Of a DNA stretch of 64,000 nt, positions 1-64,000 are shown piece after piece (the first letter of the stretch is position 1; the number at the start of each line of letters is the position of its first letter). Source of the DNA: a phage. The notes beneath the pieces are model-generated. The model had not been told where the DNA came from, searched no databases, and saw only the letters and a program-made list of their open reading frames with translations. Location of the stretch: sequence record PZ452591.1; one strand, written 5' to 3'. Made by a program: the position numbers and the translations under genes.

Positions 1-277
1 CCAAAAAATTGTTGAGCGGGCATCAGCAATTTTAATATTTCCATCTTCTGACTGGGAAATTTCTGCATCATCATTAACTAGAGACAGAATACCGAGAAAA
101 CCGTTCAAATCGTAAATCGCTACATCAAAATCAATAACGTCAGAAATATTTGCTTCCGCATAAGTTGTACCATTAACTGCGCGAGTCATAATAAATTGAC
201 CGGATTTAAGCATAATACCGGAGTTAATAGTAGCGAAATTTTTAAGCAAAGCAGTAGTATCTTTAGACAGTTTCATG
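1..277 (-). CDS. 45: sliding clamp gp45, N-terminal part (gene continues beyond window start)
   Basis: minus-strand translation from ATG at 275-277 reads MKLSKDTTALLKNFATINSGIMLKSG..., matching the T4 gp45 N-terminus; reading frame open to position 1. Confidence 0.85.
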
Positions 278-331
278 TAATTTCCTTCAATTCAAATGAG
301 ATTTAATTTTATAACTAATTTAATAAAGCAA

Positions 332-721
332 TTAACGATTAAAATCAGCCGCAATTGTTTCCGCAACAATTTGAGCAGCAACAATTAGACGTTCATCTGC
401 ATTACCGCAATAATCATCTTCAAGGCGTTCACCACATGAAGTCATAATAAATTTAGCACCGGCGTTTAGGGATTCTGTAGTATGTTTGCGCATTAGTTCA
501 ATCCATTTATTACTTACTTCACGATCGATAGCTTCATAATACGCATGACGAGCAGGTGCAGATTTAATTTTATTCTGAATAACTTCCATTGCGTTATCAG
601 AAAGAGACAAAACCCATGCTCGACGAATTTTATTTTGGTTTTGTGGATTTGATTCAGAACGCACGTGTTTTGGCTGAATATCTTTTACATCAACGTTATA
701 ATTCACAGTAATTTTAGTCAT
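332..721 (-). CDS. rpbA: RNA polymerase-binding protein RpbA
   Basis: 129 aa ORF, position between 45 and 46, length as T4 RpbA. Confidence 0.75.
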
Positions 722-730
722 AATACACCT

Positions 731-919
731 TTAGTCATAATAATCAGTAACAGTCCAAGCTTCATTTCTATTGGACATTATTTTTGTATATTCTGCTTTA
801 AATGCATTCCTAAGCATAGATTCAGTAACTATATGCTCTTCATTAGAAAAATTATTTCTCAGAATATATCGTTTTATTTCAGGAATAGTTAATAGATGCT
901 GTCCAGTTGAATATTCCAT
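731..919 (-). CDS. hypothetical protein (45.2-like)
   Basis: 62 aa ORF tightly packed between rpbA and 46. Confidence 0.45.
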   Translation of the reverse strand: MEYSTGQHLLTIPEIKRYILRNNFSNEEHIVTESMLRNAFKAEYTKIMSNRNEAWTVTDYYD

Positions 920-974
920 GTTTTTCCTCCATAGAGATTATACTCTAATAAATTAAAGCATAATCTCTTATAAA

Positions 975-2657
975 TTAAACCATTACAGTAAATCGACCAA
1001 CTTTCTTCATTTGAAGATGCTGACCATATTCTTGCGGGTCATGGTCTTTATGCGAAATTATAAAAACATTAGTGTTTTTCATTGAATTTATAATATTAGC
1101 TACACCTTTAATACCTTCGGCATCAAATGACCCATCAAACACTTCATCGAGTATTAATGTACTAATACTAACACCAGATACAATAGAAGCAATATCACGC
1201 CAAGTAAATAAAAGAGCAATATCAATTCTTGCTTTTTCACCTTCACTAAATGAAGCATAACTAAAATCTTCGCGACCACGGGATTTAATTGTCTCATTAA
1301 ATTCTTCATCTAATGTAAACACATAATCCGCTTCCATTATTTTAAGATAATGGTTAATCTGCTTATTAAATAATGGAATGTACTTTTTAATAATAGCACC
1401 TTTAATGCCAGAATCTTTGAGCATATCAGTCAAAATTCCTCGGTGGTATTTTTCCATTACTAAATTAGTTTTTGTCTTAACAATTTTATCAAGTTCTTCT
1501 TGAAGCAGTGCTATTTCATCAGCATGGTCAATAAACTCAGAAGATGCTTTTTCTATAGCCGCTTTAACTTTTTTAGCTTTATCTACCGTTGTGATTAGAG
1601 ATTGCTTTTTATTGCGAATATCATTTGCCAACGACTGCTGGGTTTTAATATTATCTCGGTATTCATCAACAAGAACTTTTAAATTATCACGATGTGTTGA
1701 AAGCTGTTCAAACGAATGCGTGCATTCAGAAACTTTATCTTTAATTTTAGAAACAACTTTATCACCGGAACTCAATTGTGACAAACAGGTTGGACATAAT
1801 CCACCTTCGTGATACATATTAATGACTTTATTATATGAGTCAATTTTTGATTTAATTAAAACTGCTTCTTGACCGATTTTATTAAATGCATCAGTCGGGT
1901 CTTCATCTAAAACAATATTAACTAATCTTTCATTAGCTTCTTCTATTTCCGATTTTAGCGTTCTAGCTTCTTTTGCCAAATCATCATACATATTTTGCAG
2001 ACGAGTAAGGTTGTCACCCGTTAATTTTTTCTGGCGTTCAACGTTATCATTATATATTTTAATTTGTTGGATAATACTATCTTTTTTAACATCAAGCACT
2101 TGGTTTTGTGAATTTAATTCGCGTATTAGTGCTTTATTAAGCTTATCCATTTCAGCTAATGTTCCTACCTCGAGCAGGTCTTCCACAAGCTTTCTTCGCG
2201 CAGGGGTCGACAAACCCATGAAAGGGGTATACCCTGCTGTACCAAGGACAACAATCTGCTTGAAACTGGCATATGACATTCCGATAAGCTGTTCAAATTC
2301 TGCTTGGAAATCTTTACTGCTGGCAGATTCATTAAGACGTGTACCGTTAACGGTGATTTCGAAAACGTTCGGTTTTTGTCCTCTTTTGATATAGTACTTT
2401 TTCTCATCATATTCCATCCACAGTTCAACTAAAAGTTCTTTCTTATTTGTGCTGTTTATTAATTGACCTTTCTTTACATCACGAAATGGCTTGCCAAAAA
2501 GCCCAAATGTGATGGCTTCTAACATAGTAGACTTACCACCGCCATTTCGGCCAGTAATAAGAGTTTTTTGAACCTTATCTAATTGAATGTCAATAGGATT
2601 TCCACCTACTGACATTATATTTTGATACCTAACTCGGTTTAGTTTAAAATTCTTCAC
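975..2657 (-). CDS. 46: recombination/repair nuclease subunit gp46 (Rad50/SbcC-like ATPase)
   Basis: 560 aa; Walker A GRNGGGKST; long coiled-coil middle; matches T4 gp46 sequence and length. Confidence 0.9.
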   Translation of the reverse strand: MKNFKLNRVRYQNIMSVGGNPIDIQLDKVQKTLITGRNGGGKSTMLEAITFGLFGKPFRDVKKGQLINSTNKKELLVELWMEYDEKKYYIKRGQKPNVFEITVNGTRLNESASSKDFQAEFEQLIGMSYASFKQIVVLGTAGYTPFMGLSTPARRKLVEDLLEVGTLAEMDKLNKALIRELNSQNQVLDVKKDSIIQQIKIYNDNVERQKKLTGDNLTRLQNMYDDLAKEARTLKSEIEEANERLVNIVLDEDPTDAFNKIGQEAVLIKSKIDSYNKVINMYHEGGLCPTCLSQLSSGDKVVSKIKDKVSECTHSFEQLSTHRDNLKVLVDEYRDNIKTQQSLANDIRNKKQSLITTVDKAKKVKAAIEKASSEFIDHADEIALLQEELDKIVKTKTNLVMEKYHRGILTDMLKDSGIKGAIIKKYIPLFNKQINHYLKIMEADYVFTLDEEFNETIKSRGREDFSYASFSEGEKARIDIALLFTWRDIASIVSGVSISTLILDEVFDGSFDAEGIKGVANIINSMKNTNVFIISHKDHDPQEYGQHLQMKKVGRFTVMV

Positions 2658-2917
2658 AAAAGATTCCTTTTAATGTATCTTTTAGACCATTCTATCATAT
2701 CATCATAATCTAAAAAGTATTCATCAAATTCAGCCATGCAAACAACACCTTGTGCTGTTTTTGATGTAATATAAATTATTCCAACATATCTAGAATCTTC
2801 TTCGATATAATCAATATTTGCTATGAATTCATCATTAATGTCAAATGTCGAAAACTTCACAGTATGCATCCTTAATACAAGATACAGCCATATCTCGTAA
2901 TGATTTAGGTGTGTCAT
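2654..2917 (-). CDS. hypothetical protein (46.1-like)
   Basis: 87 aa ORF, start overlaps 46 stop. Confidence 0.45.
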   Translation of the reverse strand: MTHLNHYEIWLYLVLRMHTVKFSTFDINDEFIANIDYIEEDSRYVGIIYITSKTAQGVVCMAEFDEYFLDYDDMIEWSKRYIKRNLL

Positions 2918-3104
2918 TATCTAAAATGTTGAAGTTAAAAGATACAGCCCAGTCAGTGCAGACTGTAACCTTTTTAATACAATTATCTTCAACTTCTAGC
3001 GGTTCAAACCAGTATTCAATAATTTCTTTATGACCAATATCATCTTTCACTTCACATTTAAAATGCTGACTCATCATAACATTTTTAAATTCATCAAAAG
3101 TCAT
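2841..3104 (-). CDS. hypothetical protein (46.2-like)
   Basis: 87 aa ORF between 46.1-like and 47. Confidence 0.45.
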   Translation of the reverse strand: MTFDEFKNVMMSQHFKCEVKDDIGHKEIIEYWFEPLEVEDNCIKKVTVCTDWAVSFNFNILDNDTPKSLRDMAVSCIKDAYCEVFDI

Positions 3105-4120
3105 TGTGTTGCCTCTACATATAGCTGATTTGCATATTGAATAAGTGCTTCACGATCAGAATCAGTGATGTCTGGAATTGCATTAATGTATTCTTCCATC
3201 AACGTCTGAAGCGATTGAACTTCAACTTCTTCACTGTCATCTGACTCGACAGAGTTATCAATCTTTGACACAACTCGTAATGAATGCACAACTTTTTCTA
3301 GTTCAGATTCGAACTTCGTCAGATTTTTGTCTACTTCAGTTACTATAACACATACTGATAGATTTGTAAAATCTTTATAGTCAATTTTTCCTTTAAATGG
3401 ATAATGAATTCTACGATGCCAGGTAGTATTGTTTGGAATAAATTCCATTCGTTCTGTTTCTGTATCAAACATCCAGAACCCACGAGGGTCATTCTCGTCA
3501 CCTGCAGTTAGTGTCCATGGTGTCCCAATATATCTGACGTTTGCAGCCTCAGAAATAGTATGGAAGTGACCAGACCACACTTCTTTATAAGTCTTAAGGA
3601 AATCAGGTTCAAGACCGTGAGATTTCATTCCTTTATAAAAATAAAATCCATTCAGTTCCCAGTGACCGACACAAAAAGAAGCAGATGAAGTTTTGATGTG
3701 CTCAAGAATTTCACCAGTATTTTCTTCGCACATCCAAGGAATCAAATCAATCAAACATCCGTCAAAATCTACTGTAGTAGGCTTATCATATACTTTAACA
3801 TTAGGATATTTAGCCAAAAGCTCAGTAGAGGCATTTGGATGCATTACATTTTTATAGTGGAGATCGTGATTTCCTACAATAGTATGTAATGTAATTCCAG
3901 CATCATCAAGCGTTTGAACTATTTCACGGGCGAACTCCATAGTTTTGTGTGTGATTGCTTTTCGCACATCAAAAATATCACCATATTGAATCCAGGTAGT
4001 AATTCCATTTTTCTTAGAATATTCTATTGCTTGTTTAATTCCATCAATTTGAATACCGCGAATCCACTCATCATCAGCTTTAACGCCTAAATGCCAATCA
4101 CCTAAATTTAAAATTTTCAT
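3101..4120 (-). CDS. 47: recombination/repair nuclease subunit gp47 (Mre11/SbcD-like phosphoesterase)
   Basis: 339 aa; phosphoesterase motifs GDWHLG, GNHD, GHFH; ATGA overlap with downstream gene. Confidence 0.9.
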   Translation of the reverse strand: MKILNLGDWHLGVKADDEWIRGIQIDGIKQAIEYSKKNGITTWIQYGDIFDVRKAITHKTMEFAREIVQTLDDAGITLHTIVGNHDLHYKNVMHPNASTELLAKYPNVKVYDKPTTVDFDGCLIDLIPWMCEENTGEILEHIKTSSASFCVGHWELNGFYFYKGMKSHGLEPDFLKTYKEVWSGHFHTISEAANVRYIGTPWTLTAGDENDPRGFWMFDTETERMEFIPNNTTWHRRIHYPFKGKIDYKDFTNLSVCVIVTEVDKNLTKFESELEKVVHSLRVVSKIDNSVESDDSEEVEVQSLQTLMEEYINAIPDITDSDREALIQYANQLYVEATQ

Positions 4121-4280
4121 ATATCAAGAACCGTCATTGAAATGCAAAATAAAATTATTGAAATAAATCCATCTGGAGTACTAAAGAACCCAATCCAACA
4201 TGCTCTAGTGAATAGATAAAATGCAAGAAAAAGTATCACATATCCAAGAAATATCATTATATCAAACTCCGTATAAAGCT

Positions 4281-4298
4281 AAAGGGCCGAAGCCCTTT
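4281..4298 (-). terminator. UUCG-tetraloop hairpin overlapping the a-gt stop codon
   Basis: minus strand reads AAAGGGC-UUCG-GCCCUUU directly at the a-gt stop. Confidence 0.45.
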
Positions 4299-5499
4299 AT
4301 TTTGTAATAATGTCAAACTGTTCTTTAAAGCAGAAGCTTGAATCTTGATGCTGATACAAAAATTCATATGCTTTTTCTCGCTCACGGTCATAAAGAGCTC
4401 GGTCAGATGACAGTTCTTTAATACGTTCAAATGTTGATTCCATGTCATTTTCATCAAACCAAATGATACCGCTATCATGCGAGGTCAAAGGAGTATTATC
4501 AACACGGAATTTCAAATTATCACCCGTTGATTTCCAGAAAACAGGAATTGTACCGCAAGCACCTAATTCAAGATGAGTATATTCGAGTGAGCGTTGTAAG
4601 TATTTCTGGTTAAGTTTACTCAACTGATATCCAAAGCCAGATTTACTCATTCGTTCAAGCATTTCACTATTAATATAACAATCTAGGATTTGTGCCGGTT
4701 GATTCGGCGCGAGATTCATTTTATCAATCTCACGATTACCGTAATATTCATACGGAATACCTTTTTCCTTAATTGCAATAAAAGCAGGGGAACGTTCAAG
4801 ACCTTCCATTACAGTGGATTTACCAGCAGGTTTTAAGAATTTTTCGTGAAAATCAAACATCTGGTAAAAACCTTTCCATGTAGTCGTACGACCAATCCAA
4901 CGGTTGATATTCATGTTAATTTCAGAAACATCTTTCCAATAAGTTGACCGAACCTTCGCAATATCCATAGGAGGCTGAAAATTATATACTGTTGGTGCTT
5001 CTTCAATATCATCAAACAGAGAAACAGTTTCTGGATACCATTCTTTCATCAGAACTTTATTAAAATCGCCATTATCAGAATGACTAAAAATAACATCAGC
5101 TCGACGAACAGTTTCTTCTAATCCCAAATTTCGACGCAAAGAAAGAACAGAATGATCATGCTGATAAACTACAACACGAATAGAAGGTTTAATATTATCT
5201 AAAAGTTTTTTATAGTTATTAATCGTGGCTTCTTGAACAGAAGTAGCAGGAACAGAATTAATAATTAGAATATCACAATCATTAATCAGTTTAAGTGCTT
5301 TATCGTATTCTTTAGCTAAAATAACTGGAATTGAAAATGATTTGTGGTCATGAGAACTTGTACGAGTAAATGATTTATCTTTAGCATAAACCAAAGTTAC
5401 TTCATGACCATTTTTAATAAACCAATCACGCTGCTCAAGAGAAAATTTAGTTACACCGCAACCTTCAAGACCCCGAGCCATAAAAATACATACTTTCAT
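4297..5499 (-). CDS. a-gt: DNA alpha-glucosyltransferase (hmC glucosylation)
   Basis: 400 aa; near-identical to T4 alpha-gt as I recall it (..CIFMARGLEGCGVTKFSLEQRDWFIKNGHEV...). Confidence 0.85.
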   Translation of the reverse strand: MKVCIFMARGLEGCGVTKFSLEQRDWFIKNGHEVTLVYAKDKSFTRTSSHDHKSFSIPVILAKEYDKALKLINDCDILIINSVPATSVQEATINNYKKLLDNIKPSIRVVVYQHDHSVLSLRRNLGLEETVRRADVIFSHSDNGDFNKVLMKEWYPETVSLFDDIEEAPTVYNFQPPMDIAKVRSTYWKDVSEINMNINRWIGRTTTWKGFYQMFDFHEKFLKPAGKSTVMEGLERSPAFIAIKEKGIPYEYYGNREIDKMNLAPNQPAQILDCYINSEMLERMSKSGFGYQLSKLNQKYLQRSLEYTHLELGACGTIPVFWKSTGDNLKFRVDNTPLTSHDSGIIWFDENDMESTFERIKELSSDRALYDREREKAYEFLYQHQDSSFCFKEQFDIITK

Positions 5500-5565
5500 T
5501 TAATATCCTCTTTGTTTTGGTTTATTTTACCAAAAATTTATAAAGCAATATAGGAGCCGAAGCTC

Positions 5566-5739
5566 CTATCCGCATAATACGCCATACAAAGGCTCATTAG
5601 AGCTTCTAAATTTTATGCGCTTATATGTTATAGTTCCTTCTGCTTTAGCTTTATCGTAAGACTCTTTAAAGCGTCTCATCATTTCCTCTTTAGAGGAACG
5701 AATTTTATTATAATCTATTTCAGAAGTCTGGATGTTCAT
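5566..5739 (-). CDS. small hypothetical protein (57 aa), not in supplied ORF track
   Basis: ATG at 5737-5739 four nt after upstream stop; MNIQTSEIDY...; UUCG hairpin at its stop (5552-5567). Confidence 0.35.
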   Translation of the reverse strand: MNIQTSEIDYNKIRSSKEEMMRRFKESYDKAKAEGTITYKRIKFRSSNEPLYGVLCG

Positions 5740-5742
5740 CTT

Positions 5743-5949
5743 TCACAGTTGCCACCATTTTTTGACTTGATAAGAATCAACCCACACTTTCATATTAGGG
5801 TCTGCTCTTACAATAGGAGGATTAACTTCTTTAATTGAACTATCATGGTATTCTTTTTCAGAAATTTTCACACAAAGATGACCATTCAAAGATTCAGTAA
5901 ATCCTGCATTAATTTTAAGACGCTTGAATTTTACGTGTGTAAGCATCAA
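5743..5949 (-). CDS. hypothetical protein
   Basis: 68 aa ORF in tightly packed minus-strand operon. Confidence 0.4.
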   Translation of the reverse strand: MMLTHVKFKRLKINAGFTESLNGHLCVKISEKEYHDSSIKEVNPPIVRADPNMKVWVDSYQVKKWWQL

Positions 5950-6232
5950 TCATATCCTCAATCTGCGATCTAGTAGTCTTCCAAAGAATACTAATGAGTT
6001 CATCGTTATATGGCTGTTTTAGAATATCCCGACTTTTCTTGATAGCATATTCGTATTGAGCAAAATTATTATTTTCAGCTGCAATCTGAGCGTGCTTATA
6101 AAGACGATTCAGTTCGCGTTTGTTTTTAGACAATAACTTATTTGCTTTTCTTTCTGCTTCAAGACGGTTCTTTTCTTCAATAGAAGAAATAAGCTTTTCC
6201 ACTTCATCATTAATTTCGGGTTTATCAGTCAT
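5915..6232 (-). CDS. hypothetical protein
   Basis: 105 aa ORF, charged/helical. Confidence 0.5.
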   Translation of the reverse strand: MTDKPEINDEVEKLISSIEEKNRLEAERKANKLLSKNKRELNRLYKHAQIAAENNNFAQYEYAIKKSRDILKQPYNDELISILWKTTRSQIEDMIDAYTRKIQAS

Positions 6233-6233
6233 A

Positions 6234-6452
6234 TTATTTCTCTAATATAAAATAAAAATCATCATCTGTTAAATGATACCGATAGTTTAATTCTACACCA
6301 TTAGATTTAAAAGCAGTATCATACGGATTTTCTGGATCAATATCAATGTCAAGAGCTAAAACTTCCCTGAGATACATTTTAAGTAAATAGGGAATAGCTT
6401 CAACTTCAGGTATTTCTTCCAAGAATCCGGAGAGGTTAATCGTTAGCCTCAT
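6234..6452 (-). CDS. hypothetical protein
   Basis: 72 aa ORF immediately downstream of gene 55. Confidence 0.5.
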
Positions 6453-6993
6453 ATAAAAAATCCAAACTAGGAGAATCGTCTACAACACTTTTCTTTTCAG
6501 CCCCCGGTGTTCTATAGGTTGATTCTTCGTAATGCGTCATTTTATCGTAGATGTCTTGAATAAAAGTTTCATCTACTAACGCAACCATATCGTCGTCACG
6601 ACTGTCATAGACATTGTGAACGAAGTAACTATATTTCTTTGCAACTTCCTTACGTTCTTTTTTAATACGTTGGACGAATGCATTAAAACAAGCTTGAGTT
6701 ATATACGCATGTGGGTTTTTATATTTCGTTTCATCAAAATTATGAAGCCCCTTAATAGAAGCTTCGATACCATCTGCAATCATTTCTTGTTTCCAAGACT
6801 GGGTGTATCCTGAAAAGTTGAAACGTTTAGATAAGCCTTCTGCAATAAGCATAATGGCTAATCCGATAGTATCATTCTGACGAACTACTTTATTTGGGTC
6901 TTTATTATTTGCTAATTCTGTTTTCCAATCAATAATAGCTTGTAAAAGCTCTTTATTGTTTACGTAATTATATTTAGGCTTAGTTTCTGACAT
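6436..6993 (-). CDS. 55: late-transcription sigma factor gp55
   Basis: 185 aa from [23 protein letters not shown]..., matches T4 gp55; track ORF has 2 extra N-terminal codons. Confidence 0.9.
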
Positions 6994-7075
6994 TTTCACC
7001 TCTTAGCTCAATTCATAGATCTATTATATCATAATATTTGAAGATCTATCTTAAAGCACAGAGGATGAATCAATT

Positions 7076-7291
7076 TCAAGAATTCATCAGCTTAGCCGCT
7101 CCAAGAGCTGCATCTAGTGAATCAAATTGGTCAACATATTCAATCAATTCGCCGTAATTAGCATATAACCACCATTGGCTAAATTCATACTCAAGGATGA
7201 ATCCGTTTCCTTCAATTTGAGTTAAACCAATGCCATTTGTATTTACTTCATATCCAGCAAGACGCAAATCGTCAATAAGAGCTTCGTTCAT
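7076..7291 (-). CDS. hypothetical protein
   Basis: 71 aa ORF upstream of 55. Confidence 0.45.
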   Translation of the reverse strand: MNEALIDDLRLAGYEVNTNGIGLTQIEGNGFILEYEFSQWWLYANYGELIEYVDQFDSLDAALGAAKLMNS

Positions 7292-7293
7292 AA

Positions 7294-7620
7294 TTATACC
7301 TTAGTAATTTTCAGGTCTGCAAATTTTTTCTTACGTTGATTTTTCATGCGACGAATAGTTTTATCGGAAATTTCATGCTTTTGATAAGCTTTAGATTCTA
7401 CACCAAAAGCTTTAACATCAAATTCTGACAAGATATATTGAACCAGCAATTCACGGATAGTATTGCGTCCAATCTTCTGATCATTCTGTTTCATCGTCTG
7501 ATGAAGCTCTTTTTCCCATTTATCCAAAATTTGAGGAGTTACAATATCGCCTTTTTCTAGCAAAGAAACTACTTTATCATATGCGTAAGAATTGATGGCG
7601 TTTTTAATTTGAATAGTCAT
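7294..7620 (-). CDS. hypothetical protein
   Basis: 108 aa ORF. Confidence 0.5.
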   Translation of the reverse strand: MTIQIKNAINSYAYDKVVSLLEKGDIVTPQILDKWEKELHQTMKQNDQKIGRNTIRELLVQYILSEFDVKAFGVESKAYQKHEISDKTIRRMKNQRKKKFADLKITKV

Positions 7621-7660
7621 ACATTATCCTCAATTACGTTAAAATTTTATTATCCAAAAA

Positions 7661-7672
7661 GGGCCGAAGCCC
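7661..7672 (-). terminator. UUCG-tetraloop hairpin at gene 3' end
   Basis: minus strand GGGC-UUCG-GCCC overlapping stop of 7673..7873 ORF. Confidence 0.4.
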
Positions 7673-7873
7673 TTAGCTAAACTGTTTGGCACCCTTCCAG
7701 CCTTCGTACATCATTGCGGCTGATATTAATATTGCTCCTGAGCAACTTGAATATTTGTGATTCCAAAACCAGTTTAGAAAAACTTCATCCTCAATACCAT
7801 TGTGTTTCATGTTCTGGAAAAATTTGGCACGTTCTTCAGCAATTCGCTGCGATAATTTAGATTCAGGATTCAT
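7673..7873 (-). CDS. hypothetical protein
   Basis: 66 aa ORF. Confidence 0.4.
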   Translation of the reverse strand: MNPESKLSQRIAEERAKFFQNMKHNGIEDEVFLNWFWNHKYSSCSGAILISAAMMYEGWKGAKQFS

Positions 7874-8089
7874 TTAAATTTCCCAATTGCCATTTTCATC
7901 AATAAATTTAATCCAGTCATTTACTGACCACTTAGTTGTATCGCCTTTTGGAGCAACATTTAAAGTGTATAGCCCTTGCTTAAAAAGCATGCGTTTGATA
8001 TTCATATTTTCCTCAGCTGTAACGATAACACTCGTTTGATTTACGTTTAGCAACTCGTTGAGAAGTATTATAATCAAAATCATCGTCAA
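7874..8089 (-). CDS. hypothetical protein
   Basis: 71 aa ORF. Confidence 0.4.
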   Translation of the reverse strand: MTMILIIILLNELLNVNQTSVIVTAEENMNIKRMLFKQGLYTLNVAPKGDTTKWSVNDWIKFIDENGNWEI

Positions 8090-8345
8090 TGTAAACTGAT
8101 TTTTTCAACTTTCTTACTTCACCGCGTAATTGACGATTTAACTCATCTTTAACTTCTGAATCAATACCTTTCATTCTACGCCATTTATCTGAGCGAAAAA
8201 TGTTTTCAACCATATCTTTATGACTTACACCATCAGGAGCTTTACGCTTTCCGAAATAGTCATAATCACGAACTTTCAAGTCTTTACGACGATACGTTTT
8301 ACCCATGGAGTTTAATTTCCTTAGCAACTGAACTAAATGCAGCAC
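8013..8345 (-). CDS. hypothetical basic protein (true start probably the internal Met, MGKTYRRKDLK...)
   Basis: 110 aa track ORF; Lys/Arg rich; 5' end overlaps upstream ORF. Confidence 0.4.
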   Translation of the reverse strand: MLHLVQLLRKLNSMGKTYRRKDLKVRDYDYFGKRKAPDGVSHKDMVENIFRSDKWRRMKGIDSEVKDELNRQLRGEVRKLKKSVYIDDDFDYNTSQRVAKRKSNECYRYS

Positions 8346-8481
8346 GATCGCAAATCATGCGTTTATGTAACTTGAGTATAATATAGCAAACTTCAAAACT
8401 ATTTACATGAGTAACACGAACAGCATTACCATTAATGAGATAATACTGTCCCTTTTTAATTTCTTTATCAACTACAACCAT
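8299..8481 (-). CDS. hypothetical protein
   Basis: 60 aa ORF directly downstream of an early promoter. Confidence 0.4.
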   Translation of the reverse strand: MVVVDKEIKKGQYYLINGNAVRVTHVNSFEVCYIILKLHKRMICDRAAFSSVAKEIKLHG

Positions 8482-8509
8482 ATCAATTCCTCAAAGGTAA
8501 TTCATATGT

Positions 8510-8543
8510 TAATAATACCATGGTTTGAACTTGTTGTAAACAA
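8510..8543 (-). promoter_or_regulatory. T4-type early promoter
   Basis: minus strand GTTTAC (8536-8541), 18-nt spacer, TGGTATTAT (-10 at 8512-8517); upstream TTTCACAAA. Confidence 0.6.
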
Positions 8544-8622
8544 CTTTGTGAAAAATATTTTAGGGAATGATAAGAAAGGAACGATAGCTTAGAATGGTAA
8601 TATACAGAATGTGAGAAAGAAA

Positions 8623-8635
8623 GGCCCAGAGGGCC
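8623..8635 (-). terminator. hairpin followed by U-rich tract downstream of nrdH
   Basis: GGCCC-UCU-GGGCC then UUUCUUUCUC on the minus strand. Confidence 0.4.
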
Positions 8636-8639
8636 CGTC

Positions 8640-8963
8640 TTAATCTTCTATGATATCTCTATCATATCCAAGTGAAATGAGAGTTTCTTTGAAGTGTTTA
8701 ATGTTCTTTTGTCTAGAATCATTAATGAAAATGACTGGATAACGAATGTTAAGAGATGTGAATCCAGCGCGTTTAGCAAGAGATACAATCAGTGGACGAT
8801 CATACTCAATCTTACCATTATTTGTAAGAACTTTATAGAAAGTAAAAGGAGCATTGAGCTCCTTTAGAAGTTTTGTAACTGATTGACATCCAGGACAACG
8901 ACCTACTTCATCTGGAATTCCATAGACTTCAATCTTATTCTTTAAGTTCGAGTTTTGTTCCAC
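8640..8963 (-). CDS. nrdH: NrdH-like glutaredoxin
   Basis: CPGC redox motif after KIEVYG strand; probable GTG start at 8961-8963 with AAGGA 9 nt upstream; the track's 150 aa version has an out-of-frame-looking hydrophobic N-terminus. Confidence 0.6.
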   Translation of the reverse strand: MEQNSNLKNKIEVYGIPDEVGRCPGCQSVTKLLKELNAPFTFYKVLTNNGKIEYDRPLIVSLAKRAGFTSLNIRYPVIFINDSRQKNIKHFKETLISLGYDRDIIED

Positions 8964-9246
8964 GAGAAATAATTCCTTGGTAAGCCCAATAAGGAGGATT
9001 AACAGAATCCTCGTCAGAGTTTTCTTCAGGAAAATAAACCTGGATAACAAATCCAGATGCATCAAAGGTAAAATAAACCGTAGGCAGTTCACCTAACAAT
9101 TCGGCACGAGCATTAATTTCTTCGAGATCTCGTTCACGTCCAGCCCAAAAACTAGGATTTAGACTACATTCGTAAAAATAATAGTCATTACCGAACATGT
9201 CAAAACCCTTCCAACTCTCTACCACATACCGCTCAAAACTAATCAT
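8935..9246 (-). CDS. hypothetical protein
   Basis: 103 aa ORF; 3' end overlaps nrdH start region. Confidence 0.5.
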   Translation of the reverse strand: MISFERYVVESWKGFDMFGNDYYFYECSLNPSFWAGRERDLEEINARAELLGELPTVYFTFDASGFVIQVYFPEENSDEDSVNPPYWAYQGIISRGTKLELKE

Positions 9247-9248
9247 AA

Positions 9249-9464
9249 TTAAGCCTTTTTATCAAGAACAGAATTCAGCTTGTTAGTAATTTTATCCAGA
9301 CGCTCATTGAACTCACTAGAAGATAAGCCCTTTTCTGGAGAAATCAAACTAATCACGAAAAATATAGCAATAAAAGGAATAAGGAAAATAGCTCCAACTG
9401 CCATAAACAGAAAGAATGTTACAGTTGTAAGAAAATCAGCTAAACCTTTACGAAATTTATACAT
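9249..9464 (-). CDS. small membrane protein
   Basis: 71 aa; one long hydrophobic segment TVTFFLFMAVGAIFLIPFIAIFFVISLI. Confidence 0.5.
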   Translation of the reverse strand: MYKFRKGLADFLTTVTFFLFMAVGAIFLIPFIAIFFVISLISPEKGLSSSEFNERLDKITNKLNSVLDKKA

Positions 9465-9579
9465 ATTTTACCCTTAATTAATTAACAAAGCATTGATAAG
9501 CACTAAACTATATTGGGAATAAAATTCTGGACCAAAATGAAAAATCATATCATTTATAGTATCCATAATGTAATTCAAT

Positions 9580-10050
9580 TTAATCATGTTTCCACACCCC
9601 ATCGGTATTTGACCAAAGTCGCTGATTATCTGATCCTCGCCACAGCTTTTTAGTCGGAAGATTTTTCTCATACTTCCCATCAATAATAACATCAACATAT
9701 TTAAGCATTTCTAGTTGTTTAATATCTTCAAACTTATATCCTGTCCACAACCAAATGCTTTTATTGGGATAAAGATTTTTTACTGTTTGAACAATGCAAT
9801 GAATAACATCTCGATTATCAGGATAGAGAGGGTCTCCTCCAGTTATAGTTAATCCTTCTATATAATCATTATTCAAACATTCAATTAATTGCTCTAGTGT
9901 TTCACCAGTGAATGGAATGCCATTTCTAGCATTCCATGTTGATTTATTATAACACCCTTCACATTTATGCAAACAACCTGTAACGAAAAGAACGACCCTG
10001 CAACCAGGGCCATTCACAAAATCGCAAGGATAAAATCTATCATAATTCAT
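9580..10050 (-). CDS. nrdG: anaerobic ribonucleotide reductase activating protein NrdG (radical SAM)
   Basis: 156 aa; Cys cluster CLHKCEGCYN; immediately downstream of nrdD with ATGA overlap. Confidence 0.85.
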   Translation of the reverse strand: MNYDRFYPCDFVNGPGCRVVLFVTGCLHKCEGCYNKSTWNARNGIPFTGETLEQLIECLNNDYIEGLTITGGDPLYPDNRDVIHCIVQTVKNLYPNKSIWLWTGYKFEDIKQLEMLKYVDVIIDGKYEKNLPTKKLWRGSDNQRLWSNTDGVWKHD

Positions 10051-11864
10051 TGGTGTTTAACCCTATGCATGATTTCTTTATTTTTACCGAGATTAAATCC
10101 GCGTTCGTTCGGATTTCCCAAATAACCACATGTTCTTCTTATTGTGTTCATCTTTTTAGGATCAGTTTCTCCACAAATAGAACAAACAAATCCGTTTTCA
10201 GTAGGAGTCATTTCATGGGTACTTCCGCATGTAAAACATTTATCTACCGGCATGTTAACACCAAAATAATCTAAATGTTGTGCAGCATAATCCCATACGG
10301 CCTCAAGACCTTTTAAGTTATTTTTCATATCAGGAAGTTCAACATAAGAAATGTGACCACCTGTCGCAATGAAATGATATGGTGCTTCACGAGAAATCTT
10401 TTCAAACGGAGTAATATTTTCTTCTACTGAAACATGGAAACTGTTAGTGTACCAGCCTTTATCTGTAACATCTTTTACGCTTCCATATTTTTCTGTATCG
10501 AGTTTACAGAAGCGATAACAAAGGTTTTCAGCAGGAGTCGAATATAAACTAAAAGCAAATCCGGTTCTTTCAGTCCACTGTTTAAGATGAGCATTCATCT
10601 TAGTTAAAATTTCTTGTCCAATATCACGACCGACAAGAATATTCAATTCGTGAATACCAATGTATCCTAAAGACACTGAACTTCTACCGTTTTTAAATAA
10701 CTCAATTATGTCGTCATCAGGTTTAAGACGAACCCCAAATGCACCTTCTTGGTAAAGAATAGGAGCAACAGTAGCTTTAACTCCTTTTAAGGAACTAATT
10801 CTACACATCAAAGCTTCAAAACATAAATCCATTCGTTCATTGAACAATTCAACAAATTTCTGTTCATTGAACTGTGTTCCAATATAAGAATCTAACGCGA
10901 TGCGAGGAAGATTCAATGTTACAACACCAAGATTATTACGTCCATCAAGAATTTCATTGCCAGTCGAATCTTTCCATACGCCCAAGAAACTACGGCAACC
11001 CATTGGAGAAACAGGAACAGATGAACCAGTGATAGCTTTATTGTTCTTAGCTGAAATAATATCAGGATACATTCTTTTGCTTGCGCACTCTAAAGCAAGC
11101 TGCTTAATATCATAGTTCGGATCGTCTTTATAAAGATTAACACCTTCTTCAACGAACATAACAAGCTTAGGGAAAATAGGAGTTATCCCATCACGACCAA
11201 GACCTTTAATACGATTTTTCAGAATTGCTTTCTGAATCATTCGTTCAGTCCAGTCAGTTCCCGTACCAAATGTAATTGTTACAAAAGGAGTCTGTCCGTT
11301 TGAACTAAAGAGAGTATTTACTTCATATTCATAAGCTTGGAATGCATCGTATACGTCTTTTTCTGTTTTAGATTGAGCATAATTCAACGCATCAGCGATT
11401 TGCCATTTTTCTGCATCCTCAATATGTTTTGCATAGGTGCGTTTAACATAAGGAGAAAGTACTTTATCTACATTCGCAAAAGTCGTTCCGCCGTATTGGT
11501 GAGAAGCAACCTGTGCAGTAATTTGTGCCATAATTGCAGTAGCAACGCCAATTGATTTAGGAGTTTCAATCTGCGCATTACCGAGCTTAAATCCGTTCTC
11601 AAGCATTCCTTTTAAATCTACTAAACAGCAATTAGTAAATGGAAGAGCAGGGGAATAATCAATATCATGGAAATGAATAATTCCGCTTTCATGCGCTTTC
11701 ATAATAAAAGACGGGACCATATTTTTGGCAATGTGTTTAGACACAATACCAGCCATAAGGTCCCGTTGAGTTGGAAAAACACGAGAATCTTTATTAGCAT
11801 TCTCGTTTAAAAGGTCTTTATTAGTTTTATGAATCAATCCTTCAATTTCTTTTTCAATTGTCAT
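10047..11864 (-). CDS. nrdD: anaerobic ribonucleoside-triphosphate reductase NrdD (glycyl radical enzyme), uninterrupted
   Basis: 605 aa continuous ORF; C-terminal Zn-ribbon CFTCGSTHEM..CSICG and glycyl radical region RTCGYLG. Confidence 0.9.
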   Translation of the reverse strand: MTIEKEIEGLIHKTNKDLLNENANKDSRVFPTQRDLMAGIVSKHIAKNMVPSFIMKAHESGIIHFHDIDYSPALPFTNCCLVDLKGMLENGFKLGNAQIETPKSIGVATAIMAQITAQVASHQYGGTTFANVDKVLSPYVKRTYAKHIEDAEKWQIADALNYAQSKTEKDVYDAFQAYEYEVNTLFSSNGQTPFVTITFGTGTDWTERMIQKAILKNRIKGLGRDGITPIFPKLVMFVEEGVNLYKDDPNYDIKQLALECASKRMYPDIISAKNNKAITGSSVPVSPMGCRSFLGVWKDSTGNEILDGRNNLGVVTLNLPRIALDSYIGTQFNEQKFVELFNERMDLCFEALMCRISSLKGVKATVAPILYQEGAFGVRLKPDDDIIELFKNGRSSVSLGYIGIHELNILVGRDIGQEILTKMNAHLKQWTERTGFAFSLYSTPAENLCYRFCKLDTEKYGSVKDVTDKGWYTNSFHVSVEENITPFEKISREAPYHFIATGGHISYVELPDMKNNLKGLEAVWDYAAQHLDYFGVNMPVDKCFTCGSTHEMTPTENGFVCSICGETDPKKMNTIRRTCGYLGNPNERGFNLGKNKEIMHRVKHQ

Positions 11865-12334
11865 TTTAAACTCTTTCTAAGCTGCTTCTTGAATGAAGCT
11901 ATTAATTGTGTTTTGGTGTCAGATTCATTATATTCAAATCCTCTTTGAAGCATCTCGGCCATCATTTCCTCTTTTCCTAAACGAGAAAATTCCTTTGATT
12001 TATCTCCAACAAAGTTAGGGTGAATATTATTTTGGGTGTAATCGGATTTTAAGTAAGTAAGTAAATTTTCTAACCATTCAAGATAATCAACGCCTTGTCC
12101 CTTTAAGCCAGAACGATTAAATTTATGCTTCATTTGACCTTCTGCGGCATTGCATAAATTACAAAGCAATCCACGTACCTTTCCTGCTTTTGGTCCATTT
12201 AATTCATGGTCATGGTCGAGGTGATTAGCTTGAACATCAGGATTTAGTTCTCGTTGGCAAATTAAGCATTTACCGTTTTGTGCATCATAAAATTTTTGTT
12301 TTTCTTCTTTATATAATTTGCCAGTCAATAACAT
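11861..12334 (-). CDS. 49: endonuclease VII (Holliday junction resolvase) gp49
   Basis: 157 aa; matches T4 endo VII including Zn-binding Cys and HLDHDHE motif. Confidence 0.9.
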   Translation of the reverse strand: MLLTGKLYKEEKQKFYDAQNGKCLICQRELNPDVQANHLDHDHELNGPKAGKVRGLLCNLCNAAEGQMKHKFNRSGLKGQGVDYLEWLENLLTYLKSDYTQNNIHPNFVGDKSKEFSRLGKEEMMAEMLQRGFEYNESDTKTQLIASFKKQLRKSLK

Positions 12335-12375
12335 AATAAACCCTTACCTTAAATAGATAAGGGTATTTATTATTT

Positions 12376-12879
12376 TCAAGCATTGTAAAACATTTGATGC
12401 AATCGCTTATATTGCCGAATCATTCGGTCAGAAAAAGAAATTTGAGTTTCAAGCCATTCAATGTACTCTGCGGCAGCTTGCATTAAATTTCCTTCATAAC
12501 CATCGTTATTTTCTTGTGCAGCTAATTTAGCTAATGCGTATGAAATACGTTCACCTTGAAAATCGGCTTTAGGCTTCTGAACAACTTGATTAGTTCGCTC
12601 TACAACTTCTTCAATTTCGCCATTTTCGACTGATTCAGTATTCCACAAACACCAATACGTAATTGGCTTATCGTAGATGTTAATAATCTTTCCGTCGGAA
12701 AGTTCAATTTCAATAATTCCAGTATCAGGTTCTATATCATCTTCACATTCTTTTGCAAGTTCACGAACTTTAAAGACAGTACCTGCACTAAGTTCCGGCC
12801 AGTAATTACACAGCCCTGTATCAGCACGATTAATTCTAAACCACTTATCTACTGTAATCATGTCCCATCTCCATATCAA
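12376..12879 (-). CDS. pin: Pin-like protein (protease inhibitor locus); true start may be the internal Met MITVDKWF (161 aa)
   Basis: position between 49 and nrdC, and size, as T4 pin; sequence identity not verifiable from memory. Confidence 0.45.
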   Translation of the reverse strand: MIWRWDMITVDKWFRINRADTGLCNYWPELSAGTVFKVRELAKECEDDIEPDTGIIEIELSDGKIINIYDKPITYWCLWNTESVENGEIEEVVERTNQVVQKPKADFQGERISYALAKLAAQENNDGYEGNLMQAAAEYIEWLETQISFSDRMIRQYKRLHQMFYNA

Positions 12880-12984
12880 TTATGTCATTTATTGTAGGTT
12901 CATTATATACTGTTTCTTCATCAGTGTAAACCGGTTCTTCCGGCTCTGGCTCTACAGTTTCCCATCTAGCCGCCCACCAAGGTT

Positions 12985-13305
12985 TTATAGCGTAATCCAT
13001 TCTCGTACTGTCTGAGTTACTACACGTTCATGGGGCTCGACTAGTTCAACAGTCGGAACTGCATAATACCAGTCAGAATGATAAGAACCTGACCGAGATT
13101 CATTTACAGCCACATGTACATTATGTTTTGGACTAAAATAAACACACTGACGATATTGGCATTTACCATCTTGCACCCAGTCTTCTATTTCGATAGGTTT
13201 AAGATAGTCGGAAAAATCGAAATCATAGTTTTCCGAAAATGCATCATGGTCTTCGATGATTTCACTCAGAACTGCATCAACATCTAATTTATTTTCAATA
13301 GTCAT
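12985..13305 (-). CDS. hypothetical protein
   Basis: 106 aa acidic ORF. Confidence 0.45.
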   Translation of the reverse strand: MTIENKLDVDAVLSEIIEDHDAFSENYDFDFSDYLKPIEIEDWVQDGKCQYRQCVYFSPKHNVHVAVNESRSGSYHSDWYYAVPTVELVEPHERVVTQTVREWITL

Positions 13306-13316
13306 TTTTTCACCAA

Positions 13317-13526
13317 TTAATTTCGCAATTTATTAAGTTCTTCATAATCAATCCAGGATTCTAATCCTGATGGCAAATCAGATTCAATTTCCCACAGAAG
13401 TTCTTCAATTTTATGAAGACGATCTAATTCTTCAGCTGGAATAGTAACCATTGATGGAGCTCTTGATACACTAATATCGTAAATCATATTTACCCCAGTT
13501 TGACCATACAATCGCCGTATTTCCAC
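13317..13526 (-). CDS. hypothetical protein (likely starts at internal Met, 13317..13487)
   Basis: 69 aa track ORF; internal ATG sits 3 nt after upstream stop. Confidence 0.4.
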   Translation of the reverse strand: MEIRRLYGQTGVNMIYDISVSRAPSMVTIPAEELDRLHKIEELLWEIESDLPSGLESWIDYEELNKLRN

Positions 13527-13705
13527 TTAGAAATAGACTTTTCGCCGTTAGAATAATAAACTTCGAGTTTAGCACGATTATTTTTAATTTGAATAACCTT
13601 GGCTGTCATTAAAGTTCCATACCCATAGTAAACTGCAACTTCATCACCTACATATACCGCGCTTCCGCGGTAATCATGGATATAATCAGTTCCTTCGAGC
13701 ATCAT
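13490..13705 (-). CDS. hypothetical protein
   Basis: 71 aa ORF, ATGA overlap with nrdC. Confidence 0.45.
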   Translation of the reverse strand: MMLEGTDYIHDYRGSAVYVGDEVAVYYGYGTLMTAKVIQIKNNRAKLEVYYSNGEKSISKWKYGDCMVKLG

Positions 13706-13965
13706 TTAAAGTATTCCCGCAATTGGTCAAATCCACCAATATGACTTCCATCAGGAGCAAATACCTGAGGCATTGTCAAGCCAATTTGAGTATCACGACC
13801 TAGTTTAGTCAGAAGCTCAGCAATTTTCTCATCGTCAAAAACACCTTTTTCCGGCATAATGTTGATAAACTCAAACGGCTGTTTCTTCACGGTCAAAAGA
13901 CGTTTTGCATTATCGCAATACACACATTTATGGATGTTGCTATCATAACCATATACTTTAAACAT
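13702..13965 (-). CDS. nrdC: thioredoxin/glutaredoxin NrdC
   Basis: 87 aa; CVYC active site; matches T4 thioredoxin. Confidence 0.85.
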   Translation of the reverse strand: MFKVYGYDSNIHKCVYCDNAKRLLTVKKQPFEFINIMPEKGVFDDEKIAELLTKLGRDTQIGLTMPQVFAPDGSHIGGFDQLREYFK

Positions 13966-13966
13966 A

Positions 13967-14224
13967 TTATTCCTTAATTCCTAGTACTTGTTTAAAAGTC
14001 TCGTCGTAATCAAGACTTTGGCCCGTTTGTTCTTTATGTTTGTATATAATATCACTTACTTCTGATAGCATATTTTTATATGAACGAGTTAAAGCAGATT
14101 TAAGCACGCTGTATCTATCAGGAAATTTACCGTGTTCATTATAATAAGCTATTGCTAATTCACGGACTGCCTTTTCGGCAGTCTCCATATATTCTTTACG
14201 CTTGGTCATTTTCTTCTCGGTCAA
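13967..14224 (-). CDS. hypothetical protein (nrdC.1 position)
   Basis: 85 aa ORF. Confidence 0.5.
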
Positions 14225-14510
14225 ATCGGTGTTTACAATGGCGACATTTATAACGAAGATTATTAGTCTGCCAATGGACTAATTGCACCTGTTCAGTTCC
14301 ACATTCAGGGCAATTAGGAACGTTTTTAGAAGCACGTTCGCGGCGTTCAACCATGACCATTACAGAATCCCAATTAATAGGGCTGCTATAATCATCACAA
14401 CCATGAATCTTTCCACGCATTTCCAGATCGTCTTCTTCACCAGCCATAATAATTTTAATTAGACTAGAATTACTTGAAGCTGCAATGTCTTCTAATAGAC
14501 GCTTTTTCAT
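14196..14510 (-). CDS. zinc-ribbon protein (nrdC.2 position)
   Basis: 104 aa; CPECG..(x17)..CRHCKHRF four-Cys ribbon. Confidence 0.5.
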
Positions 14511-15436
14511 TTCAATACCTCAATAGCATTACGTAAACCATTTGCTTTTGCATTAAGAGCTTTTAACAATTTGGTGTGTTCTTCAATTTGGGCTTCAACT
14601 TCAATCAAACGAGCATTGAGATATTCACGTTCTTCGCTCAAGTTATCAACCTTTTCTACTTTAGGTTCTTTTACAACTGGCTTATACGTATTAGGGTTCT
14701 TCAGTTTAATTAGAATGCGTGAACTGTATAACATTGAACCATTATCTTCGGTTTCATCATACATTTCTACTACGTCCATGATTTTTAACATCATGCGAAG
14801 TTTATAAGACAACGAACGAATAGTTTTGTTGTGCTTATTAATTTCTCTAGCTGTCATGGTGCCGAGATTACGTGAGTAATAATAAGGAACCTGGATATTA
14901 ATTAATACTGATGAACCACCTGGCTTGTGTGTTACTTCATCAGCAATAACCCAGTCCTTAACATGAACTGTATTTGTACGGTCATCGCCCATGGTAAACA
15001 GTTTGCGAGCATGCTTAAAAAGCATATTCACTTGAGTATTGAATTGACAAGCAAATTTATCAGCAAATTTAGTTTCAGGAATGGTAGATAACCAATCAGC
15101 CAAATGGGTCTTTTTAACATCGTTAATAATAGTAAATTCAACCAAATCGGTTATAGATGTCGCAGATTTAATGAAGCTCGGCTTCATAAAGTTTTTAATG
15201 TTATCGCGAGCTACAGTAGAAGATAACATACGAGAACGTTTAAACCATTCAAGCAAATTGCCTAACGAATGAGAATAAGCGTTTTGAGTATCTTTACAGA
15301 TATGATTTTCCTGGCCAACATATTGAAGGAAATCACGAAGAATATTATTGATTACTGCTCTGTGCCCGATCTGATAATTACGGTGTTTAGTAATAAGACT
15401 GTCAAAATAATCAATATAATGTTTACGAGTTTTCAT
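14507..15436 (-). CDS. hypothetical protein with C-terminal coiled coil (nrdC.3 position)
   Basis: 309 aa; heptad-like C-terminus [42 protein letters not shown]. Confidence 0.55.
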   Translation of the reverse strand: MKTRKHYIDYFDSLITKHRNYQIGHRAVINNILRDFLQYVGQENHICKDTQNAYSHSLGNLLEWFKRSRMLSSTVARDNIKNFMKPSFIKSATSITDLVEFTIINDVKKTHLADWLSTIPETKFADKFACQFNTQVNMLFKHARKLFTMGDDRTNTVHVKDWVIADEVTHKPGGSSVLINIQVPYYYSRNLGTMTAREINKHNKTIRSLSYKLRMMLKIMDVVEMYDETEDNGSMLYSSRILIKLKNPNTYKPVVKEPKVEKVDNLSEEREYLNARLIEVEAQIEEHTKLLKALNAKANGLRNAIEVLK

Positions 15437-15488
15437 GTTCTTCTCACTTGGTTAATGGTTTATACTCCGAGCCATCCTTGGCTTTAAA

Positions 15489-16520
15489 TTACTTAATTAA
15501 CTGTAAAGCTTGTTCAAGACGATCCAGGCGATTAACAGATTCTTCCCAAATCCTTTTAGCCTGCTCATATTCTTTCTGTGCTTTATTAGAAATTTCTAGA
15601 ACTTCTTTATAAGCTTTTTCTAGTGCAATAACTTCTGGACGAATTTCTATCGGTTCAGGTGAATCGTCAAGACATTCCATTAGTTCCTCAAGGGTAGTTT
15701 CTTCTTTAGGAGTATTCACAATTTCATCACATTTTTGTTGGTAAATTTCTTTATCAGTCGGTGAGTACGCACACTTTACTTCACGAAGACTAACTACAAT
15801 TTTATATCCTTCCCAACCGCATATATTCTTAAAAGGATAAGTATGAATATTTTCTACTGTTTCCATACAAAGTAATGCAGTCTCTAACTGACGAGTTATA
15901 TCACTAGCAATTGAGAAAAATTTATTAATGTTCTTTTGATTAGCTTCTGGTGTAAAAAATTCATAATTCACAAAAATAGCTACTTTATTTTTATCAAGTT
16001 CATATTCTTTTATGATAATCATATCAGAAGCCAAAGGATGAATTTGACGATAATCGCCATAGCATAATTTAGAAGCTGATTTCAAAATTTGCTTCTTGAA
16101 AAGTCTAAAATTACTAACCCAACGACGAGTAAAAATATTCTCAGGGTCTTCTTTAATATTAAGATGATAAGAATTAACATCACCGAACCAATTGTATCCT
16201 ACTACATCTTTAGTTCGTTTAATTTCTTTCCCAAATTTACTAAGAATATCTTGATTAACTAAATATGAAAGAAGACGAGACCCTTTAAAGGTTTCCTTAA
16301 TATCATCTTTATCTGCACGACTAGAAATTTTATGAACTTCATGAATAAATTTGCTGGAAGAAACAATACTTGCATCAGTATTATTGAGCCATTGATTGAT
16401 AATGGAAATAACGCTATTCTGACTAGACATAGGTTTAACTTTATCATCAATAACGCTATTGAATGATTTGATATATTCGTTACGAGTCATATTAATCTCC
16501 TCAGTAGAAAGTAAGAACAT
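15489..16520 (-). CDS. hypothetical protein with C-terminal coiled coil (nrdC.4 position); true start probably Met11 at 16488-16490
   Basis: track ORF start overlaps the promoter -10; GAGGAG RBS precedes internal ATG; paralogous segment with next gene. Confidence 0.55.
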   Translation of the reverse strand: MFLLSTEEINMTRNEYIKSFNSVIDDKVKPMSSQNSVISIINQWLNNTDASIVSSSKFIHEVHKISSRADKDDIKETFKGSRLLSYLVNQDILSKFGKEIKRTKDVVGYNWFGDVNSYHLNIKEDPENIFTRRWVSNFRLFKKQILKSASKLCYGDYRQIHPLASDMIIIKEYELDKNKVAIFVNYEFFTPEANQKNINKFFSIASDITRQLETALLCMETVENIHTYPFKNICGWEGYKIVVSLREVKCAYSPTDKEIYQQKCDEIVNTPKEETTLEELMECLDDSPEPIEIRPEVIALEKAYKEVLEISNKAQKEYEQAKRIWEESVNRLDRLEQALQLIK

Positions 16521-16550
16521 TATACCACATCCTTGTGGCGAAGTAAACTA
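16517..16550 (-). promoter_or_regulatory. T4-type early promoter
   Basis: GTTTAC (16543-16548), 18-nt spacer, TGGTATAAT (-10 at 16519-16524). Confidence 0.6.
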
Positions 16551-17567
16551 GTTTAGTGCATTTAGTGCATTATTCAGTTTAGAACGTTGCTTTGCCAGAT
16601 TTTGAACCCTTGACTGAGCTTGTTCTAACACCTTTTCAGCTTCTAGCACTTCATTGGTCGCTTTAACGAGTTCATCATCTACTGCCTTGATAGACTTCTC
16701 AATCGCATCCGCGTGCCATTTTTCAACGGGTTTAAGACTCGGATTTTCAACAGGAAGAAAATTCACTTTATTGAATTTCCATGCATCTTTATTACCTGAA
16801 CTATACATCCAAAATTTAGGATCGTTTGATGAGTAATTAGATAAATTTAAGTTATCTTGCACTTCTTGCTTTTTCTCTTGCGGGACTTCGTCCTTTCTCA
16901 AAAAATCGTATTTAAATGAAACGACCATATCAAGTTCATATGTTGTTGTATGTTCCCAATTTCGCTCAAAACGAGGTAAAATCTTAGAATGAACAGCGGC
17001 AACAACATCCATATACTTAAATGCTTCTGTCAACTGCGATTTAAGGCATTCACAAATTGAAAGAGAATTTTTTGTATTAGGTTTAAAGCTAATTCGCGCA
17101 GTTCTATTATTTTCTTTTAATGGTCTTACTTCCATCTGAAGAGTATAACCATCAAATTTCAGGTTCTTTAAGTTAATGTCAGAACCTTTTAATCGACTAG
17201 CCGTCGACAAAATTTGCTTTAATTGTTTACGGAATAGAGCAATAAATCTCCATTCAATACGATAATGATTTGGATTGAAAAATCCAGATGATAAATCGAC
17301 CTTACTCTGACCAACACCTTGAACAAATAGAGGATTTTTATAATCAATAGTTTTACAGAAATCGGTGAGCTGCTCACGAGCAGTCATTTGTGTAATATAC
17401 CCCGCTTTACTAAAATGACGTAATAATTCACTGCTATTTAGATATTTAAAGTGAATAGCACGATTAACTTTATCAGGGTCTAAATTATTTTCACACAAAA
17501 ATGTCATAACATTACGAGTATCGCTGCCAGTACGAACCATATCTTCAATTTGAGAACGAGTTTTCAT
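16548..17567 (-). CDS. hypothetical protein with C-terminal coiled coil (nrdC.5 position)
   Basis: 339 aa; shares FRKQLKQILSTASRL-like segment with the 15489..16520 protein. Confidence 0.55.
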   Translation of the reverse strand: MKTRSQIEDMVRTGSDTRNVMTFLCENNLDPDKVNRAIHFKYLNSSELLRHFSKAGYITQMTAREQLTDFCKTIDYKNPLFVQGVGQSKVDLSSGFFNPNHYRIEWRFIALFRKQLKQILSTASRLKGSDINLKNLKFDGYTLQMEVRPLKENNRTARISFKPNTKNSLSICECLKSQLTEAFKYMDVVAAVHSKILPRFERNWEHTTTYELDMVVSFKYDFLRKDEVPQEKKQEVQDNLNLSNYSSNDPKFWMYSSGNKDAWKFNKVNFLPVENPSLKPVEKWHADAIEKSIKAVDDELVKATNEVLEAEKVLEQAQSRVQNLAKQRSKLNNALNALN

Positions 17568-17575
17568 GGTGTTCC

Positions 17576-18487
17576 TTAAGATTTAAGTAAATCAACAATT
17601 TTAATTAACTTTTCACGCTCAGATTTAGCTTTACTACTCAGTCCAGATAGTCTGAAAATTTCATCATCATATTGTTGAATAGAAATATTCAGCTCTTCAA
17701 TCTGTTTATTAAAATAATCAATTTGTTCAGAATGTTTTTCGTTACTACGAAATGGTACAGGTTTTGTAGGCAATTTAGTTGAATTGGATTCATCCGGGCG
17801 ATAAATTAAAATACAACTTGAACCAATCGGACATTTAGCACCAGATGAATATTCTAACGTTCCAGCTTCTTTTAAAACTTCAAAAGCTAAACAGAGATGA
17901 TGCCCCATATTAACATAATCAGTAGAGCGAGCTCTGACGTAATAATCATCTCCACGAGTGCTAAATTTAAAGCATTTAAGGTCTTCTGTATTATTAGTTT
18001 TAAAAATCATTTGTTTATCTAGACCTTTAGCCAATCGAGCGCCTAATGCTAATAATCGTCGTTGATTTTCCCACAAATCCGCAATCATTTGGTCAAATGA
18101 TAATTTCGGCATTAGTCGACCATAAAGGTCATATCCTTTATTATAATTGCGAAGGATTTCACTCGCGTTAATACGAGACAATGCTCCAATTTTATTAAGG
18201 GCTTTCATAATACGATTAGATAAACTCATTCCAGATCCGTTTGTTCGCTGCAAATGTTTATCTAATCCAAACCCAATATCAACTTTAAATTTATCTAAAA
18301 TTTCAGCATGAACATCTCTGTCAATAACATTCAAATCCAAAGTTGTGTTAAATCTATGAAAAAATTTATCTGGCTCTCCACGACGAAATACAGTCCATTC
18401 ATTCATCATTTTTTTATTAACTAAAGATTTAATTACTGCATTGACATTATTAATTACGACTGACATATTTTCCTCACTCAATTTCAA
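17576..18487 (-). CDS. hypothetical protein with C-terminal coiled coil (nrdC.6 position)
   Basis: 303 aa ORF; coiled-coil C-terminus. Confidence 0.55.
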   Translation of the reverse strand: MKLSEENMSVVINNVNAVIKSLVNKKMMNEWTVFRRGEPDKFFHRFNTTLDLNVIDRDVHAEILDKFKVDIGFGLDKHLQRTNGSGMSLSNRIMKALNKIGALSRINASEILRNYNKGYDLYGRLMPKLSFDQMIADLWENQRRLLALGARLAKGLDKQMIFKTNNTEDLKCFKFSTRGDDYYVRARSTDYVNMGHHLCLAFEVLKEAGTLEYSSGAKCPIGSSCILIYRPDESNSTKLPTKPVPFRSNEKHSEQIDYFNKQIEELNISIQQYDDEIFRLSGLSSKAKSEREKLIKIVDLLKS

Positions 18488-18881
18488 TTTTACTAAATAT
18501 ATAGAATAAGATGGAACAGACTATATAAGCACCACACACAGATTGAACTAATACCATTCCAAAGAACCAAATAATATTATCAAACAGTGTCTGTTTTACG
18601 TCGAAAGGACGTAAACTTACAGTAATATTATCGCCTTTTTCTATTGATGAATACATCTCTGGTGAAATATATTCGCTAAATCTATAACCGTCTTTGAGTT
18701 CATATACGGCAATAAACGATAAACTAGACCCCTTTCCTTGAGTTCCTGTAAGGGTATTAACTACAGTAACATCATAATCTTTATAATGCATATAATCATT
18801 AATTGCGTAATAACCATATGCAACTACTACACATAAACAACATATCAATAAATTCAATCTTTTAATTATCAACTGTTTCAT
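18474..18881 (-). CDS. membrane protein (N- and C-terminal TM segments)
   Basis: 135 aa; hydrophobic LLICCLCVVVAYGYY and IIWFFGMVLVQSVCGAYIVCSILFYIF. Confidence 0.5.
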   Translation of the reverse strand: MKQLIIKRLNLLICCLCVVVAYGYYAINDYMHYKDYDVTVVNTLTGTQGKGSSLSFIAVYELKDGYRFSEYISPEMYSSIEKGDNITVSLRPFDVKQTLFDNIIWFFGMVLVQSVCGAYIVCSILFYIFSKIEIE

Positions 18882-18936
18882 AATAATCTCAATTAAAAGG
18901 GCTTAGAACCATTATACCATCCTTGATATAAAGCGG

Positions 18937-19524
18937 TTATGCGAGTACCGTCTTTAACCGTTCTTCAAACTTCCGAAGAGTATTTTGGCGTTCAGCTCTT
19001 TGCTTTTTGTAAGTTTCAATACGCTCTGAAATGAGAGTGTATCGTTCATTTACTGATTCTTTCATAAAATCAGGAATTTCACGAGAAGCTTTAATCTCGT
19101 CAAATTTATCAATAACAGCTTGCTCTTCAGCAATTAAGTTATCATACATTAAAATATCTTTCTTGATGAACTCAATATCTTCTTGAGTTACGCGAGATAA
19201 TTTAGATGCTTTATCCTTTTTGTACTGTTCGTTAGTATCACGAGACCAGTGTAATGTACGATTTTTATTCGTATTTTTGTAAATTTCTACAATACCGATC
19301 TCATCAATAATAACGATCCAATTCCAACGGGATTTGTAAATTTGTCCTCCATCAACAGTGATTTCACCTCCGATTGAGATGTCATTAAAGAACTTGCTTT
19401 GTGCTTCAGATTTAAATTTACCATCGTTGTAATTTACCAGGTTGAAAATATCTTTAGCGTTCATTTTGTGTTCCTCCGTAGTTGATAGTTGTATAGTACC
19501 ACAGAGGAACAGTCTTGTAAACAA
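18937..19524 (-). CDS. hypothetical protein; true start probably MNAKDIF at 19462-19464
   Basis: track N-terminus overlaps promoter; GGAGG RBS before internal ATG. Confidence 0.5.
   Translation of the reverse strand: MFTRLFLCGTIQLSTTEEHKMNAKDIFNLVNYNDGKFKSEAQSKFFNDISIGGEITVDGGQIYKSRWNWIVIIDEIGIVEIYKNTNKNRTLHWSRDTNEQYKKDKASKLSRVTQEDIEFIKKDILMYDNLIAEEQAVIDKFDEIKASREIPDFMKESVNERYTLISERIETYKKQRAERQNTLRKFEERLKTVLA
19484..19501. repeat. conserved 18-mer GATAGTTGTATAGTACCA, copy 1 of 4 (also 20923-20940, 24512-24529, 36490-36507)
   Basis: exact 18-nt identity at four early-promoter -10 regions. Confidence 0.8.
19491..19524 (-). promoter_or_regulatory. T4-type early promoter carrying conserved 18-mer
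   Basis: GTTTAC (19517-19522), 18-nt spacer, TGGTACTAT (-10 at 19493-19498). Confidence 0.6.
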
Positions 19525-19839
19525 CTAAAAGAAACTTCTTTCACAATTTTTTCCACTGAACCACGCGCTCACTGCTTTCTTAGTCTCAGGAGCAGTGTTA
19601 TCCATAAACCATTCAAAAGCAGCCTTTTTATGATTCTGGAGGGCTTCTCGGGCTTTAATCTGCTCACGGTCTATTAACACTAACATATGAGCCTTTCTTG
19701 TCACCAGGGGCTTCTTATGATTTTTTGAATATTCCCAATCATTTGTCCATCGCATCGTTGTTGCGAATTGAAGTACAGCTTCTTTAATCTTAGTTTCGTA
19801 AATTTCACGAGCCTTTGAGTATAACACCATTACCTCCAT
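19525..19839 (-). CDS. hypothetical protein
   Basis: 104 aa ORF. Confidence 0.45.
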   Translation of the reverse strand: MEVMVLYSKAREIYETKIKEAVLQFATTMRWTNDWEYSKNHKKPLVTRKAHMLVLIDREQIKAREALQNHKKAAFEWFMDNTAPETKKAVSAWFSGKNCERSFF

Positions 19840-19928
19840 TTACCAGTTTAATTCTAGTCATCTTTTTAATGGCAGTCCATATAATCTATTTCTGAACTGC
19901 CTTTTTGTCATAGAAGTCCTCTTATGAA

Positions 19929-20915
19929 TTATTTCAGAAGAGTAACCTCAGCGATTTCTTCCCAACCGTTTTTGTCGGTCATAATAAAGTCAGCAAGATA
20001 AAGAGCAGTACGCAGTGAAACATTGCGTAAACGATTAACATTGACTTTCATCCATGATAATGCTTTATAAGTTTCTTCATCAGAAAGACCGCGCTTTTGC
20101 ATCATGTCGGTTGAAAGAATAACATCTTCAACCCTGACCATAATTTCTTCATTAGTGTGAACACCCAAATCTAAATAAACTGAGCGGGACACTAATGCTT
20201 GTAAATGTGGAGCAAGTTTAGTACCACGGTCTAATTCGCGGTCAATGTCAACGTTTGTGATAAAAACAATCGTTCCTTTAAATTCAAACTCACGCTCAAT
20301 GCCTTTTTCTTCTAAGTAAGAAGATGCAGTGCTCCAGCAGACTTTACGGGTCTCTCCAGTGTCCAGAGCAGCTTTCAGAAGATTAAGAATGTCCATATCA
20401 GAGAAAACATCCACATCATCAATCAAAAGGACAGAATTCTCTTCACGATTATTCCAAAGCTGTTCATAAAGACCGATACCAGAGATTTTACCATTAATGC
20501 TTTTATATTCAATGTATCCAATATCATTTGCTTTATTTAAAGCTTTATCCAAAGAATACGTTTTACCAATACCTGCTGCTCCCGAGATAATTAATGAACG
20601 AATGTTTCCGTTAATAATACCATTCGTCATCATTCCCATAACATTAAATCTTTTATTAATGCGGGTTTTCATATCTTCATATGATTCTTTAACTTCTTCA
20701 ACTTTTACACCATCATATGAAATGTCTGATTTGTAAACCCAAACACCGCGACGCTTACCGTCAATTTCAACAAAAACTTTACCATCTCCTTGTGCATCCA
20801 CCGGAGCATTATCTGGGAACCATTCACCTAAGAGCTCAAAAGTTCCAGAGATTTCTTTACCGAAGTAGATACCCTTATTGATAGTTACAGTTTTCATTTT
20901 ATTCTCCAAATCCAT
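19929..20915 (-). CDS. P-loop NTPase (AAA+-like) (nrdC.10 position); start probably MKTVTI at 20895-20897
   Basis: Walker A GAAGIGKT; Walker B-like VLLIDDVD; GGAG RBS before internal ATG. Confidence 0.6.
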   Translation of the reverse strand: MDLENKMKTVTINKGIYFGKEISGTFELLGEWFPDNAPVDAQGDGKVFVEIDGKRRGVWVYKSDISYDGVKVEEVKESYEDMKTRINKRFNVMGMMTNGIINGNIRSLIISGAAGIGKTYSLDKALNKANDIGYIEYKSINGKISGIGLYEQLWNNREENSVLLIDDVDVFSDMDILNLLKAALDTGETRKVCWSTASSYLEEKGIEREFEFKGTIVFITNVDIDRELDRGTKLAPHLQALVSRSVYLDLGVHTNEEIMVRVEDVILSTDMMQKRGLSDEETYKALSWMKVNVNRLRNVSLRTALYLADFIMTDKNGWEEIAEVTLLK

Positions 20916-20929
20916 ATCAGTTGATAGTT

Positions 20930-20963
20930 GTATAGTACCATAAAGCTTTATGCTTGTAAACCG
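20930..20963 (-). promoter_or_regulatory. T4-type early promoter carrying conserved 18-mer
   Basis: GTTTAC (20956-20961), 18-nt spacer, TGGTACTAT (-10 at 20932-20937). Confidence 0.6.
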
Positions 20964-20993
20964 TTTTGTGAAAAAAAAAATTTAAAATAAAAA

Positions 20994-21011
20994 GGGAGCC
21001 CGAAGGCTCCC
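20994..21011 (-). terminator. rho-independent terminator downstream of nrdC.11-like gene
   Basis: GGGAGCC-UUCG-GGCUCCC hairpin followed by U-rich run on the minus strand. Confidence 0.65.
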
Positions 21012-21013
21012 TA

Positions 21014-22027
21014 TCATTTATAATAACTTCGATGGTTTTCAAGATAGACTTTCTCAAGGAAGTCATCCCAAAAACCCATGTCCACTTTTTGCTGCATACC
21101 GTTCTTAGAAGCTTCAGTAGATGCTGCTTCTACTTGATCGACCACATCTTCCAAAAACTCTTGAACGGTTTTAAATGGATGTTTACCCAACTTCACGTCG
21201 AGAATAAATGGAGCGTCTTGAAGTGGATAAACCAAGTCGCCAGTTTTGTAAATTTCCAATAGTTGAAGTCCACCACGACAGGCATGGCTCAGAGCTTTCC
21301 AGTCAATGCCTTCGTTGGCTTCGGCCTTACGAGCGCGTTCACCATATTCAGCATCTAATTTGTTCAGTGACTGCTTAATCTCAATAAGAGAAAGCGTTGT
21401 CTGATATTTACGACCCAACACAGTGTAGAACGTTTGTGGGCCTGTTTTCTCATGATTATGGAACACCCATTCACAGAATTCATTTTCTGGAAGACGATGC
21501 TTAATATCTTCAACTTTAGTGCGACGCTGCTTAATAGAACCATCTTCTTGGTAATCAACCCATTGCTCGGGGATTTGATTAACTACTTTCAATACATCAC
21601 GTAATGCAGCCAAACGAGAACCCTTGACACCGTATTTAGAAGCTTGCTTGCGAACATATCCTAAATATGATTTCATGTTAGTCGTATAAAAACGAGAACG
21701 GTTGTCTTGAATAAACTTCCACACGTCAGGCAAATCAGATTTAACCACTAGTTCAGGTGGAGTGTGAAGCATATCTAATGCTACAGTTTCACCATCTGCT
21801 GCTAATTTAAAGAAATACTTAAGACTATACAATTCGTGGTCAATATCATCTTTAGTGTTTTTAGATGATGTGTTGTTAGTGTTTTTACTCATGTGCTCTT
21901 TAACGTTTCCGATAAGAATATCGCGAGCAGGAGGAACAAAAATTTCTTTAAAATCTACATCAGATTCTGGGGTAGAAGTTCCATAAAGATGACTACCAAA
22001 ATAGCTTTTCATTACTGTTTTCATCAT
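21014..22027 (-). CDS. predicted nucleotidyltransferase-fold protein (nrdC.11 position)
   Basis: 337 aa; N-terminal GSHLYGTSTPESDVDF fits the Pol-beta-type NTase G[GS]x9-13Dx[DE] pattern. Confidence 0.5.
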   Translation of the reverse strand: MMKTVMKSYFGSHLYGTSTPESDVDFKEIFVPPARDILIGNVKEHMSKNTNNTSSKNTKDDIDHELYSLKYFFKLAADGETVALDMLHTPPELVVKSDLPDVWKFIQDNRSRFYTTNMKSYLGYVRKQASKYGVKGSRLAALRDVLKVVNQIPEQWVDYQEDGSIKQRRTKVEDIKHRLPENEFCEWVFHNHEKTGPQTFYTVLGRKYQTTLSLIEIKQSLNKLDAEYGERARKAEANEGIDWKALSHACRGGLQLLEIYKTGDLVYPLQDAPFILDVKLGKHPFKTVQEFLEDVVDQVEAASTEASKNGMQQKVDMGFWDDFLEKVYLENHRSYYK

Positions 22028-22485
22028 TCAGCCTTATATTCAATAACAGGACATACTTTAGCTTTACGAGCTTTTAAAAATTCAACGATAACCGATTTCT
22101 TGGGTTGAATAGGAGGTAAACCTTTATACGCCCTATCAATATTTTCTACGTGTAAAGCATAATCCTTTTTCCATTTATAATCTTTATATTTTTCACGCAA
22201 ATATGCAGGAATAACAAATGAACCGATAATAAGTAAAACAACCAAAAGCGCAAGTATAAATGCCGATGGAAGAAGAGTCCATAAACTACCGAAAATAAGC
22301 CAACGTTGTAGGCTTTCTGCACAAATAATTGTTAGCCCTACGAGTATAGCACATCCAAAAATAGAAACGAAAAATGTAGGAATGGCAATAGACCAAAAAT
22401 ATGCGCATAATGTCTTGGGTCGTTGCCATTCATCGTTAAACAATTTGAATAATTTATAGTGCCAAGAGTTTTCATTAATAATCAT
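22024..22485 (-). CDS. membrane protein (about 3 TM)
   Basis: 153 aa; hydrophobic stretches; ATGA overlap with upstream gene. Confidence 0.5.
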   Translation of the reverse strand: MIINENSWHYKLFKLFNDEWQRPKTLCAYFWSIAIPTFFVSIFGCAILVGLTIICAESLQRWLIFGSLWTLLPSAFILALLVVLLIIGSFVIPAYLREKYKDYKWKKDYALHVENIDRAYKGLPPIQPKKSVIVEFLKARKAKVCPVIEYKAE

Positions 22486-22487
22486 AA

Positions 22488-23009
22488 TTATCCTTTCATT
22501 GAAGGCGTAACGGTTGTTAAATACTTAATCATAGCTTCAGCTTCTGATTTTGACAATGAAATTTCTCCATTGTTTTGACGAATAGAAATAAAATCCGGAT
22601 GACGGTCACCACCAGCTTTTAAAACATACATATAAGTATCAACTTCGCCTTCAATATTTGAAATGATTGAAGCAGTTCCACATGAATGCGGTTTTTGATA
22701 AATCAATACAGCTTTTCTTCCACCGTTTGACTGTTCATAGGCTTTTAATACATCAAACAAATCAGTTCTTTTATCAATAGCTAAAATGTTATTTTCATCT
22801 TCAATGTTAAATCCTTCGGATACTTCATAAAGTGTCACCCATAAATCGCCAATATCAATAACAGCATTTACGTTTCCACGGCTTTCAAGAGCATGACAAA
22901 TTTTCTTGATTTCGTCATAACTCATTTTAATAATATCATCTCCTTGAATAAGAAAGATGTCATTTTTAAATTCAACACGAATTAAACCACTTCCACTTGA
23001 AATAAACAT
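22488..23009 (-). CDS. hypothetical protein, paralog A
   Basis: 173 aa; C-terminus ISIRQNNGEISLSKSEAEAMIKYLTTVTPSM resembles next gene. Confidence 0.5.
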   Translation of the reverse strand: MFISSGSGLIRVEFKNDIFLIQGDDIIKMSYDEIKKICHALESRGNVNAVIDIGDLWVTLYEVSEGFNIEDENNILAIDKRTDLFDVLKAYEQSNGGRKAVLIYQKPHSCGTASIISNIEGEVDTYMYVLKAGGDRHPDFISIRQNNGEISLSKSEAEAMIKYLTTVTPSMKG

Positions 23010-23015
23010 ATTTCC

Positions 23016-23573
23016 TCACTTTGAAATCATAGTTGGAATAACAGAATCAAGATAAGTCTTTAGCGCAATAGCTTCGTCTTTGGTAAATGTAATGATATGT
23101 GATCGAAAATCGTCAATTTGGCGAATAGTTAAGACATCTCCCTCTTCATAACATTTTGATACATTTAAAAGAGTTTCATCATTCTGATTGCAAGCGTTAG
23201 TAATAATAGCATTGCAATTTTTGAGCCATTTTAAACTATGTTTTCTTTCATTAGAATAATAAAAATATTTAATCTTAGCTATAAAACTATCCCAATGGAT
23301 AACTGATAAACACATTGACTCACTTTTAATATTAAATCCTGGGCATGAAGAATAAAAATGAATTTTGTGCTCATCATTGATGCTTACTATTTTATCAGTA
23401 TAAGGATATTCAATTTGGGTTAAATGAATGATTTCACTAGGCGTAAAATATAGCATATCGTCTTCTTGCGTCAAACGATACATGTTATTTACTTTTTCTA
23501 TAGTCAATTCACCAAAAAGCGGACTAACTTCTAATACTAATCGTTTCATATTGATTCTCTTCGACTCACTCAC
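23016..23573 (-). CDS. hypothetical protein, paralog B (GTG start in track)
   Basis: 185 aa; C-terminus LTIRQIDDFRSHIITFTKDEAIALKTYLDSVIPTM. Confidence 0.5.
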   Translation of the reverse strand: MSESKRINMKRLVLEVSPLFGELTIEKVNNMYRLTQEDDMLYFTPSEIIHLTQIEYPYTDKIVSINDEHKIHFYSSCPGFNIKSESMCLSVIHWDSFIAKIKYFYYSNERKHSLKWLKNCNAIITNACNQNDETLLNVSKCYEEGDVLTIRQIDDFRSHIITFTKDEAIALKTYLDSVIPTMISK

Positions 23574-23701
23574 AATTACATACTCCTTTGAATAATATCA
23601 ATAATGTTGTTCACCAGATTATAAGTAAACATTGGGTAATTATATTGAATCATCACATACACAACAAACAAAACTTTCATTCTCTTCTCCTTGGCAGTTG
23701 A

Positions 23702-23735
23702 CAAGATTACTATACCATAACCTTGCCAACTTGTA
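23702..23735 (-). promoter_or_regulatory. T4-type early promoter
   Basis: minus strand GTTTAC, 17-nt spacer, TGGTATAGT; a 34-codon hydrophobic mini-ORF lies between it and 23573. Confidence 0.5.
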
Positions 23736-23903
23736 AACCATTAAATGACGTTTTCAATAAAATTCTGAAGCTTTGTGTGAGCATCAACCATGATTTTCAT
23801 TTCTTCCTCTGCGAAAGCTGTACCTCTTTCCCGAGCAGAATACTCATAGTCAGAAACTGCATTAGCATATTCTTCAATTAGCTTCATTAAAAACATCTGC
23901 TTT

Positions 23904-24098
23904 TCAGTTTTCATTATTCCACCTAATCATTTCAAGATATTGAACTAACTTAGCTTTAGATTTATCCAAATCCTTTTTAGCTGCTTCTATACCGTCGTAT
24001 GAATATCCTTCACAATGCTCAACTGCTAATTGATATGAATCTATTTCAATATCACGTGCTAATTTAATGATTTTTTCAAACTGTTCGCGTGTTAGCAT
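23904..24098 (-). CDS. small hypothetical protein
   Basis: 64 aa; N-terminal MLTREQ..KI motif resembles tk.1/tk.2-like ORFs. Confidence 0.4.
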   Translation of the reverse strand: MLTREQFEKIIKLARDIEIDSYQLAVEHCEGYSYDGIEAAKKDLDKSKAKLVQYLEMIRWNNEN

Positions 24099-24100
24099 AA

Positions 24101-24340
24101 TTAAACTCTCGTATTATGATCGATAATTTCATCAAGAAACATATCTAACGCTTCTAAAGCATTATCAACTTTAGCTTCAAGTTCATCAATGCCTTTATTT
24201 GCAATGCCTGACGAAAACCAAGCAAAGTCACTAAGTTCCTCGTCTGCTTTACGAATTAAAGCTACCAATTCTTTAATCTTATCCGCTTGTTCGATACTAA
24301 TCATTATTCCACCACATATGAAAGAGAGAATATTGCACAC
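24101..24340 (-). CDS. small hypothetical protein
   Basis: 79 aa ORF. Confidence 0.4.
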
Positions 24341-24492
24341 GCCATGTGAGTTGCAACTTCATCACACATATTATAACGTTTCTTAAGAAGTTCTACAAGT
24401 TCTTCACTAGTAACTTCATCCATGTCGACGAAAAAATCACCATTAATGATGACGTAGATATTTCCTTCTTGATTAAGTGCTTCAATTTTCAT
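24304..24492 (-). CDS. small hypothetical protein (start at MKIEALNQ; track N-terminus overlaps promoter)
   Basis: AGAGGAG RBS before ATG at 24490-24492. Confidence 0.4.
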
Positions 24493-24518
24493 GATGTTCT
24501 CCTCTTTATCCGATAGTT

Positions 24519-24552
24519 GTATAGTACCACAGCTCAAACGGAAAGTAAACCG
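24519..24552 (-). promoter_or_regulatory. T4-type early promoter carrying conserved 18-mer
   Basis: GTTTAC (24545-24550), 18-nt spacer, TGGTACTAT (-10 at 24521-24526). Confidence 0.6.
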
Positions 24553-24565
24553 GTAAAATGAAAAA

Positions 24566-24583
24566 AGTCTCCCGAAGGAGACT
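24566..24583 (-). terminator. rho-independent terminator downstream of rI.-1-like gene
   Basis: AGUCUCC-UUCG-GGAGACU hairpin then UUUUUCAUUUU on the minus strand. Confidence 0.6.
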
Positions 24584-24587
24584 AATG

Positions 24588-24974
24588 TTATTCGAGGGAA
24601 AGAAGATATTTACTCTGGTAAAACATTCCAGTAATATCATCTATCGTGCTTTGGATGGCTGGAGGCATTTCTTTATAAATGCTGTTAGATTGGTCTAGTA
24701 TGCGATCAATCATTTTAATTGTGTCGGTAGGAAGTTTACTGGCATCTGGAATTGAAGGTGTGTATTTTCTACCAGAATACCCCAAATATTGCTCACCAAA
24801 TTTATCAATCAAATCTGGCAACTCGGAGAAAATAAAATCGTATGCTTTGTGTCTAGCATAATTTTTAGTTTCAAAATGTGCAGAATGAAAATAAGCTTGT
24901 GCAGCCATTAATAAACCTAAGTATTCATCTGCCTTTGAAGGTTTTCCACTTTGTGAAAAGTCGCTGAATTTCAT
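24588..24974 (-). CDS. hypothetical protein (rI.-1 position)
   Basis: 128 aa ORF immediately downstream of rI. Confidence 0.5.
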
Positions 24975-25264
24975 TCAGTCTCCAATTTAATGTTCATAAT
25001 TCTAGCGTATGATTGTGCCATCTCCGCGCCTCGTTCTATACATTCAAAATCAGAAGAGCACGGGTCATTTTTATAGGTCGTTCTCATAAAACTATAGAAT
25101 TGTTCAGACGATTCTACGCTTTTATTTTCAAAAAGCATATAAACGTGCCTAATACCAGATTCCATAAATTTATCAAAATGAGGATCGACATTCGCTTCAA
25201 TCGATGGAGATAAAACAAATGACAATCCTAGCATGGCAAATAGTGCCGTTGCTTTTAAGGCCAT
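24971..25264 (-). CDS. rI: lysis inhibition regulator rI (membrane-anchored periplasmic protein)
   Basis: 97 aa; N-terminal signal-anchor ALKATALFAMLGLSFVLS; size and position as T4 rI. Confidence 0.7.
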   Translation of the reverse strand: MALKATALFAMLGLSFVLSPSIEANVDPHFDKFMESGIRHVYMLFENKSVESSEQFYSFMRTTYKNDPCSSDFECIERGAEMAQSYARIMNIKLETE

Positions 25265-25276
25265 AAAGGCCTCCTA

Positions 25277-25489
25277 TCATTTTTGTCCTGTATTTACTTT
25301 ATGCCGATGCACGGCCTTAACTTTATCAAGGTATTTTTCAAAATTTCGCAATCTAGTATAGTCTGCCGGAGATTGGTTGAGTGATACTTCTCGACGCAAA
25401 GCTGAAATGATATTTCCAACTTCCCTACGAATTTCATCTAATTGAAGAACAGTAAGATTGCGAAGTTGCTTTTCAGTTAATTGTAGCAT
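25277..25489 (-). CDS. hypothetical protein (rI.1 position)
   Basis: 70 aa ORF. Confidence 0.45.
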
Positions 25490-25531
25490 ATATACCCCTT
25501 TAGTTAGATAAACCTATTTATAACTTTTGCA

Positions 25532-26113
25532 CTAACCGAGCTTTTTAGTTAATTCATTCCAATGTTTTCTACACAAGGAAACATAAATTTCATCACCAAT
25601 ACAGATTTGATTACCTTCTTTAACTGGTGTTCCATCTTCCATTAATCGAGCTGTCATAATCGCTTTTTTGCCGCAATGACAAACTGCCTTTAGTTCAATA
25701 AGTTTATCTGCAATCGCTAAAAGTTCTTTAGAACCTTCAAACAATTTTCCAGCGAAATCAGTCCTTAATCCATAAGCCATAACAGGAACATTATATGTAT
25801 CAACAATTCGGCTCAATTGATGCACCTGTTCAGTTTTTAAAAACTGGGCTTCATCTACAAATACGCAATGAATATCTTTTTGTGCTTCAGCCCATTTATA
25901 GAACTCGAAAATATCCATATCATCTGTAATAATATTTGCTTCCTGCCTAATTCCAATGCGAGAAACGACTTCACAGACAGAATCGCGAGTATCAATAGCA
26001 GGCTTAAGAACTAATACACTCATTCCACGTTCTTTATAATTGTGCGCAGCAGTCAAAAGAGAAGCAGATTTTCCAGCATTCATTGCTGCATAAGTAAAAA
26101 TTAAACTCGCCAT
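25532..26113 (-). CDS. tk: thymidine kinase
   Basis: 193 aa; P-loop NAGKSASL; Zn-binding CHCG...C..C; matches T4 Tk. Confidence 0.9.
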   Translation of the reverse strand: MASLIFTYAAMNAGKSASLLTAAHNYKERGMSVLVLKPAIDTRDSVCEVVSRIGIRQEANIITDDMDIFEFYKWAEAQKDIHCVFVDEAQFLKTEQVHQLSRIVDTYNVPVMAYGLRTDFAGKLFEGSKELLAIADKLIELKAVCHCGKKAIMTARLMEDGTPVKEGNQICIGDEIYVSLCRKHWNELTKKLG

Positions 26114-26114
26114 C

Positions 26115-26303
26115 TTAGTCCTTAGTTAAATTTTCTAAATATGTTTCTAAATCATTTTCAGCTTTATCGATAGATTTTACTAATTCGTAATATGTTTCGG
26201 CATCTCCATAATCAGAAGATAATTCAAAAGACAAATCCTTTTCTAAACTAATAATTTCACCAACTAAAAATAATATTTCGTTCTTTTGTTCGCGAGTAAT
26301 CAT
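26115..26303 (-). CDS. small hypothetical protein (tk.1 position)
   Basis: 62 aa; paralogous to next ORF (REQK/KEQK..LF..), acidic. Confidence 0.45.
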   Translation of the reverse strand: MITREQKNEILFLVGEIISLEKDLSFELSSDYGDAETYYELVKSIDKAENDLETYLENLTKD

Positions 26304-26485
26304 AAGGAATTTATATAATCAATGAGTTCTTGTTCTTTATTATCGAATTCTTTAGAAAGTTCTTCGTACTCGTTTGCACTAAAAGGACCGCATTCATTAC
26401 AAACTTTTTCCAATTCACTATTTTTATCCATAACTTCGTGGATAAGAGAAAAGAGTTTATCTTTTTGTTCTTTGCTTAAACTCAT
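26300..26485 (-). CDS. small hypothetical protein (tk.2 position)
   Basis: 61 aa ORF. Confidence 0.45.
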   Translation of the reverse strand: MSLSKEQKDKLFSLIHEVMDKNSELEKVCNECGPFSANEYEELSKEFDNKEQELIDYINSL

Positions 26486-26655
26486 ATATTAATTTCCAAA
26501 AGTTTTAAAATAATTCGCTTTTGCTTAAATATTTCCACAGTTAAATGATCAGTATCTTTTTGACCAATTCCAATGGCAAAACCTTTATTAACAGCGAGTT
26601 CAATTAAATTATCAAGTTCACGTAACACTTCATATTGTAACTCAGAACTATTCAT
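26483..26655 (-). CDS. small hypothetical protein (57 aa, below track cutoff)
   Basis: ATG at 26653-26655 overlapping upstream stop; stop overlaps tk.2-like start. Confidence 0.35.
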
Positions 26656-26864
26656 TTTGGTTTACCTTCTTTAACGAAATCTGGATAAGGATAAAATCCC
26701 GAATAAAATCCTTCACCTTTATGATTGATGCATCCTTTATTCGAACAATAGCACCAATAATCGAAATCACAAGCCATTTCATCGTTGCATAAAGCAAAAA
26801 CAACCGGCCATTTACACTTTTCACAGTGGGCATTTTTAAGAATACTAGTTTGGCTCATAACCAT
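26652..26864 (-). CDS. cysteine-rich small protein (probable Zn-binding)
   Basis: 70 aa with CxxC pairs (CEKCKW, C..C, CYC, C). Confidence 0.45.
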   Translation of the reverse strand: MVMSQTSILKNAHCEKCKWPVVFALCNDEMACDFDYWCYCSNKGCINHKGEGFYSGFYPYPDFVKEGKPK

Positions 26865-27082
26865 GTCACCTTTAAGCAGTATTCTTCTACATGCTGTTTA
26901 CGACCTTTCTTATCAATAAAGGTATATTCAACGAATGTTCCAATGTAGTCTTTATCTACATCATGTGGACTATTAATTGGACATTTAGTACGGCAAATGC
27001 GTTCCCATTGACGAATAATTACTGCCTTATTCTTTGGGTCATACGGATGTGGATAATGTATATTCATAATAATGGTTCCCAA
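26855..27082 (-). CDS. small hypothetical protein upstream-overlapping partner of macro-domain gene
   Basis: 75 aa; 5' end overlaps 3' end of macro gene. Confidence 0.4.
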   Translation of the reverse strand: MGTIIMNIHYPHPYDPKNKAVIIRQWERICRTKCPINSPHDVDKDYIGTFVEYTFIDKKGRKQHVEEYCLKVTWL

Positions 27083-27531
27083 TCAACAATCACAATTTCT
27101 AATTTAGAGGAATATGTATCTAAAATCCCCTCAATAATATCCCAGTTCCCTTTACCTATGCCTGCACCAATCCTAGGCATATAGATTGTAGGTTTAATTA
27201 GTTTATTTTCACCAAACTCATTTAATTCTAACATACAATTCATTAAAGCGGAATACTCAAAATTTGGCCCTGGTTGAAATTGAGTATAAAGATTAAAGCA
27301 GTAAGCTTTATGAGTCCTAAAGTATTTTTCATAGACTGAATAAGAACCAAGTTTAGTTACATCACCCCATTCAGTCTGTAATTTATCAGCTTCCAAAATT
27401 TTAGGGAAAGCTTTAGTTAATTGACCTGCGACTCCAGCTTTCATCGTGTGAAAACAATTACATCCATGCGCAATATTTTTACCTTCAGCGAAAAGGGCGA
27501 CAATATCGCCCTTGATATATTTTACAATCAT
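27064..27531 (-). CDS. macro-domain (ADP-ribose binding/hydrolase fold) protein
   Basis: 155 aa; GDIVALFAEGKNIAHGCNCFHTMKAGVAGQL aligns to macro GDIT..DAIVNAAN..GGGVDGAI; TIYMPRIGAGIGKGNW aligns to SVAFPAISTGVYGYP. Confidence 0.6.
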   Translation of the reverse strand: MIVKYIKGDIVALFAEGKNIAHGCNCFHTMKAGVAGQLTKAFPKILEADKLQTEWGDVTKLGSYSVYEKYFRTHKAYCFNLYTQFQPGPNFEYSALMNCMLELNEFGENKLIKPTIYMPRIGAGIGKGNWDIIEGILDTYSSKLEIVIVDWEPLL

Positions 27532-27875
27532 CTAGTACTCAATCCTCGATTATAAGAATCTACCAAACGGTCAACCATTGAATGACAAGCGGCTTTATCT
27601 TTCTCCTCCGCAACTGAACATTCTAAGGTATTCCACTTTTTAGCATATCGTTTTAATAATGTATCGTTTTTGTATCTACTTGATTTATCTCTTTCTCCGT
27701 CTTTATATGCATATATTAATTTCTGTGCAAATTCAGCTTGACATGCTTTATTTTTCCCACAATAATCTGCCGCAGTGCGGTTTACATATTCTCTAATTTC
27801 AGTATATGATGTATCTGCTGACGCAGAAGCAGAAAATGAAATTAATCCTATACATAAAACCAAAATTTTAGTCAT
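27528..27875 (-). CDS. small secreted/periplasmic protein (signal peptide)
   Basis: 115 aa; N-terminal MTKILVLCIGLISFSASASA signal peptide. Confidence 0.5.
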   Translation of the reverse strand: MTKILVLCIGLISFSASASADTSYTEIREYVNRTAADYCGKNKACQAEFAQKLIYAYKDGERDKSSRYKNDTLLKRYAKKWNTLECSVAEEKDKAACHSMVDRLVDSYNRGLSTR

Positions 27876-28413
27876 TTACTATTTCCAAAAGTTTATTATT
27901 TTTAAGGTAATTAGCCTTTTCTAGGACTTCAGAAGCATATTTAGAACCAGCTTTAACATTCCATCCCGAATTATAAGAGGATATTGCTTTTCTTATATCG
28001 CCCTTATGTATATTTAACCAATAAGAAAGTTCAATGTACGCCCAGGAAGCTGAATTGGATCGTTTATTCAACATTCTTTTTATTTCAGCATCGGTCATAT
28101 TATAACCAAGTTCCTTAACTCTTGCTCGCATAGTAGGCAAATAATTTTGGAACATTCCATAAGCGTGATGCTTTGGTTTAGATTTTAAATTAACTCCGCC
28201 AGAGCTTTCTTGCCATAAAATAGCAGCCATTATATGACCTAATCCGCTCTTGTGGATATTTTTGTGTGTTTTATATTTTCCATCCTTAGAAAATTGTTCC
28301 CCGAATTGATACGCGTAACGCATGTTATCGAGTTGGACATTACTGAAAGTATGCTCGGAGCTATGTGCCATCATAGAAATGGCCAATAGACCAGCGAGTA
28401 GTGCTTTTCTCAT
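27868..28413 (-). CDS. secreted lytic transglycosylase (SLT domain)
   Basis: 181 aa; signal peptide; catalytic-type motif AAILWQESSGG. Confidence 0.65.
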   Translation of the reverse strand: MRKALLAGLLAISMMAHSSEHTFSNVQLDNMRYAYQFGEQFSKDGKYKTHKNIHKSGLGHIMAAILWQESSGGVNLKSKPKHHAYGMFQNYLPTMRARVKELGYNMTDAEIKRMLNKRSNSASWAYIELSYWLNIHKGDIRKAISSYNSGWNVKAGSKYASEVLEKANYLKNNKLLEIVND

Positions 28414-28420
28414 GCTTACC

Positions 28421-28882
28421 TCATTGAGTTTTAATTACTGCTTTAGAAGCCTTTCCTGGTAAACGGCGACTGTTGATAATTGCCATCCTACATTGAAGCG
28501 ACGGGTCTTTGAACTTCGCATTAGGTTTACAAACTGTAAATCCAAGCCAAAGATTTCCATCTGTGATTTCTAAACGTCCAGGACGATATTCAACCCCATC
28601 AATAAAATCCTCGTCAATGTCAGGACGCGGAGGCATACTCAGGAATTCATTAACTTCTAAAACATGGTCTTTTATTTTATGGAATAATTCAAAAACGTAT
28701 GTCTCATCAATCTCCCGTTGAATTGCGCGATCAAGAAGATGCTGAGAATATTTTAGATGAAACGATGAGACTCCTGCTGCTTTTGATGCCTCACGAATCT
28801 CATTGTTAATTTGACGAAACTCCGACTCAAAGTGACGACGAAGCTTATTTCGACGGATAAAAACTTCTGTGTTGATAGTCAT
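28421..28882 (-). CDS. regB: endoribonuclease RegB
   Basis: 153 aa; matches T4 RegB length and sequence as recalled. Confidence 0.8.
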   Translation of the reverse strand: MTINTEVFIRRNKLRRHFESEFRQINNEIREASKAAGVSSFHLKYSQHLLDRAIQREIDETYVFELFHKIKDHVLEVNEFLSMPPRPDIDEDFIDGVEYRPGRLEITDGNLWLGFTVCKPNAKFKDPSLQCRMAIINSRRLPGKASKAVIKTQ

Positions 28883-28907
28883 GTTATTCTCCTCTTAACT
28901 GATAGAA

Positions 28908-28941
28908 AAATTATACCACAGTCAAGAGGAAAAGTAAACAG
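28908..28941 (-). promoter_or_regulatory. T4-type early promoter upstream of regB
   Basis: GTTTAC (28934-28939), 18-nt spacer, TGGTATAAT (-10 at 28910-28915), about 28 nt from regB ATG. Confidence 0.65.
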
Positions 28942-29262
28942 TTATTCTTTAAATCTAATCAATTTATTCATAGACTTTGAAACTTCTGCACGAACCTCAT
29001 GTAGATTTTTGAGCTGCTCAAGACGCTGCGCATAGTAAGCAATTTCATCTTCTTCGAGACAGTCCTGTGAATCTTCTTTAAGATAACGCGCATAGTCCTG
29101 GAAAGCGTTACGAACTACTTCCTGGAAGTCATCAAGACTTTGAATTTTCTTAGGAGCAACAGATACACGACGAGGGGCAGTATAATACTCATAACCAAAC
29201 CCTGCGCTTAATTGAGCCATTAGTATTTTTCCTCTGGTTGGAACACTGCACGACAAGCCCAC
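28942..29262 (-). CDS. hypothetical protein (vs.3 position; start may be internal Met at 29218-29220)
   Basis: 106 aa track ORF. Confidence 0.4.
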
Positions 29263-29522
29263 ATACTGGCTTCTTTGAGTTTCGTTTTAGCAATAGTTAA
29301 CTGATCGAGGCTTTCAGCATAATTCTTCGCGAATTCACAGTCTTCACAATTATCTAGTGCTTCCCAGAATTCATCATATAAAGCATCAAAGATAAGCCCT
29401 AAACGAACTTCAGCATCTTTGATAGCATTCACTTTACTGATTTTATCGTCAGTATGTGGCTTATAACCTTTAATGTCTTCAATCATATTTGACTTCCTCA
29501 CCAGTACATAAATCGTATTCAA
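29220..29522 (-). CDS. hypothetical protein (vs.4 position)
   Basis: 100 aa track ORF. Confidence 0.4.
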
Positions 29523-29700
29523 CTAAACGAATAGGTTCATGAATGCCATATCCCTGAACAGAAATTTCTGTCGTAGGATAAATTCCATCAATATCACCCA
29601 TATTCCAGGATTCATTAAATTGTTGTTCGCCTGAATTACTAAACCACTCGGCGAAAGCATTTAGCACATCTTCAGAACCTTCAATAATTATCTTTGCCAT
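29479..29700 (-). CDS. hypothetical acidic protein (vs.5 position)
   Basis: 73 aa ORF. Confidence 0.4.
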   Translation of the reverse strand: MAKIIIEGSEDVLNAFAEWFSNSGEQQFNESWNMGDIDGIYPTTEISVQGYGIHEPIRLVEYDLCTGEEVKYD

Positions 29701-30062
29701 TACAAACTCTCGGTAAAGGTACGAGCGATAACGTCGCGCTGCTGTTCCGGAGTCAGAGAGTTAAAGCGAACTGCATAACCGGATACACGGATGGTCAGCT
29801 GCGGATATTTTTCCGGATGCTTAACTGCATCTTCCAGAGTTTCACGACGCAGAACGTTAACGTTCAGGTGTTGACCACCTTCAATTTTAACTGTAGGCTG
29901 TGGCTCAATTTCAATTTCACGGGCATGCAAACCATAGAAAATTTCTGGGTCTACAAAAGAGTCCTCTTTAAAGGTTTTAGAAACGATAATTCGTGCTTGA
30001 ATACCATCTTCAAAATAAATAGTGCCTTTGTGTGTGCCTTCAAGAATTTGATATGCTTTCAT
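29700..30062 (-). CDS. GrcA/YfiD-like autonomous glycyl radical cofactor
   Basis: 120 aa; glycyl radical motif RVSGYAVRF; C-terminal half matches E. coli GrcA as recalled; 3' half of gene visibly GC-richer than neighbours. Confidence 0.8.
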
Positions 30063-30069
30063 ATAAACC

Positions 30070-30450
30070 TCAATTAGAAAATAAATTTATCCAGGATTGT
30101 TCTTTAATTAAAAACGGCTCAGAATCATATGCCATTAAACTTTGGGTAATTAATCCTTTAAAAGGTCCATCAATAAATTCCATGGTAAAATATGGAATTT
30201 TATTCATTAGCCGTGCATTAGGAGCAGTGCACAAAACTCTGCATCCTTTGAATACACCTTTTTGTAATTTGTATTGCTTGGGATAAAATTCGCTTAAAAT
30301 GTTGTTATTTGCCAAAATTTCAAAATGATTCACCAATTTATTTTTAATAGTTTTTGGCGAAAAATAAAGATATTCGAAAAGCTGAGTGTCTGTCATCATT
30401 GCATTCCAATTACGAAAAACTGTGGACGAGTAATACCACCAATACAACAT
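30070..30450 (-). CDS. hypothetical protein (vs.7 position)
   Basis: 126 aa track ORF. Confidence 0.4.
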
Positions 30451-30983
30451 TTAATATTACAGCAGCAGTGTACAGTGTCAATATGGACACTATAAATCTT
30501 ATCCATATCAGGAGATTTGACAGGCTCATCAATTATATATAAAATTCGCGAAAGCGATAAACCTCTGAACTTGCTTCCTTTATTACCAATAAAACTGCGC
30601 ACAGAATCAGTAAATAAACGAAAACGTATATCATCATTAGAATAACGCGAAAATTCCTTTTTAATGTTATTTGCAGAAATTTTAGCGTAAGCTGAAGTAT
30701 TAGAAAGAACAATAACTGTTCCGCCATCATATAACCAATTAGCAGCAAAGTTAGTCACAGCAATTGATTTACCGGATTGACGTCCACCATCTATACGAAG
30801 TGTGCAATACTGTTTAAGTAAGTCTTCAAATGGTGGGATATAATCGTTTTTACAAATTTCTTCTACTCTAGCATCAGAATGGTGTGTAAAAGCATTCATC
30901 AGGGATAGATAAGGACCAGTTAAAAATGTTCTCATTTTATTCTCTCTAGGTTTGGGCCATTCCGTGGCGCATGAATTGTCCAT
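30396..30983 (-). CDS. P-loop protein with C-terminal Cys cluster (start probably MRTFLTG near 30935)
   Basis: GGRQSGKS Walker A-like; HCCCNIKCC cluster; track N-terminus runs into a repeated intergenic element. Confidence 0.45.
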   Translation of the reverse strand: MDNSCATEWPKPRENKMRTFLTGPYLSLMNAFTHHSDARVEEICKNDYIPPFEDLLKQYCTLRIDGGRQSGKSIAVTNFAANWLYDGGTVIVLSNTSAYAKISANNIKKEFSRYSNDDIRFRLFTDSVRSFIGNKGSKFRGLSLSRILYIIDEPVKSPDMDKIYSVHIDTVHCCCNIKCCIGGITRPQFFVIGMQ

Positions 30984-31088
30984 TTCTGTATTTACCCATT
31001 ACCGCACTTGGGCTCGACCTTATTACAGGTTGGCGGGAATCCCTCACAGAATCATGAGGTCCAGGTTGTTCCCATATTTCTTATTTGC

Positions 31089-31562
31089 TTATTTGAACGA
31101 TTTAACGTACTGAATAGAACCTTTACTATTCACGAAAGCGATTTTACCATTTTTATTATACATGGTAGCAGTACGCTGATAGCCATAAGTTTGCTTACCA
31201 GATTGATAACCAACTAATGCAAAATTATCTTCACCCATTTTATTCTGTTTAGCGCGAATGCGTTCATGACCATGTGCCATAAGAACCTTAGCATCACCAG
31301 TTGCAATGGATCGACGAGTTTTTTCATCTTCAACTGTATTAACAAAGTCGTCAAATGAATCAAATTTAGCATGAGATTTATTATACAGTTTTCCATCTAC
31401 TGCATAATTATATCCTTGTACATCCATCTCAACTTCTGTACCATCATCTAATACAGCAGTAATTTTCTGTCCTTTTTTAAATTTCAAAAGATCAGTAAAA
31501 GATTCAGCAATAATTTGAGAATTAATAGCTGCCTCAGTAATAAATTCTTGATATGTTTTCAT
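31089..31562 (-). CDS. internal protein with capsid-targeting sequence (IPII locus)
   Basis: N-terminus MKTYQEFITEA equals the T4 internal-protein CTS. Confidence 0.6.
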   Translation of the reverse strand: MKTYQEFITEAAINSQIIAESFTDLLKFKKGQKITAVLDDGTEVEMDVQGYNYAVDGKLYNKSHAKFDSFDDFVNTVEDEKTRRSIATGDAKVLMAHGHERIRAKQNKMGEDNFALVGYQSGKQTYGYQRTATMYNKNGKIAFVNSKGSIQYVKSFK

Positions 31563-31670
31563 GTATATCCTTTAAATGTAAATAGTTTTATTCTTTAAGT
31601 TTTGGACAATTCATGCGTGTGAATTGTCCGTTTCTATATTTACCCATTACCAGGTTCGAACTCGGCTTTA

Positions 31671-32252
31671 TTAAGAATTACCGCGGGCTGCATTAGCAAC
31701 GGCGTAAGCGTACTGAACATTAGCGTCTTTAAACGTACCTTTAGAGGTATCTATTTCTGCCTTAAAGCCGCCTTTAGTCATAACATCGGCAAATTCTTTA
31801 CGGAAAGCCATTGCATCAAGACCTTTCCATGATGATTTATGCTTGGCAAATTCAAGACCGGCAAAGTTAACAGCCTTAGCTAATTTATTATCAATAACCC
31901 ATTTACCTGCTTTGGGCACAAACACCGGACCTTTCTGTTTGGAGAACAGTTTTAAATTCCATCGGCGAAGGTCTGCATCGGCTTTAACAAATTCTGAGTC
32001 TAAATTACTAGCAACAACATCTTGAATATGGGCAAATTTAAGTCCATCAACTTCAATATTTAGATCGTTACGCCAGCGAAGTCCTTCCCATGCGAAGGCT
32101 TTAAAGTCGGAAGCCTTTGTAGCTAAGTACCGTTCAATAGGAGCTGTTTTAGGGTCAAAGCCGTTTCCCGATCGGTAGGTCCACTCATCTTTGTTAATGC
32201 CTTTGGCCTTTACTACAGAAGCTTCGGCAATAAATTCTTGATAGGTTTTCAT
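31671..32252 (-). CDS. ipIII: internal protein with capsid-targeting sequence (IPIII-like)
   Basis: N-terminus MKTYQEFIAEA CTS; 193 aa; position upstream of e as in T4. Confidence 0.6.
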   Translation of the reverse strand: MKTYQEFIAEASVVKAKGINKDEWTYRSGNGFDPKTAPIERYLATKASDFKAFAWEGLRWRNDLNIEVDGLKFAHIQDVVASNLDSEFVKADADLRRWNLKLFSKQKGPVFVPKAGKWVIDNKLAKAVNFAGLEFAKHKSSWKGLDAMAFRKEFADVMTKGGFKAEIDTSKGTFKDANVQYAYAVANAARGNS

Positions 32253-32304
32253 GTATTTCCTTTAAATATTTTAATTAGTAATTTGTCTATTCAAGTAACT
32301 GTGA

Positions 32305-32338
32305 ATATACTATCACAATTCCAAGAGAAAGTAAACAA
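32305..32338 (-). promoter_or_regulatory. T4-type early promoter upstream of ipIII-like gene
   Basis: GTTTAC (32331-32336), 18-nt spacer, TAGTAT. Confidence 0.5.
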
Positions 32339-32340
32339 CT

Positions 32341-33309
<969 letters not shown>

Positions 33310-33313
<4 letters not shown>

Positions 33314-33813
33314 TTTAATTTCCTACATTCAGTGATAAAGTTATTTAAATTTTGAGCATATTTCTTTTCATCAAAAATCTTTTGCTGTCTGCGTAACCGC
33401 CATGGCATTTCAATGAACATGCGCCATATTCCTGATAATACTGCTGTTGTAAAAATATTAACAAGTATAGTTAAAAGAATCCAATCTCCTATTCTGTCCA
33501 TTGGATTTTTTATAAAAAAGTAAAATACGAACGATGATATAGGAAGACTAATGATATACCACAGAAGAACCTTCTTATCTGTGAACCACTCGGCATTCGT
33601 TAGCTTAGCGCGACCATTTTGAATACACACGAATTTATCATCTGTTACAGTAAATGGCTTAGCTGCTTGATATCCCATTCTAAACTCCCTAATTAATCGT
33701 TTCTTTGTGTCTTCAGAACAACCATTCCAGTCAACTCTATCAACTGGAATGCCATCATCCCCATCGTCTAAGTCATACCAGCGAGTTTTTAAAATCATCT
33801 GATTTTCCTGCAA
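33310..33813 (-). CDS. membrane protein (e.2 position)
   Basis: 167 aa; two TM segments. Confidence 0.5.
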
Positions 33814-34157
33814 TCACTCACAAACTCTTTCATTGCTTCATTTTCAATATAAGAAATGTAGCTATTATATTCTTTTAATTGTATTTTGTAATCCTTTTTT
33901 CTTTGCCAATTTATTTTAAAGTTATCATAATGAAAATATAAAATGATACCAAAGAATGAAAACAATGAAATAATTTTAGTATAACAAAGCTCACTCCAAA
34001 CTTCTATTATATCTACTGTACCACTGATTTTTAAAATAAAACAGTCAATTAACAGTCCAATAAGACTACCTGTAAAAGCTGCAGCCAGCGACACTGCAAA
34101 AATTAAAAATGACTCAGAAAACGAATATTTGACTTTATTTAGTTTTGGCTTTTGCAT
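33795..34157 (-). CDS. membrane protein (e.3 position)
   Basis: 120 aa; multiple hydrophobic segments. Confidence 0.5.
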   Translation of the reverse strand: MQKPKLNKVKYSFSESFLIFAVSLAAAFTGSLIGLLIDCFILKISGTVDIIEVWSELCYTKIISLFSFFGIILYFHYDNFKINWQRKKDYKIQLKEYNSYISYIENEAMKEFVSDCRKIR

Positions 34158-34552
34158 CGTGATTCCTTAACAAATTTCATAATTTCATTAAATTCATACA
34201 TATTTAGTTTAAGCTGGTGTTCCTTTTTAATCTTTTTGCACTGGGCTTTCCAATCACGTACGCGTTTACGATAATGTCTTCCTTGATACCAGTATCCTAC
34301 CCAATTTACAGGTACTAATAAAAATGGAACTACCAATGGAAGAGTTAGCATTAACATAATTATTACACCAGATTCAATATCAGTCATAACATCTAAAACA
34401 CCTCCAATAATCAATAGAATTACAAATGATATGAGTATCACAGGACCTATTAATACGTCAGTAGGAATTATCTGACGCTTTAATTCATACTTCAACGGTT
34501 TACTTGGAAGGTATAGTGATGGTTTTGACATATTCTCTACATTCCTTAACAA
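34139..34552 (-). CDS. membrane protein (e.4 position)
   Basis: 137 aa; hydrophobic core, basic C-terminus. Confidence 0.5.
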   Translation of the reverse strand: MLRNVENMSKPSLYLPSKPLKYELKRQIIPTDVLIGPVILISFVILLIIGGVLDVMTDIESGVIIMLMLTLPLVVPFLLVPVNWVGYWYQGRHYRKRVRDWKAQCKKIKKEHQLKLNMYEFNEIMKFVKESRCKSQN

Positions 34553-35108
34553 ATTTTTCTAATAATAAATCGCTTTCAAAATTGGGATTTTCCACTAATT
34601 TATCAAAAAGATCATCAACAATATTCAAGATATTCCTTTTACTAAGAATACGTTTATTTTCATGCTTCGTTTCAGAGTCAACTATAAGAGTAAAGAAATA
34701 TTTCTTTCCCTGAAATTTTACCGTAGTATCAATATAAAATAAATTTGACTTTTGTAAATTACGTTTAAACCATGCGTCGCTTAAACTATAAACACCGAGA
34801 TAATCAAAATCGTCGTTTAAATAACATACGGTCCATTCAGGAGAAATGAAATCAGTAAATTCAACATCAAAATCGCATGTTAATAAATAAATTGATTCAA
34901 TACTGTTAATAAGTATTCCAGGACGTATTAAAGACTTTTTACCTCTAGAAAATCTTCCAGAAAGACTTTCATCAGTTTCATATGAAGAACCCCAATAATA
35001 ATTACGTCCTTCTGCCATATGTTTAAGAGCATTTAATAATTGGTCTGGAACATCAACCTGTCTTTGAAACTCTTCAAACATTGAATTGAAATCACTTTGC
35101 ATTTTCAT
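34500..35108 (-). CDS. hypothetical protein (e.5 position)
   Basis: 202 aa ORF. Confidence 0.5.
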   Translation of the reverse strand: MKMQSDFNSMFEEFQRQVDVPDQLLNALKHMAEGRNYYWGSSYETDESLSGRFSRGKKSLIRPGILINSIESIYLLTCDFDVEFTDFISPEWTVCYLNDDFDYLGVYSLSDAWFKRNLQKSNLFYIDTTVKFQGKKYFFTLIVDSETKHENKRILSKRNILNIVDDLFDKLVENPNFESDLLLEKFVKECREYVKTITIPSK

Positions 35109-35130
35109 TCCTATTTACTCCAAGTAATAG

Positions 35131-35144
35131 GGGCCGAAGCCCCT
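35131..35144 (-). terminator. UUCG-tetraloop hairpin at gene 3' end
   Basis: minus strand GGGGC-UUCG-GCCCC just past the stop of the 35150..35743 ORF. Confidence 0.4.
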
Positions 35145-35149
35145 TATCA

Positions 35150-35743
35150 TTATTTCAGAGAATTAATATATTCCTGAACATCGGCAGAGGTAGTTTCAAC
35201 CCCAGAAATATTACCATTAAAGGTTTCAACTCGAGCGAGAGTGTCTTCAATATCAACCTTAGTCAGTGCTGCAATTTCAACTACATCATCAGCAGTACTA
35301 ATTCCAAGGGCATTCGCTGCACGAGTTTCACGGATATATTCCAATTTAACCGCAAGTTCTTGGCGTGCATCATCCAATTCAACTACTTTCTTAGCGATTT
35401 CAATTCGCATTTCAGCATAACCATCAGCTTTAGTAGTCAACTGCTCAGCTGTTCGACGATATAGTAAACCGAGTTTAGCATGCATTGTTACATCTTGACC
35501 TTCGGAAAGAAGCTTGCGAATTTCACGCTCTTTTGATTCAGCCTGCTTATTCTTTTCGACAATAAGTTCACGAATACGCTTTTCTTCATTAATAGATTTA
35601 ACGGAAGCAGTTTTTAGATCTTTAATCTTATCAAGTAGTTTTGCTGCCGCAGCAGTATACTGTTCTTCAACAGATAGATTTTTAGCCATAGCAGAACCAA
35701 GTTTAGTGCGAATAAACTCAACAATTTTCTTCAGTGTGTTCAT
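35150..35743 (-). CDS. coiled-coil protein (e.6 position)
   Basis: 197 aa; heptad-rich, charged. Confidence 0.5.
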
Positions 35744-35800
35744 AGTATTTCCTTAGGTTGATACAATTAGATAATATCACGTTTTTAATAGATTGTAAAC

Positions 35801-36136
35801 TTATTCTTCGTCTAGCTCATCAATAAAGACATCAATGGCCTCGATAACGGCATCATTGATAGCCAATAAAGTAAAATCATCGTCAGTGCCTTTAGAAGAT
35901 TCTAAAGCATTGATATATGCTTGGTTAGCAAGTTCCCAAGCCTTTTTAAAATAAGGAGCTTCATCATCAGGACAAATATCCCGCACGCCTTCAAAGATAC
36001 GTTTGGCATAATCTAACACCCATTGTACAGGCATGTTTTGAGAGCGTTCGTTAAACTCTTTAAATTCCTTAGATTCAAAAAGCTCTTCAGGATAATAATT
36101 TCGATTACAAAAAGCTTTACTAAAGTTACGTTTCAT
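35801..36136 (-). CDS. hypothetical protein (e.7 position)
   Basis: 111 aa ORF. Confidence 0.5.
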   Translation of the reverse strand: MKRNFSKAFCNRNYYPEELFESKEFKEFNERSQNMPVQWVLDYAKRIFEGVRDICPDDEAPYFKKAWELANQAYINALESSKGTDDDFTLLAINDAVIEAIDVFIDELDEE

Positions 36137-36191
36137 AATGTTCTCCTCAAATTATAGGCTCATAATATCTCAATCATGAGCCTATGTAAAC

Positions 36192-36467
36192 TTATTTCAT
36201 ATTATTGAAATATTCTTCTGCGATTTCGTCGTTATCATGGTAAACTTTAGAAGACAGTTTAACATAACCTTCTGCCGTGAACATGTTAATCACAACCTTT
36301 ACAGTATACCACTGACCATCTTCATTACCCATTACTGCGTAAGTTTCAAACATCGGATGATCAGGACCGATAACTTTAATATCATTCACTGTACGACCGA
36401 AATCTTCTGAAACACATTTCATAAAGAAGTTGAACAGTTCGCCGTAATTATCCATTTCATTCTCCAA
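36192..36467 (-). CDS. hypothetical protein (e.8 position)
   Basis: 91 aa ORF downstream of early promoter. Confidence 0.5.
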   Translation of the reverse strand: MENEMDNYGELFNFFMKCVSEDFGRTVNDIKVIGPDHPMFETYAVMGNEDGQWYTVKVVINMFTAEGYVKLSSKVYHDNDEIAEEYFNNMK

Positions 36468-36496
36468 GTTGTTTTCTGTATCAGTAGTTGATAGTT

Positions 36497-36530
36497 GTAT
36501 AGTACCATGGAAGAACAGGGATGTAAACAG
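36497..36530 (-). promoter_or_regulatory. T4-type early promoter carrying conserved 18-mer
   Basis: GTTTAC (36523-36528), 18-nt spacer, TGGTACTAT (-10 at 36499-36504). Confidence 0.6.
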
Positions 36531-36660
36531 TTTTGTGAAAAAATTTTTAAAAAGTTTTAGGGAATTCTAGGGTCAGGAGGGGCAATTAAAAGGTAGGATA
36601 ATATATTATAAAGGGTATAAACTAAATGATGCCTAGAGAGGCCCGGAAAGGCCTAGATAC

Positions 36661-36688
36661 CAAAAAGCCCCAACCTTTCGGCCAGGGC
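36661..36688 (-). terminator. rho-independent terminator ending the tRNA/stable-RNA transcription unit
   Basis: minus strand GCCCUGGCC-GAAA-GGUUGGGGC hairpin followed by UUUUUGG. Confidence 0.6.
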
Positions 36689-36689
36689 T

Positions 36690-37005
36690 AAGCCTTGCGG
36701 CAACCTTGTCGGGGTTCCACCTGCTAAGGCAAGTGTTTGTACGAAACGCCGGGACTTGAACCCGGTTATTAAGTAGTTGACGCTACTCAATATTTTTAAA
36801 AGGCCATATCTCGACCATATCCGAACGTTCCGTCAAAAACGCTACTCGGCTTACGGCAAAGATATTTCCTCGAATCGATAATTCGGCGCGCCGTTTCTGC
36901 TGTGATATAAGGGGACATTAACAAAACATAAAGATTTATTAATGCCAGTCCTTAAACAGGGAACATCAGTCCGACGACTTGCCGGTAGCGACCCGGCTTC
37001 TTGTC
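36690..37005 (-). ncRNA. probable small stable RNA(s) (T4 rnaC/rnaD-like region); boundaries not resolved
   Basis: no ORF; tRNA T-arm-like CCGGG-UUCAAGU-CCCGG at 36749-36765; lies between tRNA-Arg and the operon terminator. Confidence 0.35.
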
Positions 37006-37082
<77 letters not shown>

Positions 37083-37085
37083 TAA

Positions 37086-37751
37086 TTAAAATTTCATTTT
37101 TCGACCTTTAAACCATCCTTCTGGAATTGGGTCAGTTTTCTTAATACGTTTAGAAACTTTTTCATCTAATGAATGAATCCACATCATACCAAATTGGGAA
37201 TTCTTTTCGCCCTGTTGGTGTTTATTTCTGGCGTGAGATTCTTTCATTTTATTAATAGTTTCAGGAGTATGATGCTTATTTAAAAATCTGCTATTATTTA
37301 AAAATTTTTCCCTGTATTCAGGAGTTGACCACAAGCGTTTAAATACATTTGAACCATGTTTACGATATTTTTCTTGAAGTAAAATATCATTTTTAAAACG
37401 TGACTTAAACGATTTAGCTCCTTTTAAACTAGCGTCTTTCTTCTGGTTTAGCATCCCAGGAATATTTATATGGTCCCATCCACCTTCACCTCCAAGTTTT
37501 AAATTATACACATCTGGTCTATTTAAAAACTCTTCTGTGACAATATTTTTCTCGGCTTCAAGCATAGATTCTTTATCATCAAAATACTCTAATATTTCTT
37601 TAGAAAAATTTTCTATACCATATTTATCTTGGGCTCTTTTTAATAATTTACCAGAACCCATATATCCATCATCTAAATTTTCGGTAGAATGCACACCAAT
37701 ATAAATTTTATTATTAATTTTATTTGTTATTTTATAAGTGTAATGGAACAT
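37086..37751 (-). CDS. segB: GIY-YIG homing endonuclease (SegB-like) within the tRNA cluster
   Basis: 221 aa; N-terminal YKITNKINNKIYIGVHS GIY-YIG motif; sits between tRNA-Ile and tRNA-Arg. Confidence 0.8.
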   Translation of the reverse strand: MFHYTYKITNKINNKIYIGVHSTENLDDGYMGSGKLLKRAQDKYGIENFSKEILEYFDDKESMLEAEKNIVTEEFLNRPDVYNLKLGGEGGWDHINIPGMLNQKKDASLKGAKSFKSRFKNDILLQEKYRKHGSNVFKRLWSTPEYREKFLNNSRFLNKHHTPETINKMKESHARNKHQQGEKNSQFGMMWIHSLDEKVSKRIKKTDPIPEGWFKGRKMKF

Positions 37752-37792
37752 AAATATCTCCTATTTCTAAGAGTATTTATGTTCCCAAAATA

Positions 37793-37864
37793 TGGCCCTG
37801 GGTGGAATTGAACCACCATCTGGCGATTATGAGTCGCTTGCTTGAACCTTCCAGCTACAGGGCC
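37793..37864 (-). tRNA. tRNA-Ile (anticodon CAU, lysidine-type), no encoded CCA
   Basis: acceptor GGCCCUG/CAGGGCC perfectly paired; anticodon loop ACUCAUAAU. Confidence 0.8.
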
Positions 37865-37865
37865 T

Positions 37866-37938
37866 TGGTGCTGATTGACGGAATCGAACCGCCGACGTCC
37901 TCATTACAAGTGAGGTGCTCTACCTACTGAGCTAAATC
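37866..37938 (-). tRNA. tRNA-Thr (anticodon UGU), CCA encoded
   Basis: acceptor GCUGAUU/AAUCAGC; anticodon loop CUUGUAA. Confidence 0.8.
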
Positions 37939-37940
37939 AG

Positions 37941-38033
37941 CAACGGAGGCGATAGGATTTGAACCTATGAGTCGCCGGAGCGACTGCCGGTTTTCAAGAC
38001 CGGTGCATTAAACCACTCTGCCACGCCTCCAGT
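37941..38033 (-). tRNA. tRNA-Ser (anticodon UGA), long variable arm
   Basis: acceptor GGAGGCG/CGCCUCC; anticodon loop CUUGAAA; class II extra arm. Confidence 0.8.
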
Positions 38034-38035
38034 CT

Positions 38036-38109
38036 CCGTGGCAGGATTTGAACCTACGACATTCTGCTCCCAAAGCAGACGCTCTACCAAACTGAGCTAC
38101 ACGGAGTAA
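38036..38109 (-). tRNA. tRNA-Pro (anticodon UGG)
   Basis: acceptor CUCCGUG/CACGGAG; anticodon loop UUUGGGA. Confidence 0.8.
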
Positions 38110-38116
38110 ATTAAAT

Positions 38117-38193
<77 letters not shown>

Positions 38194-38198
38194 TTTGG

Positions 38199-38282
38199 TG
38201 CGAGAAGTGGGACTCGAACCCACAAGGAAATCATTCCGCAGCATTTTAAGTGCTGTGCCTTTACCAATTTGACCATTCTCGC
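38199..38282 (-). tRNA. tRNA-Leu (anticodon UAA), CCA encoded, long variable arm
   Basis: acceptor GCGAGAA/UUCUCGC; anticodon loop CUUAAAA. Confidence 0.8.
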
Positions 38283-38283
38283 G

Positions 38284-38356
38284 CTGGGAATAAAGGACTC
38301 GAACCTTTGCATCCTGGAATCAAAATCCAGTGCCTTACCAACTTGGCTAATTCCCA
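38284..38356 (-). tRNA. tRNA-Gln (anticodon UUG)
   Basis: acceptor UGGGAAU/AUUCCCA; anticodon loop UUUUGAU. Confidence 0.8.
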
Positions 38357-38453
38357 ATTATTAACAAAGGCTCTCTAACAAGAACCCTTGATGATAGAGG
38401 GTATTAATCAGTGCAGTATGAGTTAATAATAACAAATAATTCTTAAAGCATAT

Positions 38454-38741
38454 TTACCATTTATGATAATACATATTTACGATGCATTCAAGACCCAAAG
38501 GATTCTTGAAAATATCATATTCAAGAGGACCTTTTTCCGTTTCAATAAAGAAATCAAAATTTACTGTATTAAATTTACGGTCTTCCTTCACTAATTTAAC
38601 CTGAGAAAATGAACGGTCAATGTAAACCTTTTCAACTTCAAAACATGTTAAAATGCCATAATCATCAATCAAGGCTTTAGCTGCGTCTTGATCATATTTA
38701 TATCCATTTTCAATGGATGATACTTTAGCATAAAGAATCAT
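38454..38741 (-). CDS. hypothetical protein (IP-locus accessory ORF)
   Basis: 95 aa ORF; no recognisable motif. Confidence 0.45.
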   Translation of the reverse strand: MILYAKVSSIENGYKYDQDAAKALIDDYGILTCFEVEKVYIDRSFSQVKLVKEDRKFNTVNFDFFIETEKGPLEYDIFKNPLGLECIVNMYYHKW

Positions 38742-38743
38742 TA

Positions 38744-39154
38744 TCAGCCTCTATCAACGATAGTATGAGTATGGGCATTTACGATTTGCCACCAGTCGAA
38801 ACGATTGGAACCATAATCTGGTTTATTTTCATTCTCTTTAATGATATCACGCAGTTTATCTTCTGTTTCAGCATACGCAATTAAATCATCATATCCACCG
38901 CAAGGATAATAATTATCACCTGCGAATAAAAGAAAATTTACCTTAGATGGATTTACGTAATAATGGTCTTTAGGATATTTAGTTCCTCTCCAATCAGTTA
39001 CTTCAACATAACGGTAAGAAAATCCATTTTTACTTTCAATCCAACTCCACGCTTCAAAAGGAGTATTAAAAACTTTATCAGGTATTAAATTACCTTCAAA
39101 ATGAGAAGGATTTGCATAATCCCCGGCATAAACATAATATTCGTTAATACTCAT
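38744..39154 (-). CDS. hypothetical protein (IP-locus accessory ORF)
   Basis: 136 aa; Tyr/Trp-rich; weak internal repeat YAGDYANP / FAGDNYYP. Confidence 0.45.
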   Translation of the reverse strand: MSINEYYVYAGDYANPSHFEGNLIPDKVFNTPFEAWSWIESKNGFSYRYVEVTDWRGTKYPKDHYYVNPSKVNFLLFAGDNYYPCGGYDDLIAYAETEDKLRDIIKENENKPDYGSNRFDWWQIVNAHTHTIVDRG

Positions 39155-39340
39155 TTATTCACCTTTAGAAATTTTATCCATAACAATAGCAATTAAACCA
39201 ATTAAAAATGCTACTACAAGTGAAAACACATTTTCTGCTGTAGTCAATAATCCACATATAAATCCAACAAACATTGAAAAACTAAAAGCGGAAGCAGAAA
39301 TTGCAATAGCAACATTTCGAATTAATTCACAACGTTTCAT
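39155..39340 (-). CDS. small membrane protein (2 TM)
   Basis: 61 aa; hydrophobic AIAISASAFSFSMFVGFICGLL and LVVAFLIGLIAIV. Confidence 0.45.
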   Translation of the reverse strand: MKRCELIRNVAIAISASAFSFSMFVGFICGLLTTAENVFSLVVAFLIGLIAIVMDKISKGE

Positions 39341-39357
39341 TTTATTCTCCTCAGTAG

Positions 39358-39398
39358 TAGATAGGGTAATAGTATCACTACCCTATCTAAAAGTAAAC
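39358..39398 (-). promoter_or_regulatory. early promoter with embedded stem-loop (promoter/stem-loop cassette)
   Basis: GTTTAC (39393-39398); -10 TGATACTAT inside perfect inverted repeat TAGATAGGGTA/TACCCTATCTA (39358-39389). Confidence 0.6.
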
Positions 39399-39644
39399 TT
39401 ATTTTTTACGAAAAATTGATTTATTTTCTGCTGCCCATTTTTCAATAACTGCAGCAGGACCAGTAACAACAATTTTATCACCGTAATCTTCTGCGGCGAG
39501 TTGACCGAAATTATCTAATGCATCACGAAGAACTCCATGAGGCATTTCACCCATTTTATCTTTCTTGCCAGTGTAAATAAACTCAACTTTTACATCAGCA
39601 GTTTCAGCAATAAATTCTTGGTAAGTTTTCATTTTGATTTCCAT
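39399..39644 (-). CDS. internal protein with capsid-targeting sequence (IPI locus); likely start MKTYQEF at 39630-39632
   Basis: MKTYQEFIAE CTS after a 4-codon track extension; small basic protein. Confidence 0.55.
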   Translation of the reverse strand: MEIKMKTYQEFIAETADVKVEFIYTGKKDKMGEMPHGVLRDALDNFGQLAAEDYGDKIVVTGPAAVIEKWAAENKSIFRKK

Positions 39645-39660
39645 TTGGTTTTGTTTTGAT

Positions 39661-39720
39661 AGGGTAATAGTATCACAACTAAAACCCTATGTAAACAACT
39701 TTGTGAAATTATTTTAAATC
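39661..39720 (-). promoter_or_regulatory. early promoter/stem-loop cassette plus 31-bp repeat copy A
   Basis: GTTTAC (39691-39696), -10 TGATACTAT in inverted repeat; 31 bp at 39690-39720 identical to 40021-40051. Confidence 0.6.
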
Positions 39721-39966
39721 TTCTAATCGTTTCTTCATCTTAGAACCATTTTTAGCAATTTCTCCTGCATCGGAGCATAATGCTAAAAGTGCTTTAACTT
39801 TAGTTTGGTCTCCTTTAAAAGATGAAGGATCGACCGCAGCAGCAAGTTCTTTAATACGAGAGAAAAGACGCTCAGCTTCAGCTAAAGCCATTCCAAGCTT
39901 TACTTCCATACCGTGGGAAGATTCAGTGATAGTAGTTTTTGTAGCAAACTCTTTGAAAGTTTTCAT
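39709..39966 (-). CDS. CTS-bearing small protein (candidate injected internal protein)
   Basis: 85 aa; N-terminus MKTFKEFATK resembles the internal-protein CTS; its last codons (DLK-stop) and 3' flank are identical to those of 57B. Confidence 0.5.
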   Translation of the reverse strand: MKTFKEFATKTTITESSHGMEVKLGMALAEAERLFSRIKELAAAVDPSSFKGDQTKVKALLALCSDAGEIAKNGSKMKKRLEDLK

Positions 39967-39988
39967 TTTTATTTTCCTAATTAATTTT

Positions 39989-40724
<736 letters not shown>

Positions 40725-40725
<1 letters not shown>

Positions 40726-41450
40726 TATAGTACCTTTAGTGTATTTTTAATTTTAGAAAAAAGTTCTTCAAGAGAACCATCGTTTGTAATTACTAAATCG
40801 CCATCACGAATTGGCAATCCAGCTTCTGTAATATGTGTATCATTGGATTTTTGACCAGGACGAACTACATGAATTACTGTAGCACCCATCGCCCTAGCCG
40901 CATCCATTTCATGATCTTGACGGGTATCAGGAACGATATAATAATCATAACCTGAGTTAAATTTATCAAGATAATCTAAAGCAAATAATTTTACCCAGTA
41001 CATGCGGTCGAAGTTATTAACAATCAAATCCGTACCTAGGGCTTGCATCAGACGACGGACTGACCATTGATCTTCAATATTATTTATAACGTCAGTAATT
41101 TTGTTAAATGCTACGAAATTAACTGATTCTTTTCCTTCGTCATCAAAAACAAACACACCTTTAATTGGGCTTTTACCATTAAGATAGCAAAATGCTTGTT
41201 CCATAATCGTGATTACTTCTAATTTAGTCAGATTTAAATTAGTCTCACGATCATAGTCAATTCCTTCAAACTCTTTACGAGTTAAGCAAGGATAGTCGGT
41301 GTTTGCTGCAAATACTCCCCATGCATAAGCCAATGCATCCTTAATAGGACCAGCAAGTTGGTATTTAACTGCAGAATAATTACTCATGATAAAATCAGCA
41401 GTAGTATCTTTTCCACTACGCTTTACACCGCTTAAAAAGATTAGTTTCAT
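40725..41450 (-). CDS. 1: deoxynucleoside monophosphate kinase gp1
   Basis: 241 aa from MKLIFLSGVKRSGKDTTADF (P-loop); track ORF has 13 extra N-terminal codons. Confidence 0.85.
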
Positions 41451-41499
41451 GTGTTTCTCCTCAAATTTAATTAAGATTATAACACACAAAACTGAAGCA

Positions 41500-42030
41500 T
41501 TAAACTTCTGCTATAATTTTACCATCTTTTTCTACTTGAAAATAGGTGTAAGGAATCGTTGCTGTACATACTAAAGCCGGGTCTGAATCTTCCGTGTAGC
41601 TAAATTCTACTTCAGACAGGTCAGAAACCCAAGGCTTATAAAAATTTATTGACATCACGATTTCAGTTTTGCTATTATCTAAGATGTAAAGCGTAATGTA
41701 TTCAGGACCTGTTTTTTGGGCAGTATTTTCACCTGTAAGATAGTTGCTAGTTCCTAGCATCCATTCATACATTCCTATCCATGACTTAAGTTCTTCATCA
41801 ACTATAAATCTCACGATGAGTGGATCGTACTCAAATGTAGCACCTGGACGTTGTGCTCGACCAAGTCCAAACGGCCCAGTCACGGTATCAGTAACAGGTA
41901 TTCTAATTCCTGGAATAGGAACTGACTGAGCATTTAAAGTAAAAGCAGATGTAGTATTACTATGTGGTATTGATACTACAAAGTTAGTTGTATTTGCTTG
42001 GTTAAAAATTTGTTGCAGAGCTTGCGACAT
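41500..42030 (-). CDS. 3: tail completion / sheath stabiliser gp3
   Basis: 176 aa from internal Met MSQALQQIF, matching T4 gp3 length; gene order 1-3-2-4. Confidence 0.65.
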   Translation of the reverse strand: MSQALQQIFNQANTTNFVVSIPHSNTTSAFTLNAQSVPIPGIRIPVTDTVTGPFGLGRAQRPGATFEYDPLIVRFIVDEELKSWIGMYEWMLGTSNYLTGENTAQKTGPEYITLYILDNSKTEIVMSINFYKPWVSDLSEVEFSYTEDSDPALVCTATIPYTYFQVEKDGKIIAEV

Positions 42031-42127
42031 ATATTCCTCATAATGCTTTATAACTGTTGGTGGTATAATGGGTCTAAGTCCCTTCCATTCAATTCCATTT
42101 AGAACAAACAACAGAAAAGAATGGAAG

Positions 42128-42153
42128 ATAATAGAATTAGATAATAGAATTAG
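42128..42153. repeat. 13-bp perfect tandem duplication (ATAATAGAATTAG x2)
   Basis: seen directly at the 3' end of gene 2. Confidence 0.7.
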
Positions 42154-42974
42154 ATATTTGACCAGACTTTGTTTGCAGAGAAACGTTTTCCTTTTGAAAC
42201 GAACTGCTGAAGTGGCATTAACACAACGTTCGCCCAGTCTTTCGGGGCGATTTCAACAAGGCTACCCATAACATTACCAGGTATATATGCCTTAATCATT
42301 TGGTCTGCACCCCTAAATCCTTTCACTTGACTCCAATCAATTTTTAATTTCGTTTTATTAGTAATAGTCGGTGTATTTGCATATTGCTTTAAAAGCTCTT
42401 CTAGGAATTGCTGGCGAGCTTTAGGTGGAATATAGTGCAAGTTCAATCCGTACATTAAATTATGCTTACCTAAACCAAGGTAAATTATTAAAGGAAATTT
42501 ATCCCAGTAAGGAAGAGTTTCCTTGTGTTTAGCATCATAAGCAAAAGCATATATTCGTCCCGGCTGCGGGCGAACAACTTTATGTCCTTTTACTTGCTTA
42601 ATAGTTTCAGCAAACCACTTTCTGGTTTTATTATTAATTGCTGCACCTTCATTACGAATTTTATCACGCAATGTTTGTCTGAATGAATTTATCATAAGCA
42701 GTTGTCTTTCTTGCTTATTGAGTTTATTCATTGGTTTTGATTCAAGCTTTTGAATCTTTTCAGCCGTTTTAATTCCTGAAGCATATTTTGACATTGCCGA
42801 AGTAAACGTAGAGTATTTAATTCCTCTTTCTTCAGCAAATTGCTTTCCTGTCATTCCTTTTGCTTTGGCCTTTTTATATTCAAGACCTATCTGAATCCAT
42901 TTCTTTTCGTTTAATGATTGCTTAACCTTTGGAACTTGGGGAGTGCTTTCATTAATTATTTGAAAAATAGCCAT
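42150..42974 (-). CDS. 2: DNA end-protector protein gp2
   Basis: 274 aa; length and position as T4 gp2. Confidence 0.75.
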
Positions 42975-43426
42975 TATGCCCCCTTAAAGCCAAGAGCTCG
43001 TAATCCATCTTCTGTTAGAATTCTAAATTTTATTCCACGCTTTTCAGCTAAAGATTGTGCTGCTTTCCATTTGTCGGTGTTCACAGACCAGGTATAAATT
43101 TCATTCATAAATCTTTTCTTCGCTGCTGTTGTTAGATGCGCCGGTTTAACTGGTGGTTGTGTTTCTTTTTTAGGTTTTATTTCAATAAAAAATTCTTGTC
43201 CAGAAGAATCTTTCATCCAAATATCCATGAAGTATCTACGTTTTTTCCCTTCTGCATTACAAAAATAAGGAATTACTGCTGTTTCACTACCCCATGCAAT
43301 AATTTCTGGATTTTTATCTAACCATTCAAAAAAGAATTTTTCCCAATTTGATCTATACGTAATTTTTTTAGGGTCACCTCTATACTTTGATATATTTTTA
43401 GGAACCCATTTTCCAGAATATGCCAT
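42974..43426 (-). CDS. 4: head completion protein gp4
   Basis: 150 aa; ATG overlaps gp2 start region; length as T4 gp4. Confidence 0.7.
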
Positions 43427-43437
43427 TGGATTCTCCT

Positions 43438-43460
43438 TATAAATAGATAATATATTTATA
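43438..43460. promoter_or_regulatory. divergent late promoters for gene 53 (plus) and gene 4 (minus)
   Basis: TATAAATA on plus strand at 43438-43445; TATAAATA on minus strand at 43453-43460. Confidence 0.7.
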
Positions 43461-43473
43461 AACAGGAGGGCCC

Positions 43474-44064
43474 ATGCTCTTTACATTTTTTGATCCGATT
43501 GAATATGCGGCCAAAACGGTGAATAAAAACGCGCCGACTATTCCTATGACAGATATTTTTAGAAACTATAAAGACTATTTTAAACGCGCTCTTGCGGGAT
43601 ACCGCTTACGTACTTATTATATCAAAGGTTCACCACGCCCGGAAGAATTAGCAAATACTATATATGGAAATCCACAGCTGTATTGGGTTTTATTGATGTG
43701 TAATGATAATTATGATCCGTATTATGGATGGATTACTTCACAAGAAGCAGCTTATCAAGCATCTATACAAAAATACAAAAATGTAGGTGGAGACCAGATA
43801 GTATATCATGTGAATGAGAATGGTGAAAAATTTTATAATTTAATATCATACGATGATAATCCATATGTTTGGTATGATAAAGGTGATAAAGCTAGAAAAT
43901 ATCCTCAATATGAAGGAGCACTTGCTGCTGTTAATACGTATGAAGATGCTGTTCTTGAAAATGAAAAACTTCGTCAAATAAAAATAATAGCAAAATCAGA
44001 CATTAATTCATTTATGAACGACCTTATACGTATAATGGAGAAATCTTATGGAAATGATAAGTAA
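43474..44064 (+). CDS. 53: baseplate wedge protein gp53
   Basis: 196 aa; GGAGGG RBS; position before gene 5. Confidence 0.8.
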   Translation: MLFTFFDPIEYAAKTVNKNAPTIPMTDIFRNYKDYFKRALAGYRLRTYYIKGSPRPEELANTIYGNPQLYWVLLMCNDNYDPYYGWITSQEAAYQASIQKYKNVGGDQIVYHVNENGEKFYNLISYDDNPYVWYDKGDKARKYPQYEGALAAVNTYEDAVLENEKLRQIKIIAKSDINSFMNDLIRIMEKSYGNDK

Positions 44065-45775
44065 TAACCTTAATTGGTTTGTTGGTGTTGTTGAAGATAG
44101 AATGGACCCATTAAAATTAGGTCGTGTTCGTGTTCGTGTGGTTGGTCTGCATCCACCTCAAAGAGCACAAGGCGATGTAATGGGTATTCCAACTGAAAAA
44201 TTACCATGGATGTCAGTTATTCAACCTATAACTTCTGCAGCAATGTCTGGAATTGGAGGTTCTGTTACTGGACCGGTAGAAGGAACTAGAGTTTATGGTC
44301 ATTTTTTAGACAAATGGAAAACTAACGGAATTGTCCTTGGCACGTATGGTGGAATAGTTCGCGAAAAACCGAATAGACTTGAAGGATTTTCTGACCCAAC
44401 TGGGCAATATCCTAGACGTTTAGGAAATGATACTAATGTATTAAACCAAGGCGGAGAAGTAGGATATGATTCGTCTTCTAACATTATCCAAGATAGTAAC
44501 TTAGACACTGCAATAAATCCCGATGATAGACCACTATCAGAGATTCCAACCGATGATAATCCAAATATGTCAATGGCTGACATGCTTCGCCGTGATGAAG
44601 GATTAAGACTAAAAGTTTATTGGGATACTGAAGGATATCCGACAATTGGTATTGGTCATCTTATCATGAAGCAGCCAGTTCGTGATATGGCTCAAATTAA
44701 TAAAGTTTTATCAAAACAAGTTGGTCGTGAAATTACTGGAAACCCAGGTTCTATTACGATGGAAGAGGCGACGACTTTATTTGAACGTGATTTGGCTGAT
44801 ATGCAACGGGACATTAAATCACATTCTAAAGTAGGACCAGTCTGGCAAGCTGTCAACCGTTCTCGTCAAATGGCGTTAGAAAATATGGCATTTCAAATGG
44901 GTGTTGGCGGTGTAGCTAAATTTAACACAATGTTAACTGCTATGTTAGCCGGAGATTGGGAAAAAGCATATAAAGCAGGTCGTGATTCATTGTGGTATCA
45001 ACAAACAAAAGGCCGTGCATCCCGTGTTACCATGATTATTCTTACGGGGAATTTGGAATCATATGGTGTTGAAGTGAAAACCCCAGCTAGGTCTCTATCA
45101 GCAATGGCTGCTACTGTAGCTAAATCTTCTGACCCGGCTGACCCTCCTATTCCAAATGACTCGAGAATTTTATTCAAAGAACCAGTTTCTTCATATAAAG
45201 GTGAATATCCTTATGTGCATACAATGGAAACTGAAAGCGGACATATTCAGGAATTTGATGATACTCCTGGGCAAGAACGATACAGATTAGTTCATCCGAC
45301 TGGAACTTATGAAGAAGTATCACCGTCAGGAAGAAGAACAAGAAAAACTGTTGATAATTTGTATGATATAACCAACGCTGATGGTAATTTTTTGGTAGCC
45401 GGTGATAAAAAGACTAACGTCGGTGGATCAGAAATTTATTACAACATGGATAATCGTCTTCACCAAATAGATGGAAGCAATACAATATTTGTACGTGGCG
45501 ATGAAACTAAGACGGTTGAAGGTAATGGAACTATCCTAGTTAAAGGTAATGTTACTATTGTAGTTGAAGGTAATGCTGACATCACAGTTAAAGGAGATGC
45601 TACCACTTTAGTTGAAGGTAATCAAACTAATACAGTAAATGGAAATCTTTCTTGGAAAGTTGCTGGGACAGTTGATTGGGACGTTGGTGGTGATTGGACA
45701 GAAAAAATGGCATCTATGAGTTCTATTTCATCCGGTCAATACACAATTGATGGATCGAGGATTGACATTGGCTAA
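44048..45775 (+). CDS. 5: baseplate hub / tail lysozyme gp5
   Basis: 575 aa; internal T4-lysozyme-like domain (LRLKVYWDTEGYPTIGIGH); C-terminal VEGN beta-helix repeats. Confidence 0.9.
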   Translation: MEMISNNLNWFVGVVEDRMDPLKLGRVRVRVVGLHPPQRAQGDVMGIPTEKLPWMSVIQPITSAAMSGIGGSVTGPVEGTRVYGHFLDKWKTNGIVLGTYGGIVREKPNRLEGFSDPTGQYPRRLGNDTNVLNQGGEVGYDSSSNIIQDSNLDTAINPDDRPLSEIPTDDNPNMSMADMLRRDEGLRLKVYWDTEGYPTIGIGHLIMKQPVRDMAQINKVLSKQVGREITGNPGSITMEEATTLFERDLADMQRDIKSHSKVGPVWQAVNRSRQMALENMAFQMGVGGVAKFNTMLTAMLAGDWEKAYKAGRDSLWYQQTKGRASRVTMIILTGNLESYGVEVKTPARSLSAMAATVAKSSDPADPPIPNDSRILFKEPVSSYKGEYPYVHTMETESGHIQEFDDTPGQERYRLVHPTGTYEEVSPSGRRTRKTVDNLYDITNADGNFLVAGDKKTNVGGSEIYYNMDNRLHQIDGSNTIFVRGDETKTVEGNGTILVKGNVTIVVEGNADITVKGDATTLVEGNQTNTVNGNLSWKVAGTVDWDVGGDWTEKMASMSSISSGQYTIDGSRIDIG

Positions 45776-46304
45776 TATACTTCCAATGAGCGCTGATTTA
45801 GGAGAATCCATGGAAGGTTCTTCTATCGACGTCACCTTTACCGCTCAATTAGAAACAGGTGAAACGTTAGTATCTATAAATATAACTAGTTACGAAGAAA
45901 CTCCTGGGGTTTTAGTAGAAGAAAATCGCTTATATGGAACATATGAATCTGTGTTTGGATTTGGAAATGACGCGTTGAAATATCGTTTAGGCGATGAATT
46001 TAAAACTGCTGCTTCATGGGAAGAACTTCCTACTGATTCTGATACTCAGTTGTATTTGTGGAAAGCTCCTCAGAACCTCCAGAAGACATTCACTTACGAA
46101 GTAACATTAATATATGACTACCAAGAACAAAATGAATCTGGAGGTTCTGGCAGTAATTCTAGGTCATCCTCTGATACTACTGAACCGACGGATCCTCCTG
46201 CTCCAGTAAGAAAAACTCTAGTTAAAAATTACACAAAAACTATAGTTGGAAATTGGAGTCGTTGGGCTAATAAATTAAGAAGCTATGTATATGAGAGGTC
46301 ATAA
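45747..46304 (+). CDS. hypothetical protein gp5.1-like (start probably MSADLG at 45786)
   Basis: track ORF overlaps gp5 3' end; Ser/Gly-rich linker. Confidence 0.5.
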
Positions 46305-46598
46305 ATGTCAGGATTGAGTTATGATAAGTGTGTTACTGCTGGCCATGAAGCGTGGCCTCCAACAGTTGTGAATGCTACGCAAAGTAAAGTATTCACTGGA
46401 GGAATTGCTGTTCTAGTAGCAGGCGATCCAATTACAGAACATACAGAAATTAAAAAGCCATATGAAACACATGGCGGAGTGACACAACCTAGAACTTCTA
46501 AGGTATATGTCACTGGAAAGAAAGCTGTTCAAATGGCTGATCCAATATCATGCGGTGATACTGTGGCTCAGGCATCATCTAAAGTATTCATTAAATAG
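46305..46598 (+). CDS. 5.4: spike-tip protein gp5.4 (PAAR-like)
   Basis: 97 aa, position after gp5/5.1 as in T4. Confidence 0.65.
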
Positions 46599-46606
46599 GA
46601 TTTAAA

Positions 46607-48589
46607 ATGGCAAATACCCCTGTAAATTATCAATTAACAAGAACAGCAAATGCTATTCCCGAGATATTCGTCGGGGGTACGTTTGCTGAAATAAAACAAA
46701 ACCTCATTGAATGGCTTAATGGCCAAAATGAATTTTTGGATTATGATTTTGAAGGCTCAAGATTAAACGTTCTGTGTGACCTTTTAGCTTATAATACATT
46801 GTACATTCAACAGTTTGGTAATGCTGCTGTGTATGAAAGCTTTATGCGTACTGCTAACTTACGAAGTTCAGTTGTTCAAGCTGCACAAGATAATGGATAT
46901 TTACCTACTTCAAAATCCGCTGCGCAGACCGAAATTATGTTAACATGTACTGACGCATTGAATAGGAATTACATCACAATTCCTCGCGGAACTCGCTTTT
47001 TAGCATATGCAAAAGATACTTCTGTTAATCCATATAACTTCGTTTCTACCGAAGACGTTATTGCTATTCGTGATAAAAATAACCAATATTTTCCGCGTTT
47101 AAAATTGGCCCAGGGACGTATAGTAAGAACTGAAATCATTTATGATAAATTGACACCTATTATCATTTATGATAAAAATATTGATAGAAACCAGGTTAAA
47201 TTATATGTTGATGGAGCGGAATGGATTAACTGGACGAGAAAGTCAATGGTTCATGCTGGTTCAACATCAACGATTTACTATATGCGTGAAACTATTGATG
47301 GAAACACTGAATTCTATTTTGGTGAAGGTGAAATTTCTGTTAATGCTTCTGAAGGAGCTTTGACCGCTAATTATATCGGAGGTCTCAAACCTACTCAGAA
47401 CTCTACGATTGTTATTGAGTACATTAGTACTAATGGTGCTGACGCGAACGGAGCAGTCGGATTTTCATACGCAGATACATTAACAAATATAACTATCATC
47501 AATATTAATGAAAATCCAAACGGTGACCCAGATTTTGTTGGGGCAGATGGTGGCGGTGATCCAGAAGATATTGAGCGTATTCGCGAATTGGGTACTATTA
47601 AACGCGAAACCCAGCAACGATGCGTAACTGCAACTGACTATGATACATTCGTTTCAGAGAGATTTGGTTCTATTATTCAAGCTGTTCAGACTTTCACTGA
47701 TTCTACTAAACCTGGGTATGCATTTATTGCTGCTAAACCTAAATCAGGATTGTATTTAACTACTGTACAACGTGAAGATATTAAAAATTATCTCAAAGAC
47801 TATAATTTAGCTCCTATTACGCCATCAATTATTTCTCCTAATTATCTTTTTATTAAGACTAATTTAAAAGTCACATATGCTTTAAATAAACTGCAAGAAT
47901 CCGAGCAGTGGCTTGAAGGTCAAATAATTGATAAAATTGATCGCTATTATACCGAAGATGTAGAAATTTTTAACTCGTCTTTCGCTAAATCTAAGATGTT
48001 GACATATGTAGATGATGCAGATCATTCTGTCATTGGTTCATCAGCGACTATTCAAATGGTTCGTGAAGTACAAAACTTCTATAAAACGCCTGAAGCGGGT
48101 ATTAAATACAATAATCAAATAAAAGATCGTTCTATGGAATCTAATACGTTTTCATTTAATTCTGGACGAAAGGTTGTAAATCCTGATACTGGTTTAGAAG
48201 AAGATGTATTATATGATGTTCGTATAGTATCAACAGACCGAGATTCTAAAGGAATTGGTAAAGTTATTATTGGTCCATTTGCTTCTGGCGATGTTACAGA
48301 AAATGAAAACATTCAGCCATATACAGGCAATGATTTTAATAAATTAGCAAATTCTGATGGACGCGACAAATACTATGTTATCGGTGAAATAAATTATCCG
48401 GCTGGCATGATTTATTGGAATATCGCTAAAATTAATTTAACATCTGAAAAATTTGAGGTTCAGACTATTGAATTATATTCTGACCCAACCGATGATGTTA
48501 TCTTTACCCGTGATGGTTCACTGATTGTATTTGAAAATGATTTACGTCCGCAATACTTAACTATCGATTTGGAGCCTATATCACAATGA
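46607..48589 (+). CDS. 6: baseplate wedge protein gp6
   Basis: 660 aa, size and order as T4. Confidence 0.85.
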   Translation: MANTPVNYQLTRTANAIPEIFVGGTFAEIKQNLIEWLNGQNEFLDYDFEGSRLNVLCDLLAYNTLYIQQFGNAAVYESFMRTANLRSSVVQAAQDNGYLPTSKSAAQTEIMLTCTDALNRNYITIPRGTRFLAYAKDTSVNPYNFVSTEDVIAIRDKNNQYFPRLKLAQGRIVRTEIIYDKLTPIIIYDKNIDRNQVKLYVDGAEWINWTRKSMVHAGSTSTIYYMRETIDGNTEFYFGEGEISVNASEGALTANYIGGLKPTQNSTIVIEYISTNGADANGAVGFSYADTLTNITIININENPNGDPDFVGADGGGDPEDIERIRELGTIKRETQQRCVTATDYDTFVSERFGSIIQAVQTFTDSTKPGYAFIAAKPKSGLYLTTVQREDIKNYLKDYNLAPITPSIISPNYLFIKTNLKVTYALNKLQESEQWLEGQIIDKIDRYYTEDVEIFNSSFAKSKMLTYVDDADHSVIGSSATIQMVREVQNFYKTPEAGIKYNNQIKDRSMESNTFSFNSGRKVVNPDTGLEEDVLYDVRIVSTDRDSKGIGKVIIGPFASGDVTENENIQPYTGNDFNKLANSDGRDKYYVIGEINYPAGMIYWNIAKINLTSEKFEVQTIELYSDPTDDVIFTRDGSLIVFENDLRPQYLTIDLEPISQ

Positions 48590-51500
48590 CAGTAAAAGCA
48601 CCTTCAGTCACTAGTCTCAGAATTTCCAAGTTATCCGCAAATCAGGTGCAAGTACGCTGGGATGACGTTGGTGCTAATTTCTACTATTTTGTAGAAATCG
48701 CTGAGACAAAAACAGACTCGGGGGAAAATCTCCCGAGTGATCAATATCGTTGGATTAATTTAGGATATACAGCAAACAATAGTTTCTTTTTTGATGATGC
48801 TGATCCACTAACATCATACATCATTAGAGTAGCTACAGCTGCACAAGATTTTGAGCAATCTGATTGGGTTTATACGGAAGAGTTTGAAACTTTTGCTACG
48901 AATGCTTACACATTTCAAAACATGATTGAAATGCAATTAGCCAATAAATTCATTCAGGAAAAATTTACTCTTAACAATTCTAATTATGTCAATTTTAATA
49001 ATGACACTATAATGGCTGCATTGATGAATGAATCGTTCCAATTCAGCCCATCATATGTTGATGTTTCATCAATCAGTAATTTTATTATTGGTGAAAATGA
49101 GTATCATGAAATACAAGGTTCCATTCAGCAAGTATGTAAGGATATTAACCGAGTTTATTTGATGGAATCAGAAGGGATTCTATATCTTTTTGAGCGTTAT
49201 CAACCCGTGGTTAAAGTATCTAATGATAAAGGACAAACCTGGAAAGCTGTAAAGCTCTTCAATGACCGTGTAGGATATCCTTTATCTAAGACAGTATATT
49301 ACCAATCTGCAAACACAACATACGTTCTAGGATACGACAAGATTTTCTACGGCCGTAAATCTACTGATGTTAGATGGTCAGCTGATGATGTCAGATTTAG
49401 TTCGCAGGATATAACATTTGCTAAACTTGGTGACCAATTGCATCTAGGATTTGATGTAGAAATTTTTGCCACTTACGCGACTTTACCAGCGAATGTATAC
49501 CGCATTGCAGAAGCTATTACTTGCACCGATGATTACATTTACGTTGTCGCCAGAGATAAAGTTAGATACATAAAAACGAGTAATGCACCTATAGATTCTG
49601 ATCCATTATCTCCAACATATTCGGAAAGACTTTTTGAACCTGATACAATGACTATAACTGGAAATCCTAAAGCAGTATGCTATAAAATGGATTCTATCGG
49701 TGATAAAGTTTTTGCTCTTATTATTGGTGAAGTTGAAACATTAAATGCCAATCCGAGAACTTCAAAAATAATTGATTCTGCTGATAAAGGAATATATGTT
49801 TTAAATCATGACGAAAAAACATGGAAAAGAGTTTTCGGTAATACCGAAGAAGAAAGAAGACGTATTCAACCCGGATATGCGAATATGTCAACTGACGGTA
49901 AATTAGTTTCTCTATCTTCGAGTAATTTTAAATTTTTAAGTGATAACATTGTTAATGACCCTGAAACTGCAGCAAAATATCAGTTAATCGGTGCTGTTAA
50001 ATATGAATTTCCTCGTGAATGGTTAGCTGATAAGCATTATCATATGATGGCATTTATAGCGGATGAAAAATCTGATTGGGAGACTTTTACTCCTCAACCA
50101 ATGAAATACTACGCAGAACCGTTCTTTAACTGGTCTAAAAAATCTAACACACGCTGTTGGATAAACAATTCTGATAGAGCTGTAGTAGTTTATGCTGATT
50201 TAAAATACACTAAAGTTATAGAAAATATTCCGGAAACATCACCAGATAGATTAGTTCATGAATACTGGGATGATGGTGATTGCACTATAGTAATGCCAAA
50301 TGTTAAATTCACTGGATTTAAAAAATATGCATCAGGAATGCTTTTCTATAAAGCCTCTGGTGAAATAATTTCTTACTATGATTTTAACTATCGTGTGAGA
50401 GATACAGTAGAAATTATTTGGAAGCCGACTGGAGTATTTTTAAAAGCATTTTTACAAAACCAAGAGCATGAGACTCCTTGGTCACCAGAAGAAGAGCATG
50501 GATTAGCTGATCCTGATTTAAGACCATTAATTGGCACAATGATGCCTGATTCTTATTTGTTGCAGGATTCGAATTTTGAGGCATTTTGCGAAGCATATAT
50601 TCAGTATCTTTCTGATGGATATGGAACTCAGTATAACAATTTACGAAATTTAATTCGTAATCAGTATCCACGAGAAGAGCATGCATGGGAATATTTGTGG
50701 TCAGAGATATATAAAAGAAACATTTATTTGAACGCGGATAAGCGAGATGCTGTTGCAAGATTTTTTGAATCACGTAGCTATGATTTTTATTCTACTAAAG
50801 GAATTGAAGCATCATACAAGTTTCTTTTTAAAGTTCTTTATAATGAAGAAGTTGAAATTGAAATTGAATCTGGGGCTGGTACTGAATATGACATAATCGT
50901 TCAATCTGATTCTTTGACTGAAGATTTAGTAGGACAAACGATTTATACAGCCACAGGAAGATGTAATGTTACTTATATAGAAAGAAGTTATTCTAATGGT
51001 AAATTGCAATGGACCGTAACTATTCATAATCTTTTGGGAAGATTAATTGCTGGTCAAGAAGTTAAAGCAGAAAGACTCCCTAGTTTTGAAGGCGAAATTA
51101 TTCGTGGAGTTAAAGGAAAGGATTTGCTTCAAAACAATATAGACTATATTAATAGAAGTAGATCATACTATGTAATGAAAATTAAATCCAATTTACCTTC
51201 TTCCCGCTGGAAATCTGACGTTATTCGTTTTGTTCATCCAGTAGGATTTGGATTTATAGCAATTACCCTTTTAACGATGTTTATTAATGTTGGTTTAACT
51301 CTTAAACATACAGAGACTATAATTAATAAATACAAAAACTATAAATGGGATTCTGGATTGCCTACTGAATATGCTGATAGAGTAGCTAAATTAACTCCAA
51401 CCGGTGAAATTGAGCATGATTCAGTAACAGGCGAAGCAATTTATGAGCCTGGCTCAATGGCTGGTGTAGAATATCCTCTTCCTGATGACTATAATGCTGA

Positions 51501-51684
51501 AAATAATAATTCAATATTTCAAGGTCAATTGCCGTCTGAACGACGTAAATTAATGAGTCCCCTATTTGATGCTTCTGGAACAACATTTGCGCAATTTAGG
51601 GATTTAGTTAATAAACGTCTAAAAGATAATATAGGAAATCCAAGAGACCCTGAAAATCCAACACAGGTTAAAATAGATGAATGA
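48586..51684 (+). CDS. 7: baseplate wedge protein gp7
   Basis: 1032 aa, size and order as T4. Confidence 0.85.
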   Translation: MTVKAPSVTSLRISKLSANQVQVRWDDVGANFYYFVEIAETKTDSGENLPSDQYRWINLGYTANNSFFFDDADPLTSYIIRVATAAQDFEQSDWVYTEEFETFATNAYTFQNMIEMQLANKFIQEKFTLNNSNYVNFNNDTIMAALMNESFQFSPSYVDVSSISNFIIGENEYHEIQGSIQQVCKDINRVYLMESEGILYLFERYQPVVKVSNDKGQTWKAVKLFNDRVGYPLSKTVYYQSANTTYVLGYDKIFYGRKSTDVRWSADDVRFSSQDITFAKLGDQLHLGFDVEIFATYATLPANVYRIAEAITCTDDYIYVVARDKVRYIKTSNAPIDSDPLSPTYSERLFEPDTMTITGNPKAVCYKMDSIGDKVFALIIGEVETLNANPRTSKIIDSADKGIYVLNHDEKTWKRVFGNTEEERRRIQPGYANMSTDGKLVSLSSSNFKFLSDNIVNDPETAAKYQLIGAVKYEFPREWLADKHYHMMAFIADEKSDWETFTPQPMKYYAEPFFNWSKKSNTRCWINNSDRAVVVYADLKYTKVIENIPETSPDRLVHEYWDDGDCTIVMPNVKFTGFKKYASGMLFYKASGEIISYYDFNYRVRDTVEIIWKPTGVFLKAFLQNQEHETPWSPEEEHGLADPDLRPLIGTMMPDSYLLQDSNFEAFCEAYIQYLSDGYGTQYNNLRNLIRNQYPREEHAWEYLWSEIYKRNIYLNADKRDAVARFFESRSYDFYSTKGIEASYKFLFKVLYNEEVEIEIESGAGTEYDIIVQSDSLTEDLVGQTIYTATGRCNVTYIERSYSNGKLQWTVTIHNLLGRLIAGQEVKAERLPSFEGEIIRGVKGKDLLQNNIDYINRSRSYYVMKIKSNLPSSRWKSDVIRFVHPVGFGFIAITLLTMFINVGLTLKHTETIINKYKNYKWDSGLPTEYADRVAKLTPTGEIEHDSVTGEAIYEPGSMAGVEYPLPDDYNAENNNSIFQGQLPSERRKLMSPLFDASGTTFAQFRDLVNKRLKDNIGNPRDPENPTQVKIDE

Positions 51685-52681
51685 TTCAAGTGTTATCTAT
51701 CGTGCGATAGTTACTTCAAAATTTAGAACAGAAAAAATGTTGAATTTTTATAATTCAATTGGAAGTGGTCCGGATAAAAACACTATCTTTATCACATTTG
51801 GAAGATCAGAACCGTGGTCATCAAATGAAAATGAGGTGGGCTTTGCCCCACCTTATCCAACCGATTCTGTATTAGGCGTAACTGACATGTGGACGCATAT
51901 GATGGGAACAGTAAAGGTTCTTCCATCAATGCTTGACGCAGTTATTCCTCGTCGAGATTGGGGAGATACTAGATATCCGGATCCATACACATTTAGAATT
52001 AACGATATTGTAGTGTGTAACTCAGCTCCTTACAACGCTACTGAATCAGGCGCAGGCTGGTTAGTATATCGTTGTTTAGATGTTCCTGATACTGGAATGT
52101 GTTCAATCGCATCTTTAACTGATAAGGATGAATGCCTTAAATTAGGCGGAAAATGGACACCTTCTGTTAGGTCAATGACTCCTCCTGAAGGTCGAGGAGA
52201 TGCTGAAGGAACAATTGAACCTGGGGACGGGTATGTATGGGAATATCTTTTTGAGATTCCGCCTGATGTATCTATAAATAGATGCACGAATGAATATATC
52301 GTGGTTCCTTGGCCTGAGGAATTAAAAGAAGACCCGACTAGATGGGGATATGAAGATAATCTCACTTGGCAACAAGATGATTTTGGATTAATTTACCGGG
52401 TTAAGGCAAATACTATCCGTTTTAAAGCATATTTAGATTCAGTTTATTTTCCTGATGCTGCATTGCCAGGAAATAAAGGATTTAGACAAATATCAATAAT
52501 CACGAATCCTCTTGAAGCTAAAGCTCATCCAAATGACCCAAACGTTAAAGCTGAAAAGGATTATTATGATCCAGAAGATTTAATGAGGCATTCGGGCGAA
52601 ATGATTTATATGGAAAATAGGCCACCTATTATCATGGCAATGGATCAAACAGAAGAAATCAATATTCTGTTTACATTTTAA
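51677..52681 (+). CDS. 8: baseplate wedge protein gp8
   Basis: 334 aa, size and order as T4. Confidence 0.85.
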   Translation: MNDSSVIYRAIVTSKFRTEKMLNFYNSIGSGPDKNTIFITFGRSEPWSSNENEVGFAPPYPTDSVLGVTDMWTHMMGTVKVLPSMLDAVIPRRDWGDTRYPDPYTFRINDIVVCNSAPYNATESGAGWLVYRCLDVPDTGMCSIASLTDKDECLKLGGKWTPSVRSMTPPEGRGDAEGTIEPGDGYVWEYLFEIPPDVSINRCTNEYIVVPWPEELKEDPTRWGYEDNLTWQQDDFGLIYRVKANTIRFKAYLDSVYFPDAALPGNKGFRQISIITNPLEAKAHPNDPNVKAEKDYYDPEDLMRHSGEMIYMENRPPIIMAMDQTEEINILFTF

Positions 52682-52686
52682 ATTAA

Positions 52687-52710
52687 GGGAGCCCATGGCT
52701 CCCTTTTTTC
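52687..52710 (+). terminator. rho-independent terminator after gene 8
   Basis: GGGAGCC-AUG-GCUCCC hairpin followed by UUUUUUC. Confidence 0.7.
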
Positions 52711-52712
52711 TT

Positions 52713-52720
52713 TATAAATA
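52713..52720 (+). promoter_or_regulatory. late promoter upstream of gene 9
   Basis: TATAAATA about 24 nt upstream of the gene 9 ATG. Confidence 0.7.
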
Positions 52721-52744
52721 TTATAAACTCATAAGGAAACCGCT

Positions 52745-53611
52745 ATGTTCATTCAAGAACCAAAGAAATTGATTGATACCGGCGAAATTGGTAACGCTTC
52801 TACTGGTGATATCTTATTCGACGGTGGTAATAAAATTAATAGTGATTTTAACGCAATTTATAATGCGTTTGGCGATCAGCGTAAAATGGCAGTAGCAAAT
52901 GGCACTGGAGCAGATGGTCAAATTATCCATGCTACTGGGTATTATCAAAAACACTCTATTACAGAGTACGCAACTCCAGTGAAAGTTGGCACTAGACATG
53001 ATATTGATACCTCTACTGTAGGTGTTAAAGTTATTATTGAAAGAGGCGAACTCGGCGATTGTGTTGAATTCATTAACTCTAATGGATCAATATCAGTTAC
53101 TAATCCTTTAACAATTCAAGCTATTGATTCAATTAAAGGTGTTTCAGGTAATTTAGTAGTAACTAGCCCATATAGTAAAGTAACTTTACGCTGTATTTCA
53201 TCTGATAATTCTACATCGGTTTGGAATTATTCTATTGAAAGTATGTTTGGACAAAAGGAATCACCAGCTGAAGGTACATGGAATATTTCTACATCCGGAT
53301 CAGTTGATATTCCACTATTTCATCGCACTGAATACAATATGGCTAAATTGTTAGTTACGTGCCAATCGGTAGATGGAAGAAAAATTAAAACGGCAGAAAT
53401 AAATATTCTTGTAGATACTGTTAATTCAGAAGTCATTTCTTCTGAATATGCTGTCATGCGGGTTGGAAATGAAACAGAAGAAGACGAAATCGCTAATATT
53501 GCATTTAGTATTAAAGAAAATTATGTAACGGCAACTATAAGTTCTTCAACTGTCGGTATGAGAGCAGCAGTTAAAGTTATCGCTACGCAGAAAATCGGGG
53601 TGGCTCAATAA
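52745..53611 (+). CDS. 9: baseplate protein gp9 (long tail fibre socket)
   Basis: 288 aa, size and order as T4. Confidence 0.85.
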   Translation: MFIQEPKKLIDTGEIGNASTGDILFDGGNKINSDFNAIYNAFGDQRKMAVANGTGADGQIIHATGYYQKHSITEYATPVKVGTRHDIDTSTVGVKVIIERGELGDCVEFINSNGSISVTNPLTIQAIDSIKGVSGNLVVTSPYSKVTLRCISSDNSTSVWNYSIESMFGQKESPAEGTWNISTSGSVDIPLFHRTEYNMAKLLVTCQSVDGRKIKTAEINILVDTVNSEVISSEYAVMRVGNETEEDEIANIAFSIKENYVTATISSSTVGMRAAVKVIATQKIGVAQ

Positions 53612-55416
53612 TGAAACAAAATATTAATATCGGTAATGTTGTAGATGATGGTACCGGTGACTACCTGCGTAAAGGTGGTATAAAAATAAATGAAAACTTT
53701 GATGAGCTTTATTACGAGCTTGGTGATGGAGATGTTCCATATTCAGCCGGTGCCTGGAAAACTTATAATGCTTCATCAGGACAAACATTAACAGCAGAAT
53801 GGGGAAAATCATATGCTATTAACACTTCATCTGGAAGAGTAACTCTACAACTTCCTAAAGGAACCGTTAATGATTATAATAAAGTAATTAAAGCTAGGGA
53901 TGTATTTGCAACATGGAATGTTAATCCAGTTACTCTAGTAGCCGCTTCTGGTGATACTATTAAAGGATCATCGTCATCAGTTGAAATTAATGTTCAATTT
54001 AGCGATTTAGAGTTAGTTTATTGTGCTCCAGGACGTTGGGAATATGTCAAAAACAAACAAATTGACAAAATTATTAGTTCAGATATTAGTAATGTAGCAC
54101 GTAAAGAATTTTTAGTCGAAGTTCAAGGACAAACAGACTTTTTAGATGTTTTCCGCGGAACTAGCTATAATGTTAATAACATCCGAGTAAAACACCGTGG
54201 TAATGAATTATATTACGGCGATGTATTTAGTGAAAACAGTGACTTTGGCTCTCCTGGGGAAAATGAAGGAGAATTGATTCCTCTTGATGGATTTAATATT
54301 AGGTTAAGACAGCCTTGTAATATTGGTGACACTGTTCAAATTGAAACATTTATGGATGGTATATCACAATGGAGAAGTTCATATACAAGACGCCAAATAA
54401 AAGTATTAGATTCAAAATTAACGTCAAAAACTTCTTTAGAAGGAAGTATTTACGTTACTGATTTATCAACAATGAAATCAATTCCATTCTCTGCATTTGG
54501 ATTAATTCCTGGAGAACCTATTAATCCTAATTCTCTTGAAGTTCGTTTTAATGGAATTTTACAACAACAAGCTGGAACAGCAGGATATCCTCTGTTTTTG
54601 TGTGAAGGTGCTAACTCAGATACGCAAGCAGGATGTATATCTCTTGGTGGTGAATGGAAAGAATCGAACACAGATTATTCTATAGAATATGAAGATGGAA
54701 AACCTGTCAGTCTTTTATTTGATAGAAAATTTGAATCAGGTGATATAATCGTTATAACATGGTTTAATAATGATTTAGGAACTCTTTTAGAAAAAGATGA
54801 CATTATTGAATTAACTGATGACCGTTATGTTAGTAAAGGATCATCTACTGAAGTTACTGGTGATGTAGCCTTAACAGATTTTGATAAAATCGGTTGGCCA
54901 AATGTTGAAAAAGTTGATTCTTATACTAGAACGTATAATTCAATATCATCTATTTTCGATAGCATTTATCCTGTTGGTTCAATTTATGAAAATGCTATAA
55001 ACCCAAATAATCCGGTGACTTATATGGGATTTGGTTCATGGAAATTATTTGGTAAAGGGCAGGTTTTAGTAGGATGGAATGATGATGTTACAGATCCAAA
55101 CTTTGCATTGAACAATAATGATTTAGATTCTAGCGGAAATCCTTCACATACCGCCGGTGGAACAGTTGGTACAACATCAGTAACGCTTGAAAACGCAAAT
55201 CTTCCTGCGACTAAAACTGATGAAAGAGTTTTAATTGAAGACGAAAATGGATCAGTTATTATTGGAGGATGTCAATATGACCCAGACGAAACTGGTCCTA
55301 TGTATACAAAATATCGTGAAGACTACGCAACAACAAACTCTTCACATACTCCTCCTACTAATATTAGTAATATTCAACCGTCTATTACTGTATACCGTTG
55401 GATAAGGATTGCATAA
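53611..55416 (+). CDS. 10: baseplate wedge protein gp10
   Basis: 601 aa, size and order as T4. Confidence 0.85.
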
Positions 55417-56075
55417 TGAGTTTACTTAATAATAAAGCGGGAGTTATTTCCCGCTTAGCAGATTTTCTTGGTTTTAGAACTAAGAAAAATGATATTTCGG
55501 TTATGAATAATCAGCCGGTAGGCGCTGTAACAATTTCACAAATAGCAAAAGGTTTTTATGACCCAAATGTAGAATCTGCTATCAATGATGTTAGAAATAT
55601 GGCAGAGCAACAGGTTGGAGCTGTATTAATTAATATAAGCGGCGTATCTCCTACTGGAGTGCAACAAACAGACTATTGGTCATTTGAAGGAACTGTTACT
55701 GATACTTCAGCCAAACCAGGTGACCCAGTTATTGTTAACATGTTTGGTATTCCAGTTAAAGCTACTAACGGAATGACTTCAATCGAATTTACCAGTGCCG
55801 TTAGAACAGCTCTGCAGGAAATGGTTGCAAAATTTATTGCAATTGATTCATTTGAAGACCATCCTACCATAGGAAATAAAATACAAGTTAAGTATTTAGA
55901 TAACCAAGAACATATCTTAGAACAATACTCTGATAAAGGAATTACTTTCAAACAAGAAATAATTTCTCCTTCTAAACCTGGATATGGAACTTGGCAATTA
56001 TTAGGTGCGCAAACTGTCACGTTAGATAGTCACACACAACCTACAGTATTTTATTATTTTGAGAGAATAGCATGA
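55416..56075 (+). CDS. 11: baseplate wedge protein gp11
   Basis: 219 aa from [10 protein letters not shown]; track ORF carries 6 extra N-terminal codons. Confidence 0.8.
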
Positions 56076-57622
56076 GTAATAATACATATCAGCACGTATC
56101 AAATGAATCAAAATATGTTAAATTCGATCCAGTAGGATCGAATTTTCCTGACACTGTCACGACAGTGCAGTCTGCATTATCAAAAATAAGTGATATCGGT
56201 GTAAATGGTATTCCTGATGCAACTATGGAAGTTAAAGGAATAGCAATGATTGCGTCAGAGCAAGAGGTTTTAGATGGAACTAATAATTCTAAAATCGTTA
56301 CACCAGCTACATTAGCAACAAGATTATTGTATCCAAATGCTACTGAAACTAAGTATGGTTTAACGCGCTATTCAACAAATGAAGAAACATTAGAAGGCTC
56401 AGATAATAATTCATCAATAACGCCGCAAAAACTGAAATACCATACTGACGATGTGTTCCAAAATAGATATTCGTCTGAGTCATCAAACGGGGTTATTAAA
56501 ATATCATCAACACCTGCAGCTTTAGCTGGTGTTGATGATACTACGGCAATGACTCCATTAAAAACGCAAAAACTTGCAATAAAATTAATTTCACAAATAG
56601 CTCCTTCCGAAGATACTGCATCAGAATCTGTGAGAGGTGTAGTTCAATTATCTACTGTTGCGCAAACTCGTCAAGGAACTCTCCGCGAAGGATATGCAAT
56701 TTCTCCGTATACCTTTATGAATTCTGTTGCAACACAAGAATATAAGGGTGTTATACGTTTAGGAACACAATCGGAAATTAACAGTAATTTGGGAGATGTT
56801 GCAGTAACGGGTGAAACGCTAAATGGTCGAGGAGCTACTGGTTCTATGCGTGGAGTAGTTAAATTAACGACGCAAGCCGGTATTGCCCCTGAAGGTGATA
56901 GCTCTGGTGCATTAGCATGGAACGCAGATGTAATTAATACTCGTGGTGGACAAACTATTAATGGTTCTTTAAATTTAGATCATCTCACAGCAAATGGAAT
57001 TTGGTCGCGCGGCGGAATGTGGAAAAATGGCAATCAACCTGTTGCCACGGAAAGATACGCGTCCGAAAGAGTTCCAGTTGGAACTATTATGATGTTTGCG
57101 GGTGATTCAGCACCTCCAGGTTGGATTATGTGTCATGGTGGAACAGTGTCAGGTAGCCAATTTCCTGATTATAGAAACGTAGTTGGAACAAGATTTGGTG
57201 GCGATTGGAATAATCCTGGCATTCCTGATATGCGGGGTCTTTTCGTCAGAGGAGCTGGCACAGGCGGTCATATTTTAAATCAACGAGGAAAAGATGGTTA
57301 TGGAAAGGATAGACTTGGCGTAGGATGTGACGGAATGCATGTTGGTGGTGTTCAAGCACAACAAATGTCATACCATAAACACGCTGGTGGTTGGGGAGAA
57401 CATAACAGAAGTAAAGGTCCATTTGGCGCGTCTGTTTATCAAGGATATCTTGGAACTAGAAAATATTCCGACTGGGATAATGCTTCATACTTCACTAATG
57501 ATGGATTTGAATTAGGCGGATCGAGAGACGCACGTGGTACACTTAATCGTGAAGGATTAATTGGTTATGAAACTAGACCATGGAATATATCATTAAACTA
57601 TATTATTAAAGTTCATTACTAA
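56072..57622 (+). CDS. 12: short tail fibre gp12
   Basis: 516 aa (T4 gp12 is 527 aa as I recall); conserved N-terminus and [13 protein letters not shown]-terminus; divergent middle. Confidence 0.85.
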
Positions 57623-59089
<1,467 letters not shown>

Positions 59090-59093
59090 CATA

Positions 59094-59107
59094 GGGCCGC
59101 AAGGCCC
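59094..59107 (+). terminator. GNRA-loop hairpin between wac and 13 (terminator or stability element)
   Basis: GGGCC-GCAA-GGCCC; no clean U-run follows. Confidence 0.4.
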
Positions 59108-59120
59108 TAAAGGATTTTAA

Positions 59121-60822
<1,702 letters not shown>

Positions 60823-60863
60823 TAAATATTATAAACTAATTAAAGCCCAGATTAGGAGAAATC

Positions 60864-64000
<3,137 letters not shown>

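Follow-up and report, generated by a model that had tools for sequence, protein, structure and literature searches.

The tk.4/adfM gene of a T-even phage encodes an ALC1-like macrodomain with a predicted glutamine-type active site

Bacterial defence by DarTG2, a toxin–antitoxin system, acts through the toxin DarT2, which ADP-ribosylates thymidines in single-stranded DNA and so blocks phage replication. DarTG2 resistance is kept by T2 and T4 lacking adfN and by T4 lacking adfA and adfN together, and because these mutants stay resistant a further anti-DarTG2 factor was predicted (PMC11825919). Such a factor has quite recently been reported: in a T4 transposon library grown on a DarTG2-expressing host, tk.4 was the single significant hit genome-wide, and a clean T4 tk.4 knockout was DarTG2-sensitive (bioRxiv 10.1101/2025.11.20.689424, a preprint of November 2025, not peer reviewed). 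The name adfM, for anti-DarT factor Macrodomain, was given to T4 tk.4 in the same study, which says of mechanism that enzymatic ADP-ribose removal from DNA ‘seems likely’, and nothing further, and in which the phenotype on record is that of the T4 G31-S32 allele only (10.1101/2025.11.20.689424). A second stand-alone phage macrodomain that counters DarTG2, gp104 of PhiKZ, carries the name AdfM too, in a Cell Reports paper demonstrating in vitro that it strips ADP-ribose off DNA modified by DarT2 (PMC13309987).

Related chemistry has been described for cellular enzymes. SCO6735 of Streptomyces coelicolor (structure 5E3B) efficiently strips DarT-made thymidine ADP-ribose from DNA, both in vitro and in cells; it carries Gln85 at the position of the DarG lysine, and its Q85A and N27S mutants are inactive (PMC9411070). 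The distal ribose is held in place by the glutamine, and the attack is proposed to come from a water bound by the backbone (PMC9411070). Bt_1257, from Bacteroides, is placed in the SCO6735 subclass, whose members have a ‘mobile loop’ some five residues longer than that of DarG and TARG1, and TARG1 too removes dT-ADP-ribose (PMC9411070).

The window, by which we mean the whole 64,000-nucleotide stretch of phage DNA that was analysed (record PZ452591.1), encodes on the minus strand, at 27064..27531, the gene tk.4/adfM, whose product Tk.4 is a 155-aa stand-alone macrodomain protein of the ALC1-like class. It is equal in length to T4 Tk.4 (NP_049723) and identical to it at 153 of 155 residues (99%), while the match to T6 Tk.4 is complete (155/155); the Tk.4 of phage BYEP02 is likewise identical to that of the window. 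DNA identity over the region is 98.9% to T6 and stands at about 98% for numerous further Tequatrovirus genomes, T2 and RB14 among them. A check for a T4 homologue at this locus, which the first-pass annotation had proposed, has a clear answer: the T4 reference genome carries tk.3 (70 aa) and tk.4 (155 aa) at the same position, between tk.2 and vs, and the order vs, tk.4, tk.3 is the same in T4, T2 and T6. According to T6 and T2 annotation, vs and vs.1 lie upstream of tk.4, tk.3 adjoins it downstream, and tk.2, tk.1 and tk follow farther downstream. Both the tk.4 and the tk.3 ORFs were already in the T4 sequence record X04567, and the T4 RefSeq record, like a 2006 record of Aeromonas phage 25, notes an ‘A1pp phosphatase motif’ on Tk.4. 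A tblastn search of 50,697 phage records finds tk.4 homologues in 2813, mostly those of large myoviruses, a spread in line with a published survey that finds a macro domain in 41% of myoviruses (PMC9503650). In short, tk.4 next to tk.3 is what T-even phages normally have here; what was noticed is genuine but unremarkable, tk.4/adfM is already known, and T4 lacks neither gene.

The upstream neighbour in this packed chain is vs, the 115-aa valyl-tRNA synthetase modifier (27528..27875, minus strand; T2, T6 and T4 annotation). Its stop TGA and the start ATG of tk.4 share an ATGA at 27528..27531, and the stop TGA of tk.4 shares another with the start ATG of tk.3 at 27064..27067, both on the minus strand and read directly from the sequence; the position of the gene between vs and tk.3 and the ATGA overlaps are the same as those of tk.4/adfM in T4. 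Such overlaps run all along the chain from vs to tk.2. Vs and the next protein upstream are what had been described as a ‘signal-peptide protein’ and an ‘SLT’; T2, T6 and T4 annotation identifies these neighbours as Vs and Vs.1, and the N-terminus of Vs is indeed signal-peptide-like. In the T4 library study, no T4 gene was depleted more strongly in minimal medium than vs, directly upstream of tk.4 (10.1101/2025.11.20.689424).

The first-pass annotation had counted two genes more in this interval than in T4, and had taken the macro gene and a 75-aa ORF to be the extras. The count holds and the choice of genes does not: the two are T4 tk.4 and tk.3 themselves (99% and 100% identity, at the same position), and the true additions relative to T4, found likewise in T2, T6 and RB14, are two ORFs between tk.2 and tk.3. 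One, like RB32ORF110c, is a 57-aa ORF of phrog_3452 (26482..26655, minus strand); the other, like RB32ORF111c, encodes a Cys-rich product of 70 aa that matches the Pfam ‘Phage zinc binding domain’ PF23895 (26652..26864, minus strand), both assigned from T6, T2 and RB14 annotation. The apparent novelty relative to T4 arose because the surplus ORFs were mislabelled. ATGA junctions are found at the ORF111c/ORF110c and ORF110c/tk.2 boundaries as well, and an internal ATG would allow one between tk.3 and ORF111c.

As for expression, tk.4 would be made within the tightly packed regB-vs.1-vs-tk.4-tk.3 gene chain, and early-infection expression is expected for the T4 region that holds it. A promoter and terminator scan of 25400..29400 returned 15 promoter-like sites where chance alone predicts 16.4, and therefore no dedicated tk.4 promoter can be claimed. 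The one that stands out lies just upstream of regB, at 28910..28938 on the minus strand, and is a good sigma-70-like site with TTTACT, a 17-nt spacer and a TG-extended TATAAT, which, judged from its sequence, could be the promoter of the regB-vs.1-vs-tk.4-tk.3 chain. Beyond regB, 28942..30450 (minus strand) holds ORFs that resemble vs.3 to vs.7 of T2 and T4 by length alone, among them a 363-nt ORF at 29700..30062 that has the length of vs.6; in the T6 record MH550421, regB is followed directly by e. On the basis of these ORF lengths the window would be a mosaic T-even genome and not T6 itself, despite its 100% T6-type Tk.4.

That the 155-aa protein is a macrodomain had been proposed from both halves of the macro-domain signature, and the motifs quoted are confirmed: GDI, IAHGCNCF..MKAGVAGQL and TIYMPRIGAGIGKGNW are all present. 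Family membership is borne out by four approaches that agree, namely Pfam, a profile search of the PDB, an AlphaFold model and Foldseek, and because they agree we place Tk.4 in the ALC1-like (TARG1/DarG/Poa1p) macrodomain class. The match to Pfam Macro (PF01661) scores 25.0 bits (E 1.9e-5), just above the gathering score of 22. A family profile built from 55 homologues of Tk.4 and run against the PDB finds Bt_1257 (1.2e-17), TARG1 (2.4e-15), Poa1p (5e-14) and SCO6735 (1.5e-13), with DarG structures at 1.6e-12 and 2.4e-10. The AF2 model (pLDDT 95.7, pTM 0.91) has the three-layer alpha/beta/alpha macro fold, and the top Foldseek ranks for it are TARG1 (E 9e-10), Poa1p (3e-9), DarG and Bt_1257; human TARG1/OARD1 and yeast Poa1p thus share the ALC1-like fold with the phage protein. 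Bt_1257 is the best match of Tk.4 by sequence and structure, and its closest solved relatives include the Gln-type SCO6735/Bt_1257 subclass, although these two are cellular, not phage, proteins and only about 19–29% identical to it.

Our conservation counts refer to 120 aligned sequences, that is, the window protein and 119 retrieved cluster representatives. The first ligand-binding loop, aligned at codons H22–Q37 (HGCNCFHTMKAGVAGQ; 27421..27468, minus strand), contains H22, N25 and G33, conserved in 115, 119 and all 120 of these, and N25 falls in the column of DarG N22 (hhalign). The second, phosphate-binding loop, aligned at codons P119–W130 (PRIGAGIGKGNW; 27142..27177, minus strand), aligns with PRIGCGLDRLQW of TARG1 and PPLGVGNGGLDW of DarG; P119, I121, G122 and G124 are invariant (120/120) and W130 nearly so (117/120). 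Both Gly-rich loops expected of a macrodomain are therefore present, the GxG after strand 2 and the P-x-I-G-x-G phosphate loop, with Lys31 in the window where Gly is usual. Between them lies the catalytic-loop motif, codons N80-L-Y-T-Q84 (27280..27294, minus strand), located with hhalign, MAFFT and the 120-sequence alignment. Its Gln84, found in 120/120 sequences, shares a column with catalytic Lys80 of DarG and Lys84 of TARG1, and Gly126 stands in the column of TARG1 Asp125 (hhalign and MAFFT in both cases), so that the Lys84/Asp125 dyad of TARG1 reads Gln84/Gly126 in Tk.4, which is not of TARG1 type.

A glutamine at the lysine position of DarG and TARG1, together with a conserved asparagine (Q84 and N25), is what marks the SCO6735 subclass, and the predicted active site of Tk.4 is accordingly of the SCO6735 Gln pattern and not of the DarG/TARG1 Lys type. 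The equivalences of Q84 with SCO6735 Gln85 and of N25 with Asn27 are by transitivity through DarG K80 and N22 (PMC9411070). A Krischvirus orthologue of tk.4, that of phage ECD7 (L006:1501-1956; syntenic, 44% identity), has N-L-Y-T-K against the T-even N-L-Y-T-Q, and therefore the catalytic position switches between Lys and Gln within one orthologous phage gene family.

Taking all this together, we hold with a probability of roughly 0.8 that the 155-aa ORF is tk.4/adfM, an ALC1-like anti-DarTG2 macrodomain working by Gln84-type thymidine-ADP-ribose hydrolysis, and that Tk.3 is an unrelated neighbour. Tk.4 would shield the phage from the bacterial DarTG2 defence, the genetics being that of the T4 allele only, and for this reason the activity of the window’s K31-A32 allele is assumed. 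Its two Gly-rich loops would bind the ADP-ribose moiety; Gln84, presumably held by Asn25, would take the place of the lysine as in Streptomyces SCO6735; and hydrolysis of the thymidine–ribose bond would then restore normal DNA. By analogy with SCO6735, the chemistry is most likely Gln-positioned and water-mediated, as proposed for that enzyme, with the hydrolysis step our own inference. The anti-immunity role on which the first-pass annotation speculated, and the DarTG challenge it proposed, agree with the published T4 result.

Our reading, by the same analogy, is that Tk.4 would work like DarG, in erasing the thymidine mark made by DarT2, and yet it is no DarG, because it has Gln84 for Lys, no C-terminal domain and no adjacent darT. 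DarG of Thermus aquaticus and M. tuberculosis (PDB 5M31, 5M3E, 5M3I) is about 18–22% identical to Tk.4, and the catalytic Lys80 of DarG is Gln84 here. The PADLOC DarG model matches (E 1e-7) with Tk.4 covering positions 2–145 of 329, the macro half only, and the C-terminal DarT-binding domain of DarG is missing from the 155-aa protein; NCBIfam DarG (NF048014) scores it at 25.1 bits, far short of the equivalog cut-off of 250. No darT gene lies beside tk.4, whose neighbours are vs and tk.3. PhiKZ gp104 (L009:12517-13005) and Tk.4 share only about 20% identity (pairwise BLASTP E 0.018), and the chimallivirus protein, which is imported into the phage nucleus, is DarG-like with an F-P-T-K Lys motif, whereas Tk.4 is Gln-type. 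The two proteins called AdfM are from different ALC1-like branches, and were probably acquired independently.

Hydrolysis is better supported than each of the three other explanations that we have weighed. The first of these, which we consider distinctly unlikely, is that Tk.4 mainly binds DarT2 or its product, inhibiting or shielding stoichiometrically, with the Gln84 site a binding pocket and not a catalytic one. The loss to Gln of the lysine that is catalytic in DarG and TARG1 would suit such a protein, as would the literature, in which we found no enzymology on Tk.4 itself. Moreover, the dead mutants SCO6735 Q85A, DarG K80A and TARG1 K84A inhibit DarT in vitro on DNA, SCO6735 the most strongly, and since they can do so by direct interaction, protection might come about without hydrolysis (PMC9411070). 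However, that same source has SCO6735, with the same glutamine, as a fast dT-ADP-ribose hydrolase that is inactive as Q85A (PMC9411070); the almost full conservation of N25, Q84, G33, G122 and G124 fits an enzyme active site; and Tk.4 has no counterpart of the C-terminal domain with which DarG binds DarT.

Very unlikely, in our view, is what the RefSeq product name implies, a Poa1p-like phosphatase or small-molecule hydrolase, with ADP-ribose-1''-phosphate, O-acetyl-ADP-ribose or the cyclic ADP-ribose messenger of Thoeris as substrate and the DarTG2 phenotype secondary, given that the sole experimental phenotype is DarTG2-specific (10.1101/2025.11.20.689424). Poa1p, an ADP-ribose-1''-phosphate phosphatase, carries Ser and not Gln at the aligned Q84 position. 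Of the residues mutated in the Poa1p structure series (His23, Ser30 and Phe152), His23 aligns with H22 of Tk.4 and Ser30 with T29, on a chain numbering offset of 3, and Thr29 is present in only 75/120 sequences. The T4 tRNA repair pathway (Pnk/Rnl1), to our knowledge, yields no ADP-ribose-1''-phosphate, which also counts against this explanation.

Lastly, T-even phages encode three ADP-ribosyltransferases, and this could favour a Tk.4 that erases or tunes the phage’s own ADP-ribosylation (marks set on host proteins by Alt, ModA and ModB, or ModB RNAylation) or reverses host RNA ADP-ribosylation such as that by CmdTAC, an explanation that we regard as extremely improbable; Alt and Mod modify arginine, and macrodomains are not known to cleave that linkage. 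Nucleic-acid ADP-ribose can be a macrodomain substrate, and CmdTAC, which is directed against T-even phages, ADP-ribosylates mRNA, but these phages are CmdTAC-sensitive although they carry tk.4 (PMC11618068), and tk.4 was reported as a hit under the DarTG2 condition only (10.1101/2025.11.20.689424). In the CmdTAC paper, examined for any connection with macrodomains of phages, that term occurs only among the references (PMC11618068).

Hundreds of phage records of tk.4 homologues, for example NC_000866 and NC_054931, bear the RefSeq product name ‘phosphatase’, which seems to go back to the early ‘A1pp phosphatase motif’ note. That name is probably misleading for tk.4 homologues, in view of the phenotype on DarTG2 and of a hydrolase signature that is of Gln type.

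What, then, of the small neighbour, which had been put forward as a functional ‘overlapping partner’ of the macro gene? A mechanical ORF of 75 aa (26855..27082, minus strand) does contain a real gene here, but it starts elsewhere: the T4, T2 and T6 records begin tk.3 (26855..27067, minus strand; Pfam DUF7202, phrog_2008) with the ATG at 27067, for a protein of 70 aa, and the window’s Tk.3 is identical to that of T4 (70/70). An overlap with tk.4 likewise exists, though as the 4-nt ATGA of the ATG at 27067 and not as the 19 nt that a TTG start at 27082 would give. Both the small ORF and the macro ORF are conserved genes and not chance ORFs, with homologues in 838 and 2813 phage records, respectively, and it is in this distribution (838 of 50,697 records for Tk.3) that the two come apart. 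Indeed, tk.3 is missing beside tk.4 in the Straboviridae genera Kanagawavirus, Krischvirus and Tulanevirus; the Phapecoctavirus ESCO5 has a Tk.3 at 81% identity with no macro gene within 2 kb; and in phage teqskov a Tk.3 that is 93% identical adjoins a Tk.4 that is only 57% identical. The T4 DarTG2 screen picked out tk.4 alone, not tk.3 (10.1101/2025.11.20.689424). Since ATGA junctions are general along the chain, the tk.4/tk.3 overlap is ordinary T-even packing and no sign of partnership. We have therefore rejected Tk.3 as a functional partner, on phyletic uncoupling, ESCO5, teqskov and the general ATGA overlaps, and regard it as an unrelated small gene packed beside tk.4, not an obligate partner. 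Searches of Tk.3 against the PDB, PADLOC and NCBIfam gave no matches.

Where the window does differ from T4 and T2 is at residues 31–32 of Tk.4, K-A here and G-S there. Of 15 nucleotide differences between the window tk.4 and that of T2, 10 fall within gene nucleotides 84–105 (22 nt; codons 29–35), at 27427..27448 on the minus strand, and give rise to K31-A32, whose codons occupy 27436..27441 (minus strand). The patch is common to 47 phage records, including those of T6, AR1, RB51, RB68, wV7 and PST, and from its sequence it looks like a small micro-mosaic recombination patch. Position 31 lies in the first ligand loop, aligned with DarG G28 (hhalign), and is Gly in 103 and Lys in 5 of the 120 sequences. 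One might go further and suppose that T-even AdfM is an independent recruitment from the Gln branch and not a captured DarG, that K31-A32 is adaptive, through substrate range or evasion of a counter-measure, and that the Gln/Lys switch of Krischvirus reflects an active site still diversifying in an arms race; as a whole we find this rather doubtful.

The discovery value of the locus is small, given the listing in X04567, the macro/A1pp notes that include the 2006 record, and the anti-DarTG2 role reported in 2025. Three small points of value are left: the glutamine at the catalytic position, which as read from the alignments would put T-even AdfM mechanistically with SCO6735 and apart from the DarG-like AdfM of PhiKZ; the probably misleading RefSeq name; and, in K31-A32, a natural variant of a ligand loop. 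If the adaptive reading of that variant were true, K31-A32 may serve against other DarT variants or against ADP-ribosylated RNA.

Follow-up and report, generated by a model that had tools for sequence, protein, structure and literature searches.

Ip5 and Ip6 at the ipI locus of a Tequatrovirus: two internal protein cassettes with a probable injected anti-restriction function

Two small adjacent genes of a T-even-like phage, ip5 and ip6, are very probably members of the T-even internal protein (Ip) set, located at the ipI locus in the arrangement of phages T6 and Bas37 and acting as injected anti-restriction cassettes. The T-even internal proteins constitute a set of diverse injected defence inhibitors that share only a capsid-targeting sequence (CTS) (PMC3012670; PMC9391042). 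Among them, the product of T4 ipI is an established injected inhibitor, packaged and injected according to a review (PMC3012670). A preliminary description of this DNA had proposed that both ORFs encode internal proteins equipped with a CTS and that these are candidates for an injected anti-defence role. The leaders, the cleavage sites and the position at the ipI locus support this proposal, and it is from these features that we infer packaging and injection. The same description had suggested that one of the two proteins targets a defence other than that of IPI; this is borne out for Ip6, which is identical to Bas37_0260, a protein whose knockout is sensitive to McrBC, a type IV enzyme that is not a GmrSD. 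An injected anti-defence role of Ips is the standing view of the field and is not new (Repoila 1994 as relayed by Black's 2010 review; Silas 2025). Both genes are also already known, from the names Ip5 and Ip6 given in 1994 (Repoila et al., EMBO J 13:4181, as cited by later papers), from the T6 locus and from the 2025 link between Ip6 and McrBC.

The whole stretch of DNA analysed, hereafter the window, consists of 64,000 nucleotides (sequence record PZ452591.1) and belongs to a Tequatrovirus. On the minus strand, the gene order is gene 3, gene 1 (dNMP kinase), 57A, 57B, ip5, ip6, trna.4, trna.3 and trna.2, followed by the tRNA cluster with segB. The genes ip5 and ip6 lie between 57B/Acb1 and trna.4, that is, in the ipI slot of T-even phages, one of the two Ip loci of the Tevenvirinae. 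The genes of this region are as follows:

40040 to 40498, minus strand: 57B, encoding the anti-CBASS phosphodiesterase Acb1 (Pfam Acb1, E=2.7e-60; T4 57B in the same position); upstream neighbour and conserved left flank of the locus.
39709 to 39966, minus strand: ip5, 85 aa (exact match to the UniRef entry 'Ip5', Q38630_BPT6; phrog_3499, 'internal head protein', 1e-49).
39399 to 39632, minus strand: ip6, 77 aa (identical to Bas37_0260; phrog_8111, 1e-52; annotated ip6 or ipVI elsewhere).
39155 to 39340, minus strand: trna.4, a predicted membrane protein of 61 aa; downstream neighbour and conserved right flank.

The ipI locus between 57B/acb1 and trna.4 is hypervariable. T4 has the single gene ipI at this place and lacks both ip5 and ip6, while T6 shows the same order as the window, 57B-ip5-ip6-trna.4, with a locus that differs at only a few nucleotide positions. 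In contrast, T2 carries ip5 and ip7 at the ipI locus, and RB32 carries ip5, ip9 and ip7. A nucleotide search of deposited genomes recovered the 699-bp locus with 100% identity in at least 39 phage genomes, including the BASEL phage Bas37, and with a coverage above 80% in 159 deposited phage genomes. Elsewhere, the window is mosaic in character: it shows ∼96% identity to several Tequatroviruses and does not correspond to T6 itself. As an example of this mosaic, the window carries an IPIII homologue.

The ORF at 39709-39966 (minus strand) encodes an 85-aa protein that begins MKTFKEFATKTTITESSHG and is 100% identical to T6 Ip5 (Q38630). The name Ip5 is also used in the T2, RB70 and RB32 records, and the RB32 annotation adds that the gene "replaces ipI". 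Ip6 differs from the T6 protein by one residue (V62I) and is annotated as ip6 or ipVI in fHoEco02, PST, GiZh and VR20. In Bas37 (Escherichia phage KarlGJung, MZ501089), bas37_0261 is Ip5 and bas37_0260 is identical to ip6 in protein and DNA, with no sequence-level difference from the gene studied here. For ip6, the preliminary description had given an ORF at 39399-39644 starting with MKTYQEFIAE. The ORF and the leader are confirmed, and the start requires a 12-nt correction, to 39632. As listed, the ORF at 39399-39644 (minus strand) comprises 81 aa, begins MEIKMKTYQEF and encodes MEIKMKTYQEFIAETADV. A GGA Shine-Dalgarno (SD)-like element is located 7-10 nt upstream from the ATG at 39632, and none precedes the ATG at 39644; moreover, the 77-aa form is that chosen by most annotators and found in divergent homologues. 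Because both the SD-like element and the annotators and homologues favour the second ATG, we placed ip6 at 39399-39632, and the in-frame ATG at 39644 (MEIK) is probably not used.

Both proteins start with a capsid-targeting leader of the MKT(Y/F)(Q/K)EF type, and both leaders are closed by the (I/L)-x-E motif of the prohead protease (gp21). In ip5, the leader corresponds to codons 1-15 (39922-39966) and reads MKTFKEFATKTTITE, followed by SSHG; it is of the IPI type and ends in ITE15 before S, T4 IPI starting with MKTFKEFTSTTTPVSTITE followed by A. In ip6, the leader corresponds to codons 1-10 (39603-39632) and reads MKTYQEFIAE, ending in IAE10 before T. This is exactly the leader of T4 IPII and IPIII (Ip2 and Ip3), where it is followed by A. 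A search of the six-frame translation of the window with the pattern MK[TS][FY][KQ][ED]F gave 4 ORFs, against none in 200 shuffles, in agreement with the T4-type capsid-targeting signal that had been noticed in both ORFs. The other 2 matches are situated 7 kb away, at the second internal-protein locus, where a 193-aa protein is the homologue of T4 IPIII (188/193 residues identical) and a 157-aa protein is named IpIV/Ip4 in public records. Sequence comparison indicated that the gp21 sites of Ip5 and Ip6 are kept in homologues; the CTS and the cleavage site are conserved in homologues at 40-78% identity. We also noted two internal (L/I)-x-E motifs in Ip5, LAE30 and IKE40, which fall within predicted helices.

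Beyond the leader, the proteins are unrelated. BLASTP comparisons of Ip5 with Ip6, and of either protein with IPI, show similarity in the leader only, in line with the earlier view of the second gene as a CTS protein with a divergent body. The predicted mature forms are Ip5*, of 70 aa (7.5 kDa, pI 9.2, net +3), and Ip6*, of 67 aa (7.4 kDa, pI 6.5). The gene ip5 resembles that of T4 IPI (Ip1) in its genomic slot, upstream promoter, SD, first codons and leader type (MKTFKEF...ITE), and T4 IPI* has a similar mature size of about 7.5-8 kDa and is likewise basic. However, the mature bodies of Ip5 and Ip6 are unrelated in sequence to IPI*, no homology to the mature body of T4 IPI* being detected by BLASTP and no Pfam match being found. 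T4 Ip2 and Ip3 also have unrelated bodies; their genes lie next to e at the other Ip locus, and the proteins target enzymes of the GmrSD family and not McrBC.

The body of Ip5 was found in 495 phage records, ∼226 of which correspond to a 54%-identical paralogue. Its carriers include T2, T6 and about 270 sequenced Tequatroviruses, the paralogue being present at the second Ip locus in the further ∼226 records. In Kha5h, for example, the paralogue sits between e and denV, indicating that Ip bodies pass from one locus to the other. Ip5 has essentially no relatives beyond the T-even-like phages: when it was used as the query of an exhaustive HMMER search against 1.84 billion representatives, three clusters only were returned, all of CTS-bearing phage proteins, with no bacterial relative among these representatives; distant relatives at 40% identity retain the CTS. 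The body of Ip6 was found in 231 phage records. Both bodies are under purifying selection, with a pN of 0.088 against a saturated pS of 0.80 for Ip5 compared with DK-13, a dN/dS of 0.32 for Ip5 compared with the Kha5h paralogue and a dN/dS of 0.14 for Ip6 compared with VR20 (78% aa identity). The preliminary description had considered that the 85-aa ORF might turn out to be an untranslated duplicated fragment; the selection acting on it (pN 0.088 versus pS 0.80; dN/dS 0.32) rules this out. More generally, the repetition of leader and flanks, the very small size of the proteins and the lack of a Pfam family for Ip5 or Ip6 could be taken to mean that one or both ORFs are untranslated remnants, in which duplicated leader fragments are joined to junk. 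This seems to us next to impossible, as full-length ORFs are kept in the 495 (Ip5) and 231 (Ip6) records, dN/dS is well under 1, the AlphaFold2 (AF2) models are confident enough for folded proteins and a phenotype is on record for the knockout of the identical ip6 gene. We therefore rejected the remnant reading on the basis of the conservation pattern and of the published phenotype.

The structure of IPI* consists of two beta-sheets flanked by helices (PMC3012670). By comparison with these two sheets and their terminal helices, the predicted folds may be different: all-helical for Ip5, for which AF2 proposes a helical hairpin (pLDDT 71), and ferredoxin-like for Ip6, modelled as beta-alpha-beta-beta-alpha-beta (pLDDT 79.5) with a TM score of 0.95 to the BFVD model of VR7 Ip6. 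Sequence searches of the PDB with both mature bodies gave nothing significant, and the two predicted folds are generic and without mechanistic clue. Neither the basic Ip5* nor the near-neutral Ip6* resembles an acidic DNA mimic. The other known T-even inhibitor of McrBC is T4 Arn (anti-restriction nuclease), a putative DNA mimic made after infection from a gene located in another part of the genome; it is not known to carry a CTS or to be packaged. Arn and Ip6* concern the same host enzyme, but Ip6*, with its pI of 6.5, does not resemble an acidic mimic.

Each of the two genes is a separate cassette, composed of an early promoter in a stem-loop, an SD, a conserved leader and a small body unrelated to other Ips. 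A ∼70-nt element (repeat family D1) is present in three copies, ahead of ip5, ip6 and trna.4, and each element combines an AT-rich stretch, an early-type promoter and a stable stem-loop enclosing the -10 element. The combination that characterizes PeSLs, a sigma-70 early promoter with a stable stem-loop repeated around variable ORFs, is therefore found here in three copies. The elements and the insertion unit are located as follows:

39975 to 40035, minus strand: regulatory element of cassette 1, PeSL type (promoter scan; RNA fold -17.4 kcal/mol, z -3.6).
39645 to 39705, minus strand: regulatory element of cassette 2, PeSL type (promoter scan; RNA fold -18.1 kcal/mol, z -3.8).
39350 to 39400, minus strand: regulatory element of cassette 3, serving trna.4 (D1 copy; RNA fold -18.5 kcal/mol, z -4.2).
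39360 to 39676, minus strand: ip6 cassette unit of 298 bp, with perfect 19-nt direct repeats, GTGATACTATTACCCTATC, at its ends; absent from T4.

The cassette 1 element is the D1 copy at 39985-40055. Its early sigma-70 promoter extends from 40026 to 39998 (TTTACA, 17 nt, TACTAT, with TG) and has its -10 element in the loop of a 13-bp stem-loop, after which come AGGA and the ATG of ip5. From the end of 57B through this promoter and the SD to codon 3 of ip5, the aligned flank is 100% identical to the T4 ipI upstream region. The cassette 2 promoter, from 39695 to 39667 (TTTACA, 17 nt, TACTAT, upstream TG), lies inside a stem-loop, ATAGGGT...ACCCTAT, and its element is homologous to that found ahead of trna.4 in T4. 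The third promoter is a weaker copy (TTTACT, 17 nt, TACTAT) in a 14-bp stem-loop; two copies score 9/12 and have the TG extension. The GTGATACTATTACCCTATC repeats are found at 39658-39676 and 39360-39378, with a spacing of 298 nt, and the 298-bp ip6 unit represents a single insertion relative to T4. When the DNA of ip5 was aligned with that of T4 ipI, the leader was partly identical and the bodies were unrelated, and homology came back at the next promoter element. Such a layout is what recombination between promoter/stem-loop elements would be expected to produce, and the RB32 annotation, in which Ip9 and Ip7 are "flanked by 43 bp direct repeat", agrees with it.

These cassettes resemble the PeSL cassettes of other phages (Arbiol et al. 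2010, PMC2839356; Comeau et al. 2014, PMC4122927) in their AT-rich stretch, sigma-70 promoter, stem-loop over the -10 element, SD and ATG, and in flanking variable small genes, with direct repeats bounding the ip6 unit in the present case. They differ in that the stems are not of the GGGG/CCCC type. In addition, promoter, terminator and mini-circle experiments were carried out in RB49 and phi1 (PMC2839356; PMC4122927), whereas the present copies are known from their sequence.

A same-strand scan detected no canonical late promoter, TATAAATA, inside the ip5 or the ip6 cassette, the nearest one on this strand being at 41081-41088 in gene 1, about 1.1 kb upstream. T4 ipI has the same layout and is likewise without a late promoter TATAAATA of its own; therefore, whatever brings IPI to T4 proheads should also serve ip5. 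The strong early sigma-70-type promoter directly ahead of each gene, together with the absence of a late promoter of its own, could suggest that protection by Ip6, and possibly by Ip5, comes mainly from early expression in the cytoplasm rather than from an injected virion protein, the CTS being incidental or secondary. The activity of IPIII points in the same direction: when expressed in the host without its CTS, this protein rescues infection, its activity being cytoplasmic and CTS-independent (PMC9391042). Nevertheless, we consider this explanation improbable. An inhibitor made beforehand is favoured, as McrBC would attack the entering DNA before transcription; homologues of 40-78% identity still have the CTS and its cleavage site; and T4 ipI shares the regulatory region, yet its product is described as packaged and injected (PMC3012670). 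Neither virion proteomics nor N-terminal sequencing of Ip5 or Ip6 was found in the accessible literature, which covers the fPS-65 paper and, for Repoila 1994, the papers that cite it.

In T4, one small injected inhibitor corresponds to one type IV enzyme, a logic that Ip6 seems to share with Ip2 and Ip3. Each of Ip1, Ip2 and Ip3 is active against a single GmrSD type IV enzyme, different for the three, without cross-protection (Silas et al. 2025, PMC12373910); Ip2 inhibits GmrSD-ECOR21 and Ip3 inhibits GmrSD-ECOR17 (PMC12373910). Since the ipI locus and the leader are common to IPI, Ip5 and Ip6, and since Ip1, Ip2 and Ip3 all target members of the very diverse GmrSD family, Ip5 and Ip6 could also be GmrSD inhibitors like T4 IPI, replacing it against other GmrSD variants. 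In the same study, 15 GmrSD systems were tested and eight active variants were screened, and ten ip genes, ip4-10 among them, did not reproducibly inhibit five further active variants (PMC12373910); the ip5 and ip6 constructs are assumed to be the present genes from the shared nomenclature. Moreover, T2 and T6 are restricted by GmrSD-CT596, GmrSD-ECOR21 and GmrSD-ECOR17 (PMC12373910). As T6 has Ip5 and Ip6 and T2 has Ip5 and Ip7, it follows that Ip5 and Ip6 at their native dose would block none of these three enzymes. A GmrSD inhibitor function for both proteins is consequently very unlikely in our opinion, and for Ip6 this reading was already disfavoured.

A different target is indicated for Ip6 by the literature on the identical Bas37 gene. 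On K-12 BW25113, the fitness of the phage is strongly reduced by disruption of bas37_0260, insertions in the gene cause no defect on a strain deleted for mcrA, mcrBC and mrr, and a clean Bas37_0260 knockout is specifically sensitive to McrBC (bioRxiv 10.1101/2025.11.20.689424). This result, reported in a preprint, establishes a genetic requirement rather than direct inhibition and does not address whether the active form is injected. T4 IPI and Ip6 would thus differ in target, GmrSD of E. coli CT596 for the former and McrBC for the latter. The preprint, which describes HIDEN-SEQ, does not use the name Ip6 and calls the gene a previously unknown inhibitor (bioRxiv 10.1101/2025.11.20.689424). 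The cross-reference between Bas37_0260, Ip6/IpVI and the second gene of the T6 ipI locus is made in the present analysis, by sequence identity. Bas37 encodes a beta-alpha glucosyltransferase of the T2/T6 type (bioRxiv 10.1101/2025.11.20.689424), and the DNA of T2 and T6 keeps non-glucosylated 5hmC, whereas T4 DNA is fully glucosylated (PMC13160076); in the present phage, the glucosyltransferase region falls outside the window. Non-glucosylated 5hmC, which McrBC accepts as a substrate, is a plausible rationale for the presence of Ip6 in T6-type phages.

On these grounds, we propose the following sequence of events. The leader would carry the Ip precursor into the prohead scaffolding core, where the gp21 prohead protease would cut after Glu15 in Ip5 (between ITE and S) and after Glu10 in Ip6 (between IAE and T). 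The mature Ip5 and Ip6, of ∼7.5 kDa, would remain in the head and be ejected with the DNA. A pre-made Ip ejected with the DNA would act before any phage gene expression, and Ip5 and Ip6 would then counteract nucleases that attack modified (hmC or glucosyl-hmC) DNA. The target of Ip6 would be McrBC, possibly through direct binding, and the non-glucosylated hmC fraction of T6-type DNA would be the McrBC substrate. Ip5 would most likely act on a further nuclease, modification-dependent or first-response, that is found neither in K-12 nor in the tested GmrSD panels.

For Ip5, two explanations have to be compared. Tentatively, and at a little under even confidence, we regard it as inhibiting, after injection, a host defence to which no phage counter-measure has so far been assigned. 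Its target would then be neither McrBC nor one of the eight active GmrSD variants, the candidates being another modification-dependent nuclease or a glycosylase acting on hmC or glucosyl-hmC DNA. Alternatively, Ip5 could fill the prohead core or the packaged DNA as a basic, DNA-associated protein, serving as a counter-ion or as an aid to packaging or ejection rather than in anti-defence, with a variability that reflects weak constraint. Several observations would suit such a filler: mature Ip5 is basic (pI 9.2, net +3), as are IPI*, IPII* and IPIII*; the fold predicted for it is a simple helical hairpin that gave generic matches only; the GmrSD screens gave no target for it; and it is absent from the mentions of conditionally essential genes in the Bas37 transposon screens (bioRxiv 10.1101/2025.11.20.689424). 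However, weak constraint is difficult to reconcile with the strong purifying selection on the Ip5 body (pN 0.088 versus a saturated pS), and at this hyperplastic locus next to Acb1 the ip5 cassette is kept or swapped as one unit. Every Ip of known function is, in addition, an anti-restriction protein, and T4 does without Ip5, which is therefore not required for head assembly. The filler explanation is unlikely, and the injected inhibitor is the reading that we prefer for Ip5.

The delivery of pre-made anti-restriction proteins by phages, along with their DNA, is nowhere clearer than in the internal proteins. The locus described here illustrates their modular logic, in which a constant promoter and leader are combined with a swappable inhibitor body, beside Acb1. 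Ip5 is among the most widespread Ips and still an orphan, and constitutes a well-defined screening target. Finally, the recognition of Bas37_0260 as the classical Ip6, present in T6, would explain the McrBC tolerance of T6-type phages, whose hmC DNA is partly non-glucosylated.

The gene directly upstream of ip5 encodes a product that matches the Pfam family Acb1, an anti-CBASS phosphodiesterase (E = 2.7e-60).

40040-40498, minus strand: 57B

Three counter-defence genes therefore stand in a row here, with ip5 as a candidate. Several deposited records still name 57B 'RNA ligase', as does that of fPS-65, in which its CDS is shortened to 174 nt. Annotation of ip6 varies as well. An in-frame ATG upstream of the Ip6 leader (39633-39644) would prepend MEIK, and public Ip6 annotations of 81, 98 or 99 aa start at this ATG or farther upstream. 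One 81-aa cluster member is labelled 'translation initiation factor IF-3' in a metagenome record, which looks like an annotation error.

Downstream of the cassettes lies the tRNA cluster.

37006-38356, minus strand: eight tRNA genes (Arg, Met, Thr, Ser, Pro, Gly, Leu, Gln)
37086-37751, between tRNA-Arg and tRNA-Met: segB-like homing-endonuclease ORF, 221 aa, GIY-YIG family

The position of this ORF is that of segB in T4. The tRNA sets differ, T4 having Ile where the window call is Met/CAT, and fPS-65 carrying 11 tRNAs versus eight in the window.

On the coding strand upstream of the ip cassettes, a single late-promoter-like sequence was found in the window.

41081-41088: TATAAATA, inside gene 1, ∼1.1 kb upstream of the cassettes

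Likewise, the only upstream TATAAATA in the T4 comparison sequence (L002, 9006-9013) lies within gene 1, ∼1.1 kb away. It is hard to see from the sequence how, across three stem-loops, the phage would produce enough Ip precursor when proheads assemble.

In the window, the e lysozyme gene is followed downstream by another internal-protein locus.

32341-32835: e lysozyme gene
31089-32252, minus strand: second internal-protein locus
31671-32252, minus strand: IPIII homologue
31089-31562, minus strand: IpIV/Ip4 (DUF7412), a 157-aa CTS protein

The IPIII homologue is identical at 188 of 193 aa to T4 Ip3, the inhibitor of GmrSD-ECOR17. Ip4, which has an additional I-x-E site at residue 20, holds the slot occupied by ipII in T4.

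A paralogue of Ip5 (93 aa, 54% identical, leader MKTYSEFLSE) is encoded in phage Kha5h (NC_054905; L010, 638-919) between e and denV, that is, at the other Ip locus. Approximately 226 records match Ip5 at this 54% level, genomic location having been examined in Kha5h only, and 13 records apparently carry two copies. Evidently, Ip bodies shift between the two Ip loci. The Gaprivervirus Ip5 variant (P0004; phage DK-13, L009, 121-363) has a leader, MKTYQTF-ITE|SSHG, that is 5 residues shorter, and a metagenome version starts MQTYQTF. Since body and cleavage site are almost the same in the DK-13-type protein despite the shorter leader, this suggests that leader length is flexible provided that the I-T-E site is retained.
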